Source: Pseudomonadota bacterium
GTDB lineage: Bacteria > Campylobacterota > Campylobacteria > Campylobacterales > Sulfurimonadaceae
Direction: 5' to 3'
Assembly (NCBI GenBank): GCA_043797085.1
Contig: JAZDQA010000001.1
Location: 96,001 to 160,000 of the forward strand
DNA length: 64,000 bases
Shown: positions 1 to 64,000 of the stretch, piece after piece
Numbering within the stretch: the stretch's first letter is position 1
Layout of the letters: the number at the start of each line of letters is the position of its first letter
Position numbers and translations under genes: made by a program
The notes under the pieces: model-generated
Database searches by the model: none
What the model was told of the DNA's origin: nothing
What the model saw: the letters and a program-made list of their open reading frames with translations, nothing else

Positions 1-705
1 ATACTTTGTGCCAATTTTAAAGCCAATAAAACGAGTCAAGAGACTAGAGCATACATGGCGGTTGTTGAATCGTTTGTCTCTGCCAACGAAATCGACGATA
101 CGGTTATTGTTTTCCCTCCTTTTACTGCATTGGAACACATTCCTAGAAATGTTCTGATCGGAGTTCAAAATGCGTATCCGGTTGCTAATGGAGCGTTTAC
201 AGGTGAAATTGCATTGGAGCAACTGGAAGAATTTGACATTAAAACGATTCTTATCGGTCATTCTGAGCGTCGTCATATTTTGGGCGAAACGCAAGAACAA
301 ATTGCGGCAAAATTCCGTTTTTTCGCAAGCCAAGGATTTGTCATCGTCTATTGTGTCGGTGAACCTCTTGGTATTAGACAGCAGGGTGATGAAGCATTGA
401 TGAGCTACATCGAGGCACAATTTGATGGGATTGATCTGAGTTATTCTGATCTTATTTTGGCATACGAGCCGGTATGGGCTATTGGAACCGGATTAACACC
501 TACGAATACACAAATCGAAGCCGTACATGCTGCTTTACGTCTAAAAACAACCGCTCCATTACTGTATGGTGGAAGTGTCAAAGTAGACAATGCAGGTGAA
601 ATTATGGCACTGAGCAATGTGGACGGTGTTTTAGTGGGTTCTGCATCTTTAAGTGCGCATGATTTTTGTGAGATGATCGCGCAAGCGGCAGAGTTGGCAA
701 AATAA
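1..705 (+). CDS. tpiA: Triosephosphate isomerase (5' truncated by window edge)
   Basis: Frame open from base 1 (ILCANFKANK...); motifs GAFTGE, GHSERR, AYEPVWAIGTG, YGGSV, DGVLVGSASL. Confidence 0.97.
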   Translation: MLCANFKANKTSQETRAYMAVVESFVSANEIDDTVIVFPPFTALEHIPRNVLIGVQNAYPVANGAFTGEIALEQLEEFDIKTILIGHSERRHILGETQEQIAAKFRFFASQGFVIVYCVGEPLGIRQQGDEALMSYIEAQFDGIDLSYSDLILAYEPVWAIGTGLTPTNTQIEAVHAALRLKTTAPLLYGGSVKVDNAGEIMALSNVDGVLVGSASLSAHDFCEMIAQAAELAK

Positions 706-730
706 GTATTAAGTGGAAGAACTTAAAATA

Positions 731-808
731 GCACGCAAGCGTGCGTGGGCTTCCTGCCGAAGGAAACTCAGCGTTAGCGTAGCCAAGAGGGATTTTATTC
801 CTCTGGCG
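731..808 (+). repeat. Structured intergenic repeat, family 1 (variant copy)
   Basis: Hairpins GCACGC-AA-GCGTGC and TTCCT..AGGAA, then core GCGTTAGCGTAG, then hairpin GCCAAGAGGGA..TTCCTCTGGC; the core plus 3' hairpin layout matches copies at 17947 and 53238. Confidence 0.55.
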
Positions 809-831
809 TATAAAACGACATAGGAGTTTAA

Positions 832-1677
<846 letters not shown>

Positions 1678-1683
1678 GAAAAG

Positions 1684-2109
1684 TTACTTTCCTATTATTG
1701 GCATCCTTTCTAATTTTTCTACATTTGAAGCCTCTTTGGGCTTCCCTTCATTTAGTTTTGCTTGTTTCTCATGATACGCTTTCCATTTATCCGCATATTT
1801 TTGTAATGTAAACGATGTTTCATCCGCAGGCTCAGTCACAACTTCTTTGGTGGTTGTGACTACTTTTCCATCAGGAGTTGTCGTTGTTTCAGTAGATGGT
1901 GCAGCAGTCATCGGTGTCCACTCTTCTTTTAACCACTTGTCTAATGATCGCTGCATGGCACCTCCCTCGGATGCGGCAGTATCACTGGGTGAAACAGTTT
2001 GCAGATTATTGTTTTGAGAGGGCGCAACACCCGTAGTGTTGGCAGCGCATCCGCTTAAAACAAGAGCCGATAATGCAGTGTAAAGATACGATTTTGCTTT
2101 TATTCGCAT
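1684..2109 (-). CDS. Hypothetical lipoprotein
   Basis: Signal peptide with lipobox LSGC; Thr/Pro-rich linker; AAGGA RBS. Confidence 0.8.
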   Translation of the reverse strand: MRIKAKSYLYTALSALVLSGCAANTTGVAPSQNNNLQTVSPSDTAASEGGAMQRSLDKWLKEEWTPMTAAPSTETTTTPDGKVVTTTKEVVTEPADETSFTLQKYADKWKAYHEKQAKLNEGKPKEASNVEKLERMPIIGK

Positions 2110-2368
2110 GAATTTCCTTTGATGGTAAAGTTATTATTTTGAAGTAAACCAAACTATACCACAAAGTAATGCAGAATGGTTTGATACGGTATAAAAGTAA
2201 ATACGACAAAATTGTTAGGATTACTTTTTAGAGAATTTATATTAGGTAAACGAATAGTAAATATTTTTTTGGAATAACAGCGTAATTTAAGATTTCCAGC
2301 GTTACAATAAACCCGACGAAACAAAACAGGGGTAATCCCCAAAGTCAAGTTTTATTTAAGGAGAATCA

Positions 2369-3580
2369 ATGAAATTAGTAAAAATGAGCCTCGTGGCAGC
2401 AATGGTGATGGGCGCAAGCGCATTCGCGATCGACAATGTAAAAATTAGCGGTGATGCTAAACTTTTCTACGGCACTGATGACCAAGGTACTGCAGGTCTT
2501 TTAGATAAAGCTTCTAGCTATGCAGATACAGCCGTTCGTCTTGGTGCAACAGGTGATCTTGCAAAAGGTATCTCTTTCGGTGTTACGGCTAATGCAGTAA
2601 GTACATTAGGTCTTGAAAATAACCTTGTAGCAAATACATGGACTGGTGCTCATAATGCAGCTGTAGAAGATCACATGTGGGTTAGTGAAGCATGGATGGC
2701 AGCAACTATGGGTAAAACTACCGCTAAAGTCGGTCGTATGGCTCTCGATACTCCATTAGCTTTCTCTGAAACATGGTCAGTTGCAGCAAACACATTTGAT
2801 GCAGCAGTATTGATTAACCAAGATCTTCCTGATACAACTTTGGTTGGTGCATGGGTTGGTAAAAGTAATGGTGTAGATGCTGCTAATGCGTCTGCAAGTG
2901 CAGCAGACAGAGATGGTATTATGCGTGATGGTGCTGCATTTGGTGATTTTGCTTTAGAGGGTGCTTATGCAGCTGCTATCGTAAACAACTCATTTAAACC
3001 TCTTGTTGCACAAGCATGGTATTACAATGTTGTAGACGTTGCAGATGCTTATTGGTTGCAAGCTGATTGGGATTGCCAATTGGTTAAAAATGTAAAAGTT
3101 GGCGTTCAATATGCTAATATGTCTCCAAAAGGAACTGGTATTGTAGTTGCTGGGACTGCTAATGATTCTTCGGCTTATGCAGTTAAAGTTGCTTTCGCAG
3201 GTGTTAAGAACCTAAATGTTTCTGCTGCATATTCAGATGCGGATAAAGATGGTGGTTTAAAAATTCAAAACGTAGCTGCTTCAGGTCAATCTAAATTATA
3301 TACTGAATCATATTGGAGCTATGGCTTCGTAGGTGCTCCTGATGCTACATCTATGAATCTTACAGCTGAATATACTGCTGAAGATATCGCAAAATTCGGT
3401 GCTTACTATACAAGTGTAAATAATGGTGCTGCTGCTTCTGCGGGCGATTTAGATGAACTTGCACTTACTGCAACTAAATCTTTTGGACCATTGGATGCAA
3501 CTTTGGCTTATATCAATACAGAAGCAAATGCTGTTTCTAGTTACAATACTGTACAAGCATACTTAACTCTTAACTTCTAA
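2369..3580 (+). CDS. Major outer-membrane porin (Campylobacterota MOMP/Opr-like)
   Basis: MKLVKMSLVAA signal typical of Campylobacter MOMP; GRMALDTPL motif; C-terminal YLTLNF beta-signal; strongly biased codon usage. Confidence 0.88.
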   Translation: MKLVKMSLVAAMVMGASAFAIDNVKISGDAKLFYGTDDQGTAGLLDKASSYADTAVRLGATGDLAKGISFGVTANAVSTLGLENNLVANTWTGAHNAAVEDHMWVSEAWMAATMGKTTAKVGRMALDTPLAFSETWSVAANTFDAAVLINQDLPDTTLVGAWVGKSNGVDAANASASAADRDGIMRDGAAFGDFALEGAYAAAIVNNSFKPLVAQAWYYNVVDVADAYWLQADWDCQLVKNVKVGVQYANMSPKGTGIVVAGTANDSSAYAVKVAFAGVKNLNVSAAYSDADKDGGLKIQNVAASGQSKLYTESYWSYGFVGAPDATSMNLTAEYTAEDIAKFGAYYTSVNNGAAASAGDLDELALTATKSFGPLDATLAYINTEANAVSSYNTVQAYLTLNF

Positions 3581-3596
3581 GAGTTTTTTTCTTCCG

Positions 3597-3620
3597 TCAT
3601 ACCCGTGTATAGGGTATGGC
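3597..3620 (+). terminator. Stem-loop downstream of porin gene
   Basis: Inverted repeat CATACCC/GGGTATG shortly after the porin stop; no strong U-tract. Confidence 0.45.
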
Positions 3621-3627
3621 ACTCTCC

Positions 3628-3656
3628 TTGACTCCATTTCTTTCATCCGTTATAAT
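3628..3656 (+). promoter_or_regulatory. Sigma70-type promoter, probably giving a leaderless mRNA
   Basis: TTGACT-N17-TATAAT, 6 nt before ATG 3663; no SD sequence. Confidence 0.65.
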
Positions 3657-3662
3657 CAATTT

Positions 3663-4616
3663 ATGAAATATTTATTACGTTCTCTTGCATATACATTTTT
3701 AATGCTTTTTCTTATTTCCCTTATCTCTTTTGGCGTAATGCACGCAGCACCCAACAGCTTTATGGGCGGTGAGCTAAATCCCAATATGACTCCTGAGAAC
3801 ATTGCACTGCTCAAAGCTATTTATGGTCTCGATAAACCATTGTTTCAACAATATGTCGATTGGGTGGTAAATCTAGCACAGCTTAATTTCGGAATATCGT
3901 TTGTTAGTGGTGAGCAAGTGAGTGAGGTGGTGACGCAACGGCTTCCTGTGACACTGTGGTTGAATATGATTGCTTTGGTAGTGACGTTTGGTATGTCGTT
4001 ATGGTTGGGTATACGTGCGGCATTGCGTTATGAACGTCTCAGCGATCATGTTATTAGCCAGTTTTCACTTCTTAGCTTTGCGATGCCTTCGTATTATTTG
4101 GCATTGGTATTGATGATGATGTTTAGCGTGACGTTGGGGTGGTTTCCGATCAGCGGATTGCATTCACTTGAGCAGCCAACAGGGATTGGATATTACATCG
4201 ATATGGCATGGCATTTGGTCATACCCATATCGGTGATGGTTATGACGGGTGTGGGGAGTTTGGTGTTGTATATCCGTTCTCTCACGCTCGAAATTCTCAA
4301 AAGCGATTATGTCTATTTTGCACGTGTGCGCGGGATAAATGAGAAAACGATTATTCGTTATTACATCCTCCCCAACCTTTTGCCTCCGATTGTGACGATG
4401 CTGGGACTTTCTCTTCCGGGACTTATCGGTGGATCGGTGATATTGGAATCGATTTTTGGTATAGAGGGGATGGGGCAGCTTTTTTATGCCAGTGCTATGA
4501 GTCGGGATTATCCGGTGATTATGGGGATTTTGATGATGAGTGCGTTTTTAACATTGATCGGCAATCAGGTTGCGGATGCGGTTTTGTTGAAGTTGAATCC
4601 GTTTGTGAAAAGATAA
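3663..4616 (+). CDS. Peptide/nickel ABC transporter permease (DppB/OppB family)
   Basis: YGLDKPLFQQY, EAA-like loop DYVYFARVRG, ESIFGIEGMG, SRDYPVIMG; hydrophobic helices. Confidence 0.92.
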   Translation: MKYLLRSLAYTFLMLFLISLISFGVMHAAPNSFMGGELNPNMTPENIALLKAIYGLDKPLFQQYVDWVVNLAQLNFGISFVSGEQVSEVVTQRLPVTLWLNMIALVVTFGMSLWLGIRAALRYERLSDHVISQFSLLSFAMPSYYLALVLMMMFSVTLGWFPISGLHSLEQPTGIGYYIDMAWHLVIPISVMVMTGVGSLVLYIRSLTLEILKSDYVYFARVRGINEKTIIRYYILPNLLPPIVTMLGLSLPGLIGGSVILESIFGIEGMGQLFYASAMSRDYPVIMGILMMSAFLTLIGNQVADAVLLKLNPFVKR

Positions 4617-4629
4617 TTCTTAATACTGT

Positions 4630-4740
4630 ATCCCTCGAATTACCCAAAGCCAGCTTTTTTGGCATACCTGCCAAAATAAGTTGAGCGATTATGAGAGGGA
4701 TGATTTTCTTTTGTTTCTTTTCTTATGAAAAAGAAAAGAA
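4630..4740. repeat. Structured intergenic repeat, family 2 (copy 1)
   Basis: Outer stem ATCCCTC/GAGGGAT enclosing an inner hairpin and AGCGATT, followed by GATTTTCTTTTG-TTCTTTTCTT..AAGAAAAGAA; same layout at 26837. Confidence 0.65.
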
Positions 4741-4749
4741 AGTTAACTT

Positions 4750-5871
4750 TTAATTTCCGAACAACGCCTCAAGAGAACCAATACCCTCTTTTTTCTCCTC
4801 GGTAGAACCAGCACTTTCCCCTTGCTCTTTGAGTTCGATGATGTAACCCGTCAGCATGGATGCAAGACGGATGTTGATACCGCTTTTTCCGATAGCTTTG
4901 GATTTTTGGTCACTTGGGAGAGTGACGATTGCTTTTCGCTCACCGTTTTCATCTTCGGTAACACTGACTGCGCTGATGATAGCAGGACTCATGGCGCGAG
5001 AGATGAACAGCTCAGGAGATGCGCTGTACTCGATACAGTCAATGTTTTCACCGCAAAGCTCTTCGCTTACTGCGTTGATACGAACTCCGCGAACACCTAC
5101 GGTTGCACCGATTGGATCGATTTGAGGTCGGTTGGTGTAAAGGGCGATTTTGGCACGCTCACCCGGGATACGGGCACATTTTTCGATGACAACGATACCG
5201 TCTTTGATCTCAGGGACTTCCAGTGCCAGAAGCTCTTCTAAAAATTTAGGTGCAGTACGGGAAAGTTCCATGGAGATACCAACAACTTTATCTACATTGA
5301 CACGACGTACGATGGCGCTGACGACGTCACCGACTTTGAATTTTTCACCTTTGATACGGCTTTTCATCGGCAATACAGCACGTATCTCATCGATTTCGAT
5401 AGTCGTGTTTTGGTCATTATCGACGCGCGTCACACGACCGGAAACGATTTGGTTGATTTTATTTTTGTATTTATCGTACAGTTCATTTTCGACAAGGCGC
5501 TGAATATGAAACTCGATTTCGCGGTGGAGTGTAGCAAATGCACTTCGACCGTAGGTTTCAAGCTCATGCTCCATTTGAAGCTGATCGCCGATTTCGGCTT
5601 CATCATCGATCTCTTTTGCTGCGGTGATGCTCATGTAAGCACCGGCAGAATCGCCCTCAAGCTGAGGGGCATCATCGGCAATAACCGTGATGACTTGACG
5701 AAGTTTTACTTGTTTGGTTCGATCATCAATATCTGCTTCAAACGCGAACGTCGGATTGATAAGACGTTTTGCAGTTTGGATAAAGGAGGTTTTGATGGCC
5801 TCTGTGACATTTTCACGGTTGAGACCTTTTTCACTGGCAATTGAATCAATAATATCTAGCATATTTTCCAT
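4750..5871 (-). CDS. nusA: Transcription termination/antitermination factor NusA
   Basis: S1 and KH domains; ARIPGERAK, DPIGATVGVRGVRI, AIGKSGINIRLA. Confidence 0.97.
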   Translation of the reverse strand: MENMLDIIDSIASEKGLNRENVTEAIKTSFIQTAKRLINPTFAFEADIDDRTKQVKLRQVITVIADDAPQLEGDSAGAYMSITAAKEIDDEAEIGDQLQMEHELETYGRSAFATLHREIEFHIQRLVENELYDKYKNKINQIVSGRVTRVDNDQNTTIEIDEIRAVLPMKSRIKGEKFKVGDVVSAIVRRVNVDKVVGISMELSRTAPKFLEELLALEVPEIKDGIVVIEKCARIPGERAKIALYTNRPQIDPIGATVGVRGVRINAVSEELCGENIDCIEYSASPELFISRAMSPAIISAVSVTEDENGERKAIVTLPSDQKSKAIGKSGINIRLASMLTGYIIELKEQGESAGSTEEKKEGIGSLEALFGN

Positions 5872-6035
5872 AGGATTATCCTCTTATTTGGGTAGATCAT
5901 AAAAAAATAAAGGGTTATAAAGGGAGCTTTTTTATGAAGAATAGACAGTATACAAAAAAAACGCTTAATAGGATATTTATTGAAACACCGATATAATCCA
6001 AAATCATATAAGAACTCTATTCAAGGGATACACCA

Positions 6036-6278
6036 ATGGAACTAAAATTTGCACGCACTGAGCTTGACGCAAAACCAAAAAAAGTTGATTTGAAAAAAAT
6101 CACTGAAATGGTCGAAAAAAACAACTCGCTTATTCTCTATTTTGACCGTGAAAATTCACACAAAGATCTTCTTGCATTGCAAGATCACTTCGAGGGTGAA
6201 GGCAAAAGTTTTTACATGCGCGAAGTGAAGTTCGGACTTTCTGCAAGTGAATACATGTATGAGGTTCACATCTTATAA
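6036..6278 (+). CDS. HP0268-family small nuclease
   Basis: MELKFAR...[10 protein letters not shown]...REVKFGL...YMYEVHIL; located upstream of miaB as in other Campylobacterota. Confidence 0.8.
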
Positions 6279-7579
6279 TGTCTAAAAAACTTTTTATCGA
6301 GACGCTCGGATGCGCGATGAACGTGCGCGATTCGGAGCACATGATTGCAGAGCTTAATGCACGTGAGGGGTATGAACTTACTACCGATGCACGCGAAGCG
6401 GATTTGATTCTCATTAACACTTGTTCGGTTCGTGAAAAACCGGTACATAAGCTTTTTTCGGAGCTTGGAGTATTTAAAAGGTTGAAAAAAGCGGATGCCA
6501 AAATCGGTGTGTGCGGATGTACGGCGTCTCATTTGGGTAAAGAGATCATCAAAAGAGCACCCTATGTCAATTTCGTTCTCGGTGCTCGAAATGTCTCAAA
6601 AATCGGTGACATCATTCACAAAGACAAAGCGGTTGAAGTTGAGATCGACTATGACGAATCTCAGTTTGCGTTTAAAGATTTCCGTGCCAGTACTTATAAG
6701 GCGTACATTAACATTTCTATCGGATGCGATAAGCAATGTACCTTTTGTATTGTCCCCAAAACGCGCGGTGATGAAATCTCTATTCCTGCGGATTTGATCG
6801 TCGGTGAAGCACGTCGTGCAGTTGAAAATGGGGCGAAAGAGGTCTTTTTACTGGGTCAAAACGTCAACAATTACGGTCGCCGTTTTTCAGCGGATCAGGA
6901 AAAAGTGAACTTTAGCGAGCTTTTGCGTCGTGTCAGTGCGATAGAAGGGTTGGAGCGTATTCGTTTTACTTCTCCTCATCCGCTTCACATGGACGATGAG
7001 TTTATCGAAGAGTTTGCCCGCAATCCTAAAATCTGTAAATCAATGCACATGCCATTGCAAAGCGGTTCAACGGAAATACTCAAAGCAATGAAGCGCGGAT
7101 ACTCTAAAGAGTGGTTTCTAAACCGTGCAGCAAAGCTTCGCGAGATGGTTCCTAATGTCAGTATCAGTACCGATATTATTGTGGCATTTCCCGGTGAAAG
7201 TGATGAAGATTTTGCTCAAACGATGGAGGTCTTGTCTCAGGTTCGTTTCGAACAGGTGTTTAGTTTTAAATACTCTCCGCGTCCTCACACCGAAGCCGAA
7301 GCGTTTACGAATGCTGTAGATTCTGAGGTGGCATCGGCACGGTTGCATACGCTGCAAGCGCATCATGACAGTATTCTCGATGAGATTTCCCTTAGCAATA
7401 AAGGTAATATCGTTGAAGTCTATTTCGAGGAACTTCGCAATGACGGATACATCGCAGGACGCACCGATAACAATGTCGGAGTGAAAGTAAAAGGGAGTGA
7501 AGAGTGGCTGGGTAAAATAGCCCGTGTGAAAATAACGGAGGTTTCCAGAACAGTTCAATACGGGGAAATTATTGTTTAA
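6278..7579 (+). CDS. miaB: tRNA-2-methylthio-i6A37 methylthiotransferase MiaB
   Basis: [19 protein letters not shown], radical-[12 protein letters not shown]-terminal TRAM domain. Confidence 0.96.
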
Positions 7580-8195
7580 GAAATTTTTCCGCGCCTTTGC
7601 CCTTGCGGCACTTCCCTTTATCGGGTCATTACTAGTCCGATTCATTTATGTAACCTCCAAAAAACGTTTTTATCTCCCTCCTGCAATTGGGAATGAACCG
7701 GTAATTTTTGCATTCTGGCATTCGGATCTTTTGATGCAAGCGTATGTCTACTATCAGCTTCGCCCTATTCCAAAAATCAAGGTTCTTATCAGTGAGCATT
7801 TTGACGGGAAAATAATAGCGGCTGTCAGTCATTTTTTTAAGCTGGGTACGATTCATGGTTCAACAACCCGTGGAGGGGCAAAAGTCCTTATCCAAGCCTT
7901 AAAAGCCCTCTCGCAAGGGTATGACATCGGAATCACTCCTGATGGTCCCAAGGGTCCACGCTACAGTGTTGGTGATGGAGTTGTCATCATGGCACAAAAA
8001 CGTCATGCCAAGGTGATTGTTTTTCATTGTCGTCCTAGCCGTTACTGGCAGTTTTCAAGCTGGGACCGTTTTGTGGTCCCAAAGCCTTTTGGAACATTAG
8101 AGTTTTATGCCTCTGAACCCATCGATTTAGAGGGGTTGGAGATGGAAGAGGCGAAAACTCTTCTCAAAGAACATTTGATGAAACATGCATTATGA
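7572..8195 (+). CDS. DUF374 / lysophospholipid acyltransferase family protein
   Basis: [38 protein letters not shown]. Confidence 0.85.
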
Positions 8196-9037
8196 GTATT
8201 GCGTTATTGCATCACGATAAAGAAGCATTTTTAAAATACCTTGATGGGATGAGGGGATATTCTCCCCTGACGATACGCAGTTACGAAAATTCTATCAATC
8301 AGATGTTTGATAAGGCTGATATTAATGAAGAGGACGGAATGCTCAAGATTAATTTGACTCGTCTTCGACTTTATATTTCTCCTTTAAGTGTCAAAACAAT
8401 CTCCGCTAAACTCAGTGCCATACGTAGTTTTGTTAAATATTTAGACGCAATGGGCAAGGCAGTCGAGCTGCGAGGCGATGAGAGCGTGAAAGTACCGAAA
8501 ACTTTGCCAAAACCCATTTCCCATGAACATATTATGAGTGCGCTAGCGCATGCAAATCCTTTTGAGAAGTTGATAATTCTATTATTGTACTCGATGGGAT
8601 TGCGTATTTCTGAGCTCTCTAATCTCAAGATTGCCAATGTTGGAGAGCAATGGTGCCGTGTTTTGGGAAAGGGGAGAAAAGAACGGGATGTCCCTATGTT
8701 GCACGAAGTATACACCTTGTTTAAAGAAGCACAAGCTTCCGCCCCCTGTAAAGAATATGTTTTTGAGGAAAGAGGAGAAAAATTAAGCGAAAATAGTCTA
8801 AGATATACCCTTATCAAGGCATTTGCCGGGGTGGGTCTACGTGCCACTCCCCATCAGCTCAGACACGCCTATGCCACGGAGTTATTAAACAATGGCGCTC
8901 GAATCGCCGATGTTAGTGAATTACTCGGTCATGAAAGTATGGCTACAACACAGATTTATACGAAACTGGGGAGCGCACTAAAAATGGAAAATTATTTACA
9001 TGCGCATCCCTTGTGTATTAAAGCAGAGGATTCTTAA
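8192..9037 (+). CDS. Tyrosine recombinase, XerC/XerD-like
   Basis: RGYSPLTIRSY N-terminus; catalytic GLRISE, GKGRKER, TPHQLRHAYAT, LLGHES..TTQIY. Confidence 0.85.
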   Translation: MSIALLHHDKEAFLKYLDGMRGYSPLTIRSYENSINQMFDKADINEEDGMLKINLTRLRLYISPLSVKTISAKLSAIRSFVKYLDAMGKAVELRGDESVKVPKTLPKPISHEHIMSALAHANPFEKLIILLLYSMGLRISELSNLKIANVGEQWCRVLGKGRKERDVPMLHEVYTLFKEAQASAPCKEYVFEERGEKLSENSLRYTLIKAFAGVGLRATPHQLRHAYATELLNNGARIADVSELLGHESMATTQIYTKLGSALKMENYLHAHPLCIKAEDS

Positions 9038-10078
9038 GTGTTGGAACGATTGTTTCAAAAAATATTTGTTGCTATTGTTTCCGGCAAAGACGGCTATGAT
9101 ATCCAAAGTGTAGTAGTTAAAAAGAAAAAAATACTCCATAAAGAGTCTCGCCATTTTGTAGGGGACGTTCCCTCTGCCGTAATGATCCGTTATATTGATG
9201 ATGTTATTGATCCGTCTCCATTTTTTTATATAAGTACATTAAATCTTCATGCAAACCAAGGGGCGTATGACGGATGTTCCAAGCCGGCTGAATATCTGCA
9301 CAAGCAAGATGCTGTTGGAATTCAAACGCTTTGCCGTGATGAGAAGTGGACGCAATACGCCTCTCAAGACGCTCTTTATCAGTTGCGCTCCCATTATACT
9401 GCTACTGGACTGGATTTTATTTTTTCTCCTTTTTCAATGATTGAATTTTATTTTGCCGATAAGATTAAAAATTCTTTTGCATTGTACGCTTTTGGGATGC
9501 CGGAGCTTTTCAGTGTTGCTATTTTTGATAGCGGTAAGCTTGAATATGCGCACCATTATGCACTTGGAAGTTCTAGTGTCACTATTGATGATGAGGATTC
9601 TGAGCTGGAATTTACCTCTCCTTCATTGGAGCATGAGATGCATGAGGGGACTATTTCGTTGGATGATATAGAGGATCTTGATGATCTTGATTTGTTGGAT
9701 GATTTGGACAGCTTTGGAGATATTGCGGATCTTGATGACCTCGCTGAGGTGAGCGAGTTTAGCGAAGACACTCCGACACCAGAAGAAAAACGACAAGAAC
9801 GAGATAATAATACGAGCGCGGTTAAGGATGAAATCGATGCGTCGAGTGAACAGTATCAGCGCTTTGAATTTATCCAAAAAACATTGGAGCGTTTTTATGC
9901 CAGCTCGCATTGTCATAACCGTTTTGTTGAAACGGTTTGTATTGCCGATTCAAGCAGCAGCAGTGATGAATTAAAGCGTTATTTAGAAGAAGAGCTGTTC
10001 TTGAATGTATTGATTCGTAAAGTGGATGTGTGCGAAGGAATTAATGCCCTTGCGCAAGCGGAAGTGGAAGGAGTATGA
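9038..10078 (+). CDS. Hypothetical protein, possibly PilM/GspL-like, with an acidic low-complexity insert
   Basis: First of three coupled genes; DFIFSPF motif; D/L-rich tract; function inferred from the neighbouring genes. Confidence 0.55.
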   Translation: MLERLFQKIFVAIVSGKDGYDIQSVVVKKKKILHKESRHFVGDVPSAVMIRYIDDVIDPSPFFYISTLNLHANQGAYDGCSKPAEYLHKQDAVGIQTLCRDEKWTQYASQDALYQLRSHYTATGLDFIFSPFSMIEFYFADKIKNSFALYAFGMPELFSVAIFDSGKLEYAHHYALGSSSVTIDDEDSELEFTSPSLEHEMHEGTISLDDIEDLDDLDLLDDLDSFGDIADLDDLAEVSEFSEDTPTPEEKRQERDNNTSAVKDEIDASSEQYQRFEFIQKTLERFYASSHCHNRFVETVCIADSSSSSDELKRYLEEELFLNVLIRKVDVCEGINALAQAEVEGV

Positions 10079-10605
10079 TGAAGTACAGCTTTATTACTCC
10101 GCGCCCCAAGCGAATTATCAGTGGTGAAATGCGATTAGCACTTTTTTTCTTTGGAGTTAATATTGCAATGATGACTCTTGCCTATCTTTTTTTGGCGTAC
10201 AAAACCGCCATATTTAAAGAAAATCATACATCTTTTTCCAGCAATATGAAGAAACTTGAATACTCCACGCATACGTTGGAAGAAAAAATAGCGACCATTG
10301 AAACAGAAATAAAAAAGCATGAGCAAATTTCAACCGATAATACGGTCATGGCAGAGAGTATCCATAATATTTTTGATTTGACACCGGATAATATTACGTT
10401 AATGCGGGCTGAGTTAGAGGAAAAATCACTGATATTGTACGGAATTACTCCCAACAAAGATACCTATAATTTTATGCTCGAAGCACCGTTAAAATCGATT
10501 TTCAATCGAACGTATACGAGCTTTTATCCGATTGAAAATGGATGGTATCGTTTTGTTTCGACAAATTATTTGGATGAAGAGACCCCTGTGGAGGTTAGCG
10601 AATGA
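10075..10605 (+). CDS. PilN-like bitopic membrane protein
   Basis: One N-terminal TM helix, coiled coil, then IFDLTPDNITL...LILYGIT typical of PilN-like domains. Confidence 0.65.
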   Translation: MMKYSFITPRPKRIISGEMRLALFFFGVNIAMMTLAYLFLAYKTAIFKENHTSFSSNMKKLEYSTHTLEEKIATIETEIKKHEQISTDNTVMAESIHNIFDLTPDNITLMRAELEEKSLILYGITPNKDTYNFMLEAPLKSIFNRTYTSFYPIENGWYRFVSTNYLDEETPVEVSE

Positions 10606-11207
10606 ATGTACGCATTTATTATCGAACGTTTTATCTGATTTTGCTATCCATCTTGCTGCTTGTGAGTATTATCGCTTTTTCTATGTTCGTTTTAATCCCA
10701 AAAGGGAAAGAATATCGTTCGTTACGACTTGAAAATAAAAAAGAGCAAACGATTATGGACATGACGCAAGAGCGTTATGACGTAACAAAAGCAAAGCTGC
10801 AAAAGCTTGAAGAGAAGAACAAAGAGACAATTAAAGCCTATCGAACGACTTTTAATCCTGAAAAATTTACTCGGCTTAATCGGACGCAACTGCAAGATCT
10901 TTTTTTAACCGAGCTTCATGTTGCCGATCAAAATAGATCGTTTAAAGTGTATGAAGTCAATGCAACGACCAAGATTACCTCTCCCGAAGTGTTTTATAAC
11001 TTTTTGGAAAAAGTAAATCACAGCGGATGGATTATAGGGGTTCATTTCCCTGTTCATTTTGAGCGGGATCAAGACCTGATTAAACTCTCTTTCATGATGA
11101 AAGTGCACCATTTTTCAGAAGTAAAAGAAGAGGATAAAGCTCATGACGTTAAAGTAGATCCAAAGCCGGTTGATGCACATCACAAAGAAGCGCATAAAGG
11201 GCATTAA
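10602..11207 (+). CDS. PilO-like bitopic membrane protein
   Basis: TM helix ending LIP, coiled coil, C-terminal FYNFLEKVN segment; follows the PilN-like gene. Confidence 0.55.
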   Translation: MNVRIYYRTFYLILLSILLLVSIIAFSMFVLIPKGKEYRSLRLENKKEQTIMDMTQERYDVTKAKLQKLEEKNKETIKAYRTTFNPEKFTRLNRTQLQDLFLTELHVADQNRSFKVYEVNATTKITSPEVFYNFLEKVNHSGWIIGVHFPVHFERDQDLIKLSFMMKVHHFSEVKEEDKAHDVKVDPKPVDAHHKEAHKGH

Positions 11208-11210
11208 CCT

Positions 11211-11975
11211 CTATTTCATCTCTTTAGCGCGCGCATGAGCTGCTTGTATCGCCTGCATGCATCCCTCTCGAACCCCTGATTTTTCTAAGGCACCATAACC
11301 TGCGGCTGTTGTTCCTCCCGGACTCATCACGTTATCTTTGAGCAGTGCCGGATGAATGGTTTGGATAAGTTCGCCAAAGCCTTTGAAAAGACCGCGCATG
11401 AGTGTGAGGGCATCTTCACGTTTTAATCCTTCCCGTACTGCTCCATCACAAAGCGCTTCAGCGATCAGGGCAAGATATGCAGGACCGCTTCCGCTGAGAG
11501 CAGTTGCAATATCAAGCTCCTTTTCGCTGGAAAGCCATACGGCACTACCGATTGTCTCAAAGATGGTCATTGCAAAAGGTTTTACTTCACTATCGCCAAC
11601 CAATGCAGTCATCGATAAAGCTTTTTCAGCAGCGAGATTTGGCATAGCGCGAACGTAGCGATGTGCGTCAATCGCGTGGAGAGATTCGAGTGATGTCCCT
11701 GCAAGAACCGAATAGAGTGCTTTTGCTTTACCTTTTAAAGAGGGAGCAATTTCTAAGAGATTGGAAGGTTTAACGCAAAGAATGATATTTTTATCATGAA
11801 TAGTTGCAGTAGCGTAAAGAGTTTTTTCAATTTTTACCCCTAGTTGGGCTTCAAATTCGTCTAATTTTTTTTCATCTCGACCGATTACTTCGAGTTCATA
11901 GTTCTTTTTTAATCCTTGCGCGAGGGCGAGCGCCATTTTTCCATTTCCGATGAGGGTTATGGATACTTTAGTCAT
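11211..11975 (-). CDS. proC: Pyrroline-5-carboxylate reductase
   Basis: IGNGKMA, RAMPN, ALSGSGPAY, VMSPGGTT; start reassigned to ATG 11975, overlapping the fliW stop. Confidence 0.95.
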   Translation of the reverse strand: MTKVSITLIGNGKMALALAQGLKKNYELEVIGRDEKKLDEFEAQLGVKIEKTLYATATIHDKNIILCVKPSNLLEIAPSLKGKAKALYSVLAGTSLESLHAIDAHRYVRAMPNLAAEKALSMTALVGDSEVKPFAMTIFETIGSAVWLSSEKELDIATALSGSGPAYLALIAEALCDGAVREGLKREDALTLMRGLFKGFGELIQTIHPALLKDNVMSPGGTTAAGYGALEKSGVREGCMQAIQAAHARAKEMK

Positions 11976-12360
11976 CGGTTCGATCTTTGAGATAATTTCT
12001 GATAGGTTCAGCGATACTGAACTCAGAGCTGTTATCAATAATGATTTGTGCCATTTGTCCGTTATCGGCGTTGAAAATCAAGGGTGCTGCAAAGTTGATA
12101 TTTGAGTTTTCGATGGGTGTTGTAAGAATGACAATTGCATAAATAAGGAGATTACTGTTTTCGTCTATTCCCATAAGTGCTTGCAAAGAGGTTGGAATAT
12201 CAAAGACGTATTCACGTAAAACAAAGGGATTGATAAGGGTGAATGATGGACCTTCTCCGGCACTCTCAAGGCGCATAAAAATATCATCGATTTTCTTGAG
12301 TTCCATTTGTTTGATAGACTCAAATCCAAGGAGTGGGAGCTTTAATTCAAATTGCATCAT
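11968..12360 (-). CDS. fliW: Flagellar assembly factor FliW
   Basis: LPLLGFE, FTLINPFVLREY, INFAAPLIFN. Confidence 0.92.
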   Translation of the reverse strand: MMQFELKLPLLGFESIKQMELKKIDDIFMRLESAGEGPSFTLINPFVLREYVFDIPTSLQALMGIDENSNLLIYAIVILTTPIENSNINFAAPLIFNADNGQMAQIIIDNSSEFSIAEPIRNYLKDRTDD

Positions 12361-12429
12361 TACCTCTTATTAGAAATTAGTTTGATTTTAACACAAAAAA
12401 GATTCAACAATGTAGTATTAATCTCTTTT

Positions 12430-12438
12430 TGGTAAAAT
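12430..12438 (+). promoter_or_regulatory. Extended -10 promoter element for bamD-lon
   Basis: TGGTAAAAT about 30 nt upstream of the bamD ATG. Confidence 0.5.
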
Positions 12439-12469
12439 TGTCACTACTTTAATAAAAAATGGATAAGCG

Positions 12470-13195
12470 ATGAAGATGATTCGAGGTGTGATAGCGGCAG
12501 TTGCAGTGATTTTTTTTATGAGTGGATGCGCTAGCAAAGAGTTGGATGAATACAATAAGCCCGCTGACTACTGGTATGAAAAAATGATTTCGGCGGTATC
12601 AAGCGGTAATCTTGAAAAAGCAGACAGCTATTTTAGCTCGCTGCAAAGTGAACATATCGGTTCACCGCTCCTTATTGAAGCAACCTTGATTATGGCTCAA
12701 GCGCACATGGCATACGAAGAATATTTGCTAAGCGAACACTTTTTGGATGAATACAATCGTCGTTATGCTTCACGCGAGGGGCGGGAATATTCGGAATTTT
12801 TAAAGATAAAATCGAAATTCTTGGCACTGCCTAATCCGGGGCGGGATCAAGGTCTTATCGATGAGACTTTGAAAGGGGTAAATGTGTTTCGCGCAAGTTA
12901 CCCTCATTCGACCTATATGCCGCTCGTTAATACGATGGAAACACAATTGCAGCTTGCACGCGGAGTCTTAAATGATCAAATTGCTCAGCTTTATAACCGA
13001 TTGGGGAAACCTAAAGGAGCAGAGTATTATCATAATATTGCCCCGGTAACATGGATTGATTCTTCTGCAATTATTCCTGCGGATATTCCGTGGTATCGAA
13101 AGATGTTTGAGGGTGATGGGTCAAGCAGTTGGTATGCGTTTATGATCCCACAAACTCGAAGTGTTGTCTCTATGGATGATAACCAAAGTAAATAA
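12470..13195 (+). CDS. bamD: Outer-membrane assembly lipoprotein BamD
   Basis: Lipobox MSGC; YNKPADYWY, SEHIGSPL, TPR helices, RDQGLI. Confidence 0.88.
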   Translation: MKMIRGVIAAVAVIFFMSGCASKELDEYNKPADYWYEKMISAVSSGNLEKADSYFSSLQSEHIGSPLLIEATLIMAQAHMAYEEYLLSEHFLDEYNRRYASREGREYSEFLKIKSKFLALPNPGRDQGLIDETLKGVNVFRASYPHSTYMPLVNTMETQLQLARGVLNDQIAQLYNRLGKPKGAEYYHNIAPVTWIDSSAIIPADIPWYRKMFEGDGSSSWYAFMIPQTRSVVSMDDNQSK

Positions 13196-13219
13196 ACTAC
13201 AATTTAATTAGGATTTTTG

Positions 13220-15643
13220 ATGCAATTAAGTAACTATGCCGCTTTTCCAACTACTTTGCCGGTAATTGCCGAAGACGAGCTTTTTTTATACCCTTTTATG
13301 ATTTCACCTCTGTTTTTGAGTGATGAAAAAAACATTGCAGCTGCAGCAGAAGCGATCGAAAACAATTCATTGATCATCGTGTGTCCCGTAAAGCCTGAAC
13401 ATGAAGGTTCACGTGATGCAGATGCAGTTTATAATGCCGGAGTCATCGGCTCAATTATGCGTAAAGTCGTTCTACCTGATGGACGAATCAAGGTGCTCTT
13501 TCAAGGGCTTGCTCGTGGACATATTACGGAGATGATTCATGATAATCCATTGCGTGCAAACGTTGATCTTATCCAATCATTAAGTGTTAACGCGTTGAAA
13601 ATGGACGCTATTTTAGAGATTCTACGTGAAAAAGTACGTGCTTTATCGCAAGTGAGTAACTATTTTCCTCCCGATTTACTCCGTACTATAGAGGAGAATC
13701 ACGAGTATAACCGTATTGTCGATTTGATCTCTAGCTCTATCAAAATGAAAAAAGAGAATGCGTACAAACTTTTCGTCGAACGTGATCCTGAAAAACGGTT
13801 TTTGATGCTGATCGATGAGTTGATCGAAGAGACAGAATCCAATAAGCTCCAAAAAGAGATTCGTTCCAAAGTTCATACCCGTATTGAAAAAGTAAACAAA
13901 GAGTATTTTCTCAAAGAGCAGCTCAAACAGATACAAAAAGAGTTGGGCACGGATACACATCGCGAAGAAGAGATCGAAGAGTTCCGAAAAAAGCTTGAAG
14001 CCAAAAAAGACAAAATGCACGCCGATGCGTACAAAGAGACATCTAAACAGCTCGAGCGATTTGCCCGTATGCATCCGGACAGTGGCGATGCCGGGATGTT
14101 GCAGACGTATTTAGAATACGTTCTTGAAATCCCTTTTGGAGAAGAGTCCAAAAAAGCGCTTAATGTTCATGATGTTGAAGCACAGCTCAATAAAGACCAT
14201 TTTTCACTTAGAAAGCCTAAGCAGCGAATTTCAGAGTATTTTTCAGTTCGTGAACTGCTGGAGTTGCGTGGTCAAGCGGATAAAGAGGGGCGTGGGGCTA
14301 TTTTATGTTTTGCGGGTCCTCCAGGTGTGGGTAAAACCTCACTTGCGAACTCGATTGCGACGGCGCTTAAGCGTCCTCTTGTACGAATTGCATTGGGTGG
14401 GCTAGAAGACGTTAATGAGCTTCGAGGACACAGACGCACCTATGTGGGAGCCATGCCTGGGCGTATCGTTCAAGGGGTGATTGAAGCTAAAAAAATGAAC
14501 CCGATTATCGTACTCGATGAAATTGATAAGATTGCAAAATCGCACAGGGGAGATCCAACCGCAGTATTGCTGGAGATTTTAGATCCTGAGCAAAATACAC
14601 ATTTTAGAGACTATTATCTTAACTTTAATCTCGATTTGAGCAAGGCTATTTTCATCGCTACGGCGAATGATGTAGGACAAATTCCTGGACCGTTGCGTGA
14701 TCGCATGGAGTTTATTCCCGTCAGCTCATACACACCGCAGGAAAAATACGAGATTGCAAAACAGTATCTCATCCCGCAAGAGCTGAAAAAACACGGACTT
14801 AAAACCTCGGAACTTTCGATTTCTAAAACAGCTTTGTTTGACGTTATCGAAAAACATACACGAGAAGCGGGCGTACGTAATTTGCGTCGTCGCATAGCGG
14901 ACATCGTTCGTAAGACAGCGAAAAGGATTCTCGAAGATCCAAGTACTTTAAAGGTGAGTGTAACGCTTAAAAACCTCAAAGACTTTTTGGAAAAAACAGT
15001 TTTTGAGATTGAAAAAACCGATCATATTAACCATATTGGTGTGGTGAACGGTTTAGCGTGGACAGCGGTCGGGGGAGACGTACTTAAGATTGAAGCAATT
15101 CGCATCAATGGAAAAGGGACGTTACAGCTTACCGGAAGTCTGGGTGACGTGATGAAAGAATCCGCACGTATTGCACTCTCAGTCGTGAAAACACTTATCG
15201 ACACGGGCAAAATTACTGTTGATCACTCTATCATCCCTCTCAGCGTTGCAGAGCGTGAGAGCGCGATCGCTGTAGATGCCAGTGAAGTCTATAAACGTTT
15301 TGATCTGCACATTCACGTTCCCGATGGTGCAACGCCTAAAGACGGTCCGAGTGCCGGAATTGCTATGTGTACGGTTATCGCTTCGATTTTAACGGAGAAA
15401 AAAGTACGTGCTGACATCGCAATGACAGGTGAGGTATCGTTGACTGGAAATGTTCTTCCTATCGGCGGACTCAAAGAAAAGCTGATTGCGGCACATCGTG
15501 CAGGGATGAAATTAGCGCTTATTCCGCAAAAAAATTATGAGCGCGATCTCGACGATATTCCGGATGAAGTTAAAAATGTTCTTGAGATCCGTGGAGTCAG
15601 TCGCATAGAAGAGGTTTTAGCTGCTCTTTTAATCGACGTATAG
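13220..15643 (+). CDS. lon: ATP-dependent Lon protease
   Basis: Walker A GPPGVGKTS, HRRTYVGAMPG, DGPSAG catalytic Ser, IGGLKEK. Confidence 0.97.
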   Translation: MQLSNYAAFPTTLPVIAEDELFLYPFMISPLFLSDEKNIAAAAEAIENNSLIIVCPVKPEHEGSRDADAVYNAGVIGSIMRKVVLPDGRIKVLFQGLARGHITEMIHDNPLRANVDLIQSLSVNALKMDAILEILREKVRALSQVSNYFPPDLLRTIEENHEYNRIVDLISSSIKMKKENAYKLFVERDPEKRFLMLIDELIEETESNKLQKEIRSKVHTRIEKVNKEYFLKEQLKQIQKELGTDTHREEEIEEFRKKLEAKKDKMHADAYKETSKQLERFARMHPDSGDAGMLQTYLEYVLEIPFGEESKKALNVHDVEAQLNKDHFSLRKPKQRISEYFSVRELLELRGQADKEGRGAILCFAGPPGVGKTSLANSIATALKRPLVRIALGGLEDVNELRGHRRTYVGAMPGRIVQGVIEAKKMNPIIVLDEIDKIAKSHRGDPTAVLLEILDPEQNTHFRDYYLNFNLDLSKAIFIATANDVGQIPGPLRDRMEFIPVSSYTPQEKYEIAKQYLIPQELKKHGLKTSELSISKTALFDVIEKHTREAGVRNLRRRIADIVRKTAKRILEDPSTLKVSVTLKNLKDFLEKTVFEIEKTDHINHIGVVNGLAWTAVGGDVLKIEAIRINGKGTLQLTGSLGDVMKESARIALSVVKTLIDTGKITVDHSIIPLSVAERESAIAVDASEVYKRFDLHIHVPDGATPKDGPSAGIAMCTVIASILTEKKVRADIAMTGEVSLTGNVLPIGGLKEKLIAAHRAGMKLALIPQKNYERDLDDIPDEVKNVLEIRGVSRIEEVLAALLIDV

Positions 15644-16613
15644 TCGTATAGGCTTTAGGAGAGCCATAGAAAAACCCACGTAATTTTGGGTTGATCTTGA
15701 GTTTTCTGCACTCTTCACGAAACCCCTTATCCATAATCACATTGGTATAATAGGGGGCGATGAACGTGTATCCTTCTTCGATTGACACTACAATAGTTCT
15801 TGAAATAACACAATTTTTTTCTTTTTTTAAATCCTCTTTTTCACTGCCGCTCATAAGTGTCCCCAGCGATTTTAAATGTTGATCGATTCCATATAGGAGA
15901 GAGCGCAGATTGATCGGATTTTTACTCCAATACAATCCATCACACTCTTCAAAATTGATGGTTTCGATGAGACTCTCGTTGTCTTCTTCGAGATAACGAA
16001 AACTTCGTCGCAGGGCATCAGTATGCTCACGCATCATAGGAGTGCTGAATTGATGTCGAAAACGGTTGCGAGTGTATTTCTCATCGTAATTGCTTTCATC
16101 GATAAAATGGGAGAGATTACGTTCATTTAAATACGCTTCGATCTCTTGACGATCGTGTTGGAGTAGAGGGCGTATAAGGGTAATATTTCCTCGTTTATCC
16201 ATCGATTTTACACCGAGTAATTCAGGTAATCCGCAGCCGCGACACAGCTGCATCATCAGCCATTCCAAACGGTCATTGAGTTGATGGGCGGTGAGGAGAT
16301 AGGTGTAGTGGTGTTTTTTTATCAGATAGTCAAAAAATTGGTATCGTTCAATACGTGCATGGTGCTCAAAATTACTGCCGTTGAGATGACAAGAGTGGAC
16401 ATAGCAGTGTAAGCCGTGCGATTGCGCGAGTTGTTCGGCACTGGCGGCTTCATGGTTGCTGGTAGGTCTGGCATGGTAGTTGACATGGGCAATATCAAAA
16501 TCAATCTTATGCTCAAGGAGAAGATGGAAGAGGGCGGTAGAATCGACTCCACCGGAAAAGGCTAAGAGAACTTTCCCCTCACGAAGCTGTTGGAGGTGTA
16601 AAAGCTTACGCAT
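15597..16613 (-). CDS. tilS: tRNA(Ile)-lysidine synthase
   Basis: PP-loop AFSGGVDS, TAHQLND, IRPLL, DESN..YTRNRFR. Confidence 0.94.
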   Translation of the reverse strand: MRKLLHLQQLREGKVLLAFSGGVDSTALFHLLLEHKIDFDIAHVNYHARPTSNHEAASAEQLAQSHGLHCYVHSCHLNGSNFEHHARIERYQFFDYLIKKHHYTYLLTAHQLNDRLEWLMMQLCRGCGLPELLGVKSMDKRGNITLIRPLLQHDRQEIEAYLNERNLSHFIDESNYDEKYTRNRFRHQFSTPMMREHTDALRRSFRYLEEDNESLIETINFEECDGLYWSKNPINLRSLLYGIDQHLKSLGTLMSGSEKEDLKKEKNCVISRTIVVSIEEGYTFIAPYYTNVIMDKGFREECRKLKINPKLRGFFYGSPKAYTTIRRLKEQLKPLLCD

Positions 16614-17922
16614 CGCCTGTGATGGTCGCTAGGAGATGAGTTCCTGAGAGTTCAGTAATGCGGGCACGGTACATTTTTCCGTATGTCAGCTCACTTTCGA
16701 TCTCACGGTCATTGACATAGATTTCACCATCTACATCGGGTGTCCAGTTAAGAGCACGCGCACTGAGGAGAAATTCATGTTCGTCACTCTCTCCGTCGAT
16801 AACGAGAGAAATTTCAGTGCCAACCAGTTTTTGGAGGCTTTCGATTTCGATTTTAGAGGCGATTTTCCCCAGTTTTTTGGCGCGCGCGTTGATGACTTTT
16901 GTAGGGATTTTATCTTCTAGGGTATAGGCACTCGTCCCCTCTTCATCCGAATAGCTAAAGACATTGAGACGGTCAAAGCCAAAAGAAGCGGCAAACTCTG
17001 CCATCTCTTCAAACATTGCTTCAGTTTCGAGAGGATGCCCGACGATGAAGCTGGTACGGATGAACGCGTTTGGCAATGCTTTCATGGCATTGAGAAGTTC
17101 GAGGGTTTTTTCTTTTCCAAAACCGCGCTTCATGATGCGTAGCATATCGTCGTTAATGTGTTGAATAGGCATATCAAAATAGTTGTGAAATAGTTTGGAA
17201 TCGCCGATGGTTTTGATAAGTTTTAGGGTTGTAGTCGAGGGATAAAGGTATAAAATCCGTGCACTTTTGACCCCGTCGATGAGTTCGATCCGTTTGATAA
17301 GATGGATAAGTCCGTCAGGTATATTTTGGTCACGCAAATAGGAGCTTGAATCTTGGGAAACGAAACTAAAATCATAGTATCCCTTCGCGACCAGTCCTTC
17401 GACTTCACGTGCGACACTCTCTAAATCACGCGAGTTGAGTTTTCCTTTGAACGAGGGAATGGCGCAAAAACTGCACTGCTGGTTGCAACCCTCAGAGAGT
17501 TTGATGTAGGCATGATAGGTCGAACCCGTCACGACACGCTCTGCACCGTCGATGAGGTACACTTCTGGAGTAAAACGGCTTTGTTTGAGGGCTAAAAGCT
17601 CATCGATTTTGTCGTAATCACCAACTCCGGTGAAAATATCTACTTCTGTGAGCTCTTTCGCGAGATCCTCTTTATAGCGTTCGCTCAAACATCCTGCCAT
17701 GACTAAAACGGACTCTTTTTTACGTCCTGCGTTGAGGTTGAAAACGGTGTTCAGTGATTCTTGTTTTGCTGCATCGATAAATCCGCAGGTATTGACGATA
17801 ATAACATCTGCATCCGTACCATCATCGGTCATGGTATAGTTTTGAAGCCGTCCTAGCATCACCTCGGTGTCAACGAGATTTTTGGTACAACCCAATGATA
17901 CGATATGAAGTTTTTTGGACAT
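16606..17922 (-). CDS. rimO: Ribosomal protein S12 methylthiotransferase RimO
   Basis: SLGCTKNLVDTE, NTCGFI, CNQQCSFC, TPDVDG. Confidence 0.96.
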   Translation of the reverse strand: MSKKLHIVSLGCTKNLVDTEVMLGRLQNYTMTDDGTDADVIIVNTCGFIDAAKQESLNTVFNLNAGRKKESVLVMAGCLSERYKEDLAKELTEVDIFTGVGDYDKIDELLALKQSRFTPEVYLIDGAERVVTGSTYHAYIKLSEGCNQQCSFCAIPSFKGKLNSRDLESVAREVEGLVAKGYYDFSFVSQDSSSYLRDQNIPDGLIHLIKRIELIDGVKSARILYLYPSTTTLKLIKTIGDSKLFHNYFDMPIQHINDDMLRIMKRGFGKEKTLELLNAMKALPNAFIRTSFIVGHPLETEAMFEEMAEFAASFGFDRLNVFSYSDEEGTSAYTLEDKIPTKVINARAKKLGKIASKIEIESLQKLVGTEISLVIDGESDEHEFLLSARALNWTPDVDGEIYVNDREIESELTYGKMYRARITELSGTHLLATITGDA

Positions 17923-17946
17923 AAATAAACCTTAATTTTTATTTTC

Positions 17947-18015
17947 TGCCCTTTTAAGGGCAAGCTTTAGTGCCATAGCGGCAAGCGTAGCTAAATGGGC
18001 TTTGCTCATTTAGCG
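17947..18015 (+). repeat. Structured intergenic repeat, family 1
   Basis: Hairpin TGCCCTT/AAGGGCA, core AGCTTTAGTGCCATAGCGGCAAGCGTAG, hairpin GCTAAATGGGC-TTT-GCTCATTTAGC. Confidence 0.7.
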
Positions 18016-18104
18016 TTTAAATCAAGGGAACTATGTGCAGTTTTTTAGACATTTACCAACCCTTGGATATTATTAGTGCAATTATAGCCAACTGGAGATT
18101 TGCC

Positions 18105-19034
18105 ATGCTTATACGCCAAAATTACCCCAACTTGATCCCCTCAAATCAAATCACTCCTGAGGGTGTGTACAAAGAGCGTCGAGAACTAATGAAACTGGCG
18201 GCTTCTGCGGTAGCATTAGCAGGGACGCCTTTGTTTTCGGCATTGAGCTATGAGAGGGAGAAAGAGTCTCGAAGTCTAGAGCTTACCTCTTATGATCAGA
18301 TTACGACGTACAATAACTTTTACGAGTTTTCAACCGATAAAGAGGCTCCATCAAAGCTTGCCAAACATTTTAAACCGCGAGCATGGACATTACGCATTGA
18401 GGGAGAAGTGCAAAAAAAAGTGACTTTTGATATTGACCAGTTATTAAAAATGATTCCATCTGAGGAGCGTATTTATCGTTTTCGGTGTGTTGAGGGGTGG
18501 TCAATGGTGGTTCCGTGGGTTGGGATTCCTCTTGCATCAGTACTAAAATATGTCGGATTAACGTCAAAATCTAAATACGTTGAATTTGAAACGTTGTTTG
18601 ATCCGAAACAATTTCCGGCACAGGGGCAAAGTTTCGGTAGTATTGCATTTCCATATCGAGAAGGACTGCGTATCGATGAAGCGATGAATCCTTTGACTCT
18701 GTTAGCGGTTGGGCTATACGGAAAAGAGCTTTTGCCACAAAATGGTGCTCCAATCCGTTTAGTTGTGCCTTGGAAATACGGATTTAAAAGCATTAAAAGC
18801 ATTGTCAGTATCACTCTAAAAGAGAAGCAAACACGATCAACATGGAATGAAATGGCACCCAAAGAATATGGATTTTTTGCCAATGTGAATCCGACTGTCG
18901 ATCACCCGCGTTGGTCGCAGGCGCGTGAACGTCCGTTAGGTCATTTTTTCAAGCAAGATACGCTGATGTTCAACGGCTATGGCAAAGAAGTTGCTTCACT
19001 GTATAAAGGTGTGGATTTAAAAAAGTTTTACTAA
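18105..19034 (+). CDS. msrP: Methionine sulfoxide reductase catalytic subunit MsrP (YedY)
   Basis: Tat motif RRELMK; YNNFYEF, RFRCVEGWS, QNGAPIRLVVPWKYGFKS; start set at ATG 18105 after GGAG. Confidence 0.95.
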   Translation: MLIRQNYPNLIPSNQITPEGVYKERRELMKLAASAVALAGTPLFSALSYEREKESRSLELTSYDQITTYNNFYEFSTDKEAPSKLAKHFKPRAWTLRIEGEVQKKVTFDIDQLLKMIPSEERIYRFRCVEGWSMVVPWVGIPLASVLKYVGLTSKSKYVEFETLFDPKQFPAQGQSFGSIAFPYREGLRIDEAMNPLTLLAVGLYGKELLPQNGAPIRLVVPWKYGFKSIKSIVSITLKEKQTRSTWNEMAPKEYGFFANVNPTVDHPRWSQARERPLGHFFKQDTLMFNGYGKEVASLYKGVDLKKFY

Positions 19035-19044
19035 AAGAGGGTTA

Positions 19045-19647
19045 ATGAGAATTTTGATTTGGATCGGTGCACTGTTGCCGCTTGTTTATGCGGCATTGCG
19101 TTTTAGTGTTGAATTTCATCCGCAACTAATACGTGATTTTTTGGTATTTATGGAGCAGTATGGTCAGATAATATTGACCAAAACTCCTTCAGATCCATTG
19201 AAATTTTTGAGTGACTTGGCTGGGAACAGTGCTTTGTGGATGTTAGCTATTACGTTAATGGTGACACCATTGCGAAGCTATATCGGGATTAATTTTCTAA
19301 AATACCGTCGCCTTTTAGGATTATTTGCCTTCTTTTATGCATTGATTCACGCTCTTTTGTTTATTGGCGTCGATCAGCAGTTTGATTTTATAGGCGTTAC
19401 CCATGAAGTGTTGACTAAACCTTTTATTGCTTTTGGAATGGGTGCATTTTTGATTTTATTGCTGATGGCATTGACGTCGACAAAGAAACTCTTTGCTAAG
19501 TTCCGGTCATGGCACAAGCTGGTTTATATAGCGGTTGTTTTGATTGCAATCCACTATTTGATGAGTCATAAAACGATTACGATTACCCATGTGGCAGTCG
19601 TAGGAACACTTTTTTCACTGCTGGCATTACGGTTGTTAAAGCGATGA
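19045..19647 (+). CDS. msrQ: Heme-binding membrane subunit MsrQ (YedZ)
   Basis: RRLLGLFAFFYALIH, LALTS-like, WHKLVY..IHY; follows msrP. Confidence 0.9.
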   Translation: MRILIWIGALLPLVYAALRFSVEFHPQLIRDFLVFMEQYGQIILTKTPSDPLKFLSDLAGNSALWMLAITLMVTPLRSYIGINFLKYRRLLGLFAFFYALIHALLFIGVDQQFDFIGVTHEVLTKPFIAFGMGAFLILLLMALTSTKKLFAKFRSWHKLVYIAVVLIAIHYLMSHKTITITHVAVVGTLFSLLALRLLKR

Positions 19648-20789
19648 AGCATTTCGATGTAATTATTTTAGGAGCAGGTGCTAGCGGATTGATGTGTGCG
19701 GCACAGCTTATAGAAAAAACTTCGCTGAAAATTGCTATACTTGATGGAAATGCCAAGCCCGCATTAAAATTAAAAGCTTCTGGAGGAGGTAAATGCAATC
19801 TCACCAATGTGGAAGTGGATGCGAGCCATTTTTTAGGAAATGAATCTTTGGTGTCAAATGCGCTCAGGGCATTTTCCAAAGAAGCGTTATTGGAGTATTT
19901 TCATAATGGCGGGCTTCGTCCTGTGATTCGTAAAGAGCGCTATTATTTTTGTCCGAAAAGTTCCGATGAGGTGATCTCTATATTATTGGGACGTGCTCGC
20001 GGATGTGAAATGCTTTTGGGGCATAAAATTTTGAGCGTTGCGGGGAATGCTCCTTTTGTAGTGACGACCGATAAGGGGAAATTCAGTGCCTCCAATATCG
20101 TCGTTGCAACGGGAGGTGCGAGTTACAAAGAGTTGGGTGCAAGCGATATCGGTCTTAAAATCGCACAAGAGTACGGGCATAAAATTATTCCTTTTGCTCC
20201 AGCACTGATAGGATTGACACTGCAACCCAAAGAGTTTTGGATGAAAGAGCTCAGTGGAATTAGTTTCCCTGCTAGTATTCGTGTGGGTGAAAAGTTACTG
20301 GATGAAGATTTGCTTTTTGCGCACAAGGGGATTAGCGGTCCCGTAGTTCTTTCAGCATCACTGTATTGGCATCGGGGGGAGATAGCGCTTGATTTTTGCC
20401 CCGATTTAGAGTTGGACAAACTTTTTAAAGAGAAAAAATTACTCAGTACCGCACTTCCATTACCCAAGCGATTTATCAAAGCATTTTTAGAAGCAATTTA
20501 TCTGGACGATAAACCGTGCAATCGTCTAAGCCCTGATGAGCGTGAGAAGTTATCAAAACTGCAAAACTACACCATGGCACCCTCGGGGACATTTGGAATG
20601 AGTAAAGCGGAAGTATGTCGTGGCGGTGTAGCACATGACGAGATAGACGTTGAAACCATGCAAAGTATGAGAGTAGAAGGTCTCTATTTTATCGGTGAAA
20701 CGGTAGATGTCACGGGAGAGCTTGGCGGATATAACTTTCAATGGGCGTTTAGCAGTGCGGTTGTTGCTTCCAAGGCAATCAGCTCATAA
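19644..20789 (+). CDS. HI0933/BaiN-family flavoprotein oxidoreductase
   Basis: [44 protein letters not shown]. Confidence 0.92.
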
Positions 20790-20841
20790 TGCTTTAAACG
20801 AAAAACAGTACAATATGCTACTTAACTCAATAGGAGCAGGG

Positions 20842-21636
20842 ATGATACTTTTAGCCGGACCGTGTGTCATTGAGAGCGAAGAGTCGATATTTAAAATCGC
20901 CAAAAGCTTAGAGCGTTATCACAACGATCCGCGATTTGATTTTTATTTTAAATCGAGTTTTGATAAAGCCAATCGTACTTCATTGGACAGTTACCGAGGT
21001 CCTGGATTGGAAGAGGGCTTGCGAATTTTGCAAAAAGTCAAAGACGATTTCGGCTACAAGATTGTAACGGACGTTCATGAGAGCTATCAGGTTCCCATTG
21101 CAGCAGAAGTGATCGACATGATCCAAATTCCTGCTTTTTTGTGCCGTCAAACCGATTTATTGGTTGCCGCTGCAAAGACCGATAAAATTGTTAATATCAA
21201 AAAAGGGCAGTTTATGACCCCAAGTGATATGCAGTTTTCGGTCGCTAAAGTCCTTAAAACACGAGGATGCGATGAGGTGACATACGAAGCATCGCAAAAA
21301 AATGGAGTCCTTTTATGTGAGCGCGGTTCGACATTCGGATACGGTAATCTCGTAGTCGATATGCGTTCTCTTGTCATTATGCGGCAGTTTGCTCCAGTTA
21401 TCTTCGATGCGACCCATTCGGTACAGATGCCGGGAACGGGAACGGGGAAAACAGGCGGGGACAGCTCCATGGTTCCCCACCTCGCACGTGCTGCGGCAGC
21501 AGTAGGCGTGGATGGATTTTTCTTCGAAACCCATTTTGATCCGATTTGCGCTTTGAGTGACGGTCCAAATATGCTAAAATTAGAACAATTAGAAGAGCTA
21601 AGTGAGAAATTATTGCAGTTGGATGCGATAAAGTAA
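20842..21636 (+). CDS. kdsA: KDO-8-phosphate synthase
   Basis: [39 protein letters not shown]; start ATG 20842 after AGGAG. Confidence 0.97.
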
Positions 21637-21642
21637 TTTGTT

Positions 21643-21708
21643 TGTCAACCCGTTCTTGATACGAGATCCATATTTTTTGTGGATTCCGTGTCGGTGCACG
21701 GAATGACA
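21643..21708. repeat. Palindromic REP/RPE4-like doublet (family 3)
   Basis: TGTCAACCCG..CGAGATCCA-spacer-TGGATTCCGTG..CACGGAATGACA; inverted pair of GTCATTCC..GGAATCCA units. Confidence 0.7.
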
Positions 21709-21746
21709 GTAATGGTGATAAAAAACAAAACCCACAAAGGAAAAAT

Positions 21747-22217
21747 ATGAAACTTATCGAAGGCAAATTAAGCGTTAAAAACGGCAAAAAAGTCGCAATC
21801 GTAAGTACACGATGGAATCATTTTATCGTAGACAGACTCGTTGAAGGGGCAAAAGATGCTTTTTCACGACATGGCGGAAATGATGAGGATTTGACCCATG
21901 TTTTAGCTCCTGGAGCGTATGAACTTCCGATGGTTATTGATCAGCTTTTATCGACTGGGAAATACGATGCCGTTTGTGCATTAGGTGCTGTTATTCGCGG
22001 TTCTACCCCCCATTTTGATTATGTTTCGGCTGAGGCTACCAAAGGGATTGCAACGATGAGTTTAAAACATCAAAAACCGGTTGCATTTGGACTATTGACC
22101 ACCGATACCATTGAGCAAGCGATTGAGCGTGCAGGGACAAAAGCAGGAAATAAAGGATTTGAAGCCATGACAGTAGTTATCGAAATGTTAGATTTATACG
22201 AAGCGATTGGCGCATAA
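21747..22217 (+). CDS. ribH: 6,7-dimethyl-8-ribityllumazine synthase
   Basis: [33 protein letters not shown]. Confidence 0.97.
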
Positions 22218-22615
22218 TGGCAACACGTCATCAAGCCCGTATGGCAGTTGTCAGTCTTCTTTATGCGTATGATTTAGGCAATAAAAGTATCGCAGATTTT
22301 AGTGATGAGATTATGGAAGAGAAGAAAATCCGTAATAAACAGCGCGATTTTGCGATGGATTTATTTCGTGGTGTGACGGAGCATTTGGTTGCCGTAGACG
22401 AAGCGATCGAAAAACATCTTAAAGATTGGGATTTTGACCGCTTGGGTTCTATTGAGCGTGCAACACTTCGTTTGGGCGCGTATGAGATCATGTATGGCGA
22501 GCTCGATACTGCGGTGATTATCAACGAAGCGATTGAAGTGACCAAAGCATTTGGAAGCGAGCAATCCCCAAAATTTATCAATGGTGTCCTAGACGCGATT
22601 TCAAAAGACAAGTAG
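22217..22615 (+). CDS. nusB: Transcription antitermination factor NusB
   Basis: [30 protein letters not shown]; ribH-nusB synteny. Confidence 0.96.
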   Translation: MATRHQARMAVVSLLYAYDLGNKSIADFSDEIMEEKKIRNKQRDFAMDLFRGVTEHLVAVDEAIEKHLKDWDFDRLGSIERATLRLGAYEIMYGELDTAVIINEAIEVTKAFGSEQSPKFINGVLDAISKDK

Positions 22616-22622
22616 ACTTGTA

Positions 22623-23669
22623 ATGCGACTTACAAAAGAACAAGCTCTAGATTACATTCGAAACGGGGATTTAAAAGAACTCGGTCGTATGGCAACAGCA
22701 CGTAAGAAAGAGCTTCATCCTGATGGGATTACCACATTCGTCGTTGATCGAAACATCAACTATACCAATGTTTGTTGGGTTGATTGCAAATTTTGCGCTT
22801 TTTATCGCAGCCCTAAAGACAAAGAAGCGTATGTTCTTACTTTTGAAGAAATTGATCAAAAAATTGATGAGCTTTTAGAGATCGGCGGAACGCAAATTTT
22901 GTTCCAAGGCGGTGTTCATCCCAAACTCAAAATCGAGTGGTATGAAGATTTGGTTGAGCATATACATATCAAATATCCGACCATTACCATCCATGGATTT
23001 TCCTCGATAGAGCTGGATTACATCGCCAAAGTTTCCCATATCACCATCCAAGAGTGTTTAGCACGTTTACACGCCAAAGGGCTTGCGTCAATTCCTGGTG
23101 CGGGTGCAGAAATCCTCAGTGACCGTGTCCGTGATATCATTGCTCCGAAAAAAATTGACAGCGAAGTGTGGCTCCATGTTCATCGTGAAGCACACAAGTT
23201 GGGGATTAAATCAACGGCTACGATGATGTACGGAACAGTGGAAACGGATGAAGAGATTATTGAGCATTGGAATCTCATTCGCGATCTTCAAGACGAAACG
23301 GGCGGCTTTAGAGCCTTTATCATGTGGTCGTTTCAGGGGATGAATACACAGCTCATGGAAGAGCATCCTGAAATTGAAAAACAATCGTCTAACCGTTATT
23401 TGCGACTGCTTGCGGTATCGCGATTATTTTTAGATAATTTCGAGAACATTCAAAGCTCATGGGTCACCCAAGGACCTTATATCGGTCAAATGGCACTGCT
23501 GTATGGAGCGAATGATTTGGGTTCTACGATGATGGAAGAGAACGTCGTGCGCAGTGCTGGGGCAGGATTTCGGATGGCAAAAGAGGAGATGATTCGTCTC
23601 ATTCATGACATCGGGGAAACTCCTGCAATTCGTAACACGGCGTATGAGATACTTGAGAAATTCGCTTGA
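22623..23669 (+). CDS. mqnC: Cyclic dehypoxanthine futalosine synthase (radical SAM)
   Basis: TFVVDRNINYTNVCWVDCKFCAF, SIPGAGAEIL, GANDLGSTMMEENVV. Confidence 0.92.
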   Translation: MRLTKEQALDYIRNGDLKELGRMATARKKELHPDGITTFVVDRNINYTNVCWVDCKFCAFYRSPKDKEAYVLTFEEIDQKIDELLEIGGTQILFQGGVHPKLKIEWYEDLVEHIHIKYPTITIHGFSSIELDYIAKVSHITIQECLARLHAKGLASIPGAGAEILSDRVRDIIAPKKIDSEVWLHVHREAHKLGIKSTATMMYGTVETDEEIIEHWNLIRDLQDETGGFRAFIMWSFQGMNTQLMEEHPEIEKQSSNRYLRLLAVSRLFLDNFENIQSSWVTQGPYIGQMALLYGANDLGSTMMEENVVRSAGAGFRMAKEEMIRLIHDIGETPAIRNTAYEILEKFA

Positions 23670-24952
23670 AGTTTTTAACCGTTATAATTTTATTTTTAGG
23701 GCATACACTTATGGCAAGCACATTGGAATTTATAGAGATAAAAGGGGTAAAAGTTCCCTTTATTTACGAAGAGGATAAACGTCTGCCGATAGTCTCTATG
23801 CAGGTGGTGTTTACAGGAAGTGGAAGCATTGACGAAGGTAGCAATGCAGGTTTAGCACGTGTGAGTGCAAAGATGATGAATGAAGGTACGTTAAAACGTG
23901 GGGCAGTCGGATTTGCTGATGCTCTTGATGCCCACGCAATTCAACTCAGCACGAATGCAGGTTCCGAGACACTTGTAATGGAACTTGGAACGCTTCGTGA
24001 TGAGTTTGATAAGGGACTCTCTCTTATGAGTGAACTGTTACGTTCTCCCAATCTGACTAAAGAGACGTTGGACAAAATAAAAACCCTTACGATGAGTGAT
24101 ATTGCCCGTAAAGAGGCGGATTTTGATACGGTAGCCTCGGATGAACTAAAAGCAATTTTATTTGAGGGAACGCCGATTGCCACGCCAAATATCGGAACAA
24201 AAGAATCCATTGAGAAAATCAAGCTCAAAAACGTTGAAACCTTTTTAGCGGATAAAATGGTTCTTTCTAATCTTCTTGTAGTGATTGGAGGCGATTTAAA
24301 TCTCTCCGAAGCACAGGAAAAAATAACGAAACTTCTTTCCCCTTTAGCGGTAGGAAAAGTGGCATCGGCACGTCATTACGAACCTCGAAAATCTCCAAAA
24401 GAGTCTGTTTTAAATCGCCCTCAAACCCAACAAGCGTATCTTTATTTTGGTGCCCCTTTTTCTATGAAAGAGGGAGATCCTGAGTTTTACAAAGCCCGCG
24501 TTGCAATGTTCATTTTGGGCTCCAGCGGTTTTGGAAGTCGGTTGATGGAAGAAATTCGGGTAAAACGCGGATTGGCGTACTCTGCTTATTCACGTTTGGG
24601 TGTTGCGAAAACCAATACCTATTTTAGCGGTTATCTCCAAACCAAACTTGAATCACAAGATGAAGCAAAGAAAAGCGTCATTGAAGTCATTGATACGTTT
24701 GTAAAAACCGGAGTGACTCAAAGCGAACTCGATCAAGCGCGTAAATTCCTTCTGGGTTCTGAGCCGTTACGGGTTGAAACCCTCTCTCAGCGATTGGGAA
24801 GAACGTTTACTGAATATTATCAAGGAAAAGAGCTGGGTGATTCACTCAAAGAGTTAGAGATGATTCGTGCTCTTAGCCTCGATGAGGTGAACGAATTTAT
24901 CAAACGTCATAATGAGATTACGCAACTAAGCTATGCGATAGTGACGAAGTAG
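23666..24952 (+). CDS. M16 (pitrilysin) family protein, probably the non-catalytic subunit
   Basis: GFGSRLMEEIRVKRGLAYS; HxxEH zinc motif absent (ARVSAK); TTG start, alternative ATG 23711. Confidence 0.85.
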   Translation: MKFLTVIILFLGHTLMASTLEFIEIKGVKVPFIYEEDKRLPIVSMQVVFTGSGSIDEGSNAGLARVSAKMMNEGTLKRGAVGFADALDAHAIQLSTNAGSETLVMELGTLRDEFDKGLSLMSELLRSPNLTKETLDKIKTLTMSDIARKEADFDTVASDELKAILFEGTPIATPNIGTKESIEKIKLKNVETFLADKMVLSNLLVVIGGDLNLSEAQEKITKLLSPLAVGKVASARHYEPRKSPKESVLNRPQTQQAYLYFGAPFSMKEGDPEFYKARVAMFILGSSGFGSRLMEEIRVKRGLAYSAYSRLGVAKTNTYFSGYLQTKLESQDEAKKSVIEVIDTFVKTGVTQSELDQARKFLLGSEPLRVETLSQRLGRTFTEYYQGKELGDSLKELEMIRALSLDEVNEFIKRHNEITQLSYAIVTK

Positions 24953-24954
24953 TT

Positions 24955-25030
24955 GTCATTCCCGCGAAGGCGGGCGAAGTACCCTTTAGGGTGAATCCAG
25001 CTGGATCCCCGGGTCAAGCCCGAGGATGAC
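24955..25030. repeat. Palindromic REP/RPE4-like doublet (family 3) with an internal insert
   Basis: GTCATTCCCGCGAAGGCGGG[19 nt]AATCCAG-CTGGATCCCCGGGTCAAGCCCGAGGATGAC. Confidence 0.75.
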
Positions 25031-25040
25031 GGGAAAAAAC

Positions 25041-26834
25041 ATGATAAGTATTTTACCTATTGAAGACACCGAAAAATTTCATCGTCTAGGAGTAGGGAGC
25101 ATCACAGCTCTTTCGCTCATCGCCCCCACCTCATTTGAAGATCGCCGTCTAAGTACCCAATTCATCACAAATACCTCATGTGTACTCGATGCCACCGTTG
25201 AGAGTGTTGTTCGAACCCCTAAAACGCTCAAAATTATCTTTTTTGCTCATAATATAGACGAGCGAATAGAGGGGGTAATTTTTCATCCGCAATCGTACAT
25301 GATCCATCAATTCCCAACCCAACAAAGAGCTTTTTTCACAGGGAAAGCAGTATTTGAAAATGGTCGCTGGCAGATAATACAGCCCGTAAAAATCCCTGCC
25401 GTAGGCTCCTTGGTTCCCATCTATAAAACCTCTTTGCGTGTGGATGTAATGCGCCGTCTTATCGAAAAACACATTACGATAGATACCCTCATCGCCGATG
25501 GCTTGCCAGAGAATATTGCACAAACGCTCTACGACATTCATTTTCCTAAAATCCCAATGCCGCTTAGTGAACATCAGCTGTATGCGCTGAAATTTACGGA
25601 GCTTTATGACTATATGCGCCGTCTTAAACTCAAACGCCGTTTTCATCCTACTCAGTATAAAGCCAGTGGTTCGATTGAAAAGTGGAGTAAAACCCTCCCA
25701 TTTATCCTCACGGACGATCAAAAAAAAGCGATTAAGGAAATCAAAGCCGATTTATCGGGTGAAGTTGCTGCACGACGGATGATTGTTGGGGATGTTGGAT
25801 CGGGTAAAACGATGGTGATTTTGGCATCCGTTGTTTTGATGCAGCCGTATCGCTCCATCCTTATGGCGCCTACGACGATACTTGCAGCTCAATTGTACGA
25901 GGAAGCGCAAAAATTTCTTCCCGATTTACGTATTGCCTTGGTGACCAACGCGACGAAAAAAGGATCATTAGAGGAGTACGATTTCATCATCGGTACTCAC
26001 GCACTTCTTCACCGCGAACTTCCCAGTGCAGGATTGGTGATGGTGGATGAGCAGCACCGTTTTGGCACCGCTCAACGTCATGCCCTCTCCAAACTCACCG
26101 AAAACGACTCCGCCCCCCATTTTCTCCAATTCTCCGCGACCCCGATTCCTCGAACATTAGCGATGATCGAATCGGCTCACATTGATGTAAGCTTGATCGT
26201 TCAAACACCTTTTACCAAAAATATTGCAACAAAAATCATCCATAAAAACGATTTTTCTCTCTTACTAGAGCATATACGAAGTGAAATAGCGCAAGAACAT
26301 CAAGTATTGCTCGTCTATCCGCTAGTAGAGCAAAGTGAGTCAATCAATTACCAAAGCATTGATGAAGCCAGAGGCTTTTGGGAAAAGAAATTTGAAAATG
26401 TCTACGTCACCCACGGTAAAGACAAAGAAAAAGAGTCAGTATTGCGTGAGTTTCGCGAGAAAGGCTCCCTGCTCATCGCTACAACGGTAGTAGAAGTAGG
26501 CATCTCCCTCCCGCGCCTCACCACCGTCATCATCGTAGGAGCCGAACGACTGGGACTCTCCACGCTCCATCAGTTGAGAGGACGAGTCAGCCGTACTGGG
26601 CTTCAGGGATATAGCTATCTCTATACCAACACATCGGGTAAAAATGAACGCTTAGAGTCGTTTAGCACTTGTATGAGTGGTTTTGAGATTGCGGCACTAG
26701 ACCTCAAATTTCGCTCATCAGGAGATTTGCTGGAAGGAAGCATCCAAAGCGGTAAAAAGTTTCGATGGGCGGATATTGGTGAGGATGAAGAGATTGTTAA
26801 AGAAGTCAAAAAATATTTAGAAAATAATAATTAG
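25041..26834 (+). CDS. recG: ATP-dependent DNA helicase RecG
   Basis: GDVGSGKT, DEQHRFG, SATPIPRT, LHQLRGRV; start probably ATG 25041. Confidence 0.95.
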   Translation: MISILPIEDTEKFHRLGVGSITALSLIAPTSFEDRRLSTQFITNTSCVLDATVESVVRTPKTLKIIFFAHNIDERIEGVIFHPQSYMIHQFPTQQRAFFTGKAVFENGRWQIIQPVKIPAVGSLVPIYKTSLRVDVMRRLIEKHITIDTLIADGLPENIAQTLYDIHFPKIPMPLSEHQLYALKFTELYDYMRRLKLKRRFHPTQYKASGSIEKWSKTLPFILTDDQKKAIKEIKADLSGEVAARRMIVGDVGSGKTMVILASVVLMQPYRSILMAPTTILAAQLYEEAQKFLPDLRIALVTNATKKGSLEEYDFIIGTHALLHRELPSAGLVMVDEQHRFGTAQRHALSKLTENDSAPHFLQFSATPIPRTLAMIESAHIDVSLIVQTPFTKNIATKIIHKNDFSLLLEHIRSEIAQEHQVLLVYPLVEQSESINYQSIDEARGFWEKKFENVYVTHGKDKEKESVLREFREKGSLLIATTVVEVGISLPRLTTVIIVGAERLGLSTLHQLRGRVSRTGLQGYSYLYTNTSGKNERLESFSTCMSGFEIAALDLKFRSSGDLLEGSIQSGKKFRWADIGEDEEIVKEVKKYLENNN

Positions 26835-26836
26835 GC

Positions 26837-26949
26837 CTCCACAACACACCAAGAGCAAGGTCGCTCGCAGACGTGCGAAAGCGTACCGACAGCGATTTGT
26901 TGTGGAGACGATTTTCTTTTGGTTCTTTTCTTTTTTAAAAAGAAAAGAA
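26837..26949. repeat. Structured intergenic repeat, family 2 (copy 2)
   Basis: Outer stem CTCCACAACA/TGTTGTGGAG enclosing an inner hairpin and AGCGATT, followed by GATTTTCTTTTGGTTCTTTTCTT..AAGAAAAGAA. Confidence 0.65.
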
Positions 26950-26958
26950 TGAGAAGTT

Positions 26959-27495
26959 TTAATACAACCCAAACTTCCCATCATTACGTTTAAAGAGTAC
27001 CCGCATTTTCCCCTCAATGTCGTAAAACACCTCAAACTGCTTCCCGCCGCTTTTTATATTTTCGAGCACGTCAGCCACCTCTTGCGGTTTATAAAGCTCC
27101 AGTTCCATTGGGACAATCTCATCCTCCATTGCTTCACCAACGGCATGCAAGTCAACCGTATGGGCAGCGGCATTTTTAGCTTCGTTTAGCCCTTCATTTT
27201 TATGATCACTCAAACGATCGTGCAAACGGCGAAGTGCTTTTTGAGCACGATCTATCGCGATATCGATAGCAGCATAGAGATCATTGTCTCGTTGCGTGAT
27301 GACGATGGTATTGTTACCTGCTACATTGATGGTAAATTCGATTGTTACCCCTTTTTTGCGCTCATTCATGCTGGCAATAGCATTGACGCTGATAAGGTCG
27401 AGATGAAATTTAGTGAGAGTATCGATGGAGTGCATTAGATGATCTTTGATCGCATCGCTAAGTTCGATGTGGCGTCCGACGAGAGAAATATTCAT
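26959..27495 (-). CDS. hpf: Ribosome hibernation factor (long HPF / RaiA family)
   Basis: MNISLVGRHIELSDAIK, DLYAAIDIAIDR, C-terminal FEVFYD..RVLFKRNDGKFGLY. Confidence 0.9.
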   Translation of the reverse strand: MNISLVGRHIELSDAIKDHLMHSIDTLTKFHLDLISVNAIASMNERKKGVTIEFTINVAGNNTIVITQRDNDLYAAIDIAIDRAQKALRRLHDRLSDHKNEGLNEAKNAAAHTVDLHAVGEAMEDEIVPMELELYKPQEVADVLENIKSGGKQFEVFYDIEGKMRVLFKRNDGKFGLY

Positions 27496-27689
27496 GGGGT
27501 ACTGCCTTACTGTAAATTTTGAAGTAAAGTTGATTATAACACAGAAAAATCAACGGTTCAATAGCTATTATGGGTAAATACAGAGAAATATAATATCTAA
27601 TAACACAATTTAATCACGCTTTAATATTAGCTGGAATACACTTTTGTATTATGGCATTTTCTCTTTTTTTAAGAGACTAAAACGAAAGT

Positions 27690-27716
27690 TTAAAAATTGC
27701 CTTGATTTGCCGATAA
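27690..27716 (+). promoter_or_regulatory. Candidate sigma28 (FliA) promoter upstream of the adhesin operon
   Basis: TTAAA-N14-GCCGATAA; exact -10 consensus, spacing slightly short. Confidence 0.35.
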
Positions 27717-27797
27717 TGTGGTATTAAAATTGGGTTTGTATAGCGTTCGTTACCGAGCCCTGATGGTGTATGCCTTAAAAATCCCAAGGAGGATAAA

Positions 27798-30700
27798 ATG
27801 AAAACCTTAACATTATTTAGTGACACAACACTCCTGTCATTCCGTACCACGAAACGGAATCCAGTCCTTAAATTTTTATTGCGGCTGTTTGCCATTTTTG
27901 GAGTAATGATGGTGTTCGCTGTTTCGGGGTGGGGAAATGATGTTTGTGGGTCGCCTAGAGATAGTGATACATTAAGCAGCTCTAATTTGCAGTATGAACG
28001 CTATAGAAATGATAATGATTGGAATGTTGGGGCGAATACGTCAGGGACAAATGATATAACATCCCGCAATTTTTATTTTAGTGTTGCATCAGCTGGAACG
28101 GTTACAATTGAATTATACAGTATTGATAATGATCAAGCACGCTTTAGCTATGGTGATTCTACTTGTCCAACAGCATCTAGTGGAGTTAAGACAAAAACAG
28201 TTACTTTTACAGGTGCGGAGGATTTTAACATTAAAGTTTATTATGTTGCAGGGGCTCATGGTAGTATTGAATATGGTGTACGAGTAACATTTACACCGGT
28301 AGTTGTTGCCACCGCCGTAAATGACACTATTACCGTCGTTCAAAATAGTACTGTAAGTGGTAATGTCCTGACGAATGATACGGGTCCTTCGATTAGTGTT
28401 ACGACATGGAATAATCCTTCTCATGGGACACTTTCTGCAAAAAATAATGCTACTGGGGCATTTACTTATACTCCGACATCAGGCTATTCAGGTTTAGACT
28501 CTTTTACCTATGAGATAACGGATAGCGGAGGTCATACCTCTACCGCTACGGTTAATATTACTGTAACTGCTCCTTTGATTACAGATTGTCCGGGTACTGT
28601 GATAACAAATCTGAACGGAGCAACAGCGACAGCAACAGATTCAGCAAGTGGCACTATCATATCGGATACAACGTACTATTATTATTTTACTCCGGCGGTA
28701 GCCGGAACTTTGGACGTAAATTCCAATATGACAGGAAGTGATAGAAATGATCTTTATGTCTTAGATGGATGTGGTGGAAGTACTCTTGATAGTAGAACAA
28801 ATAATTCTAATAATAAATCTTTAACGGGTATCAGTGTTAGTTCAAATCAAACTATTGTCATTCAATATGTAAGTAATAGCGGCTCAGATCGTGCCTATAG
28901 TCTTGATTTTACCTTTACTGTTGTCGCCCCAACCCCGCCGACCATTGCTGTACCTGATCAACCAGCTACAGTAAGTACAGCTTTTAGTGTCGATTTAGAC
29001 AGCTATGTCACACCTACTAATGGTGATCCAATAACCGCTATAACTTTAACGGGTACATTGCCGGCAGGATTGACTTACGACACAACGACCCATATTATTA
29101 GCGGTACACCGACAGCTACGGGAACCACTGCTATGAGCGTAACGGCTACTGATAAGGATGGTACTTCTAATGTGGATGAGTTTTCGATTGTTGTGAGTGT
29201 ACTCTCTCCTCCAACCGGGAGTGTTCCCGATCAATATTTAAATGTTAGCACTGCCATGACGGCGCTTGATTTGGATAATTATTTTACTTCAAACAATGGT
29301 GCGATTACTTTTCCTGCTTCTATAGCAAGTCTCCCTGCCGGACTGTCGTACAGTAGTAGTACACATGCTATCACTGGTACACCGACAACGGTTACTGCGA
29401 CAACTAGCTATACGATTGCAGTGAGTAATAGCCAAGGTTCTATGTCCGATACGTTTACGATAACGGTTTATCCAAGTTATTCAAACAGCAATATTAGAGA
29501 TTTCACCCTTCAACGCCAAGATAACATTTACGGAGATATGCAAATTATCGGGAACTCTATCATGCTTGACAGTTCTAAGAATAGTGGTGCTGGCGGATGT
29601 GCTGACAATGGCACACCTAATAATAATGTCAATGCGATGTTTGCGGATAGAGATAGTGATAGCGGAACCTTTAATTCTACCTCTGCTAATCTAAAGCTTC
29701 CAAAAGGGGTAGATAGTACAAGAATCCAATATGCCTACCTCTATTGGCAAGGGCGTACAAATGGGTCATCTTATACCGTAAACGGTAAAACAATGAAACT
29801 CAAAACGTATGGAGATACAGCCTATACGACTATCGATACCAACACATCAAAATTTAACTGGAACGGTGATGGAGATTATCAAGGTTCTGCTGATGTCACT
29901 AACCAGATTAAACACAGTATCGATCAAGTGCCATTAGCAACGATTAGCGCGAGCGGATATGATCATCCGGTATGGGGTGCTGATGTATATGCTAGATTAT
30001 CAAGTGGTGATAATGATTTTGGTGCATGGTCACTTGTGGTGGTCTATAAAGATCCAGATCCCGTTGCAAAATTCAGAAGTGTTACATTATTTGATGGATA
30101 TCTTGAAGTATTTAATAGCAATAAAACAGTTACTTTGAACGGATTTTTGACCCCTAAAACCGGTTTGGTCGATGCAAAGTTTTTGATGTTTGGAGGAGAA
30201 GGGGATATTAGTTACTCTGATGGTTTAACATTGACAAATTCTTCAGGTACAGCTATTTCATTACTTAACGCTCCAGGAACTCCATCAGGAACAACAAGTG
30301 TGTGGGGATCTAGTGAAGATATTAATGGGGTTAACGTCACTAATCGAAACCCAAATTGTCAAAATACGATCGGAATCGATATGCGTACCTTTAGTGTCGG
30401 AACATCCAGTGCTACTCCGATTATTGGAAATAATCAAACCAGTACAGCAGTGTCTCTAAAAGGTACTGGGGATGATCAATATTTTCCTGGCGTTTTTGCG
30501 TTTTCTACTGAGTTGTATATGCCAAAACTCTGTTACGACTATTCTTTGAAACAAGATGGGAGCTTTCTTAGTATCGACCGTTCAAATCCGATAGCGCAAA
30601 TCAACCAAGCAATTACCAGTTCACCATTAGAGCTATCGGTTTATTTGCGTAATAAAGAAGCGGATATTACGGCTCAGCATATCTCGCTAAAAGCCGATCT

Positions 30701-33401
30701 CAATGCGTCGCGTTTTGATTATACGATGAGTAATCCGATGTATGTTTCTAATCCTAACGGCTCAGCATTAATCGATCGAGGTGTTCCTGCTGACAACTCT
30801 CCTGCAAGCTGTATCTATGATACGGCATCGGGAAATGAAATCGGTAATCAAGGATGTGTTGCATTTTTGGATAATAATCTATTAACAACGGATGATGATC
30901 AGCGCCGTGTTCGTAAAGGAATCGGTTCTTTGGGTAGTGAGCAATACATTTATAACAAATTCATTTTGAAGCCAAAAGCCATTAGCGGAGCAATCGGCGA
31001 TGTTAATGAATCGCTGGGATTGACGATAGATTATCAGATTACTGCGGGCGGTGTGACTATGCCCTATACCGATTATGTATTAGGGAGCTCAACCGTACCG
31101 ATTTGTACTCAAGTCTCTTCGTATAATCCAACATGGGGTTTGTTTAATATCGTACAACACGGATTGCAAACCAACAATCTAACAACACAAATTTCTCGTA
31201 AACCGTTTAATGTTGATGTTATTTTTGATAGTACTCCAAATACGGGGGATAACTATAGACCTGATAGTGTGGTCAATACAACCGTACAAGTAGAAATGAT
31301 CGATGTTGATTCATTTGGTGATATCAATGCATCGTGTGCCAATCCGGATGCAAACGTTTCCACCGCTATTTATGTTCCTGTTTCATTTGCAGGAGGAGCG
31401 GCGGCACCCAATTATCAAACTTTGGTTCCAACACAAGATATAAACTATCATAACTTTGCATTAAAAAACGGTGCATATCGTGTGTGGTATTTTACCGATA
31501 GTAGCGGCGTTTTGCGCACTTGGAGTCCAGTAGGACTATCCAATGCAAATAAATCGATGACGGGGATTAGCGGAGCATTGTTTGATAGTGCAAGTCATGG
31601 AGATTGTAATAGTTCTTGCGGAGTTAGTGGCGGAAGTGCTACCTCGCTAGGATGTTTTAATTGTATGAAAGAAAACTATGCAAAACCACTGTGTTCACGA
31701 GATAATTTCTCGGTACGACCGGAAGCTTTTGATATTAGGATTAAAGATTATAATACTGCCGGTACGGTTACGACTGACTTATCTCATGATGTGTACAAAT
31801 ATGCACCAAACACCACTCCAACAGCTCGGATGAGTTTAGCAGCAGGGTATGATTACAAATACGATATTAATGCTACAGGATATGAGAATAATGTGAGCGG
31901 TTTGATCGGAGTTCCTCGATATACTCGTTATTATAAAGATGCAAACAGTGATTTTAATGCTACGATGATCTGGGATTCGGCACTGACAAACGCCACGTGT
32001 AATGATATTTCATCGCGTAATCTTTCATTTTTTCTTTTAAATGGTTCTTTAGCCAATCAAATAAATCATCAAGATCAAGTAGGTGATTATCGTCTTAATA
32101 TGATTGATAAAAGCTGGACGGCAGTGGATCAAGTTAATCATAGTAATGCGAATGGATTTTTGGCTGGAACAGATTGTAATACAACTTCTAACAGCACATC
32201 AGGTTTTGGACTTTATGGATGTCAAATATCAAGTGCTCACATAAATACTCCATTGTTGTATAAAGATCAGAATTTGACTTTGAAGCCTGCTAAATTTGAT
32301 TTAGTTTATGCGTATGGTTTAGGTAAAGATGCGAATGCAACAAACACAGGAGCAGGAGGTCAAGGGTTTGTTTATATGAGTGATCTTAGTAATACTAATG
32401 ATATGAATATGTCAGTGCGGGCTACGGGTCAAATCAGAGCGTTAGGAAGCAATAACTCGACACTGAGTAACTTTGTCGGTGGATGTTTTGCCAAAGATCT
32501 CAATATCACTGCTGGACATGATGCAAATCTCACTTATGCGACACCGTTTGTAACCCGTATGATTAATTCAACGATTGCCAATGCACAAACGTTTGACTCT
32601 TTTGAGGTTAATCAAACCTCAAAGTGGATCGGTATAGTAGATGATAGCAATTTCACAAAAGCCGACAGTGGTGTACTTATAAATACTATACGATTTAATT
32701 TTGATCGAAATGAAACAATGCCGTATAATTCGCAGGTAGTCGCCTATTCGGATATTAACGTTACCTGTGCAATAAGCGCAGATTGTAATCAAAGTTCAGT
32801 GCGTAACAGTACCCCAGATACTGCCGTAGGAAGTAGTGCTATGAACTTTAATGTAACCCATGTTTATGGACGTGTGATTGCCAAAGATCAAAGGGTAATG
32901 GGATTAATAGCGTTTGAGGCACTTGCACGATATGAAGTATATAAAATCGACAACCTTTTTGGGACAGCATTGACAGTAGATCCCGACTATAGTGACTGGT
33001 ACATTAATAAGTTACACACTGAGGCAACGTATGGTGATGCTAGCGTAACGGTTATTGATCCTAGTACAAGTTCATCTTTACCTAATGGAACATCCACCTA
33101 TGCAGATGGAATTGAGACCTATAAGTTTAATCCATTTACGGTTCGCCAAGGATATAAAGCACATATTGATACTGAGGGGTGGTTGTGGAACAGCATCGCT
33201 GCAAATGTTTATAAAGATCCAGTCTATCCAGTTACAGCAGCTAATGATTGCGACAACCATCCGTGTTTTAATATTACATTTGGACGGATTATTGGAAATA
33301 CCGGAAGTGCGAAAACAGAATCGGAAAATGCTAAAGCCAATAAAAAATCGTCTTCTGTGGGATGGAGCACTACGAACGAATATGCTCCTGCAATACGATG
33401 A
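27798..33401 (+). CDS. Large secreted Ig-repeat adhesin, MshQ/PilY1-like pilus-tip protein
   Basis: AAGGAGG RBS; signal peptide; cadherin/Big_9-like repeat (AVNDTITV..GAFTYTP..DSFTY); two He_PIG-like repeats (LPAGL..ISGTPT); YAYLYWQG / GAWSLVVVY domain; C-terminal DNFSVRP and YGR motifs; followed by pilin-like genes. Confidence 0.75.
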   Translation: MKTLTLFSDTTLLSFRTTKRNPVLKFLLRLFAIFGVMMVFAVSGWGNDVCGSPRDSDTLSSSNLQYERYRNDNDWNVGANTSGTNDITSRNFYFSVASAGTVTIELYSIDNDQARFSYGDSTCPTASSGVKTKTVTFTGAEDFNIKVYYVAGAHGSIEYGVRVTFTPVVVATAVNDTITVVQNSTVSGNVLTNDTGPSISVTTWNNPSHGTLSAKNNATGAFTYTPTSGYSGLDSFTYEITDSGGHTSTATVNITVTAPLITDCPGTVITNLNGATATATDSASGTIISDTTYYYYFTPAVAGTLDVNSNMTGSDRNDLYVLDGCGGSTLDSRTNNSNNKSLTGISVSSNQTIVIQYVSNSGSDRAYSLDFTFTVVAPTPPTIAVPDQPATVSTAFSVDLDSYVTPTNGDPITAITLTGTLPAGLTYDTTTHIISGTPTATGTTAMSVTATDKDGTSNVDEFSIVVSVLSPPTGSVPDQYLNVSTAMTALDLDNYFTSNNGAITFPASIASLPAGLSYSSSTHAITGTPTTVTATTSYTIAVSNSQGSMSDTFTITVYPSYSNSNIRDFTLQRQDNIYGDMQIIGNSIMLDSSKNSGAGGCADNGTPNNNVNAMFADRDSDSGTFNSTSANLKLPKGVDSTRIQYAYLYWQGRTNGSSYTVNGKTMKLKTYGDTAYTTIDTNTSKFNWNGDGDYQGSADVTNQIKHSIDQVPLATISASGYDHPVWGADVYARLSSGDNDFGAWSLVVVYKDPDPVAKFRSVTLFDGYLEVFNSNKTVTLNGFLTPKTGLVDAKFLMFGGEGDISYSDGLTLTNSSGTAISLLNAPGTPSGTTSVWGSSEDINGVNVTNRNPNCQNTIGIDMRTFSVGTSSATPIIGNNQTSTAVSLKGTGDDQYFPGVFAFSTELYMPKLCYDYSLKQDGSFLSIDRSNPIAQINQAITSSPLELSVYLRNKEADITAQHISLKADLNASRFDYTMSNPMYVSNPNGSALIDRGVPADNSPASCIYDTASGNEIGNQGCVAFLDNNLLTTDDDQRRVRKGIGSLGSEQYIYNKFILKPKAISGAIGDVNESLGLTIDYQITAGGVTMPYTDYVLGSSTVPICTQVSSYNPTWGLFNIVQHGLQTNNLTTQISRKPFNVDVIFDSTPNTGDNYRPDSVVNTTVQVEMIDVDSFGDINASCANPDANVSTAIYVPVSFAGGAAAPNYQTLVPTQDINYHNFALKNGAYRVWYFTDSSGVLRTWSPVGLSNANKSMTGISGALFDSASHGDCNSSCGVSGGSATSLGCFNCMKENYAKPLCSRDNFSVRPEAFDIRIKDYNTAGTVTTDLSHDVYKYAPNTTPTARMSLAAGYDYKYDINATGYENNVSGLIGVPRYTRYYKDANSDFNATMIWDSALTNATCNDISSRNLSFFLLNGSLANQINHQDQVGDYRLNMIDKSWTAVDQVNHSNANGFLAGTDCNTTSNSTSGFGLYGCQISSAHINTPLLYKDQNLTLKPAKFDLVYAYGLGKDANATNTGAGGQGFVYMSDLSNTNDMNMSVRATGQIRALGSNNSTLSNFVGGCFAKDLNITAGHDANLTYATPFVTRMINSTIANAQTFDSFEVNQTSKWIGIVDDSNFTKADSGVLINTIRFNFDRNETMPYNSQVVAYSDINVTCAISADCNQSSVRNSTPDTAVGSSAMNFNVTHVYGRVIAKDQRVMGLIAFEALARYEVYKIDNLFGTALTVDPDYSDWYINKLHTEATYGDASVTVIDPSTSSSLPNGTSTYADGIETYKFNPFTVRQGYKAHIDTEGWLWNSIAANVYKDPVYPVTAANDCDNHPCFNITFGRIIGNTGSAKTESENAKANKKSSSVGWSTTNEYAPAIR
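27836..27863 (+). repeat. Family-3 palindrome unit inside coding sequence
   Basis: GTCATTCCGT-ACCACGAA-ACGGAATCCA; both 10-nt arms identical to the reverse complement of 21680-21707. Confidence 0.75.
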
Positions 33402-33415
33402 ATAGGGAGAGAAAA

Positions 33416-34105
33416 ATGCGTTCGGCGATGGCAATGATAGAGTTGATTTTTGCAATTGTTATTATTGCGATTAGTGTGATGACAATACCCTCGATGATGA
33501 ATATAGCAGATCAAGCAAGTAAAAGAATTGCGATCGATGATGATGTGATGGCACGTCTAAGTGGACAGATGATTGACAAATTTCAGGCACGATGGGGGGG
33601 AGAATATGTTGGAATAGATAATAATGAATCAACACCTGTATTTACTTCTGCTATTACGACGATGCCGGATTTGAATTGTTCTAGAATTGTAGGGACACAA
33701 GCTTTTCGTGCTAATCCTGATTCATCGGTTGAGTGTAATTTAACACAAATCCCACTTGCGATCCCGGCTACAACAGGTGCTGGTGCTGATGGTAATGTTT
33801 CCAAAGGTCTTGAGATGCTGAATTCAGGTACGGAGACACTCAGAGTAACATCATCGACGGGAGAAACATTTGACATTTATGCAACGTATAATGTACGATA
33901 TGTTCCATCTGTTTTAACAAGTCTAACGGGTAATACTGCTACAGCGACATGGCGTCTTGGCTCATCAGGAGCTATTGATCAAGATATAGATGGCTCACTA
34001 ACCGCCAAAACTCATCTCAAGCGAGTAGTAGTACGTTTTTGGAATAATAGCTTGGGTGTCGATACGACACTCACCTTCTTTAAATCAAATAAAGGTAGCA
34101 ACTAA
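33416..34105 (+). CDS. Minor pilin / pseudopilin-like protein (MshD-like position)
   Basis: Prepilin-like N-terminus MRSA|MAMIELIFAIVII with E5; alternative start 33398 overlapping the adhesin stop. Confidence 0.75.
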   Translation: MRSAMAMIELIFAIVIIAISVMTIPSMMNIADQASKRIAIDDDVMARLSGQMIDKFQARWGGEYVGIDNNESTPVFTSAITTMPDLNCSRIVGTQAFRANPDSSVECNLTQIPLAIPATTGAGADGNVSKGLEMLNSGTETLRVTSSTGETFDIYATYNVRYVPSVLTSLTGNTATATWRLGSSGAIDQDIDGSLTAKTHLKRVVVRFWNNSLGVDTTLTFFKSNKGSN

Positions 34106-35046
34106 TGTTAAAAGGTAAATTGCGCAGAGGATTTACGTTTATCGAGTTGCTTTTTGTGATTGTTATATTAGGAATTGTCGGAGGGATAGCCCTTGAGGCT
34201 ATTCGCCTCTATTATGAGGGGATTTATCGTACTCAAACGTACGCTCAACGCGTAAATGAAGCGGACCAAATACTGGATAAACTCACGAAGTATTTTGAGA
34301 ATGCTATTGAGTATTCTATTGTTAATTTAGATAAAGATAAAGTCGATACAGCTCTTGATGGCGGAGATTGTGCAGAACCTGGAGAAGAGGCAAATGAAGC
34401 TACTGCACATGATTATACCGTGGCTTTTTTAGGAGTAGATGTTGATAGTCTGCGTACTGGGAATATCCCAGGATGGAGTGAGCAACCTAAAATAGATTTT
34501 ACAGCGCTTATCTTAACCTCTAATGATGCTAACTTTACGTCAGCTGATAACGTGATTAAGGCGCTCTATCCTGCTTCTGATCTTGCAAATTCAGCAATTT
34601 ACAACCATCAGGGTATTGTTGGGTCGTGTAGCAATTTAAACTGGGATAAGGCAGGAGGATTACAGGGATATTATCCTATCACTGGGGTACCTTCTGTACA
34701 TACTTTGCCTTTGACAAATCCTGGAGGCGGTGATGATGATACTCAAAAATACCTTATTCGTACAGGATATGCTTTTCGAGTATTAAATACAGGTGATTTT
34801 ATGATGTATTCTAATTTTAGACCATGGAAAATGCCAGCTGAACCTTATAGTGGTGGTAAAAAAAGCATATTAGGTCAAAATGTTGCAAGTTTTTATGTTG
34901 ATTTTAACAATACCAACTCTTATGCTGATAGAGGAAGTATATGGCGTTTAAAAGTATGTATGCGAGGAGTAGATTCAAATCTCTCGACTAGTGACATTGC
35001 GGCATCAGCAATCTGCCGTGAAAGGAAAGTTCATGTACGCTACTAA
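34105..35046 (+). CDS. Minor pilin with N-methylation motif (MshO/PilW-like)
   Basis: RRG|FTFIELLFVIVILG canonical class III signal. Confidence 0.85.
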   Translation: MLKGKLRRGFTFIELLFVIVILGIVGGIALEAIRLYYEGIYRTQTYAQRVNEADQILDKLTKYFENAIEYSIVNLDKDKVDTALDGGDCAEPGEEANEATAHDYTVAFLGVDVDSLRTGNIPGWSEQPKIDFTALILTSNDANFTSADNVIKALYPASDLANSAIYNHQGIVGSCSNLNWDKAGGLQGYYPITGVPSVHTLPLTNPGGGDDDTQKYLIRTGYAFRVLNTGDFMMYSNFRPWKMPAEPYSGGKKSILGQNVASFYVDFNNTNSYADRGSIWRLKVCMRGVDSNLSTSDIAASAICRERKVHVRY

Positions 35047-35503
35047 GCACAGTGGTTTTGCCATGATATTAGCGATATTTATAGTTGTACTTATTGCGTT
35101 AGGTGGGGTAATACTACTTGGTAATACATCGATAGGGGCTAAGTCAATCGGGGATAATTATCTCAAGGCACAAGCTGAGTTATTGGCAATGAGTGCTACA
35201 GAGTTTGCAGTGATGCGAGCGCAAGATTTTGATACATTAGGTGCAAATTGTCTTAATCAGCTGAATATCACCGTACAAGATGCTACTGGATCGGCTATGT
35301 TTGATGCTAATGTTACTATAAGTTATTCTTTCAAGGGTGCAAAACCTGTAAATGGTCAATGTAATACACTGGATGAAAACGCAACTAAACCTGTTGGTGG
35401 TGGGGCTATGATGCTTATCGATACAGTAGTTACAACAACACCCGGCACAAACCTTTCTACAGAGCCGATACGAGTTTTTAAGCGGACTTGGCAGAAGCTG
35501 TAA
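35033..35503 (+). CDS. Minor pilin lacking E5 (MshP/PilX-like)
   Basis: HSG|FAMILAIFIVVLIALGG without Glu5; AQAELLAMSATE helix; start ATG 35033 after AAGGA. Confidence 0.75.
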   Translation: MYATKHSGFAMILAIFIVVLIALGGVILLGNTSIGAKSIGDNYLKAQAELLAMSATEFAVMRAQDFDTLGANCLNQLNITVQDATGSAMFDANVTISYSFKGAKPVNGQCNTLDENATKPVGGGAMMLIDTVVTTTPGTNLSTEPIRVFKRTWQKL

Positions 35504-35510
35504 GAGTAAG

Positions 35511-35636
35511 TATTCTCTCGTTCTCAGGTTGCACAGCTTGGGAAAGCATATCTAAGCCAGATAATACATGTTTTTTTGTGAACTTAGAGTGATATATACT
35601 CCCAAGCTGGAGCTTTGGAGCTAGGGGAAAAGAATA
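35511..35636. repeat. Degenerate inverted REP doublet (family 4, REPIN-like)
   Basis: CTCGTTCTCAGG..CAGCTTGGGA..spacer..TCCCAAGCTGGAGCTTTGGAGCTAG; CAGCTTGGGA/TCCCAAGCTG is a perfect inverted pair; lies between convergent genes. Confidence 0.55.
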
Positions 35637-35657
35637 GGAATGCCGTGCGAGAAGAAT

Positions 35658-36035
35658 TTATATCGTGAGTTGTGCTATTTTAGAAACAACATCTTTTTCG
35701 CGGATAGGTTTCATTAGAAAACCGTTTGCTCCGCAATCCAGTGCTTCCCCTTTTTTAGTCTCATCCGTTGTCAGAACAATCACCGGAAGTTGACGGAGTG
35801 AGTCATCTGCACGGATGACTTTGAGCATTTCAATTCCACCCATAACCGGCATGATAATATCGAGTAAAATGATGTCAATATCATCTTGTGATTTAAGAAT
35901 ACCGATAGCATCCGCACCATTTTTTGCTTCAATAACTTGCGCTACATTAGGCGATTTCATAAGCATTGATTTTAGCAATTTCAAGTTGATCATATCATCA
36001 TCCACCGCTAAAACTTTGAGTTTTTTTACATCCAT
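35658..36035 (-). CDS. Single-domain response regulator (CheY-like)
   Basis: VLAVDDD, ILLDIIMPVMGG, VLTT, FLMKP. Confidence 0.93.
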   Translation of the reverse strand: MDVKKLKVLAVDDDMINLKLLKSMLMKSPNVAQVIEAKNGADAIGILKSQDDIDIILLDIIMPVMGGIEMLKVIRADDSLRQLPVIVLTTDETKKGEALDCGANGFLMKPIREKDVVSKIAQLTI

Positions 36036-36050
36036 TTATAGGTTCCTGCT

Positions 36051-39000
36051 TTAGATAAATTTTTCAAACACAAGTCGTAACAAGTCTTTATTAACGATGT
36101 TTTTAATCATTTCATGGACATACAGTGCATCGTTCTTATCATTATCTGCCGATGGATCAACCAGCATAATCAAAGAAATGTCACTATTATTTTCATGGAT
36201 TATATCAGATAGTTCTTTTAGATTAAGACTTGCCAGCCCTTTATCAAACAATGCTACTTTATAATGCTTGTTTTTAAGATTTGAATAAAGCTCATCGACA
36301 TTGTTGGTGCTTACATAGGTATAACCTAGATCATCAAGTATATGGGTGAAAAGTTTCATTTCGAGAGAGTTTTGTTTGGCAATCAAAATATCAGCATCGT
36401 ATGCAGATCCGTGTATATCAGTGCTTTCGCTGGATACAGAAGATTCTGGAATACTTTCCTCTTCAAGAACTTCTTCGTTAGCAGGAAGTTCATCAAGTAC
36501 GATTTCATCACTCATGACTTGGGAATCGATAGATTCTTCATCGATATTTTCACTAATCTCTGATTCATCTTCTATAAGTAGAGGAGTTTCAATAAGCTCT
36601 TCATCTGCTAGCGGTTCTATATGAACTACTTCTTCTTCAATGGTATTTTCAATGTTTGTGTCACTATCATCATACCCGACAAGTTCATCAGCTGATTTAG
36701 GAATGATATTCAAATCAATGATCTTATGAGAAAGAAAATTATTGAGCAAAGAGATAATATCACTGCGAACCAGTGGCTTGGTTGTATATTCATCCATTCC
36801 TACTGACATAAAGCGTTCGCGGTCGCCTTTGAGTGCATTGGCTGTAAGTGCAATGATGGGAACATGGTGTTGATCATAATCCTCTTCGAAGTCCAAAATT
36901 TCTTGTGTTGCCTCCATACCATCAAGTACAGGCATTTGAATATCCATGAAAATGAGATCGAACTCTCCATTTTTACGTTTTTCAAATGCTTCTAAACCAT
37001 TGTTTGCAAGAGTTACAGTGAGTCCTAAGTCTTCAAGTGTACGTTTGATCAGTTTTTGATTAATAACATTGTCTTCCGCTACTAGTATATTGGCAGCAAA
37101 ACGTGAATTTTTCTCATCGAACTTTTTACGACGGGATGTTTTTTGTTTACGAGTATTGAATGCTTCTGCATCATATGATTCCAATACAGCTCGTATTTTT
37201 GAACTGTTTAATGGCTCATAAAGAACTTTAAATAAATCAAGACCCATGGAATCGATTTTTTTCATGTAATACGATTTGGTAATTAGAATGGTTTGCTCAT
37301 TGGCCGAAGCAAATGTGATGAGATCATCATCGTTAGTGAAATCGTTGTCTACAAAGAGAAGATCATAGTTTACTTGACGTTCTAATATTTTTAACTCTTC
37401 TATTTCAGTAAAGGTTGTATAGCTCACCCCAAGATAATCAAGATATTCTTTGAGGTACGTACTTTGTACTTTTTTCTTCGTTTTACTCTCATGTATTACG
37501 GCATTGATGTTTGAGAATGAACCTTTGACCGGTTCATTGAGTGTTTCGATCTCGTCAAAGGATAAGGTGAAGAAGAACGTTGTTCCCTCGCCAGGTTGAC
37601 TTTCAAGATCAAGTTTACCGCCCATAAGTTCAACGAAACGGCTTGAAATGGTTAGACCCAATCCAGTTCCGCCATATTTACGGGTAATGGAAGTGTCTGC
37701 TTGACCAAATGCTTCAAAAATACGTGATTTTTGTTCACTGGTAACACCGATACCGCTGTCTTTAACTTGGAAGCGAACGCGTGCACGATTGGGTTCATCA
37801 GATTCGATACGACGAACATCAACGTTGACACTCCCACCGCTGTTAGTAAATTTAACCGCATTACTAAGAAGATTGATAATAACTTCTTTAATTTTGGTCG
37901 GGTCTCCTTTGAGCGGACGCTCAAGACTTGGGTCGATGAAACAGCCAAGGTCAATGTGTTTTTCAGACGCACGAACTGCATAGACTTCAACAGCACTTTC
38001 AAACTCATCCATTGGATTAAAGGCAATGTCTTCGATTTCAAGTTTATTACTCTCAATTTTAGAGAGGTCAAGAATATTATTGATAATTTCAAGAAGATTT
38101 TCAGAACTTTTTTCGATGATATCAATAAATTCTCGTTGTTCATCATGAAGGTCAGTATCTTTTAACAATTCGGTGAAACCAACGATACCATTGAGAGGCG
38201 TACGGATTTCATGGGACATATTTGCCAAGAACATAGATTTCGCTTCACTGGCTTCTTGAGCAAATTGCTTATCACCAAGTGTCTGCTCAATGATACGTTC
38301 CAAGAGGGCATAGGCTTGGGCAGTACCCTCGGATGTGTCGAGATTGATTGATTTACTGAGGGCATCAGCCTCATTATCGTGTGTATCTTCGGCAACCCGC
38401 TTAAGAACGGACTCAAGATTTTTGATATTTTTTTCAATTTCATTAGAGAGGATGTACCCTAAAATACCTAGTAAAACGTTTACTAACCATATGGTAATCG
38501 TACTAATAAGCAGTTGGAGAGCTTGTGTTTTAATAACACTTGCTCGTTCGTCCATACTGTCAAGGAGAATTTTTTCAGTTTCACTGATAGCATTGATTTT
38601 TTCAGAAAGCATCGCAAACCAAATTCCGGATTGCGTTTCATACTGTGCATCATTTCCTGTACGCAAAATAATACCGCGTTCGGCTGTAATGTCTTGAAAT
38701 AGCTCCGTATTATCTTCAGTGAAGAGTGATGCGTTTAGTGAGTCTCTTAAGGGTTTGTTGACAATCGAATCAAAATTTAGAGCATCCGCTTTTGCAACAA
38801 AACTAAGCCATCGGTTGAGCTCATCATCCTCTAGTACGGTTCCGCGTGAAAGGATATAGGTAATGTAATCACGCTCTAAGCTGGTTTGCTCATTGGCACG
38901 CACAAGAGAAAGGTAGCTGTTTTCCATGGCAGAAACTTGATCGTCTAGCTGAAGTGCAGCAAGTGAGGAGAGTTCAGCAATTAATGCTGTCTGTGATTTT

Positions 39001-39410
39001 CCATAGACATCATCAAAAATTTCATTAAAGTCAGCCGTTTGGTTATCAACGGACGGTTTTGATTGACGTCGCGCTTTTTCCAATGCAGCGATCATTTCGG
39101 TGGTTTTTGCGGAGGTATAGCTCGTATCAAATGCTTTGAGTTTTTGATCAACGATAGCGCGTTGAGCTTTAAGAGAGTTAAGGGTAGTATCAGAGGCATT
39201 ACCCAAATACATTACCGTCATTCCTCGCTCACGAGAAATGTTATTGATTAGGTCATTGAGCTGTTTGTTCTCTTCAAGGCGTGATTGAAGTGTTTGGACC
39301 GATTGTAAGCTCATGTATGACGTATAAACATAATAGCTTGCGAGTGAAAACAAAATTAGAATCGGAAGGAGACTGATCAGTCGAAGTCGATTTTTAAGTC
39401 CTAAATGCAT
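36051..39410 (-). CDS. Hybrid sensor histidine kinase with NIT (nitrate/nitrite-sensing) domain and multiple receiver domains
   Basis: Two TM helices flanking a NIT-like domain ([11 protein letters not shown]); H-box [17 protein letters not shown] boxes; canonical REC ([11 protein letters not shown]) plus two degenerate RECs; acidic linker. Confidence 0.9.
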
Positions 39411-39421
39411 GGTTATTCCTC

Positions 39422-41044
39422 TTAAAGTTGATCAAGATAGTTGTTAAGCCGAGCCGAGGCTTTTTTGGCTTCTTGTGCGTCGTTTGTTTTTGACAAAATT
39501 GCGAGCTCTTCAGAAATTTCACTCATACGAAGATTATCACTAATTCCTTTGAGTTTAGCTGCACTATCTCTCCATGTATGGGTGTCAAAAGCAATAATTG
39601 CCTGTGTTATTTGATTACTGATGAGATTGGCATCGTTTTTATAATCAAAAATCAGCTCATCAAAAAAGCTTTTGTCCATATCTAATTCTCTCGCTGCACG
39701 TTGTGAATCGTAGTGAAACACTGGTAGTTTTACCGCAAGATTTTCATTGATTTCCTCTTTTTCTATTACTGCGTCTGTTTCATTTTCAGCGGTAATATCT
39801 TCGAGATCAAATAACTCTTTTTTGAAGACACTTTCTTTTGGGCGGAATGATGCGAGAAGTTCTTCGGGTGAAGTTATCTCTTCCTCGTGCACTATAAGCG
39901 GTTCATTGTCGTATTGTTTAAGTCCAAAGGAGTAAATGTCTTCAACTGTTTCATTTGCAACAGCAATAGGTTTTTTATCTGGAGGGATGATTGCTGTTGC
40001 GCTGCTTTGTACGGCAGCTTCTTCGTCCATTATATCTTCTTGAACACTCTCTTCTCCCGAAAGTTTTGAAATGATATTAAAGTAATATTTGAGATTTGCT
40101 TCGACTTCTTCAAGATCGGTTGAAGCATTGATGAAGGTCAGTGTCTCAAAAGCATCTTCAATCCTAAGATTGGCAGCTACCCCTTTTAGTTTATGGGATA
40201 AAATATGTAAATTATTAAAATCATTTTTCAAAGCTGCTTCAAAGAGGTCTTCTTTAAAGTCGAGTGACTGCTGAATAAAATCACCGATAAACTCTTCGAT
40301 AAGGTCAACCGGTAGTCCAAGTTCATTAGAAGCTACATGGGGATCATACGAATAGGTATTTTTTACTTTATGCTGAGAGAGAAATTCTTTTTCTTGAGTA
40401 CTGTATTGCGCGCTTCCAAGCATTGGACGAGCTTTTAGAGGAGTGGCTTCCATCACTGGTTCTTCAAGCACTTCTTTGAAATGAGATAGTTCAGTTTTTG
40501 CATTCAGCTCCGGATACAAATCATCAATTTCATCAAAAGAAGAATACTCTATATCGGGGATATCTAAGATGCCGGGTTCGCTAAGTTTTGTTGGGGCAAT
40601 GTGAGAATAATCAGGTAAAGGAGGGGGCTCTTTTATCTGAAAAGGGTCATTTTTAGGGGCATGAAACTCATCTTTATGAGTTTTTGGAGAAATAATATGG
40701 GGCTTAATATCTTCACCGCTAATGGCTTTAATCTGGGACATTTCAATGTTATAGCCGTTTTCGGAAGGGTTTTCACAAAGATACATCTTATTAACGGTAA
40801 GTTTGCAGCTAAATACCCGTCCATTGCCGTGAACAATAGCACTGGAGGCATCAGAGTCTGCATGGAGAAGAAAATTGATCCAACCAAAATTTTTAAAATT
40901 ATGGATGTATCCCGGTTCGTTTGCAAACAAATCAGCAACGTCCGAGCAAACATTTAGAAGTCCATCCAGTGATGAATAGTTAAGGAGGCGTAACCCCTCT
41001 TCATCAACACCGATGAACTCTTGTTTGTGATTGTATAGTAACAC
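39422..41044 (-). CDS. Hpt-domain phosphotransfer protein (PAS-like N-terminus, two Hpt-like domains)
   Basis: [14 protein letters not shown] and a second unit [16 protein letters not shown] start with AGGGAG RBS. Confidence 0.8.
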
Positions 41045-41055
41045 GTTTTCTCCCT

Positions 41056-41469
41056 TTAGCTTTCTTGCTCAATCATTTTTTTATAAATCTCGGCTGTTTC
41101 TTCAATATTTTTACGAGATGCAGGTTTTCGAGCGGCCATATATCCTTTGACAATACCGTTATTGTCGTATATAGGAGAGACTTCAGTATCAACCCAATAA
41201 AATTTGCCGTCTTTACGTAAATTTTTGACCAAACCATGCCAAATCGTTCCGGATTGGATGGTTTTCCATACTTGAGCGAAAGCTGCTTTGGGCATATCGG
41301 GATGGCGGATGATGTTGTGAGGTTGACCAACAAGTTCACTTGACGTGTAGCCGGATATTTCACAAAATCGACGATTAGCAAAAGTAATCAGCCCCTCTAA
41401 ATCCGTTTCACTGACGATGGCACGCCCTTCAAAAAAGTATTCTTCATCGACTGCAACGGGTCTTTCCAT
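41056..41469 (-). CDS. Stand-alone Aer/CetB-type PAS domain protein
   Basis: IVSETDLEGLITFAN..F..ISGY..ELVGQPHNIIRHPDMP..W..WHGLVKNLRKDG.FYWV. Confidence 0.9.
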   Translation of the reverse strand: MERPVAVDEEYFFEGRAIVSETDLEGLITFANRRFCEISGYTSSELVGQPHNIIRHPDMPKAAFAQVWKTIQSGTIWHGLVKNLRKDGKFYWVDTEVSPIYDNNGIVKGYMAARKPASRKNIEETAEIYKKMIEQES

Positions 41470-41546
41470 AATCCATCTCCTTTTAGCTAAAAAAATACTG
41501 ATAAATATAATTTAAAGAATATGGCATAAAGAAGGTAAAAGAATTC

Positions 41547-43352
41547 TTAGTTTGTCTCTGATAGGGATAAATTTTGGATAATTTTGGCATCTTTTGTTCC
41601 AATTAGTTCAATTAGAGTCTCAAGAGCCCCATTTTGTATGGCTTCAAAAGTACCATAATAATCTAATAATTTAATGATCTTTGGGAGCGTTATCCCTTTT
41701 TGAGAGAGAAATTTTGATTCTTGGTCCTGTTTTAGTTTGGTTTTTTTGTGAAAAGTAATGGCACTTCTGTGTGCCTCGTCACGTAGATGCTGAATGAATT
41801 GGAGTCGTTTGTCGTAAGGTTCCAAAGTATATGTTTCTTCTTGTGTGTGGAGAGCGTCTCGTGCTGAACCTTTGGCCCGATGTGCTTTGGCATCTAGCTT
41901 TTCTTTGCTGATGGCAATAACATCAAGAGTAGTTCCGGATGATTGAAGTAAGTCTATTGCAAGGGTACGCAAGGTTGTACCACCGTCAAGTACCCATAAG
42001 TCAGGAGGGGGATTGGTGGAAAAGCTTTCGATACGACGCGTGAGCATTTCGCGCATTTGTCCGTATTCATCTCGTTCGTGCAGATGGTATTGTCGGGTGC
42101 TGGATTTTTCAAACGCACCCTCCGTGTATACCACCATAGCTCCTACGGTAGCAACGCCACCTAAATGAGAGTTGTCGAAAGTTTCGATACGATTTGGGAA
42201 GTTTTGAAGAGAAAGAAGTTGTTGAAGGGAGAGTAATAAATCTGTATTATTGGGTTTATAGGTTTTTAGAAGCTCTTGGGCATTGGTGAGGGCGAGGGTT
42301 ACAAGCTGTTTTTTGATCCCTTTTTGGGGAGCTTCAAGAAGGGCTTTTTTTTCAAATACGATACTGAGATGATCTTCAATCCACCCTTTTTCTTCAAAAG
42401 AGTGTGCCGTTAAAATCGGAACGATAATCGGTGGCTTGAGCGTTCCATAATAATTAACCAATGCACGCTCATATCCTTCATCCAGAGAAAAATCTTCGTG
42501 TGCTGTGAAAAAGTCATGCGAACTGGAAGCTACTTTCCCATCGCGTATAAACATCCGTACGATGCATCCGCGTTCTTTGAGCGTCGCAATGGCAAAAATA
42601 TCATACGCTACATTTCGGGCGAGATCGATGCTCGAGGTAACACAGCTTTTTTCGATGCGTTCTCGTCTGTCGCGAAGCTGCATGGCCTCTTCAAAGCGCA
42701 ACTCTTCAGCATAAAACTCCATTTTTTCGGTTAGTTTTGGGAGGAGAAGATTTTTGTTTTGTATCCACAATATTGCAGTATCAACAAGGCTTCGATATGC
42801 TGCCGTATCAACGGGGAATTCACAAGGTCCGAGGCATTGGTGCATTTGATAAAAGAGACACGCTTTTTTCCCTTTTAAGCAGCTTTTTTTCTGTACCAAA
42901 GGGAGTATTTCGTACAGTGAATCGAGAATATCTCGCGCACCGGTAGAAAAAGGACCAAAATAGCGAACATTTTTACCGGTGATAATTTTTCGGGTAATGT
43001 CAAATCGGGGGTAGGTGTCGTTTAAATCAACATAAATATAAGGGTAGGTTTTATCATCGCGTAAAAGAACATTGTACCGTGGGGCAAGCTGTTTGATAAG
43101 AGAGTTTTCAAGGATCAGAGCATCGTGCTCGTTTTCAACGACGATGTAGTGCAAAGATACGGTTTCGGAGAGCATTTTTTGGATACGTAATGAGAGAGTT
43201 GATTTGGGTTGGAGTGTCGGAGTGAGGGTAAAATAGCTTTTGACCCGCTTTGAGAGATCTTTAGCTTTTCCGATGTAGAGAATTCGCCCTTTTGGGTCAA
43301 GGTACTGATAGATTCCCGCAGTGTGAGGAAGGGAGCGTATTATGTCGATCAT
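41547..43352 (-). CDS. uvrC: Excinuclease ABC subunit C
   Basis: GIY..YIGKAKDL..RV.SYF, DDKTYPY, RIETFDNSH, LDGG, RDEAHR. Confidence 0.96.
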   Translation of the reverse strand: MIDIIRSLPHTAGIYQYLDPKGRILYIGKAKDLSKRVKSYFTLTPTLQPKSTLSLRIQKMLSETVSLHYIVVENEHDALILENSLIKQLAPRYNVLLRDDKTYPYIYVDLNDTYPRFDITRKIITGKNVRYFGPFSTGARDILDSLYEILPLVQKKSCLKGKKACLFYQMHQCLGPCEFPVDTAAYRSLVDTAILWIQNKNLLLPKLTEKMEFYAEELRFEEAMQLRDRRERIEKSCVTSSIDLARNVAYDIFAIATLKERGCIVRMFIRDGKVASSSHDFFTAHEDFSLDEGYERALVNYYGTLKPPIIVPILTAHSFEEKGWIEDHLSIVFEKKALLEAPQKGIKKQLVTLALTNAQELLKTYKPNNTDLLLSLQQLLSLQNFPNRIETFDNSHLGGVATVGAMVVYTEGAFEKSSTRQYHLHERDEYGQMREMLTRRIESFSTNPPPDLWVLDGGTTLRTLAIDLLQSSGTTLDVIAISKEKLDAKAHRAKGSARDALHTQEETYTLEPYDKRLQFIQHLRDEAHRSAITFHKKTKLKQDQESKFLSQKGITLPKIIKLLDYYGTFEAIQNGALETLIELIGTKDAKIIQNLSLSETN

Positions 43353-43427
43353 TTAAACCACTTAATCAATAATTTATCGTAGCTATTATAACATCACCTA
43401 TATTGTTTTAATCATCTTAGGAATTCA

Positions 43428-43538
43428 ATGAGAACCATACTATTTTTTTTAGCCCTATTTATTTTGAACGGATGCGGATACAAAGCAGCACCGTATTATG
43501 AAAAATCCTCTACAGAAGGAAAAAGCGTTGCGTTATGA
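43428..43538 (+). CDS. Small lipoprotein, LptM/YifL-like (36 aa, not in the ORF track)
   Basis: MRTILFFLALFILNGCGYKAAPYYEKSSTEGKSVAL; AGGA RBS; lipobox LNGC followed by CGxKxPxY-like motif. Confidence 0.7.
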   Translation: MRTILFFLALFILNGCGYKAAPYYEKSSTEGKSVAL

Positions 43539-44964
43539 TGTTGTTATCATCGGTGCGGGTGTTGCAGGACTCTACGCTGCCATTGGACTTCCAAAACATT
43601 TAAAAGTTCTCGTAATCAGCAAATCGCATCCGTGGGAGTGCAATACCTACTATGCCCAAGGGGGAGTGACGACTGCGTATGATGATACGGATATACCGCT
43701 TCATGTCTCAGATACCCTTGAAGCAGGTGCGGGAATGTGCAACCGTGATGCGGTACAGTTTATGAGTGAGCAATCTCAAAAAGTGATACATGATTTGATG
43801 CAGCGGGGATTTTTATTTGATACCGACGCGCAGGGGAATCTTCTCTATACCCAAGAAGCTGCCCATTCACGTAATCGTATTTTACATGCAGGCGGGGATG
43901 CTACGGGACGTTATTTGCATCTGTTTTTACTACAGCAAAATCCTCATCCGATGCTCTCAAATGCAACGGTAACGGATTTGTTGATGGAAGACGATAAATG
44001 CTGCGGTGTGGAAGTATTCAGTGAGGGAAACAGAAAGCTCATTTATGCCAACAATGTCATTATCGCCAGTGGCGGGGTTGGATCGTTGTATGAGTACCAT
44101 ACGAATTCTCATGCAATCAGTGCAGACATCCATGGTATTTGTCTTGAAAAAGGGATTGCGTTAGAGTCTATGGAGATGATGCAGTTTCATCCGACCGTTT
44201 TTGTTTCAGGTTCGGGTGCTCGTAAGCTTTTATTAACCGAAGCATTACGAGGTGAAGGTGCATGGATTGTAGATGAAAACGGATATCGCTTTTTGTTCGA
44301 ATACGATGAGCGAGGTGAAATGGCACCGCGAGACATTGTGAGTCGGGCAATTTTTGATTACAAACAGAGAACTGCCAGCCAAGTCTATATCTCATGCGCC
44401 CATTTTGACAAAGAATATTTCCAAGGACGTTTCCCGAATATCTACAAAGCATTGCGGGATTTGGGGTATAACCTCCCCTTAGAGCGTGTTCCTATTTCTC
44501 CGGCGTTTCATTATGCTATCGGAGGAATTAAGAGCGATTTAGAGGGGCGTGTCCCCAATACCAAAGGGTTGTATGTTATCGGTGAAGCGGCATGTACCGG
44601 AGTTCATGGGGCAAATCGTCTTGCAAGTAATTCGCTTCTTGAAGGACTTGTATTTGGTAAACGTGTATCGGAAACGATCGTTGCTTCACCGGCGACACCA
44701 TGTCTTGGAAAGTTTAGCCTTTCTGCTGTCCCCTTGGAGATGGAAGAGGATAAAGAGAAAAAAGACAGACTTCGTCGCATTATGTGGGATAAAGTCTCTA
44801 TTGTTCGGACGCAAGAGGGATTGAATGAGGCGTTGCGCGTCATTGATGAGATGTTGAGTTCGCAAGTCGGGCGATTGTTGAAATTACGACTGCTTAGTGC
44901 GCGTGCTATTGTTCAATCGGCATTGAAACGGACGGAATCAATCGGGGTGCACTATATTGCTTAA
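43528..44964 (+). CDS. nadB: L-aspartate oxidase
   Basis: GAGVAG, YAQGG, EAAHSRNRILH, QFHPT, EALRGEG, HGANRLASNSLLE; start probably TTG 43528 after GAAGGA. Confidence 0.94.
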   Translation: MRYDVVIIGAGVAGLYAAIGLPKHLKVLVISKSHPWECNTYYAQGGVTTAYDDTDIPLHVSDTLEAGAGMCNRDAVQFMSEQSQKVIHDLMQRGFLFDTDAQGNLLYTQEAAHSRNRILHAGGDATGRYLHLFLLQQNPHPMLSNATVTDLLMEDDKCCGVEVFSEGNRKLIYANNVIIASGGVGSLYEYHTNSHAISADIHGICLEKGIALESMEMMQFHPTVFVSGSGARKLLLTEALRGEGAWIVDENGYRFLFEYDERGEMAPRDIVSRAIFDYKQRTASQVYISCAHFDKEYFQGRFPNIYKALRDLGYNLPLERVPISPAFHYAIGGIKSDLEGRVPNTKGLYVIGEAACTGVHGANRLASNSLLEGLVFGKRVSETIVASPATPCLGKFSLSAVPLEMEEDKEKKDRLRRIMWDKVSIVRTQEGLNEALRVIDEMLSSQVGRLLKLRLLSARAIVQSALKRTESIGVHYIA

Positions 44965-44976
44965 GGGATTAAAAAA

Positions 44977-46302
44977 ATGACAACTACCATTGCGCAGCAC
45001 GGGGTCGATTTAGCGGTTCATCCGTTTGGATGGCTTTTACTGGCGATTTTCATCATAGGATATTATTTTATCGCGACGGAAGATAAATATCATCTTGATA
45101 AAGCGAAGCCCGCTTTGTTTATCGGGACGTTTATGTTTATACTTATCGGAGGATTTTATGCGTTTAACGGTTTGAATTTTCAGCCGTTTGAAACAGAAAT
45201 TTCTCATCTGATTTTAGAGATTGCTGAGATATTCTTTTTCTTATTTGTTGCGATGACTTTTATCGAGGCATTGATCGAGCGAGGGGTATTTGATGCTCTC
45301 AAATCGAAGCTGATTGCCAAAGGGTACAGTTATCGAGAGATTTTTTGGATTACGGGAGTTTTGGCATTTTTCATCTCTCCCATAGCAGACAATCTTACTA
45401 CTGCACTTATCCTCTCGACGGTGTTGTTGACGATTGAAAAAAAGAACAAAGCTTTTTTGGTTCCCAGTGCCATCAACGTCGTTGTCGCAGCCAACGCGGG
45501 AGGGGCTTGGAGCCCGTTTGGAGACATTACAACCTTGATGGTATGGACGGCAGAAAAAGGGATTTTTACCGATTTCCTCTATCTCTTTCCGGCGGCATTT
45601 ATGGGATGGTTAATAACCGCATATCTCCTTAGCCATTACGTCCCTGATTTGGATCCGTTTAAAGACGGAGATCCTGAAACGGCTGAGAAGATAGAGATTC
45701 TTAAAGGGGGGAAAGTGATTATCGCTTTGGGAGCTGCGACGATTGCTTTGGCTGTTATTTGCAAGCAGGTGATGCACTTGCCCCCGATGTGGGGGATGCT
45801 ATTTGGACTCTCGCTTTTGCAACTGTACATGTATGCACTCAAAAAAAAGCATAACCAAGATGTTGACATCTTTCGCGCTATGAGTAAAATAGAGAACAAT
45901 ACATTGCTCTTTTTCTTCGGTATTTTAGCGGCGGTCGGGGCTCTTCATTTTGCCGGATTTTTAGGACATGCGGCGAAGCTGTACGAACTTTTTGATCCGA
46001 CGATCGTCAATATCGGTATTGGATTCCTCTCTGCTATCGTGGATAACGTTCCGGTAATGTCGGCAGTGCTCAAAGCCAATCCCTCTATCGATCATGCCCA
46101 ATGGATGCTGGTTACGATGACGGCGGGTATCGGCGGATCGCTGATCAGCTTCGGAAGTGCGGCAGGTGTTGGCGTGATGGGAAAAATGCACGGGATTTAC
46201 ACGTTTGCTTCGCATATTAAGCTTGCATGGACGGTGTTGGTAGGCTACATTGTCTCGGTCGCAGTGTGGTATTTCCAATTTTTGATTTTAGGATGGTATT
46301 AA
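44977..46302 (+). CDS. nhaD: Na+/H+ antiporter NhaD (copy 1)
   Basis: ISPIADNLTTAL, AANAGGAWSPFGDITTLM, SAIVDNVPV, GGSLISFGSAAGV. Confidence 0.92.
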   Translation: MTTTIAQHGVDLAVHPFGWLLLAIFIIGYYFIATEDKYHLDKAKPALFIGTFMFILIGGFYAFNGLNFQPFETEISHLILEIAEIFFFLFVAMTFIEALIERGVFDALKSKLIAKGYSYREIFWITGVLAFFISPIADNLTTALILSTVLLTIEKKNKAFLVPSAINVVVAANAGGAWSPFGDITTLMVWTAEKGIFTDFLYLFPAAFMGWLITAYLLSHYVPDLDPFKDGDPETAEKIEILKGGKVIIALGAATIALAVICKQVMHLPPMWGMLFGLSLLQLYMYALKKKHNQDVDIFRAMSKIENNTLLFFFGILAAVGALHFAGFLGHAAKLYELFDPTIVNIGIGFLSAIVDNVPVMSAVLKANPSIDHAQWMLVTMTAGIGGSLISFGSAAGVGVMGKMHGIYTFASHIKLAWTVLVGYIVSVAVWYFQFLILGWY

Positions 46303-46333
46303 AGAAATCCGCTAGGTGCGTAAGGTCAGTTAT

Positions 46334-46342
46334 TGCTATAAT
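46334..46342 (+). promoter_or_regulatory. Extended -10 promoter element
   Basis: TGCTATAAT about 35 nt upstream of TTG 46376. Confidence 0.55.
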
Positions 46343-46375
46343 TGCATTCTTAACAATTAAAAATAAAGGGAATCC

Positions 46376-47128
46376 TTGCACTTTTTTCTCCTCCTTACGC
46401 TCTTTTTTTCATCGTCACTTTTTGCACTTATCAGTATTGCACCCGTAGACATAGGCTCCAAAAGGGGCTTCAGCGGCAATCTTTCAGGATCGCTGGGCTC
46501 TAAAAGCGGTAATACCAATAAAGATGACTACTCTCTGGGCTTGCGATTGCAGTATGATGAAGGAGAGGATTACCTGACTTGGGGGACGCTTACTTATAAT
46601 TATGGCGAATCTGAGGGGATAAAAAATGAAGATAGAACGTATGCTCACTTACGTGCTATTCACGCTTTGTATGAAAAAGATTGGTGTGGTGAACTCTTTA
46701 TTCAATCTGAACAAGATGAGTTTAAAGACATCAACGAACGCTCTCTTGTCGGTGCAAATGTCCGATGGCGCTTTTTTAACTCCGAAAATTTAGTCAAAGG
46801 ATACGCCGGATTAGGTGTGTTGGCTGAAAAGATCGACTATTCTCATCCCCTTGTCAATCCTCACGAAAATAATACTCGACTCAACAGTTATATTGCCTAT
46901 ACTAAAACTTTTATGGCAACATCAAAGCTTAGTTATGTTGGCTACTATCAGCCTAAATTGAGTGATAATTCGGATTATATCACGGCGCATGATTTGGAAT
47001 TGATCGTGCCGATTTATGAAAAACTCTATTTAAGTGTGAGTGCTAAATACACTTATGACAGCCACCCGCCTCTTGGGATTGAAAAACAAGATACCATGTA
47101 TAAGAGTGCTCTTTCGTGGGAGTTTTGA
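46376..47128 (+). CDS. DUF481 (YdiY-like) outer-membrane beta-barrel
   Basis: Signal peptide; SGNT motif; YDSHPP; C-terminal aromatic LSWEF. Confidence 0.8.
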   Translation: MHFFLLLTLFFSSSLFALISIAPVDIGSKRGFSGNLSGSLGSKSGNTNKDDYSLGLRLQYDEGEDYLTWGTLTYNYGESEGIKNEDRTYAHLRAIHALYEKDWCGELFIQSEQDEFKDINERSLVGANVRWRFFNSENLVKGYAGLGVLAEKIDYSHPLVNPHENNTRLNSYIAYTKTFMATSKLSYVGYYQPKLSDNSDYITAHDLELIVPIYEKLYLSVSAKYTYDSHPPLGIEKQDTMYKSALSWEF

Positions 47129-47166
47129 TCATCCAGAGGAGGAATTGAATAACATTTTAGAGAGTA

Positions 47167-47556
47167 TCATTGCAAAAGAACTCTGCATACTTTGATGACT
47201 TCCAGAGAAAGGACGAGTATCCAAACAAAAATAGTGATTCCCGCTGCGGCAGCAGAAATATCTTTAATGATGCGAATTTTTTCATTAGACTTGGTTTCCA
47301 TGAAGTCGCAAACCGCTTCAATCGCAGTGTTGAATACTTCTGCTGAAAGCATAACTCCTGTCGCGAGTATAATTAAGGAAGCGTCAACCCATGCATTAAA
47401 AATAAAAACCGGGATGAGGATGAGAACCGATATAACGATTTTATACATAACACTAAAATCGTACAGTACCGCAAAACGTAACCCTGAAAGGATGATTTTA
47501 AATTTTTGAAAAGGGTGATATCCATGCTCACCTGTGTCTAAAAATTTATTTTTCAT
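47167..47556 (-). CDS. dgkA: Diacylglycerol/undecaprenol kinase family
   Basis: AEVFNTAIEAVCD and KDISAAA motifs; 3 TM helices; start ATG 47556. Confidence 0.85.
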   Translation of the reverse strand: MKNKFLDTGEHGYHPFQKFKIILSGLRFAVLYDFSVMYKIVISVLILIPVFIFNAWVDASLIILATGVMLSAEVFNTAIEAVCDFMETKSNEKIRIIKDISAAAAGITIFVWILVLSLEVIKVCRVLLQ

Positions 47557-48194
47557 GTGAATACTCCTGATTTTACTACCAATATAGCAATACAGCTCCA
47601 ACTAATCGCAATGAGACTACCGGCAAGGACATCCGTTGGGAAATGCACTTGCAAATACATGCGAGAGAGAGCAACTCCCAAGGCTATGAAGACCAATATT
47701 CCGCTTAACACCGTGCCAAACAGCGAAGGACCGTTATAAACAATAAGCCAGAGTAGAAGGGTAAATACCACGATTTGAGCGGTGTGGGCACTGGGAAAGG
47801 AGGGGTCGATCGGCAATTCGTTGAGAGAAGGAAAAAAATGAGGCCGTTTTCGTTCGAATTCATATTTGAGTGCATAGGTTGTCAGAACCGTCCCCCAAAA
47901 TCCGATTCCTAAGAGTTTTTCAAAGTTTTCAAAATAGCCTGAAAGAAACAGTGTCAGGATAATATAAAGCGGTAATAAGACCCACAAAGAACCCAGCCAT
48001 GTAATACTCGAAAAGAAGTGATCCAGTATCGGATGTTTGATTTTATGAAACCAGTTTAGCACGGCATGATCGAATTGTACCAGATGACCGTTGCGCATCA
48101 AAAAAGTCAAAGCGACAAAGGCACTTATCGAAACAAGAAGAATTACGGTGAACAGCCATCGCTCATCCGGAGTAATTTTTTCATTAAATTGCAT
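47553..48194 (-). CDS. PAP2-family phosphatase
   Basis: K..FERKRP, SFPSAH, SRMYLQVHFPTDV. Confidence 0.92.
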   Translation of the reverse strand: MQFNEKITPDERWLFTVILLVSISAFVALTFLMRNGHLVQFDHAVLNWFHKIKHPILDHFFSSITWLGSLWVLLPLYIILTLFLSGYFENFEKLLGIGFWGTVLTTYALKYEFERKRPHFFPSLNELPIDPSFPSAHTAQIVVFTLLLWLIVYNGPSLFGTVLSGILVFIALGVALSRMYLQVHFPTDVLAGSLIAISWSCIAILVVKSGVFT

Positions 48195-48478
48195 TTTATC
48201 ACCTTCATTCCATAAGATTAATTCACGATTAGTTTAACATTATTTGATTTTGTTCACTTTTTTAATTCAATCAGAAGGTGATTTTTAAAATTTCGTATAA
48301 ACATTTTAGCGTCTCTTTGAATAATAGAGCTTATGAATTAGAGAGATATACGCATTTTTATAGAGGCGAATAGGGGTGAAATTTGGTACATTTACTCTTT
48401 TCCACTATAGTGTAAACGTTTAGTTAACCATATATTGTTCAATATTCAGAGCATAAAATTGATAAAAAGGATAAAGTT

Positions 48479-49804
48479 ATGACTACACCAGTAGCGTTAG
48501 ACGGCATTGATTTGTCAACGCATCCCTTCGGGTGGATGCTTCTTGCGATTTTTGTTATCGGGTATTATTTTATTGCCAGAGAAGACAAATACCATCTTGA
48601 TAAATCGAAACCGGCCCTATTTATCGGAACGTTTATGTTTATCCTCATTGGAGGATTTTATGCGTTTTATGATCTAAATTTTATCCCGTTTAAAAGAGAA
48701 ATTACCCATTTAGTTTATGAAATAGCTGAAATATTCTTTTTCTTATTTGTTGCCATGACGTTTGTCGAAGCGCTTATCGAGAGAGGAGTCTTTAATGCGC
48801 TCAAAGGTAAGCTGATTGCCAAAGGTTACAGCTATCGACAACTCTTTTGGATTACCGGATTTTTAGCGTTTTTTATCTCACCAATCGCTGACAATCTGAC
48901 AACAGCCCTTATTCTTTCCACCGTTTTAGTGACGATTGAGCAAAAAAACAAAACTTTTTTAGTTCCCAGTGCAATCAACGTGGTCGTTGCTGCGAATGCG
49001 GGTGGTGCTTGGAGTCCGTTTGGGGATATTACAACTCTCATGGCATGGACAGCTCAAAAAGGGCAATTTGCTGATTTTCTTTATCTTTTTCCGGCTGCAT
49101 TTATCGGATGGATGGTTACGGCTTATCTGCTCGTGCACTATGTTCCTGATTTAGATCCGAATAAAGAGGGTGATCCAGAGGTTGCTGAAAAAATTAAGAT
49201 TCTCAAAGGCGGAAAAGTTATTATCGCTATTGGAATTGCGACTATTGCTATGTCGGTTGTCGCAAAACAGGTAATGCAGTTGCCACCAATGTGGGGAATG
49301 CTTTTTGGACTCTCTGTCTTGCAGTTATACACGTATCGATTGAAGCGGCGACACAAGCAGGATGTCAATATTTTTAAATCCATCAGTAAAGTTGAAAACA
49401 ATACCCTTCTTTTCTTTTTTGGTATTTTAGCGGCGGTAGGAGCTTTGTATTTTGCTGGATTTTTAGGATATATCACACAATTATATGATACATACAATCC
49501 GATTTATGTCAATATTGGAATCGGATTCATATCGGCGATTGTTGATAATGTTCCGGTTATGTCTGCTGTCTTAAAATCAAATCCGCCTATCGATCATGCC
49601 CAATGGATGCTGGTGACGTTAACCGCAGGTGTCGGAGGCTCTCTTATCAGTTTTGGGAGTGCAGCAGGTGTTGGCGTGATGGGTAAAATGCATGGTATCT
49701 ATACGTTTTCTTCGCACATGAAATTGGCGTGGACGGTGTTGGTGGGGTATATCGTTTCTATTAGTGTATGGTATCTCCAATTTATGGTTTTGGAAATGTA
49801 TTAA
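48479..49804 (+). CDS. nhaD: Na+/H+ antiporter NhaD (copy 2)
   Basis: Same motifs and same length (441 aa) as copy 1. Confidence 0.92.
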   Translation: MTTPVALDGIDLSTHPFGWMLLAIFVIGYYFIAREDKYHLDKSKPALFIGTFMFILIGGFYAFYDLNFIPFKREITHLVYEIAEIFFFLFVAMTFVEALIERGVFNALKGKLIAKGYSYRQLFWITGFLAFFISPIADNLTTALILSTVLVTIEQKNKTFLVPSAINVVVAANAGGAWSPFGDITTLMAWTAQKGQFADFLYLFPAAFIGWMVTAYLLVHYVPDLDPNKEGDPEVAEKIKILKGGKVIIAIGIATIAMSVVAKQVMQLPPMWGMLFGLSVLQLYTYRLKRRHKQDVNIFKSISKVENNTLLFFFGILAAVGALYFAGFLGYITQLYDTYNPIYVNIGIGFISAIVDNVPVMSAVLKSNPPIDHAQWMLVTLTAGVGGSLISFGSAAGVGVMGKMHGIYTFSSHMKLAWTVLVGYIVSISVWYLQFMVLEMY

Positions 49805-49832
49805 AAAGAAAATTAATTTTTAGAGGAAAATA

Positions 49833-50600
49833 ATGAAACGTATCGTAATCAAAGTAGGCACTGCTGTCTTGACTGAAAATAACAACATTGCCAAAGAGCG
49901 GATGATGAATTTGGTGACATTAATTGCAAATCTAAAAAAAATATTCGACGTCATATTGGTAACCTCAGGTGCGGTAGCTGCAGGGTATTCGGCACTAAAA
50001 CTTGATAAAAGCATGCAAATAGGGAGAAAAGCATTGGCAGCAGCAGGTCAGCCTATTTTGATGTCAAGCTATAAGCGTAAGTTTGGTATTTATGATATTG
50101 ATACAGCGCAGATTCTCCTGACAGAAGATGATTTCGATTCACGAAAGCGCACTATTATGTTTCAAGAGATCATTAATACGCATTTAAACTATGATATTTT
50201 GCCTATTATCAATGAAAATGATATTACCTCTACCCCGGAGCAATCCTTTGGGGATAACGATCAGTTATCTGCTCATGTTGCTTATGCAACTAATGCCGAT
50301 TTGTTAGTCATCCTTAGTGATATTGACGGGTACTATGATAAAAATCCAAGAGAATTTGTGGATGCAAAAATTATAAAAGAGATCACAGAAATCCCAGAAG
50401 AAGCTTTAGCGGATGATTCATCAGCAAACAATGCATTTGCAACAGGTGGGATTGTTACCAAACTCAAAGCCGCTGATTTTTTGATGAAACGAGGCAAGAA
50501 AATGTTTTTGTGCAATGGATTTGATCTAAGTGCTGCAGAAACCTATTTATTTAGAGGTGAGCATACATTAGGGACAGTATTCAAACCAAAAAATAAATAA
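49833..50600 (+). CDS. proB: Glutamate 5-kinase (no PUA domain)
   Basis: RIVIKVGT, VTSGAVAAG, INEND, FGDNDQLSA, TGGIVTKL. Confidence 0.95.
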   Translation: MKRIVIKVGTAVLTENNNIAKERMMNLVTLIANLKKIFDVILVTSGAVAAGYSALKLDKSMQIGRKALAAAGQPILMSSYKRKFGIYDIDTAQILLTEDDFDSRKRTIMFQEIINTHLNYDILPIINENDITSTPEQSFGDNDQLSAHVAYATNADLLVILSDIDGYYDKNPREFVDAKIIKEITEIPEEALADDSSANNAFATGGIVTKLKAADFLMKRGKKMFLCNGFDLSAAETYLFRGEHTLGTVFKPKNK

Positions 50601-50819
50601 CATTTATCTCATACTGCATAAAGAGGAATGACTTTTCAGCGTGTGTCATTATGGAAGCGTGTTTTACGAATGATGCAAGGATTATAAATATATAAAGAGA
50701 AATAGAGGGACAGTTAAAGTAAGTACCCATATCCAAAATTAAACTACGATTAGGTATCATTTCATCCATACACAGGGTTTTTATTTCCCTTCAAAACATC
50801 TCTGTCCAAAGGCTCACCC

Positions 50820-52364
50820 GTGAAAGATGTCAACATAATCGTTCTTGATTTCGGTTCCCAATACACTCAGCTCATTGCTCGTCGTTTACGCGAAGATAAA
50901 GTTTACTGTGAAGTGCTCCCGTACCACACTAAAATTGACGCGATTAAAGCAAAAAATCCGCAAGGGATTATCCTCAGTGGCGGTCCTTCATCGGTCTATA
51001 ATAAAGATGCGTATGAGGTAGATCAAGGGGTGTACGCTTTAGGTATTCCCGTTCTTGGTATTTGTTACGGTATGCAGCGTATTGCTGTCGACTTTGGCGG
51101 TTCAGTAATCCGAAGTGATCATCATGAATACGGTAAAGCTGAGCTTACGATCGATATGACACAACAGTCACCTTTGTTCGCACATTGTGAAGATGAGCGT
51201 GCTGTATGGATGAGCCATTCGGATAAAGTGGATGTTCTCCCTGAAGGCTTTGTTCCTATCGCCTATTCACCAAATTCTCCGTATGCAGCTATCGCTGATG
51301 AAGCGCGACAAGTATATGCAATGCAGTATCATCCTGAAGTGAACCACTCTGAAGAAGGGTATTTGATGCTCCGCAACTTTGCCCGTACCATTTGTGGTAT
51401 TACGGACAAATGGGATATGGGTCATTTCCTCAAAGAACAAATTGTCAAAATTCGTGCTCAAGTGGGTGAGGGGAAAGTCCTTTGTGCTCTTAGCGGCGGT
51501 GTTGATTCCTCTGTTGTTGCGGCACTTTTGTACGAAGCAATCGGTAATCAGTTGATTCCTGTATTTGTTGATAATGGTCTTTTGCGTAAAGGTGAACGTG
51601 AATCAGTCGAAAACATCTTTAAAGTTCACCTCAAAGTTCCTCTCGTCGTTGCTGATGCATCAGAGAATTTTTTGGGCAAGCTCGTAGGGGTTACTGATCC
51701 TGAGACGAAGCGTAAAATCATCGGGCATACGTTTATCGAAGTGTTTGAGCAAGAAGCGAAAAAACACGATGGCATCAAATTCTTGGCACAGGGTACATTG
51801 TATCCGGACGTTATCGAATCGGTTTCTGTCAATGGTCCATCTGTGACTATTAAATCGCATCACAACGTCGGCGGTCTTCCTGATTGGATGGATTTTGAGC
51901 TTATTGAGCCATTACGTGATTTGTTCAAAGATGAAGTCCGTAAACTCGGGCTTGAGCTTGGACTTCCTGATTATTTGGTTAATCGCCATCCGTTCCCAGG
52001 ACCTGGTTTGGGGATTCGCATCATGGGTGAAGTCAACAAAGACGATTTGTATATCCTTCGCGAAGCCGATGCGATTTTACTGGAAGAGCTAAAAGCAAGC
52101 GGATATTACAGCAAAACATGGCAGGCATTTGCAGTACTGCTTAATGTCAAAAGTGTTGGAGTTATGGGGGATAACCGTACGTATGATAACACCGTCTGTG
52201 TTCGTGTCGTCGAAGCCGTCGATGGTATGACAGCCACTTTCGCTCATCTTCCACACACACTGTTAGAACGTATCAGCCGTCGTATTATCAATGAAGTCAA
52301 TGGCATCAATCGTGTTGTTTATGACATCAGTTCCAAGCCTCCTGCTACAATCGAGTGGGAATAA
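50820..52364 (+). CDS. guaA: GMP synthase (glutamine-hydrolysing)
   Basis: [47 protein letters not shown] start. Confidence 0.97.
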
Positions 52365-52375
52365 AGGGTACGCGT

Positions 52376-53023
52376 TTGCGCCCCATCTATCTCATCTCTA
52401 AAACTTCATCCCATCAGAAGATGGGAGTCATTCATATTCCTATTCTCTCCATCCATTTTTTAACGCCTGATATTGATTTTAGTCTCTATGATGGGATTAT
52501 TGTTACGTCTAAACAAGGGGCTCTTGCGCTTAATCATTATTCGGTAAATTGGGAAAAACTTCAGGTTGTCTGTGTAGGTGAATCAACGACAGAGGCGATG
52601 AAGCAGCTGGGTGCCGTTCATATTGAAAGTGCAGCTGGATATGGTGAAACTATTTTTAATGTGCTGCGACAATACAAAGGAAAATGGCTCTACTGTCGTC
52701 CTAAAATGATTGCGTCTTCATGGCCGCAACGTGCTCGTGAAGCTGGTTTGATTATCGATGAGGTGATTATCTATGAGACAACGTGCAATGAAGCCATGAA
52801 GCAGAAAGAGCTTGAGGATAATGGTGTGCTGATTTTTACCTCTCCATCGAGTATTGAATGTTTTCTGCAAAAATATCTTTTTAAACCTACGCACGACATT
52901 GTAGTTATTGGAAAAACGACACAAAATGCTTTGCCATTGGGGATTAAGTCAACTCTTAGTGAGACAACAAGCGTAGAATCCTGCGTAGAAAAAGCACGAG
53001 AATTAAGCTTTTTGAGGTTATAA
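52376..53023 (+). CDS. hemD: Uroporphyrinogen-III synthase
   Basis: IVTSKQG, CVGEST, IYET, IFTSPSS, IGKTT; start probably TTG 52376. Confidence 0.88.
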   Translation: MRPIYLISKTSSHQKMGVIHIPILSIHFLTPDIDFSLYDGIIVTSKQGALALNHYSVNWEKLQVVCVGESTTEAMKQLGAVHIESAAGYGETIFNVLRQYKGKWLYCRPKMIASSWPQRAREAGLIIDEVIIYETTCNEAMKQKELEDNGVLIFTSPSSIECFLQKYLFKPTHDIVVIGKTTQNALPLGIKSTLSETTSVESCVEKARELSFLRL

Positions 53024-53029
53024 TTATTA

Positions 53030-53222
53030 ACTCTGGGCGCAGCGAGTAACCGCAATATGAGGGTTCTACATATACAACTAGTCACATCCGTAGACGTTTC
53101 GGTGTGTCGGTGGTCTTGTTTGAGCGTGTAAACGTGAGAGATTGCCGCCGGAAGAAATGCTCGATGTGGCGCAATTACAGCTTTGAAGAACCAAAGCTAC
53201 TGCGAAACGCCCGCCTGGGCTT
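53030..53222 (+). ncRNA. ssrS: 6S RNA (the Campylobacterota 'purD motif')
   Basis: About 190 nt upstream of purD; TATAAT at 53019; ends pair (GGGCG 53035 with CGCCC 53208; GCGAGTA with TACTGC); followed by a T-run; this position is established for epsilonproteobacterial 6S. Confidence 0.75.
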
Positions 53223-53237
53223 TTACTTTTGATTTGT

Positions 53238-53306
53238 CGATAGAGGAACTTGTCCCTCCATCTACGCTAGCCGCTTGGGCTACTGAAGCTGACTTCTAAC
53301 GAAGCA
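53238..53306 (-). repeat. Structured intergenic repeat, family 1
   Basis: Minus strand: hairpin CTTC-GTTA-GAAG, core AGCTTCAGTAGCCCAAGCGGCTAGCGTAG, hairpin GATGGAGGGAC-AA-GTTCCTCTATC. Confidence 0.7.
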
Positions 53307-53381
53307 GATTTAAAATTTACTTTATTTAAAAATCCATTGGGGCTTTTAGATGAGAGAATCAACTATTTTTTGGGGCAATAT

Positions 53382-54650
53382 ATGAACATAATGATAATCG
53401 GCAGCGGCGGACGTGAATTTTCGATTGGACGGGTATTAAAACAAGACCCTGAGGTTGCCAATCTTTATTTTACTCCCGGTAATGGCGCAACCACAATGCT
53501 GGGTGAAAACGTTGCCATCAAAGATTATGAAGAATTGGCGCAATTTGCAGTGGATAATGCGATTGATTTAACCATCGTAGGTCCTGAAGGTCCATTGACC
53601 GATGGAGTTGTCGATATTTTTAAAGCGCGCGGATTGGTCATTTTTGGTCCATCCAAAGCCGCTGCACAGCTTGAGGGTTCGAAAGTTTACATGAAAAACT
53701 TTTTGGCTAAATACAATATTCCAACCGCTCGTTATATCGAAACGGCTCATATCGGTGATGCATTTAAATTTATTGAGTCTCTTACGGCTCCTATCGTAGT
53801 TAAAGCCGATGGATTATGTGCAGGTAAGGGTGTCATTATTGCACAGAGTCACGATGAAGCCAAAGTAGCCGTGTCGGAAATGCTCAGTGGAAAATCATTC
53901 GGAGATGCAGGTTTGCGCGTCATTATCGAAGAATTTTTGGACGGCTATGAACTCTCCATGTTTGCACTTTGTGATGGAAAAGATTTTATTCTCCTCCCTG
54001 CCGCGCAAGATCATAAACGTCTTTTAGATGGCGATGAAGGTCCAAATACGGGTGGTATGGGTGCATATGCTCCGACACCGCTCGTCGATGAGATAATTTA
54101 CGAAAAAGTTAAAGAACGGGTAATTCGTCCGACACTATTAGGAATGCAACAAGAGGGAGCACCTTTTGAAGGGGTTCTTTTTATCGGGATTATGGTGGTG
54201 AACGGTGAGCCTATTACGCTCGAATTTAACGTTCGTTTCGGTGATCCGGAGTGCGAGATTTTGATGCCACTACTCAAAACTCCTGCTCGTGAACTGTTTT
54301 ACAAAGCGGCAACCAAACAGCTGGATACGCTTAACGTCGAGTTTCACGATAAATATGCCGTCGGTGTAGTGATGGCAAGTAAAAACTATCCTTTTGACAA
54401 CTCAGTTCCTGCTGAAATCGTGGTGGATGAGATTCATCATGATGAGATCGCTCAAAATACCCATATAGCCTACGCAGGTGTGAGCGAAGAAGATGGAAAA
54501 CTCTATGCTAATGGCGGACGAGTGCTGGTGTGCGTCGGTGTGGGCGAGAGCATCAAGCAAGCACGTGATCGTGCCTATATGCTCTGCGGTCAAGTTCATT
54601 TTGCTGGTAAAAAACTTCGCACTGACATTGCATATCAAGCGTTGCGTTAA
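53382..54650 (+). CDS. purD: Phosphoribosylamine-glycine ligase
   Basis: [44 protein letters not shown]; start ATG 53382. Confidence 0.97.
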
Positions 54651-55099
54651 TGAATAACGACATCGAAAACCTCCTTAGCCGGGAAAAATTAGAACTGGCA
54701 AGCATTCGCTCTCGTGCAGCGGCATTTGGGATTGATGAAGTGCTGTTATCGGTGATCTTGTTTGCCATTTTATGGGATTCTATTTCCAAAGCTACGACCG
54801 TTGAAGATATGATTTTAATCGTCAATACGTTTATTTTAGAATACATGGCGATTAAAATACTTTACCAAACGTTTTTTACCATGCAGTACGGAGCAACACT
54901 TGGCAAGATTGTGATGAAAATACGGGTTATTGAGATTAAAACATTGTCAAATCCGGGATTTTTGAGTGCATTTAATCGATCGGTATTTCGAGTGGTGAGT
55001 GAGATTCTTTTTTATCTTGGGTTTGCGTGGGCTTTTTTTGACCCTTATCGTAGATCTTGGCATGATCTTAGCGCACGGACTTTGGTTATTGATGCCTAA
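54650..55099 (+). CDS. RDD family membrane protein
   Basis: LAS..SRAAAFGID, GATLGK..MKIRV, WHD...RTLV. Confidence 0.88.
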   Translation: MNNDIENLLSREKLELASIRSRAAAFGIDEVLLSVILFAILWDSISKATTVEDMILIVNTFILEYMAIKILYQTFFTMQYGATLGKIVMKIRVIEIKTLSNPGFLSAFNRSVFRVVSEILFYLGFAWAFFDPYRRSWHDLSARTLVIDA

Positions 55100-57221
55100 A
55101 CTCGTACTGCTTAGCATCATAAGTGCAAGCATATTACTCGGTGGAGAGCGCATTGAGATTATTGCTTCTCAAGTGGATGTAAACGGTTCGATAGTCCATT
55201 CAACGACATATCCAACTCTCATTTATCAAGATCAGATTTTAAGTGCGGAAACGATGACCTACGACCGTAATAGCAGCGTCGTGGAGGCTTTTGGTCAGGT
55301 TAACGCGTTTAAAGCAGGACAATATCATGCAATCAGTGAGTATTCACGATTAAATCTCGAAGAAGAGACCCGTTATTTGAAGCCTTATTACGCACTTGAT
55401 ACCAATAGTGGCGTTTGGATGAGTACGGATGAGGCAACAGGATGTCAAAATAATATTGATTTAGCGAACGGGATGGTATCGGGATGCGATTCCACGGATC
55501 CTCTTTGGACAATCCGTTTTAGCAGTGCTGATTACAATACGGAAAATATGTGGGTTAATATTTACAATGCCCTGCTGTACATCGATGATGTTCCCGTTAT
55601 GTATTTTCCTTATTTTGGATACCCTACTGATAAAACACGCCGAAGCGGATTGCTTATGCCTTCTTTTGGAATTTCCAGTTCGGAAGGATTGTATTACGAG
55701 CAGCCTATTTACTGGGCACCTACCAACTGGTTTGATGCTGATTTTCGTCCACAAATTCGTACCTCACGCGGTTCTGGAATCTATACAGACATGAGATTTG
55801 TTGATAGCTCCTCATCAAAAGGTTCCATCAAGTTTGGATATTTTAAAGAGCAGGCTGACTACGCACAAAAATACGACTTGGCGCACAATCAGCATTATGG
55901 ATTTGCTCTTGATTATCGCCATAACGATTTTTTAAAAAATTGGTTTGGTGTTGATTTGGATGGGGAATCTGGATTGTATCTTAATGGTTCTTGGATGAAT
56001 GACGTTGATTATCTCAATTTACAAGAAAGCGATGAAACCCAAAACGTTACGGATAATCAAATTTTCTCTCGTATCAATGGATATTACAGCAGTGAGGACA
56101 ATTATATCGGAGCTTATTTTAAATATTATCAATATTTAGATCCGAATATTGACAATAAGCAAACACTTCAAACCCTTCCAGCCCTTCAATATCACCGATA
56201 TTTAGAGAATTTTTTTGATAATCATTTGCTTGCAAGTGGTGATATTCAGGCGAGTAATTTCTATCGTCCTGATGGTAAACGAGCGATTCAAGCGGATATT
56301 AATGTCCCCGTGACATTGCAAACGAGTTTGTTTAATGAGTATTTGGATGCAAGCTATACCGCTAATGCAGCGACACGGGCAATCAGTTTTTACGGTAATG
56401 CTAAAACCGGTGAAAATGACAGTGCATACCCGTCAGGATACTATGCGCAGCTTGACCATACCCTTTCATTGGGGACAACGTTGGTGCGCCCTTACGAAAC
56501 GATGACGCATGTTATTTCTCCCAATATTAGTTACAGTAAAGCAGGAACCCGTCTCTATAATGGATATTATGCAAATCGCCAAGGGCAGTGTAGTTCTACC
56601 ACAGTATATCCGTGTGAATTTTATACGTTAAATGAACCAAGTGATGGACTTTCATTGGGTCTGAACAACTTTTTATTTGAAGATGGAAAACAATGGCTCG
56701 TAGATAGACTGAGCCAAAACTTTCGTTATGATGACACGGGAAGCTATTATGGAGAGTTGCAAAACGAGCTGGAATGGCAAATTACCTCAGCTATTTCGTA
56801 TTATAATCAAACTTCATACAATCATGATCGTAACCGAATTACGAAAGAGCAAAATACTCTTCGCTATAATGACAGTATCATAAACGGGAGTGTTAGCAAT
56901 TATTATACCGATCAGCTTGGAAAAATCCCACAATACGCATCGTATTGGACGGCAGATTTAGCCTATCAGTACAATCGATATACTAAAGTTTTTGGTCTTG
57001 TCGCATACGATAATCAGGAAGCTTTGTTAAAGCGAAGTGAAGCAGGTTTTCTCTATACGCAGCGATGTTTTGACTTTGGGCTTAGATTTGTTCAGAATCG
57101 TCGCCCGATTTTGACCAATACAACGGGGAGTGATTCAGTGGATGACTCTTATGTTTTCATTACCGTTATTTTAAAGCCATTGGGCGGTTCTGAATTTAAC
57201 TATAAACTTACCAAAAATTAA
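55092..57221 (+). CDS. lptD: LPS assembly protein LptD
   Basis: SGC..DPLW, VPVMYFPY, RRSGLLMP, C-terminal barrel with Y.QRCF; start ATG 55092. Confidence 0.88.
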   Translation: MPKLVLLSIISASILLGGERIEIIASQVDVNGSIVHSTTYPTLIYQDQILSAETMTYDRNSSVVEAFGQVNAFKAGQYHAISEYSRLNLEEETRYLKPYYALDTNSGVWMSTDEATGCQNNIDLANGMVSGCDSTDPLWTIRFSSADYNTENMWVNIYNALLYIDDVPVMYFPYFGYPTDKTRRSGLLMPSFGISSSEGLYYEQPIYWAPTNWFDADFRPQIRTSRGSGIYTDMRFVDSSSSKGSIKFGYFKEQADYAQKYDLAHNQHYGFALDYRHNDFLKNWFGVDLDGESGLYLNGSWMNDVDYLNLQESDETQNVTDNQIFSRINGYYSSEDNYIGAYFKYYQYLDPNIDNKQTLQTLPALQYHRYLENFFDNHLLASGDIQASNFYRPDGKRAIQADINVPVTLQTSLFNEYLDASYTANAATRAISFYGNAKTGENDSAYPSGYYAQLDHTLSLGTTLVRPYETMTHVISPNISYSKAGTRLYNGYYANRQGQCSSTTVYPCEFYTLNEPSDGLSLGLNNFLFEDGKQWLVDRLSQNFRYDDTGSYYGELQNELEWQITSAISYYNQTSYNHDRNRITKEQNTLRYNDSIINGSVSNYYTDQLGKIPQYASYWTADLAYQYNRYTKVFGLVAYDNQEALLKRSEAGFLYTQRCFDFGLRFVQNRRPILTNTTGSDSVDDSYVFITVILKPLGGSEFNYKLTKN

Positions 57222-57231
57222 TGAGGGCAAG

Positions 57232-58629
57232 ATGAAACTAGAAGCAAAAATCGGATTGTTTGTTGCAGTGGCTCTTGGGGCACTTTTGTTGTTGTCAACA
57301 CAAGTGACCTCGCTTGGAAAATGGGGTCAAAAAGGGTACCCGATTGAAGCGTATGTGGATGATGCCTCAGGGATAGAACAACAGACGCACGTTGCGATGA
57401 ACGGGGTTGTCATTGGTGCAGTAGAGGCAATTACCATCGAGAAAAAGCAGGTACGTTTAACCTTATTGATTAATGAAGGTATTTTGATACCGGATGATTC
57501 ATCGGTTATTGTCGCGCAAGAATCACTTTTGGGATCCAAAGTTTTGAATATCGTAGCCGGTGATTCCTCTTCAAATCTTGTCGAAGGCGGTGTTTTAGTA
57601 CAATCAAAACAGTATGCCTCATTCGATCAAACCAGTGATTCGGTCAATGCTGCAGCAAAAGAGCTTGAGTTGTTAATGCATGATTTCCGTTCAACCCTCG
57701 ATGACGAGCACCGTAAAGCGATCCAAGATGCCATAATCGCATTTAGAGATGTTGGGGTTAACCTAAACGGAGTTGTTGTTGATAATCGCGAAGAACTGCA
57801 TGCAGCCATTGCAAATTTTAAAGCCATGAGTGCAGGATTTTCTCAAACAGCCAATACGGTTAATAAAGATTTGCCTGAAATCATGGAACGGATTAGTTCA
57901 TTGACGATGAGAATGAATAATATCAGCGGTGCCGTTGAAGATTCCGTTCCGGAAGCTGTCAATAAATTTGTTGCTATTGAAGACAATATTAGTGCTATTT
58001 TAGCTGAAAATCGTTCCCCTTTGAAATCGACCGTTACATCGGCTGAGTTGTTCTTTAAAAGCGGTGAGGAAGCATTCTCGAAAGTGGATACGCTTCTAAG
58101 TACGTTTACAACCAGTGAATTACAAGTAGCGATGCACAGCGATTATATGATTCGCGACGGATATGCAAAAATTTATCTAGGGGCTACGTATCTTCCGAAT
58201 CCGGAAACGTATTATATGTTTGATTTGGTCAGTACGGATGATTATTCGATAGCGAATGTACTTCCGGCGGTACATAGCGAAGGACAAACCTATATTTCCG
58301 CACAATACGGAAAACGTTTTGATAATACATTGCTGCGCTTCGGTGCCATTGAGTCAACGGGCGGAATCGGAATCGATTATTTTATGAATCATGATAAAGT
58401 GAAATTCTCAGGAGAGGTTTTTGATTGGAATGCCATCAATGATGTTCGTGGAACAAGCCCGCATCTTAAGGCACAAGTGCGGTATCAAATGCTCAAACAT
58501 TTGGAATTATATGGGGGATGGGATAATTTCCTTAATCCTCAATCGCAAAATATCTTTATGGGGCTAGGACTTCGTTTTATCGATAATAACATTAAGTATC
58601 TATCTGGCGCGTCATCGTTAGCAAAATAA
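57232..58629 (+). CDS. MlaD/MCE family protein
   Basis: EAKIGLFV TM; DASGI...V.MNGVVIGAV MCE domain; SLLGSK; coiled coil; C-terminal beta-rich region. Confidence 0.88.
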   Translation: MKLEAKIGLFVAVALGALLLLSTQVTSLGKWGQKGYPIEAYVDDASGIEQQTHVAMNGVVIGAVEAITIEKKQVRLTLLINEGILIPDDSSVIVAQESLLGSKVLNIVAGDSSSNLVEGGVLVQSKQYASFDQTSDSVNAAAKELELLMHDFRSTLDDEHRKAIQDAIIAFRDVGVNLNGVVVDNREELHAAIANFKAMSAGFSQTANTVNKDLPEIMERISSLTMRMNNISGAVEDSVPEAVNKFVAIEDNISAILAENRSPLKSTVTSAELFFKSGEEAFSKVDTLLSTFTTSELQVAMHSDYMIRDGYAKIYLGATYLPNPETYYMFDLVSTDDYSIANVLPAVHSEGQTYISAQYGKRFDNTLLRFGAIESTGGIGIDYFMNHDKVKFSGEVFDWNAINDVRGTSPHLKAQVRYQMLKHLELYGGWDNFLNPQSQNIFMGLGLRFIDNNIKYLSGASSLAK

Positions 58630-58654
58630 AACATTTTAATTTTTAAGGGAATAC

Positions 58655-60832
58655 ATGAAATACGATATTACATTGGCATTAACCAATAAAGAAGAGTCTT
58701 ACGCTCTTAACCAAGTAGCGGCGCAAGCCAATGGAGCGGTATGGCTCAAATCAGGAAATACCGTTATTTTGGCAACGGTGGTTGTCGATGAGACTGATTT
58801 TGTGGATGAGGATTTTCTCCCATTGACGGTTCAATATCTGGAAAAAAGCTATGCAGCGGGTAAGTTTCCGGGTGGATTTATCAAACGCGAAACCAAACCA
58901 AGCGATTTTGAAGCACTTACATCTCGTATTGTAGATCGCTCGTTACGCCCATTGTTTCCAAAAGGATTTGCCAACCCGATTCAAATTTCTATTTTGGTTT
59001 TGAGCAGTGACAATGAATCCGATTTGCAAGTATTGGCTCTTAACGCCGCATCGGCAGCCTTGTATCTCTCTGATATTGATATTTTTACCTCGGTAAGTGC
59101 TGTGCGTATTGGTAAGATTGATGGAGAAATCATTGTCAATCCGACTTTATCGCAGTTAAAGCAAAGTACTTTAGATTTGTATCTTGCAGGTAGTCGTGAT
59201 GATATGCTGATGATTGAGATGCAAGCCAATGGAAGTGATGAGGTTATGATTCTTGATATGGGAGCAGTTGAGCCTTTTATCGATCCTGTTCTTACAAATC
59301 AAACGTTATTAAAGCGTCAAAGTAACGCAATGGCAGAAGATGAGTTGATCGAAGTATTGGCGTTGGCACAAGCCGAGCTCAAAACAGCGAATACAGCTTA
59401 CGAGCACGCCTTTAAACCACTTGCTAAATTTGCGTTCGAATTAAAATATGTTGTGAGTGAAATCGATGCAACAATGTCTGAGTATGTACGTTCGACTCAT
59501 ACCGATGATTTGAAACGCGGTATCGCTGCAATGGCAAAAACAGAGCGTTCAAAAGCTCTTCGTACTATCCGTAAAACCATTATGGTTGAAAAGCCGGAGT
59601 GGAATGAACATGAGTTGAAAAAGGCGATAGAGCAAGTCAAACGCTCGATGGTACGTGCTCAGATCTTGGATGAAAAAGTTCGTGCTGACGGACGTGCCCT
59701 TAACGAAGTTCGCCCCATCACAATCGAAACCAATATTTTACCAAGTGCTCACGCTTCGGCATTGTTTACTCGCGGACAAACGCAAGCATTGGTGATTTTG
59801 ACCCTTGGCGGTGCTAAAGATGCTCAAATGTACGAGGGACTCACCGACAGTGGGACTCAAAATGATGCCTTTATGGTTCATTACAACTTTCCGGGATTTA
59901 GTGTTGGAGAGCCTTCACCTATTGGTGCACCTCGCCGTCGTGAACTGGGTCATGGAAATCTTGCAAAACGTGCTCTTGAAGGTTCTACTGTACGTAATGG
60001 TCAAACGATTCGTCTGGTATCAGAGATTTTAGAGTCCAATGGTTCATCCTCAATGGCAACAGTATGTGGTGGCTACATGGCACTTCGTGCAGGAGATATC
60101 GAGGTGTGTGAGCCTATTGCCGGCGTTGCAATGGGTATGGTTCAAGAAGGAGATCGTCACGCTATTTTGAGCGATATTATGGGACTGGAAGATCATGACG
60201 GCGATTTGGATTTTAAAGTAACGGGCTCTAAGTTTGGTATCACTGCAATGCAAATGGACATTAAACTGGGTGGAATTGCGTTGGATATTTTACGTGAAGC
60301 GCTTTATCAAGCTAAAGAGGCGCGAGCTCATATCATTGATATTATGATCGATGCAGAAAAAAGTATTGAACTGAACGAAGGGACATTACCAAGTACTGAG
60401 TTGTTCCATATTGACCCAAGCTTTATAGGTGATATTATCGGTCAAGCGGGCAAAACCATTCGTGAGATTATCGAAAAATTTGACGTAGCAATCGATATCG
60501 ATAAGAAAAAAGGATCGGTTAAGCTTACAGGTAAAAATCGTGATGGGATCAAAGGTGCTCGTGATCACATCGAGGGTATCGTAAGCGGAATAGAGTCTAC
60601 CCCTAAAGTCGAATACAAAGTAGGCGATGTCGTTAACGGAAAAGTGAAAAAAATCGTTGATTTTGGAGCATTTATTGAGCTTCCAGGCGGTATCGACGGT
60701 CTTATGCACATCTCTAAGATTTCCGATGAGCGTGTTGAACGTGTCAGTGATGTGTTTAAAGAAGGGGATGAGCTTATGGTAGAAATCGTCGAATTCAAAG
60801 GAAATAAGATAGGTTTGGGTCGGGCTAAGTAA
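58655..60832 (+). CDS. pnp: Polyribonucleotide nucleotidyltransferase
   Basis: DFLPLTVQY, FTRGQTQ, RRELGHG, ESNGSSSMA, EDHDGDLDFK, KH and S1 domains. Confidence 0.97.
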   Translation: MKYDITLALTNKEESYALNQVAAQANGAVWLKSGNTVILATVVVDETDFVDEDFLPLTVQYLEKSYAAGKFPGGFIKRETKPSDFEALTSRIVDRSLRPLFPKGFANPIQISILVLSSDNESDLQVLALNAASAALYLSDIDIFTSVSAVRIGKIDGEIIVNPTLSQLKQSTLDLYLAGSRDDMLMIEMQANGSDEVMILDMGAVEPFIDPVLTNQTLLKRQSNAMAEDELIEVLALAQAELKTANTAYEHAFKPLAKFAFELKYVVSEIDATMSEYVRSTHTDDLKRGIAAMAKTERSKALRTIRKTIMVEKPEWNEHELKKAIEQVKRSMVRAQILDEKVRADGRALNEVRPITIETNILPSAHASALFTRGQTQALVILTLGGAKDAQMYEGLTDSGTQNDAFMVHYNFPGFSVGEPSPIGAPRRRELGHGNLAKRALEGSTVRNGQTIRLVSEILESNGSSSMATVCGGYMALRAGDIEVCEPIAGVAMGMVQEGDRHAILSDIMGLEDHDGDLDFKVTGSKFGITAMQMDIKLGGIALDILREALYQAKEARAHIIDIMIDAEKSIELNEGTLPSTELFHIDPSFIGDIIGQAGKTIREIIEKFDVAIDIDKKKGSVKLTGKNRDGIKGARDHIEGIVSGIESTPKVEYKVGDVVNGKVKKIVDFGAFIELPGGIDGLMHISKISDERVERVSDVFKEGDELMVEIVEFKGNKIGLGRAK

Positions 60833-60925
60833 GTTTTTAGCTCTTTAGTTTTACAATGCCGTCCACAAAGTGATAAGTAGGGACACTATCCGAACAGACT
60901 TTGATATTAATTACGGAGATAACCT

Positions 60926-61303
60926 ATGAAAAAAGTTCTTTTTCTTATGATCGCTCTTGTTGCTTCAGTATTTGGTGCTGAAGAAGCAGTAGCTGTTGTT
61001 GAAGCGGCTGTTGATGCTGCACCTGCTGCTGCGCCAGTTGTTGCTGACGTTGCTAACCAAACATTGAAAGCGTATTCTATGATCGCTGCTGGTGTTGGTC
61101 TTGGTTTAGCTGCTCTTGGTGGAGCTATCGGTATGGGTAGCACTGCTGCTGCAACTATCGCTGGTACTGCACGTAACCCAGGCCTTGGCGGAAAATTGAT
61201 GACAACTATGTTCATCGCTCTTGCTATGATCGAAGCACAAGTTATTTATACCCTAGTAATCGCTCTTATCGCGCTTTACGCAAATCCTTATTTAGTAGCG
61301 TAA
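60926..61303 (+). CDS. atpE: F0F1 ATP synthase subunit c with N-terminal extension
   Basis: GLGLAALGGAIGMG, ARNPG, AMIEAQVIY. Confidence 0.95.
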   Translation: MKKVLFLMIALVASVFGAEEAVAVVEAAVDAAPAAAPVVADVANQTLKAYSMIAAGVGLGLAALGGAIGMGSTAAATIAGTARNPGLGGKLMTTMFIALAMIEAQVIYTLVIALIALYANPYLVA

Positions 61304-61321
61304 GTTACTCAATAAACCTCA

Positions 61322-61348
61322 GATTAGCTTCGGCTAATCACCTTTTTT
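61322..61348 (+). terminator. Terminator-like hairpin after atpE
   Basis: GATTAGC-TTCG-GCTAATC followed by ACC and a T6 run. Confidence 0.65.
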
Positions 61349-61350
61349 CT

Positions 61351-61434
61351 GCGGACGTGGTGGAATGGTAGACACGCTACCTTGAGGTGGTAGTGCCAAC
61401 AGGTGTGGGGGTTCAAATCCCCCCGTCCGCACCA
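61351..61434 (+). tRNA. tRNA-Leu (anticodon GAG)
   Basis: Acceptor GCGGACG/CGTCCGC-A-CCA; anticodon arm CTACC-TTGAGGT-GGTAG; long variable arm; GTTCAAATC T-loop. Confidence 0.95.
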
Positions 61435-61509
61435 TCTTTACTCTTTAACCCCCTAAAATAGCCACTTTCAAAGCCTTTATCTAAAACCACTAAAAACCCC
61501 CATACACCC

Positions 61510-62382
61510 CTAGTACGGATTTATGTCCAATTTAAAATCAAATTTTCCGTCATTGATAAATTTAGCGTAGACCTGATGAACCATTTGTGAATCACGATGT
61601 CCGAGTATTTGAGCGAGATTGTGCGGAGTAGTGTAACCACCTGAGAGCATCATAGTAGCGAAGGTGTGTCGAGTGTTGTATAACCGTCGATATTTTATTC
61701 CAAGCTCATCAAAAATCGGCAGCCAAAACTTGTTTGAGAAAGTTTCGTTATGCTGATAGGGCTTTCCAAATTGGGTTACAAAAAGATATTCGTGATCATG
61801 ATGATCAAAGAGCTGCTGCAAGTGAGGGCGCAATAAATCTAAAATAGGGACAGAACGAAAACCGCTTTGAGTTTTGGGTGAGTTCTCCCCATGCCGTCCC
61901 CGTGTACGCTTGATCTTCATAAAACCTTTTTGAAAATCTATATCCTCTTTTTTAAGTCCCATTATCTCACCCGAACGCATACCAGTGTAAAAAGCAATGT
62001 ATAGATAATGTTTGAAATTGAAATTATGAACATGATCGATGATTTGATGCATCTCTTTAACTGAAAAAGGCAAGATCTCTTTTTTCATTATTCGAGGTTT
62101 ACGCAAGAATCGGCAGGGGTTGGAAGTTATAACTTCATCATAAATAGCTTCATCAAATATTCCCGTGAGCATGGAGATATAATGCGTTAATGTTTTGTTT
62201 GAACATTGATAATTCAGCAACCAAAGACGGAGTTCACTTGCTTTAATTTCTGAAATATTACGATCTAAAAAAGATGGCATGATTTTATTGCGGATAGTGC
62301 CGTCATAGCGGTAATAGGTAGAGGGTTTTAATTCTACCTTTTTGATTTTTAGGTATGTTTCGGCGTAGTAGTTAAAAGTCAT
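61510..62382 (-). CDS. Tyrosine (phage-type) integrase
   Basis: SAM-like N-terminus (LKPSTYYRY); YTGMRSGE, PKT, YNTRHTFAT, LGH...VY. Confidence 0.93.
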   Translation of the reverse strand: MTFNYYAETYLKIKKVELKPSTYYRYDGTIRNKIMPSFLDRNISEIKASELRLWLLNYQCSNKTLTHYISMLTGIFDEAIYDEVITSNPCRFLRKPRIMKKEILPFSVKEMHQIIDHVHNFNFKHYLYIAFYTGMRSGEIMGLKKEDIDFQKGFMKIKRTRGRHGENSPKTQSGFRSVPILDLLRPHLQQLFDHHDHEYLFVTQFGKPYQHNETFSNKFWLPIFDELGIKYRRLYNTRHTFATMMLSGGYTTPHNLAQILGHRDSQMVHQVYAKFINDGKFDFKLDINPY

Positions 62383-62667
62383 TTAAAATCTTGAAAATGA
62401 AAAAGTAGGTTTAAAATAAGAAATAGACTCTAAGGTATCAAGAGACAAAGAAAGCGAATTATAACAACCAACACTAATACCATTAGTTTTACGCCACTTA
62501 CGATCAAATATATCAACATAATGATACTTAAGTTCACGAACCAAAATAAAATCTTGTAAAACCTCTTCACCATTAATATAACGAATTGGACGAACACGAA
62601 AAGAAGCTAACTTATTATTTTGAGACCATAAAACACTGTCAGGATAATCAGCAAGATTAATTAACAT
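62383..62667 (-). CDS. Hypothetical protein (element cargo)
   Basis: 94 aa; AAGGA RBS; stop directly abuts the integrase ATG. Confidence 0.6.
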   Translation of the reverse strand: MLINLADYPDSVLWSQNNKLASFRVRPIRYINGEEVLQDFILVRELKYHYVDIFDRKWRKTNGISVGCYNSLSLSLDTLESISYFKPTFSFSRF

Positions 62668-62792
62668 TTAAAATCCTTTTTTATTTGAGAAAGCGTTAAT
62701 TGCTTACAAAAATGATATTTAGCCGTTTTTTTATCATAAAAACCACCACCACAAAAACCACCGCATGAACTACATTGCCGTATCATTGTCAT
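62661..62792 (-). CDS. Small Cys-rich protein, putative zinc-binding (43 aa, not in the ORF track)
   Basis: MTMIRQCSSCGGFCGGGFYDKKTAKYHFCKQLTLSQIKKDFKC; GGGGG RBS; overlaps both neighbouring ORFs. Confidence 0.6.
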   Translation of the reverse strand: MTMIRQCSSCGGFCGGGFYDKKTAKYHFCKQLTLSQIKKDFKC

Positions 62793-63012
62793 ACCCCCAC
62801 AATTCAGATTCAAAAGAACGTTCTAAACATCGAAGCGAAGTAAGTTCATATTCTTCAAAATGCGTCATAGTAACAAGACGATAAAGTTCATCAATACGAA
62901 AATCAATAAAAGAAAAATCCGTATTATCATGCATTGAAGAAACATAACTATCAGAATCAATGCCACTTTCAATCATAAGTGAATCTCTATCGTTAAATGT
63001 GCTCATTGTCAT
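62770..63012 (-). CDS. Small acidic hypothetical protein (element cargo)
   Basis: 80 aa; start inside the 33-bp repeat with GGGG RBS; overlaps the Rep stop. Confidence 0.6.
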   Translation of the reverse strand: MTMSTFNDRDSLMIESGIDSDSYVSSMHDNTDFSFIDFRIDELYRLVTMTHFEEYELTSLRCLERSFESELWGYDNDTAM

Positions 63013-63035
63013 ATCCCCACAAATCAGATTCTAAA
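62783..63035. repeat. 33-bp direct repeat pair (62783-62815 and 63003-63035)
   Basis: TCATTGTCATAyCCCCACAAwTCAGATTCwAAA, 30/33 identical, 220 bp apart. Confidence 0.9.
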
Positions 63036-64000
63036 CCAGCTTTTAACGTAATAGGATCAGCACGAAGCAAACCACGATCAACCATTTCGTTATGAGTATG
63101 AGCGTAATGATGAGCGTTAACGGTTTCTATGTCCATTTCTTCATGGTAATAGTTCCAAAGCTGTAAATCACTCATGCGGACGGGTTGAGGGGTGAAATTG
63201 AATAGCTCACCATCACGGTAAAGGAAATGTTCACCGTCGATGAAAGCATCAATTGTTTTATTGGGAGTGTGAGGATCTTTCCAAATAGATGGAGTTTGTG
63301 GAAGAGTACGAGAGGTATTATCTCTTTTGTCTTTGAGTTCACCAGTTTGACGGATGATAATATTGGTGTTAATGTAGCTCAATGTCAAAACGCCCTGATC
63401 ATACTGGAGACATCTGCCCGATTGCTCAATAAACATGAAGTGATCATCTTCTTTGTTCCATTCACAAAGAAGCGGTTGAGAGCGTTTAAGAGCGGTGATG
63501 TGCAACCATGATTTTTCAATGGTGAATACTTTTTGATAAACCCATTGCGGAACGGTTGAATGAGAAGTGGTAATACGACGGATCTTATGCTTTACGTACC
63601 ACGCTTGCAGATAATCAAGCTCATCATTGTTTTTGATGTCCATGAATGACTTGGTGACGTATTTCATGATGTAGCCGACGGGGTTATAGATTGCAGTTTG
63701 AAAGCCCTTTGTATCATCGGGGTTACTGTCAACGTCCGTTGATTTAACATGATTTTGAGGAGCGGGGAAGTATCGCTCGAAGTCTTTTTTAAAGGTGGGA
63801 AAATACTCTTCAGGAATCCACAAAAGAACGTGAAAATGGGGAACACCGTCTTTGTGAGGTTCAGAAGCTTTGAGGTAAACGAAATCTTTGCCCTCTTTTT
63901 TGAGCTTTTTGAAAGCGTATCCGGCAGAGAAGCGATACCATTGATAAGAGAGCGTGTTATAGCAATCTTTGACGGTGAATTTCTTGCCCTCTTTTATCTT
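62993..64000 (-). CDS. HUH rolling-circle replication endonuclease (gpA-like), 5' truncated
   Basis: Frame open to the window end; motif 2 EPHKDGVPHFH and motif 3 YIMKYVTK with two tyrosines; the ORF-track start at 63823 lies downstream of the HUH motif. Confidence 0.88.
   Translation of the reverse strand, partial: KIKEGKKFTVKDCYNTLSYQWYRFSAGYAFKKLKKEGKDFVYLKASEPHKDGVPHFHVLLWIPEEYFPTFKKDFERYFPAPQNHVKSTDVDSNPDDTKGFQTAIYNPVGYIMKYVTKSFMDIKNNDELDYLQAWYVKHKIRRITTSHSTVPQWVYQKVFTIEKSWLHITALKRSQPLLCEWNKEDDHFMFIEQSGRCLQYDQGVLTLSYINTNIIIRQTGELKDKRDNTSRTLPQTPSIWKDPHTPNKTIDAFIDGEHFLYRDGELFNFTPQPVRMSDLQLWNYYHEEMDIETVNAHHYAHTHNEMVDRGLLRADPITLKAGLESDLWGYDNEHI

Follow-up and report, generated by a model that had tools for sequence, protein, structure and literature searches.

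Modular hairpin repeats upstream of rimO and purD as a probable REP/BIME-type family of non-autonomous mobile DNA

Elements and genes of the window

The window, that is, the whole analysed stretch of 64,000 nucleotides, contains two full copies of a short hairpin element (type A), located upstream of rimO and purD, and one element of a second type (type B) near its beginning. The elements were scored with nhmmer and with two covariance models built here, R1 for type A and R2 for type B. The features are as follows.

721-818, plus strand: type B element (nhmmer 84 bits; R2 100 bits)
16606-17922, minus strand: rimO (NCBIfam)
17893..17922, minus strand: first 10 rimO codons, functional copy; diverged direct duplication of 30 nt around the insertion, left member (score 13 versus a null maximum of 11)
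17923..17942, minus strand: interval from the rimO ATG to the element; holds the present rimO ribosome-binding site (AAGG)
17943..18027, plus strand: type A copy 1 (nhmmer 74 bits; R1 97.2 bits, E 6e-22, at C1:113939-114030)
17947-17962, plus strand: copy 1 hairpin H1, stem TGCCCT / AGGGCA
17963-17971, plus strand: copy 1 linker AGCTTTAGT
17972-17982, plus strand: copy 1 small hairpin H2, GCC-ATAGC-GGC
17984-17990, plus strand: copy 1 tag AGCGTAG
17990-18014, plus strand: copy 1 hairpin H3, followed by the tail CGTTTAAAT
18023..18052, minus strand: pseudo-copy of the rimO start, which reads MSKKLHIVPLI and then stop; right member of the duplication, contiguous with ancestral upstream DNA
18105-19034, plus strand: msrP (NCBIfam)
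53090..53220, plus strand: purD RNA motif (Rfam RF01069; cmscan 71.6 bits versus a gathering score of 41)
53228-53310, minus strand: type A copy 2 (nhmmer 56 bits; R1 78.6 bits), layout as in copy 1
53382: ATG of purD (NCBIfam)

Both full copies had been located by a preceding sequence-only reading, and direct reading of the window confirmed their places and sequences; their position upstream of and antisense to rimO and purD was likewise borne out, the two genes being confirmed by NCBIfam. Copy 2 lies antisense to purD, downstream of the purD RNA motif and ahead of the start codon. It should be noted that the purD RNA motif adjoins this copy and is not a part of the element. The earlier description of a conserved core between two variable hairpins holds for both flanking hairpins, but a third hairpin, H2 (GCC..GGC), which lies inside the core, had been overlooked. 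A supposed third partial copy at position 731 proved to be the complete type B element, which has the 3' module in common with type A and consists of a 5' hairpin GCACGC..GCGTGC, a hairpin TTCCT-GCCGA-AGGAA, AGCGTTAGCGTAG, a variable hairpin and CGT.

The 14-nt core pattern had two matches in the window versus 0.29 expected, and two were reached in 5 of 100 shuffles; the excess over chance within the window alone is therefore weak. In the whole genome from which the window derives (G000), the exact 14-nt core had 13 matches on 14 contigs. That the core with its covarying hairpins is far beyond chance is settled by the genome-wide copies, not by the window.

Structure and covariation

In an alignment of 20 G000 copies, RNAalifold predicted the hairpins H1, H2 and H3, and 14 of the 18 pairs showed compensatory changes, in agreement with the earlier observation that the hairpins of the two full copies differ in sequence yet pair. 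The H2 stem, for example, occurs as AGCC/GGCT, AGTC/GACT and AACC/GGTT. In 103 distinct copies from many genomes, aligned by fitting to the model and with 75 of 100 sources chosen by the exact core pattern, which excludes the H1 and H3 stems, 97.2% of cells were paired versus 76.7% in shuffles, a value reached by none of 500 shuffles. In the same copies, double changes were found in 16 of the 19 pairs, and the number of doubly changed cells was 369 versus 99.7 ± 12 in shuffles. When the partners were slid by 1-3 columns, pairing fell to 38-56%.

One pair of H3 was G.U in 76 of the 103 copies, and U.G pairs recurred elsewhere, which indicates that the AGCGTAG strand is the one that favours the fold. 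The last G of GTAG was paired with the C of CGT in 19 of the 20 G000 copies and in 101 of the 103 copies from many genomes. Terminal inverted repeats were not found: comparison of the 5' end with the reverse-complemented 3' end in 51 copies gave a mean local score of 4.89 versus 4.88 for shuffled sequences. A 3' run of four or more T was present in only two of the 51 copies. Upstream of H1, no promoter-like conservation was detected, the flank columns not being conserved. Six copies had no match in Rfam even at E ≤ 1, and a search of the whole window at gathering scores returned only the purD motif and one tRNA. The sequence-only reading had been unable to match the element to a named family; neither an Rfam nor an IS-end match was found, and the element has many copies with strong covariation.

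Architecture of the repeat family

A genome-wide search suggested by the earlier reading revealed about 60 dispersed copies in the 2.4-Mb genome G000 (60 non-redundant nhmmer matches, E < 1e-3), of which 33 belong to type A, including both full copies of the window, and 27 to types B and C, including the element at 721-818. The elements are non-coding and about 72-110 nt long, and 57 of the 60 copies are located between ORFs according to a crude ORF map that covers approximately 92% of the genome. All types contain a module in which AGCGTAG is followed by a 9-10 bp hairpin, variable but compensated, and by CGT; this 3' module is the only part that types A and B have in common. In type A, it is preceded by a 5' hairpin CTGCCTC..GAGGCA, the linker AGCTTTAGT and the mini-hairpin GCC..GGC. 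In type B, a hairpin GCAC..GTGC is followed by GTGGGC, a second covarying hairpin (TTCCT-GCCGA-AGGAA, with the variants TCTCT/AGAGA and TTCCC/GGGAA), AGCGTTAGCGTAG and the 3' module. Type C is type B with a nested 20-nt hairpin (..GTGCCCC..GGGTA) placed after AAGG. As judged from the letters, type A resembles the type B core AGCKTTAGCGTAG into which H2 might have been inserted.

The nested hairpin GTGCCC..GGGTA was also found within the H3 loops of two type A copies, and it is the tip of a further hairpin repeat present at about 10 other intergenic places (22 matches versus 1 for a scrambled control). In the genome richest in copies (G005), the dispersed copies have a common unit of 71-72 nt, CTGCC...GCGTT, which is usually flanked by another hairpin module. 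These nested, shared and flanking modules indicate that the system is a mosaic of hairpin modules, similar to BIMEs. The AGCGTAG tag is conserved at 90% or more, as is the unpaired core of approximately 25 nt (AGCTTTAGT / AGCGTAG) in different genera and in four families.

Distribution across genomes

Type A was detected with model R1 in 84 of the 101 sampled genomes of the taxonomic family and in all 23 of its 23 genera, at most 42 candidates being scored per genome, and type B was detected with model R2 in 80 of the 101 genomes. Both types were absent in at least 11 genomes, including G066, which belongs to the same genus as G000; 3-4 such genomes would be expected if the types were independent, and this co-absence is confounded by relatedness. 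The element-negative genomes include G066, G002, G004, G027, G028, G039, G042, G062, G069, G070 and G094. Class-wide, R1 matches were found only in four families of the same order (f1, 2/6 genomes; f6, 1/2; f9, 1/1; f11, 2/3), and the two largest families of the class had none (0/51 and 0/53 genomes). The exact core was present in at least 123 stretches of public species genomes, and the titles among the listed matches were Sulfurimonas, Sulfuricurvum, Sulfurimonadaceae and Campylobacterales, with a few MAGs labelled Sulfurospirillum or Helicobacteraceae. The copy number per genome ranged from no detected match to at least 87 (G005).

The copies in G005 had a mean within-genome identity of 0.85, and the nearest neighbour belonged to the same genome in 14 of 14 cases, which points to a recent burst. 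In G000, the mean within-genome identity was 0.64, and the nearest neighbour was from the same genome in 8 of 26 cases; the G000 copies, those of the window included, are old, diverged insertions. G005 also carries tandem arrays with a period of 71-103 nt, which look like slippage duplications, since their inner units are without the 5' arm of H1.

Empty and filled sites

All three sites of the window were empty in several genomes of the same genus, which indicates that the element is mobile. The gap between rimO and msrP was empty in eight genomes (G035, G073, G091, G079, G245, G243, G242 and G241); G000 and G236 (94% identical) carry the insert, and G085 has a decayed version of it. DNA metagenome contigs with an identity of approximately 93% likewise were without the rimO insert, position 17898 being joined to 18029 and 17917 to 18048, with 130 nt skipped. 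The site in the purD leader was empty in three of the four aligned relatives (G073, G079 and G035) and filled in G091 and G000; the insert of approximately 96 nt is bracketed by TTTAC..TTTAC, a possible 5-nt repeat. The type B site 721-818 was empty in four of five relatives (G073, G079, G035 and G091), and the fifth, G085, had an unrelated insert there. One and the same slot is held by different element types from species to species, as at this site in G085 and, in G236, at the C10 site described below. The rimO element differs at 2 of 85 positions between G000 and G236, the whole region being 94% identical. It should be noted that this low divergence, like the near invariance of the unpaired core in four families, would also fit selection for a host function, the numbers being small.

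In the reverse comparison, 16 element loci of the same genus were analyzed, 14 of which had flank matches in G000. At these 14 loci, G000 was clearly empty in eight cases, shared the element in one, had a truncated copy in one and was ambiguous in four. The insertion points were intergenic, and many fell precisely on a stop codon or in the interval that separates a stop from the following start. At locus L074, the element lies exactly between an overlapping stop and start (TTTGATGA) and contributes a TAA stop and a ribosome-binding site, both of them new, and at L078 the borders are tight (CTGCC...GGCATTC). Besides the TTTAC at purD, no short target-site duplication was evident at eight other sites, where an interspecies divergence of about 25% blurs the borders. 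No fixed target tetranucleotide was seen at the compared sites of the same genus, and no clean de novo insertion was seen among the sites compared.

Duplicated gene starts at rimO and C10

At rimO, the element is flanked by the diverged 30-nt duplication of the gene start listed above. At another G000 copy (C10:4176-4249), the two flanks of the element carry a perfect duplication, 27 nt long, of the start of a different gene; this site was empty in G240, G237, G244 and G239 and held a different hairpin element in G236. A long target-site duplication was considered as a mark of insertion and rejected: flanking repeats of 27-30 nt were present at only 2 of the 60 G000 copies and at none of approximately 45 copies in other genomes outside tandem arrays; at C10, G238 and G235 carry the type A element without a duplication; and at rimO the repeat copies differ at 8 of 30 positions, though genomes that are 87-93% identical are still empty. 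The rarity of the repeats, the C10 copies without duplication and the divergence at rimO indicate that the duplications are secondary or were imported with foreign DNA. The C10 duplication is secondary to the insertion, and the same probably applies to that at rimO.

At both sites, the outer repeat copy is continuous with the ancestral, empty-type flank. The inner one accompanies the element together with a new ribosome-binding stretch, for which G000 shares homology with G085 or G235. The stretch 17923..17942 at rimO was absent from the genomes with an empty site, and alignments revealed a homologous stretch in G085 and G236. These relationships suggest an import of filled alleles, in which recombination would have been anchored in the gene and the upstream end joined illegitimately. 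The patchy, phylogeny-incongruent occurrence of filled sites fits such an import.

Search for a mobilising enzyme

The linked transposase or nuclease for which the sequence-only reading had proposed to look was not found. Profiles of Y1_Tnp (PF01797), IS110 and TnpB had no match in G000, which is 95.9% complete; the IS91 (Y2_Tnp) profile had no match either, but the control likewise matched no genome. Y1 genes were present in 50 of the 101 genomes of the family, namely, in 44 of the 84 type A-positive and in 6 of the 17 type A-negative ones. Y1 presence does not track the element, and these frequencies represent no real association. None of six inspected Y1 loci (genes of approximately 255 aa) was flanked by the element, and a type B match was found 1.2 kb away from one of them. 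The loci L106, L107 and L111 have their own inverted-repeat motif of the GGGGTCAGG type beside the gene, and L109 and L110 have a different repeat; they match the TIRtron class of Y1 genes described in the text of PMC3733652. A RAYT/REPtron system was thus rejected, with no Y1 gene in G000, no co-distribution and no flanking elements at the Y1 loci.

Other candidates were not retained. Descent from IS200/IS605 copies of relatives was rejected, as an nhmmer search with both element types gave no match in six loci (L100-L105). A reverse transcriptase was also rejected as the mobiliser, the sole RVT_1 gene of G000 belonging to a diversity-generating retroelement in a prophage; it lies between phage tail genes and a bAvd-like gene, and an FGE-sulfatase-domain gene is found upstream. 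An IS256-like element present at G000 contig ends has ends unrelated to the hairpin family. In G005, no long autonomous form was betrayed by isolated ends in a BLAST search with one unit (64 matches, 40 of 150 candidates being scored), and the matches were whole units or tandem partials, except for one 30-nt match to the 3' flank of the query.

Orientation relative to genes and transcription

The strand bias relative to genes, which the earlier reading had suggested tabulating, proved inconsistent across genomes for type A. In G000, 7 type A copies were sense, 18 were antisense and 8 were located in divergent or convergent gaps; in other genomes, 15 were sense (including 4 that belong to one array), 14 antisense, 5 convergent and 4 divergent. 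For type B, the upstream gene was co-oriented in 21 of 27 cases in G000 versus 14 of 24 elsewhere. The top strand of type B was the leading strand in 22 of the 27 G000 copies (p = 0.0015), and the corresponding counts for type A were 12 versus 20; these counts refer to G000 only and are confounded with gene orientation. A fold constrained to one strand, combined with either direction relative to transcription, would suggest recognition as single-stranded DNA or passive inheritance rather than an obligatory function in mRNA. Element copies were also present in metatranscriptome contigs (loose ends 747, 802 and 17961 in X1), runs that consist of contigs only, so that strand, ends and level are not readable and DNA carry-over is possible.

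Interpretation of the repeats

According to these data, the elements in the window probably belong to a family of small, modular hairpin repeats with the behaviour of non-autonomous, REP/BIME-type mobile DNA (probability about 0.7). Copies have been gained and lost between species of one genus, with bursts in some lineages and with tandem and mosaic clusters. The earlier proposal of a non-autonomous element recognised as a folded strand is sustained by the dispersed copies, the empty orthologous sites, the recent burst in one relative and the strand-asymmetric pairing with G.T wobble. The hairpins and the conserved unpaired core would serve as recognition features on one strand, probably as single-stranded DNA, since the pairing is strand-asymmetric, yet the orientation to transcription is not fixed. 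A trans-acting enzyme would move the copies, and filled alleles would also spread between lineages by recombination, which would explain the 27-30-nt gene-start duplications at rimO and one other site.

The window copies are not dedicated regulators, cis-regulators or ribozymes of rimO or purD. The proposal of a gene-specific functional RNA finds no support, as close relatives are without the element at these sites, its orientation is inconsistent and Rfam gave no match at E ≤ 1. The element may still alter the rimO and purD leaders, copy 2 separating the purD RNA motif from the start codon. A broader functional reading, which we regard as unlikely, assumes a structural module selected by the host, either as RNA that stabilises or processes mRNA in operons or as DNA with sites for host proteins, as for gyrase or IHF on BIMEs, mobility being a mere route of arrival. 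It would account for a conservation of at least 90% for AGCTTTAGT / AGCGTAG in different genera and in four families, for the strong stem covariation with G.U pairs, for the tight fit between co-transcribed genes, to which the element provides stop codons and ribosome-binding sites, and for the predominance of type B after a co-oriented gene in G000 (21/27); the copies in metatranscriptome contigs are also consistent with it, DNA carry-over being possible. However, close relatives are without the element at these intergenic sites, the orientation to genes is inconsistent across genomes, one slot holds different element types in different species (the C10 site in G236 and the type B site in G085), and the copy number varies from no detected match to at least 87. 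Still less probable, and indeed very improbable, are independently transcribed small RNA genes or intrinsic transcription terminators: the stable hairpins, the intergenic position and the G.U wobble favouring one strand would suit them, but promoter-like sequence is not conserved upstream of H1, a 3' run of at least four T occurs in only 2 of 51 copies, on either side the elements touch the ends of adjacent ORFs or run into them, and there is no Rfam match.

A true REP, mobilised by a RAYT that would read the GTAG tag and the hairpin as single-stranded DNA and whose gene would have been lost from G000, appears improbable as well. The 3' module, GTAG followed by an imperfect palindrome of 9-10 bp, corresponds to the REP signature as worded in PMC3733652, which lists GTAG and CGTC repeats for Sulfurovum sp. 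NBC37-1, and the genomes with Y1 (50/101 in the family) include G005, G008 and G073, whose copies are younger or more numerous than those of G000 in a comparison of four genomes. Nevertheless, Y1 is absent not only from G000 but also from the copy-bearing genomes G035, G079, G091, G010, G018 and G017 and is present in the element-free genomes G066 and G002, frequencies of 44/84 and 6/17 represent no real association, the final G of GTAG is paired here, and the six Y1 loci are without a flanking element, five of them lying beside their own repeats, as in the TIRtrons described in PMC3733652.

A bolder reading can be put forward only tentatively: a RAYT-independent, strand-specific three-hairpin DNA/RNA module with an invariant unpaired core may have reached at least four sulfur-oxidising families of the Campylobacterales by a mechanism new for REP-like repeats. 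One candidate would be an unrecognised host-encoded enzyme acting on single-stranded DNA; another would be natural transformation together with illegitimate recombination that copies whole filled alleles, a process that would leave 27-30-nt gene-start duplications, as at rimO. Some slots may have been co-opted for stop codons, ribosome-binding sites or mRNA hairpins.

Full-text literature searches on repeats of Sulfurimonas and Sulfuricurvum gave no description of the family. It is apparently undescribed, its likeness to the published Sulfurovum GTAG repeats being drawn from their text description, not from a consensus. For annotation, it provides a named, searchable class of intergenic repeats in Sulfurimonas, Sulfuricurvum and their relatives, found by the two covariance models, and should prevent such repeats from being miscalled as riboswitch-like motifs or small RNA genes. 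For assembly, they account for broken contigs and chimeric joins in metagenomes of abundant groundwater and vent bacteria; the metagenome contigs analysed showed loose ends and a false 17-kb joint. REP-like elements are usually tied to RAYT transposases; the present family is REP-like and widespread, shows a recent burst (G005) and has no RAYT of matching distribution, which makes other mobilisers of hairpin repeats directly testable. Insertions within 5' leaders, such as the one that follows the RNA motif of purD, and those that separate translationally coupled genes represent natural expression-perturbation experiments.

Comparison with known repeat systems

BOX elements of Streptococcus pneumoniae and MITEs of the Correia and ERIC type are short, non-coding, modular and co-transcribed with their neighbours, and they can provide or disturb expression signals; BOX is not known to have a dedicated transposase. 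The present family resembles them in being short, non-coding, modular and co-transcribed and in its capacity to affect expression signals, but differs in being asymmetric and strand-specific, without terminal inverted repeats and with no constant target duplication evident. Classical DDE-derived MITEs require terminal inverted repeats, which are absent here, and a target-site duplication of fixed length, of which the 5-nt TTTAC at purD is a possible case. PATEs, which derive from IS200/IS605, are asymmetric and without inverted terminal repeats, with a subterminal hairpin at each end, strand-asymmetric pairing and little or no target duplication. The asymmetry, the end hairpins, the strand-asymmetric pairing and the scarcity of target duplication are common to PATEs and the present elements, whereas the latter have no similarity to the IS200/IS605 elements of relatives, no Y1 or TnpB gene in G000 and no fixed target tetranucleotide.

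The closest published counterparts are the REP/BIME sequences known from Enterobacteria, together with the GTAG-tagged REP superfamily (Di Nocera, De Gregorio and Rocco 2013, BMC Genomics 14:522, PMC3733652). As far as the text of that paper describes them, GTAG REPs likewise have a GTAG tag beside a short imperfect palindrome, compensated stems and G.T pairs, occur in tens to hundreds of intergenic copies, form mosaics with other fixed motifs, clusters and tandem groups, and are patchily present between related species. The stem of 6-13 bp and the many intergenic copies by which they are defined there correspond to the 9-10 bp stem of H3 and to 60 copies, 57 of them outside crude ORFs. In the same description, GTAG is unpaired and a RAYT gene is flanked by the repeats (REPtron), whereas here the tag, although conserved at 90% or more, has its last G paired, and no RAYT is linked or co-distributed. 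Finally, a REP is a single palindrome conserved at the level of a species or genus, whereas the present element is a composite of two or three hairpins and a conserved unpaired core of approximately 25 nt, and this core is kept across four bacterial families.

Occupancy of intergenic gaps

Some intergenic gaps are hot spots that are filled repeatedly, since the same slots hold different, unrelated hairpin repeats across species of the genus. The slot orthologous to window 700-830 is occupied by a different, unrelated hairpin repeat in locus L098 of the related genome G085, and the slot orthologous to C10:4150-4290 of the source genome (G000) likewise holds a different, unrelated one (e.g., ..TCATTCCCGCGAAAGCGGGAATC..) in locus L272 of G236. 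At the rimO–msrP gap, a single DNA contig from a related population (run X6; window 16921-18154) joins the two flanks of an empty site; relative to the window, it had 72/997 differences on the rimO flank versus 0/107 on the msrP flank, and this mosaic divergence suggests a recombination breakpoint at the gap.

The purD leader was either filled or empty, depending on the genome:

Features of the purD leader
window 53090-53220, + strand: purD RNA motif (Rfam RF01069), 71.6 bits, upstream of purD
window 53228-53310, - strand: hairpin element, between the purD RNA motif and the purD start codon

The element was found between the motif and the start codon in the source genome and in G091, whereas the leaders of G073, G079, and G035 lacked it at this position. 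Filled and empty leaders thereby offer a natural experiment on whether the distance from the motif to the ribosome-binding site is important.

Other repeats and mobile sequences of the source genome

Several further features were identified in the source genome:

Features by contig
C1:90712, C5:113218, C5:186211, C6:41263, C7:64713, C8:108784, C11:26084, C12:37419, C13:289741: additional hairpin repeat
C11:159734-159900: mosaic hairpin cluster
C5:48720-48900, C8:18150-18325, C9:81777-81942, C9:85975-86139, C13:165741-165897, C9:39216-39371, C10:66552-66703, C13:30561-30715: MITE-like repeat
C2 and C5 contig ends, C6:146295-146509: insertion-sequence ends
C11:90394-93212 (locus L281, 1895-4713): diversity-generating retroelement

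The additional hairpin repeat is intergenic, and all of its sites are outside the window. Its tip is the mini-hairpin GTGCCCTTTAGGGTA, surrounded by a longer stem (..CCGTACTTCAC / GATACGG..). This mini-hairpin also forms the type C insert, the insertion of which converts type B into type C. The cluster on C11 is a mosaic of a truncated type B copy directly adjoined by three short hairpins of another kind (CTCCCACTC..GAGTGGGAG, TTCCCACTT..AAGTGGGAA), and is not a CRISPR array.

A second kind of repeat was classical MITE-like, approximately 155-175 nt in size, with long terminal inverted repeats of approximately 45 nt (..CTGATGTTAC..TTGAATTTTCAAGAAAATCA..) and at least eight copies having a mutual similarity of 81-91%. 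The insertion-sequence ends consisted of a transposase C-terminus (..VESVHRQFR..) followed by a terminal repeat; this insertion sequence, putatively of the IS256 family, accounts for assembly breaks at several of the contig ends. The retroelement comprised a target gene with an FGE-sulfatase/lectin fold, a reverse transcriptase, and an accessory gene of the bAvd type. It immediately precedes genes for the sheath, tube, and chaperone of a phage tail, with tail genes extending to approximately 95110.

Y1 transposase loci of related genomes

Genes of the tyrosine transposase Y1 (approximately 220-350 aa) were observed in relatives at loci L106, L107, and L111 (G073, G008) and L109 and L110 (G083, G021), bracketed by short inverted repeats of their own (GGGGTCAGG.. 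/ ..CCTGACCCC, or TTACACCCCAGGGGTTGAATCTCCAC). These loci are unrelated to the hairpin element under study; their layout is that of the 'TIRtron' as outlined in Di Nocera et al. 2013 (PMC3733652).
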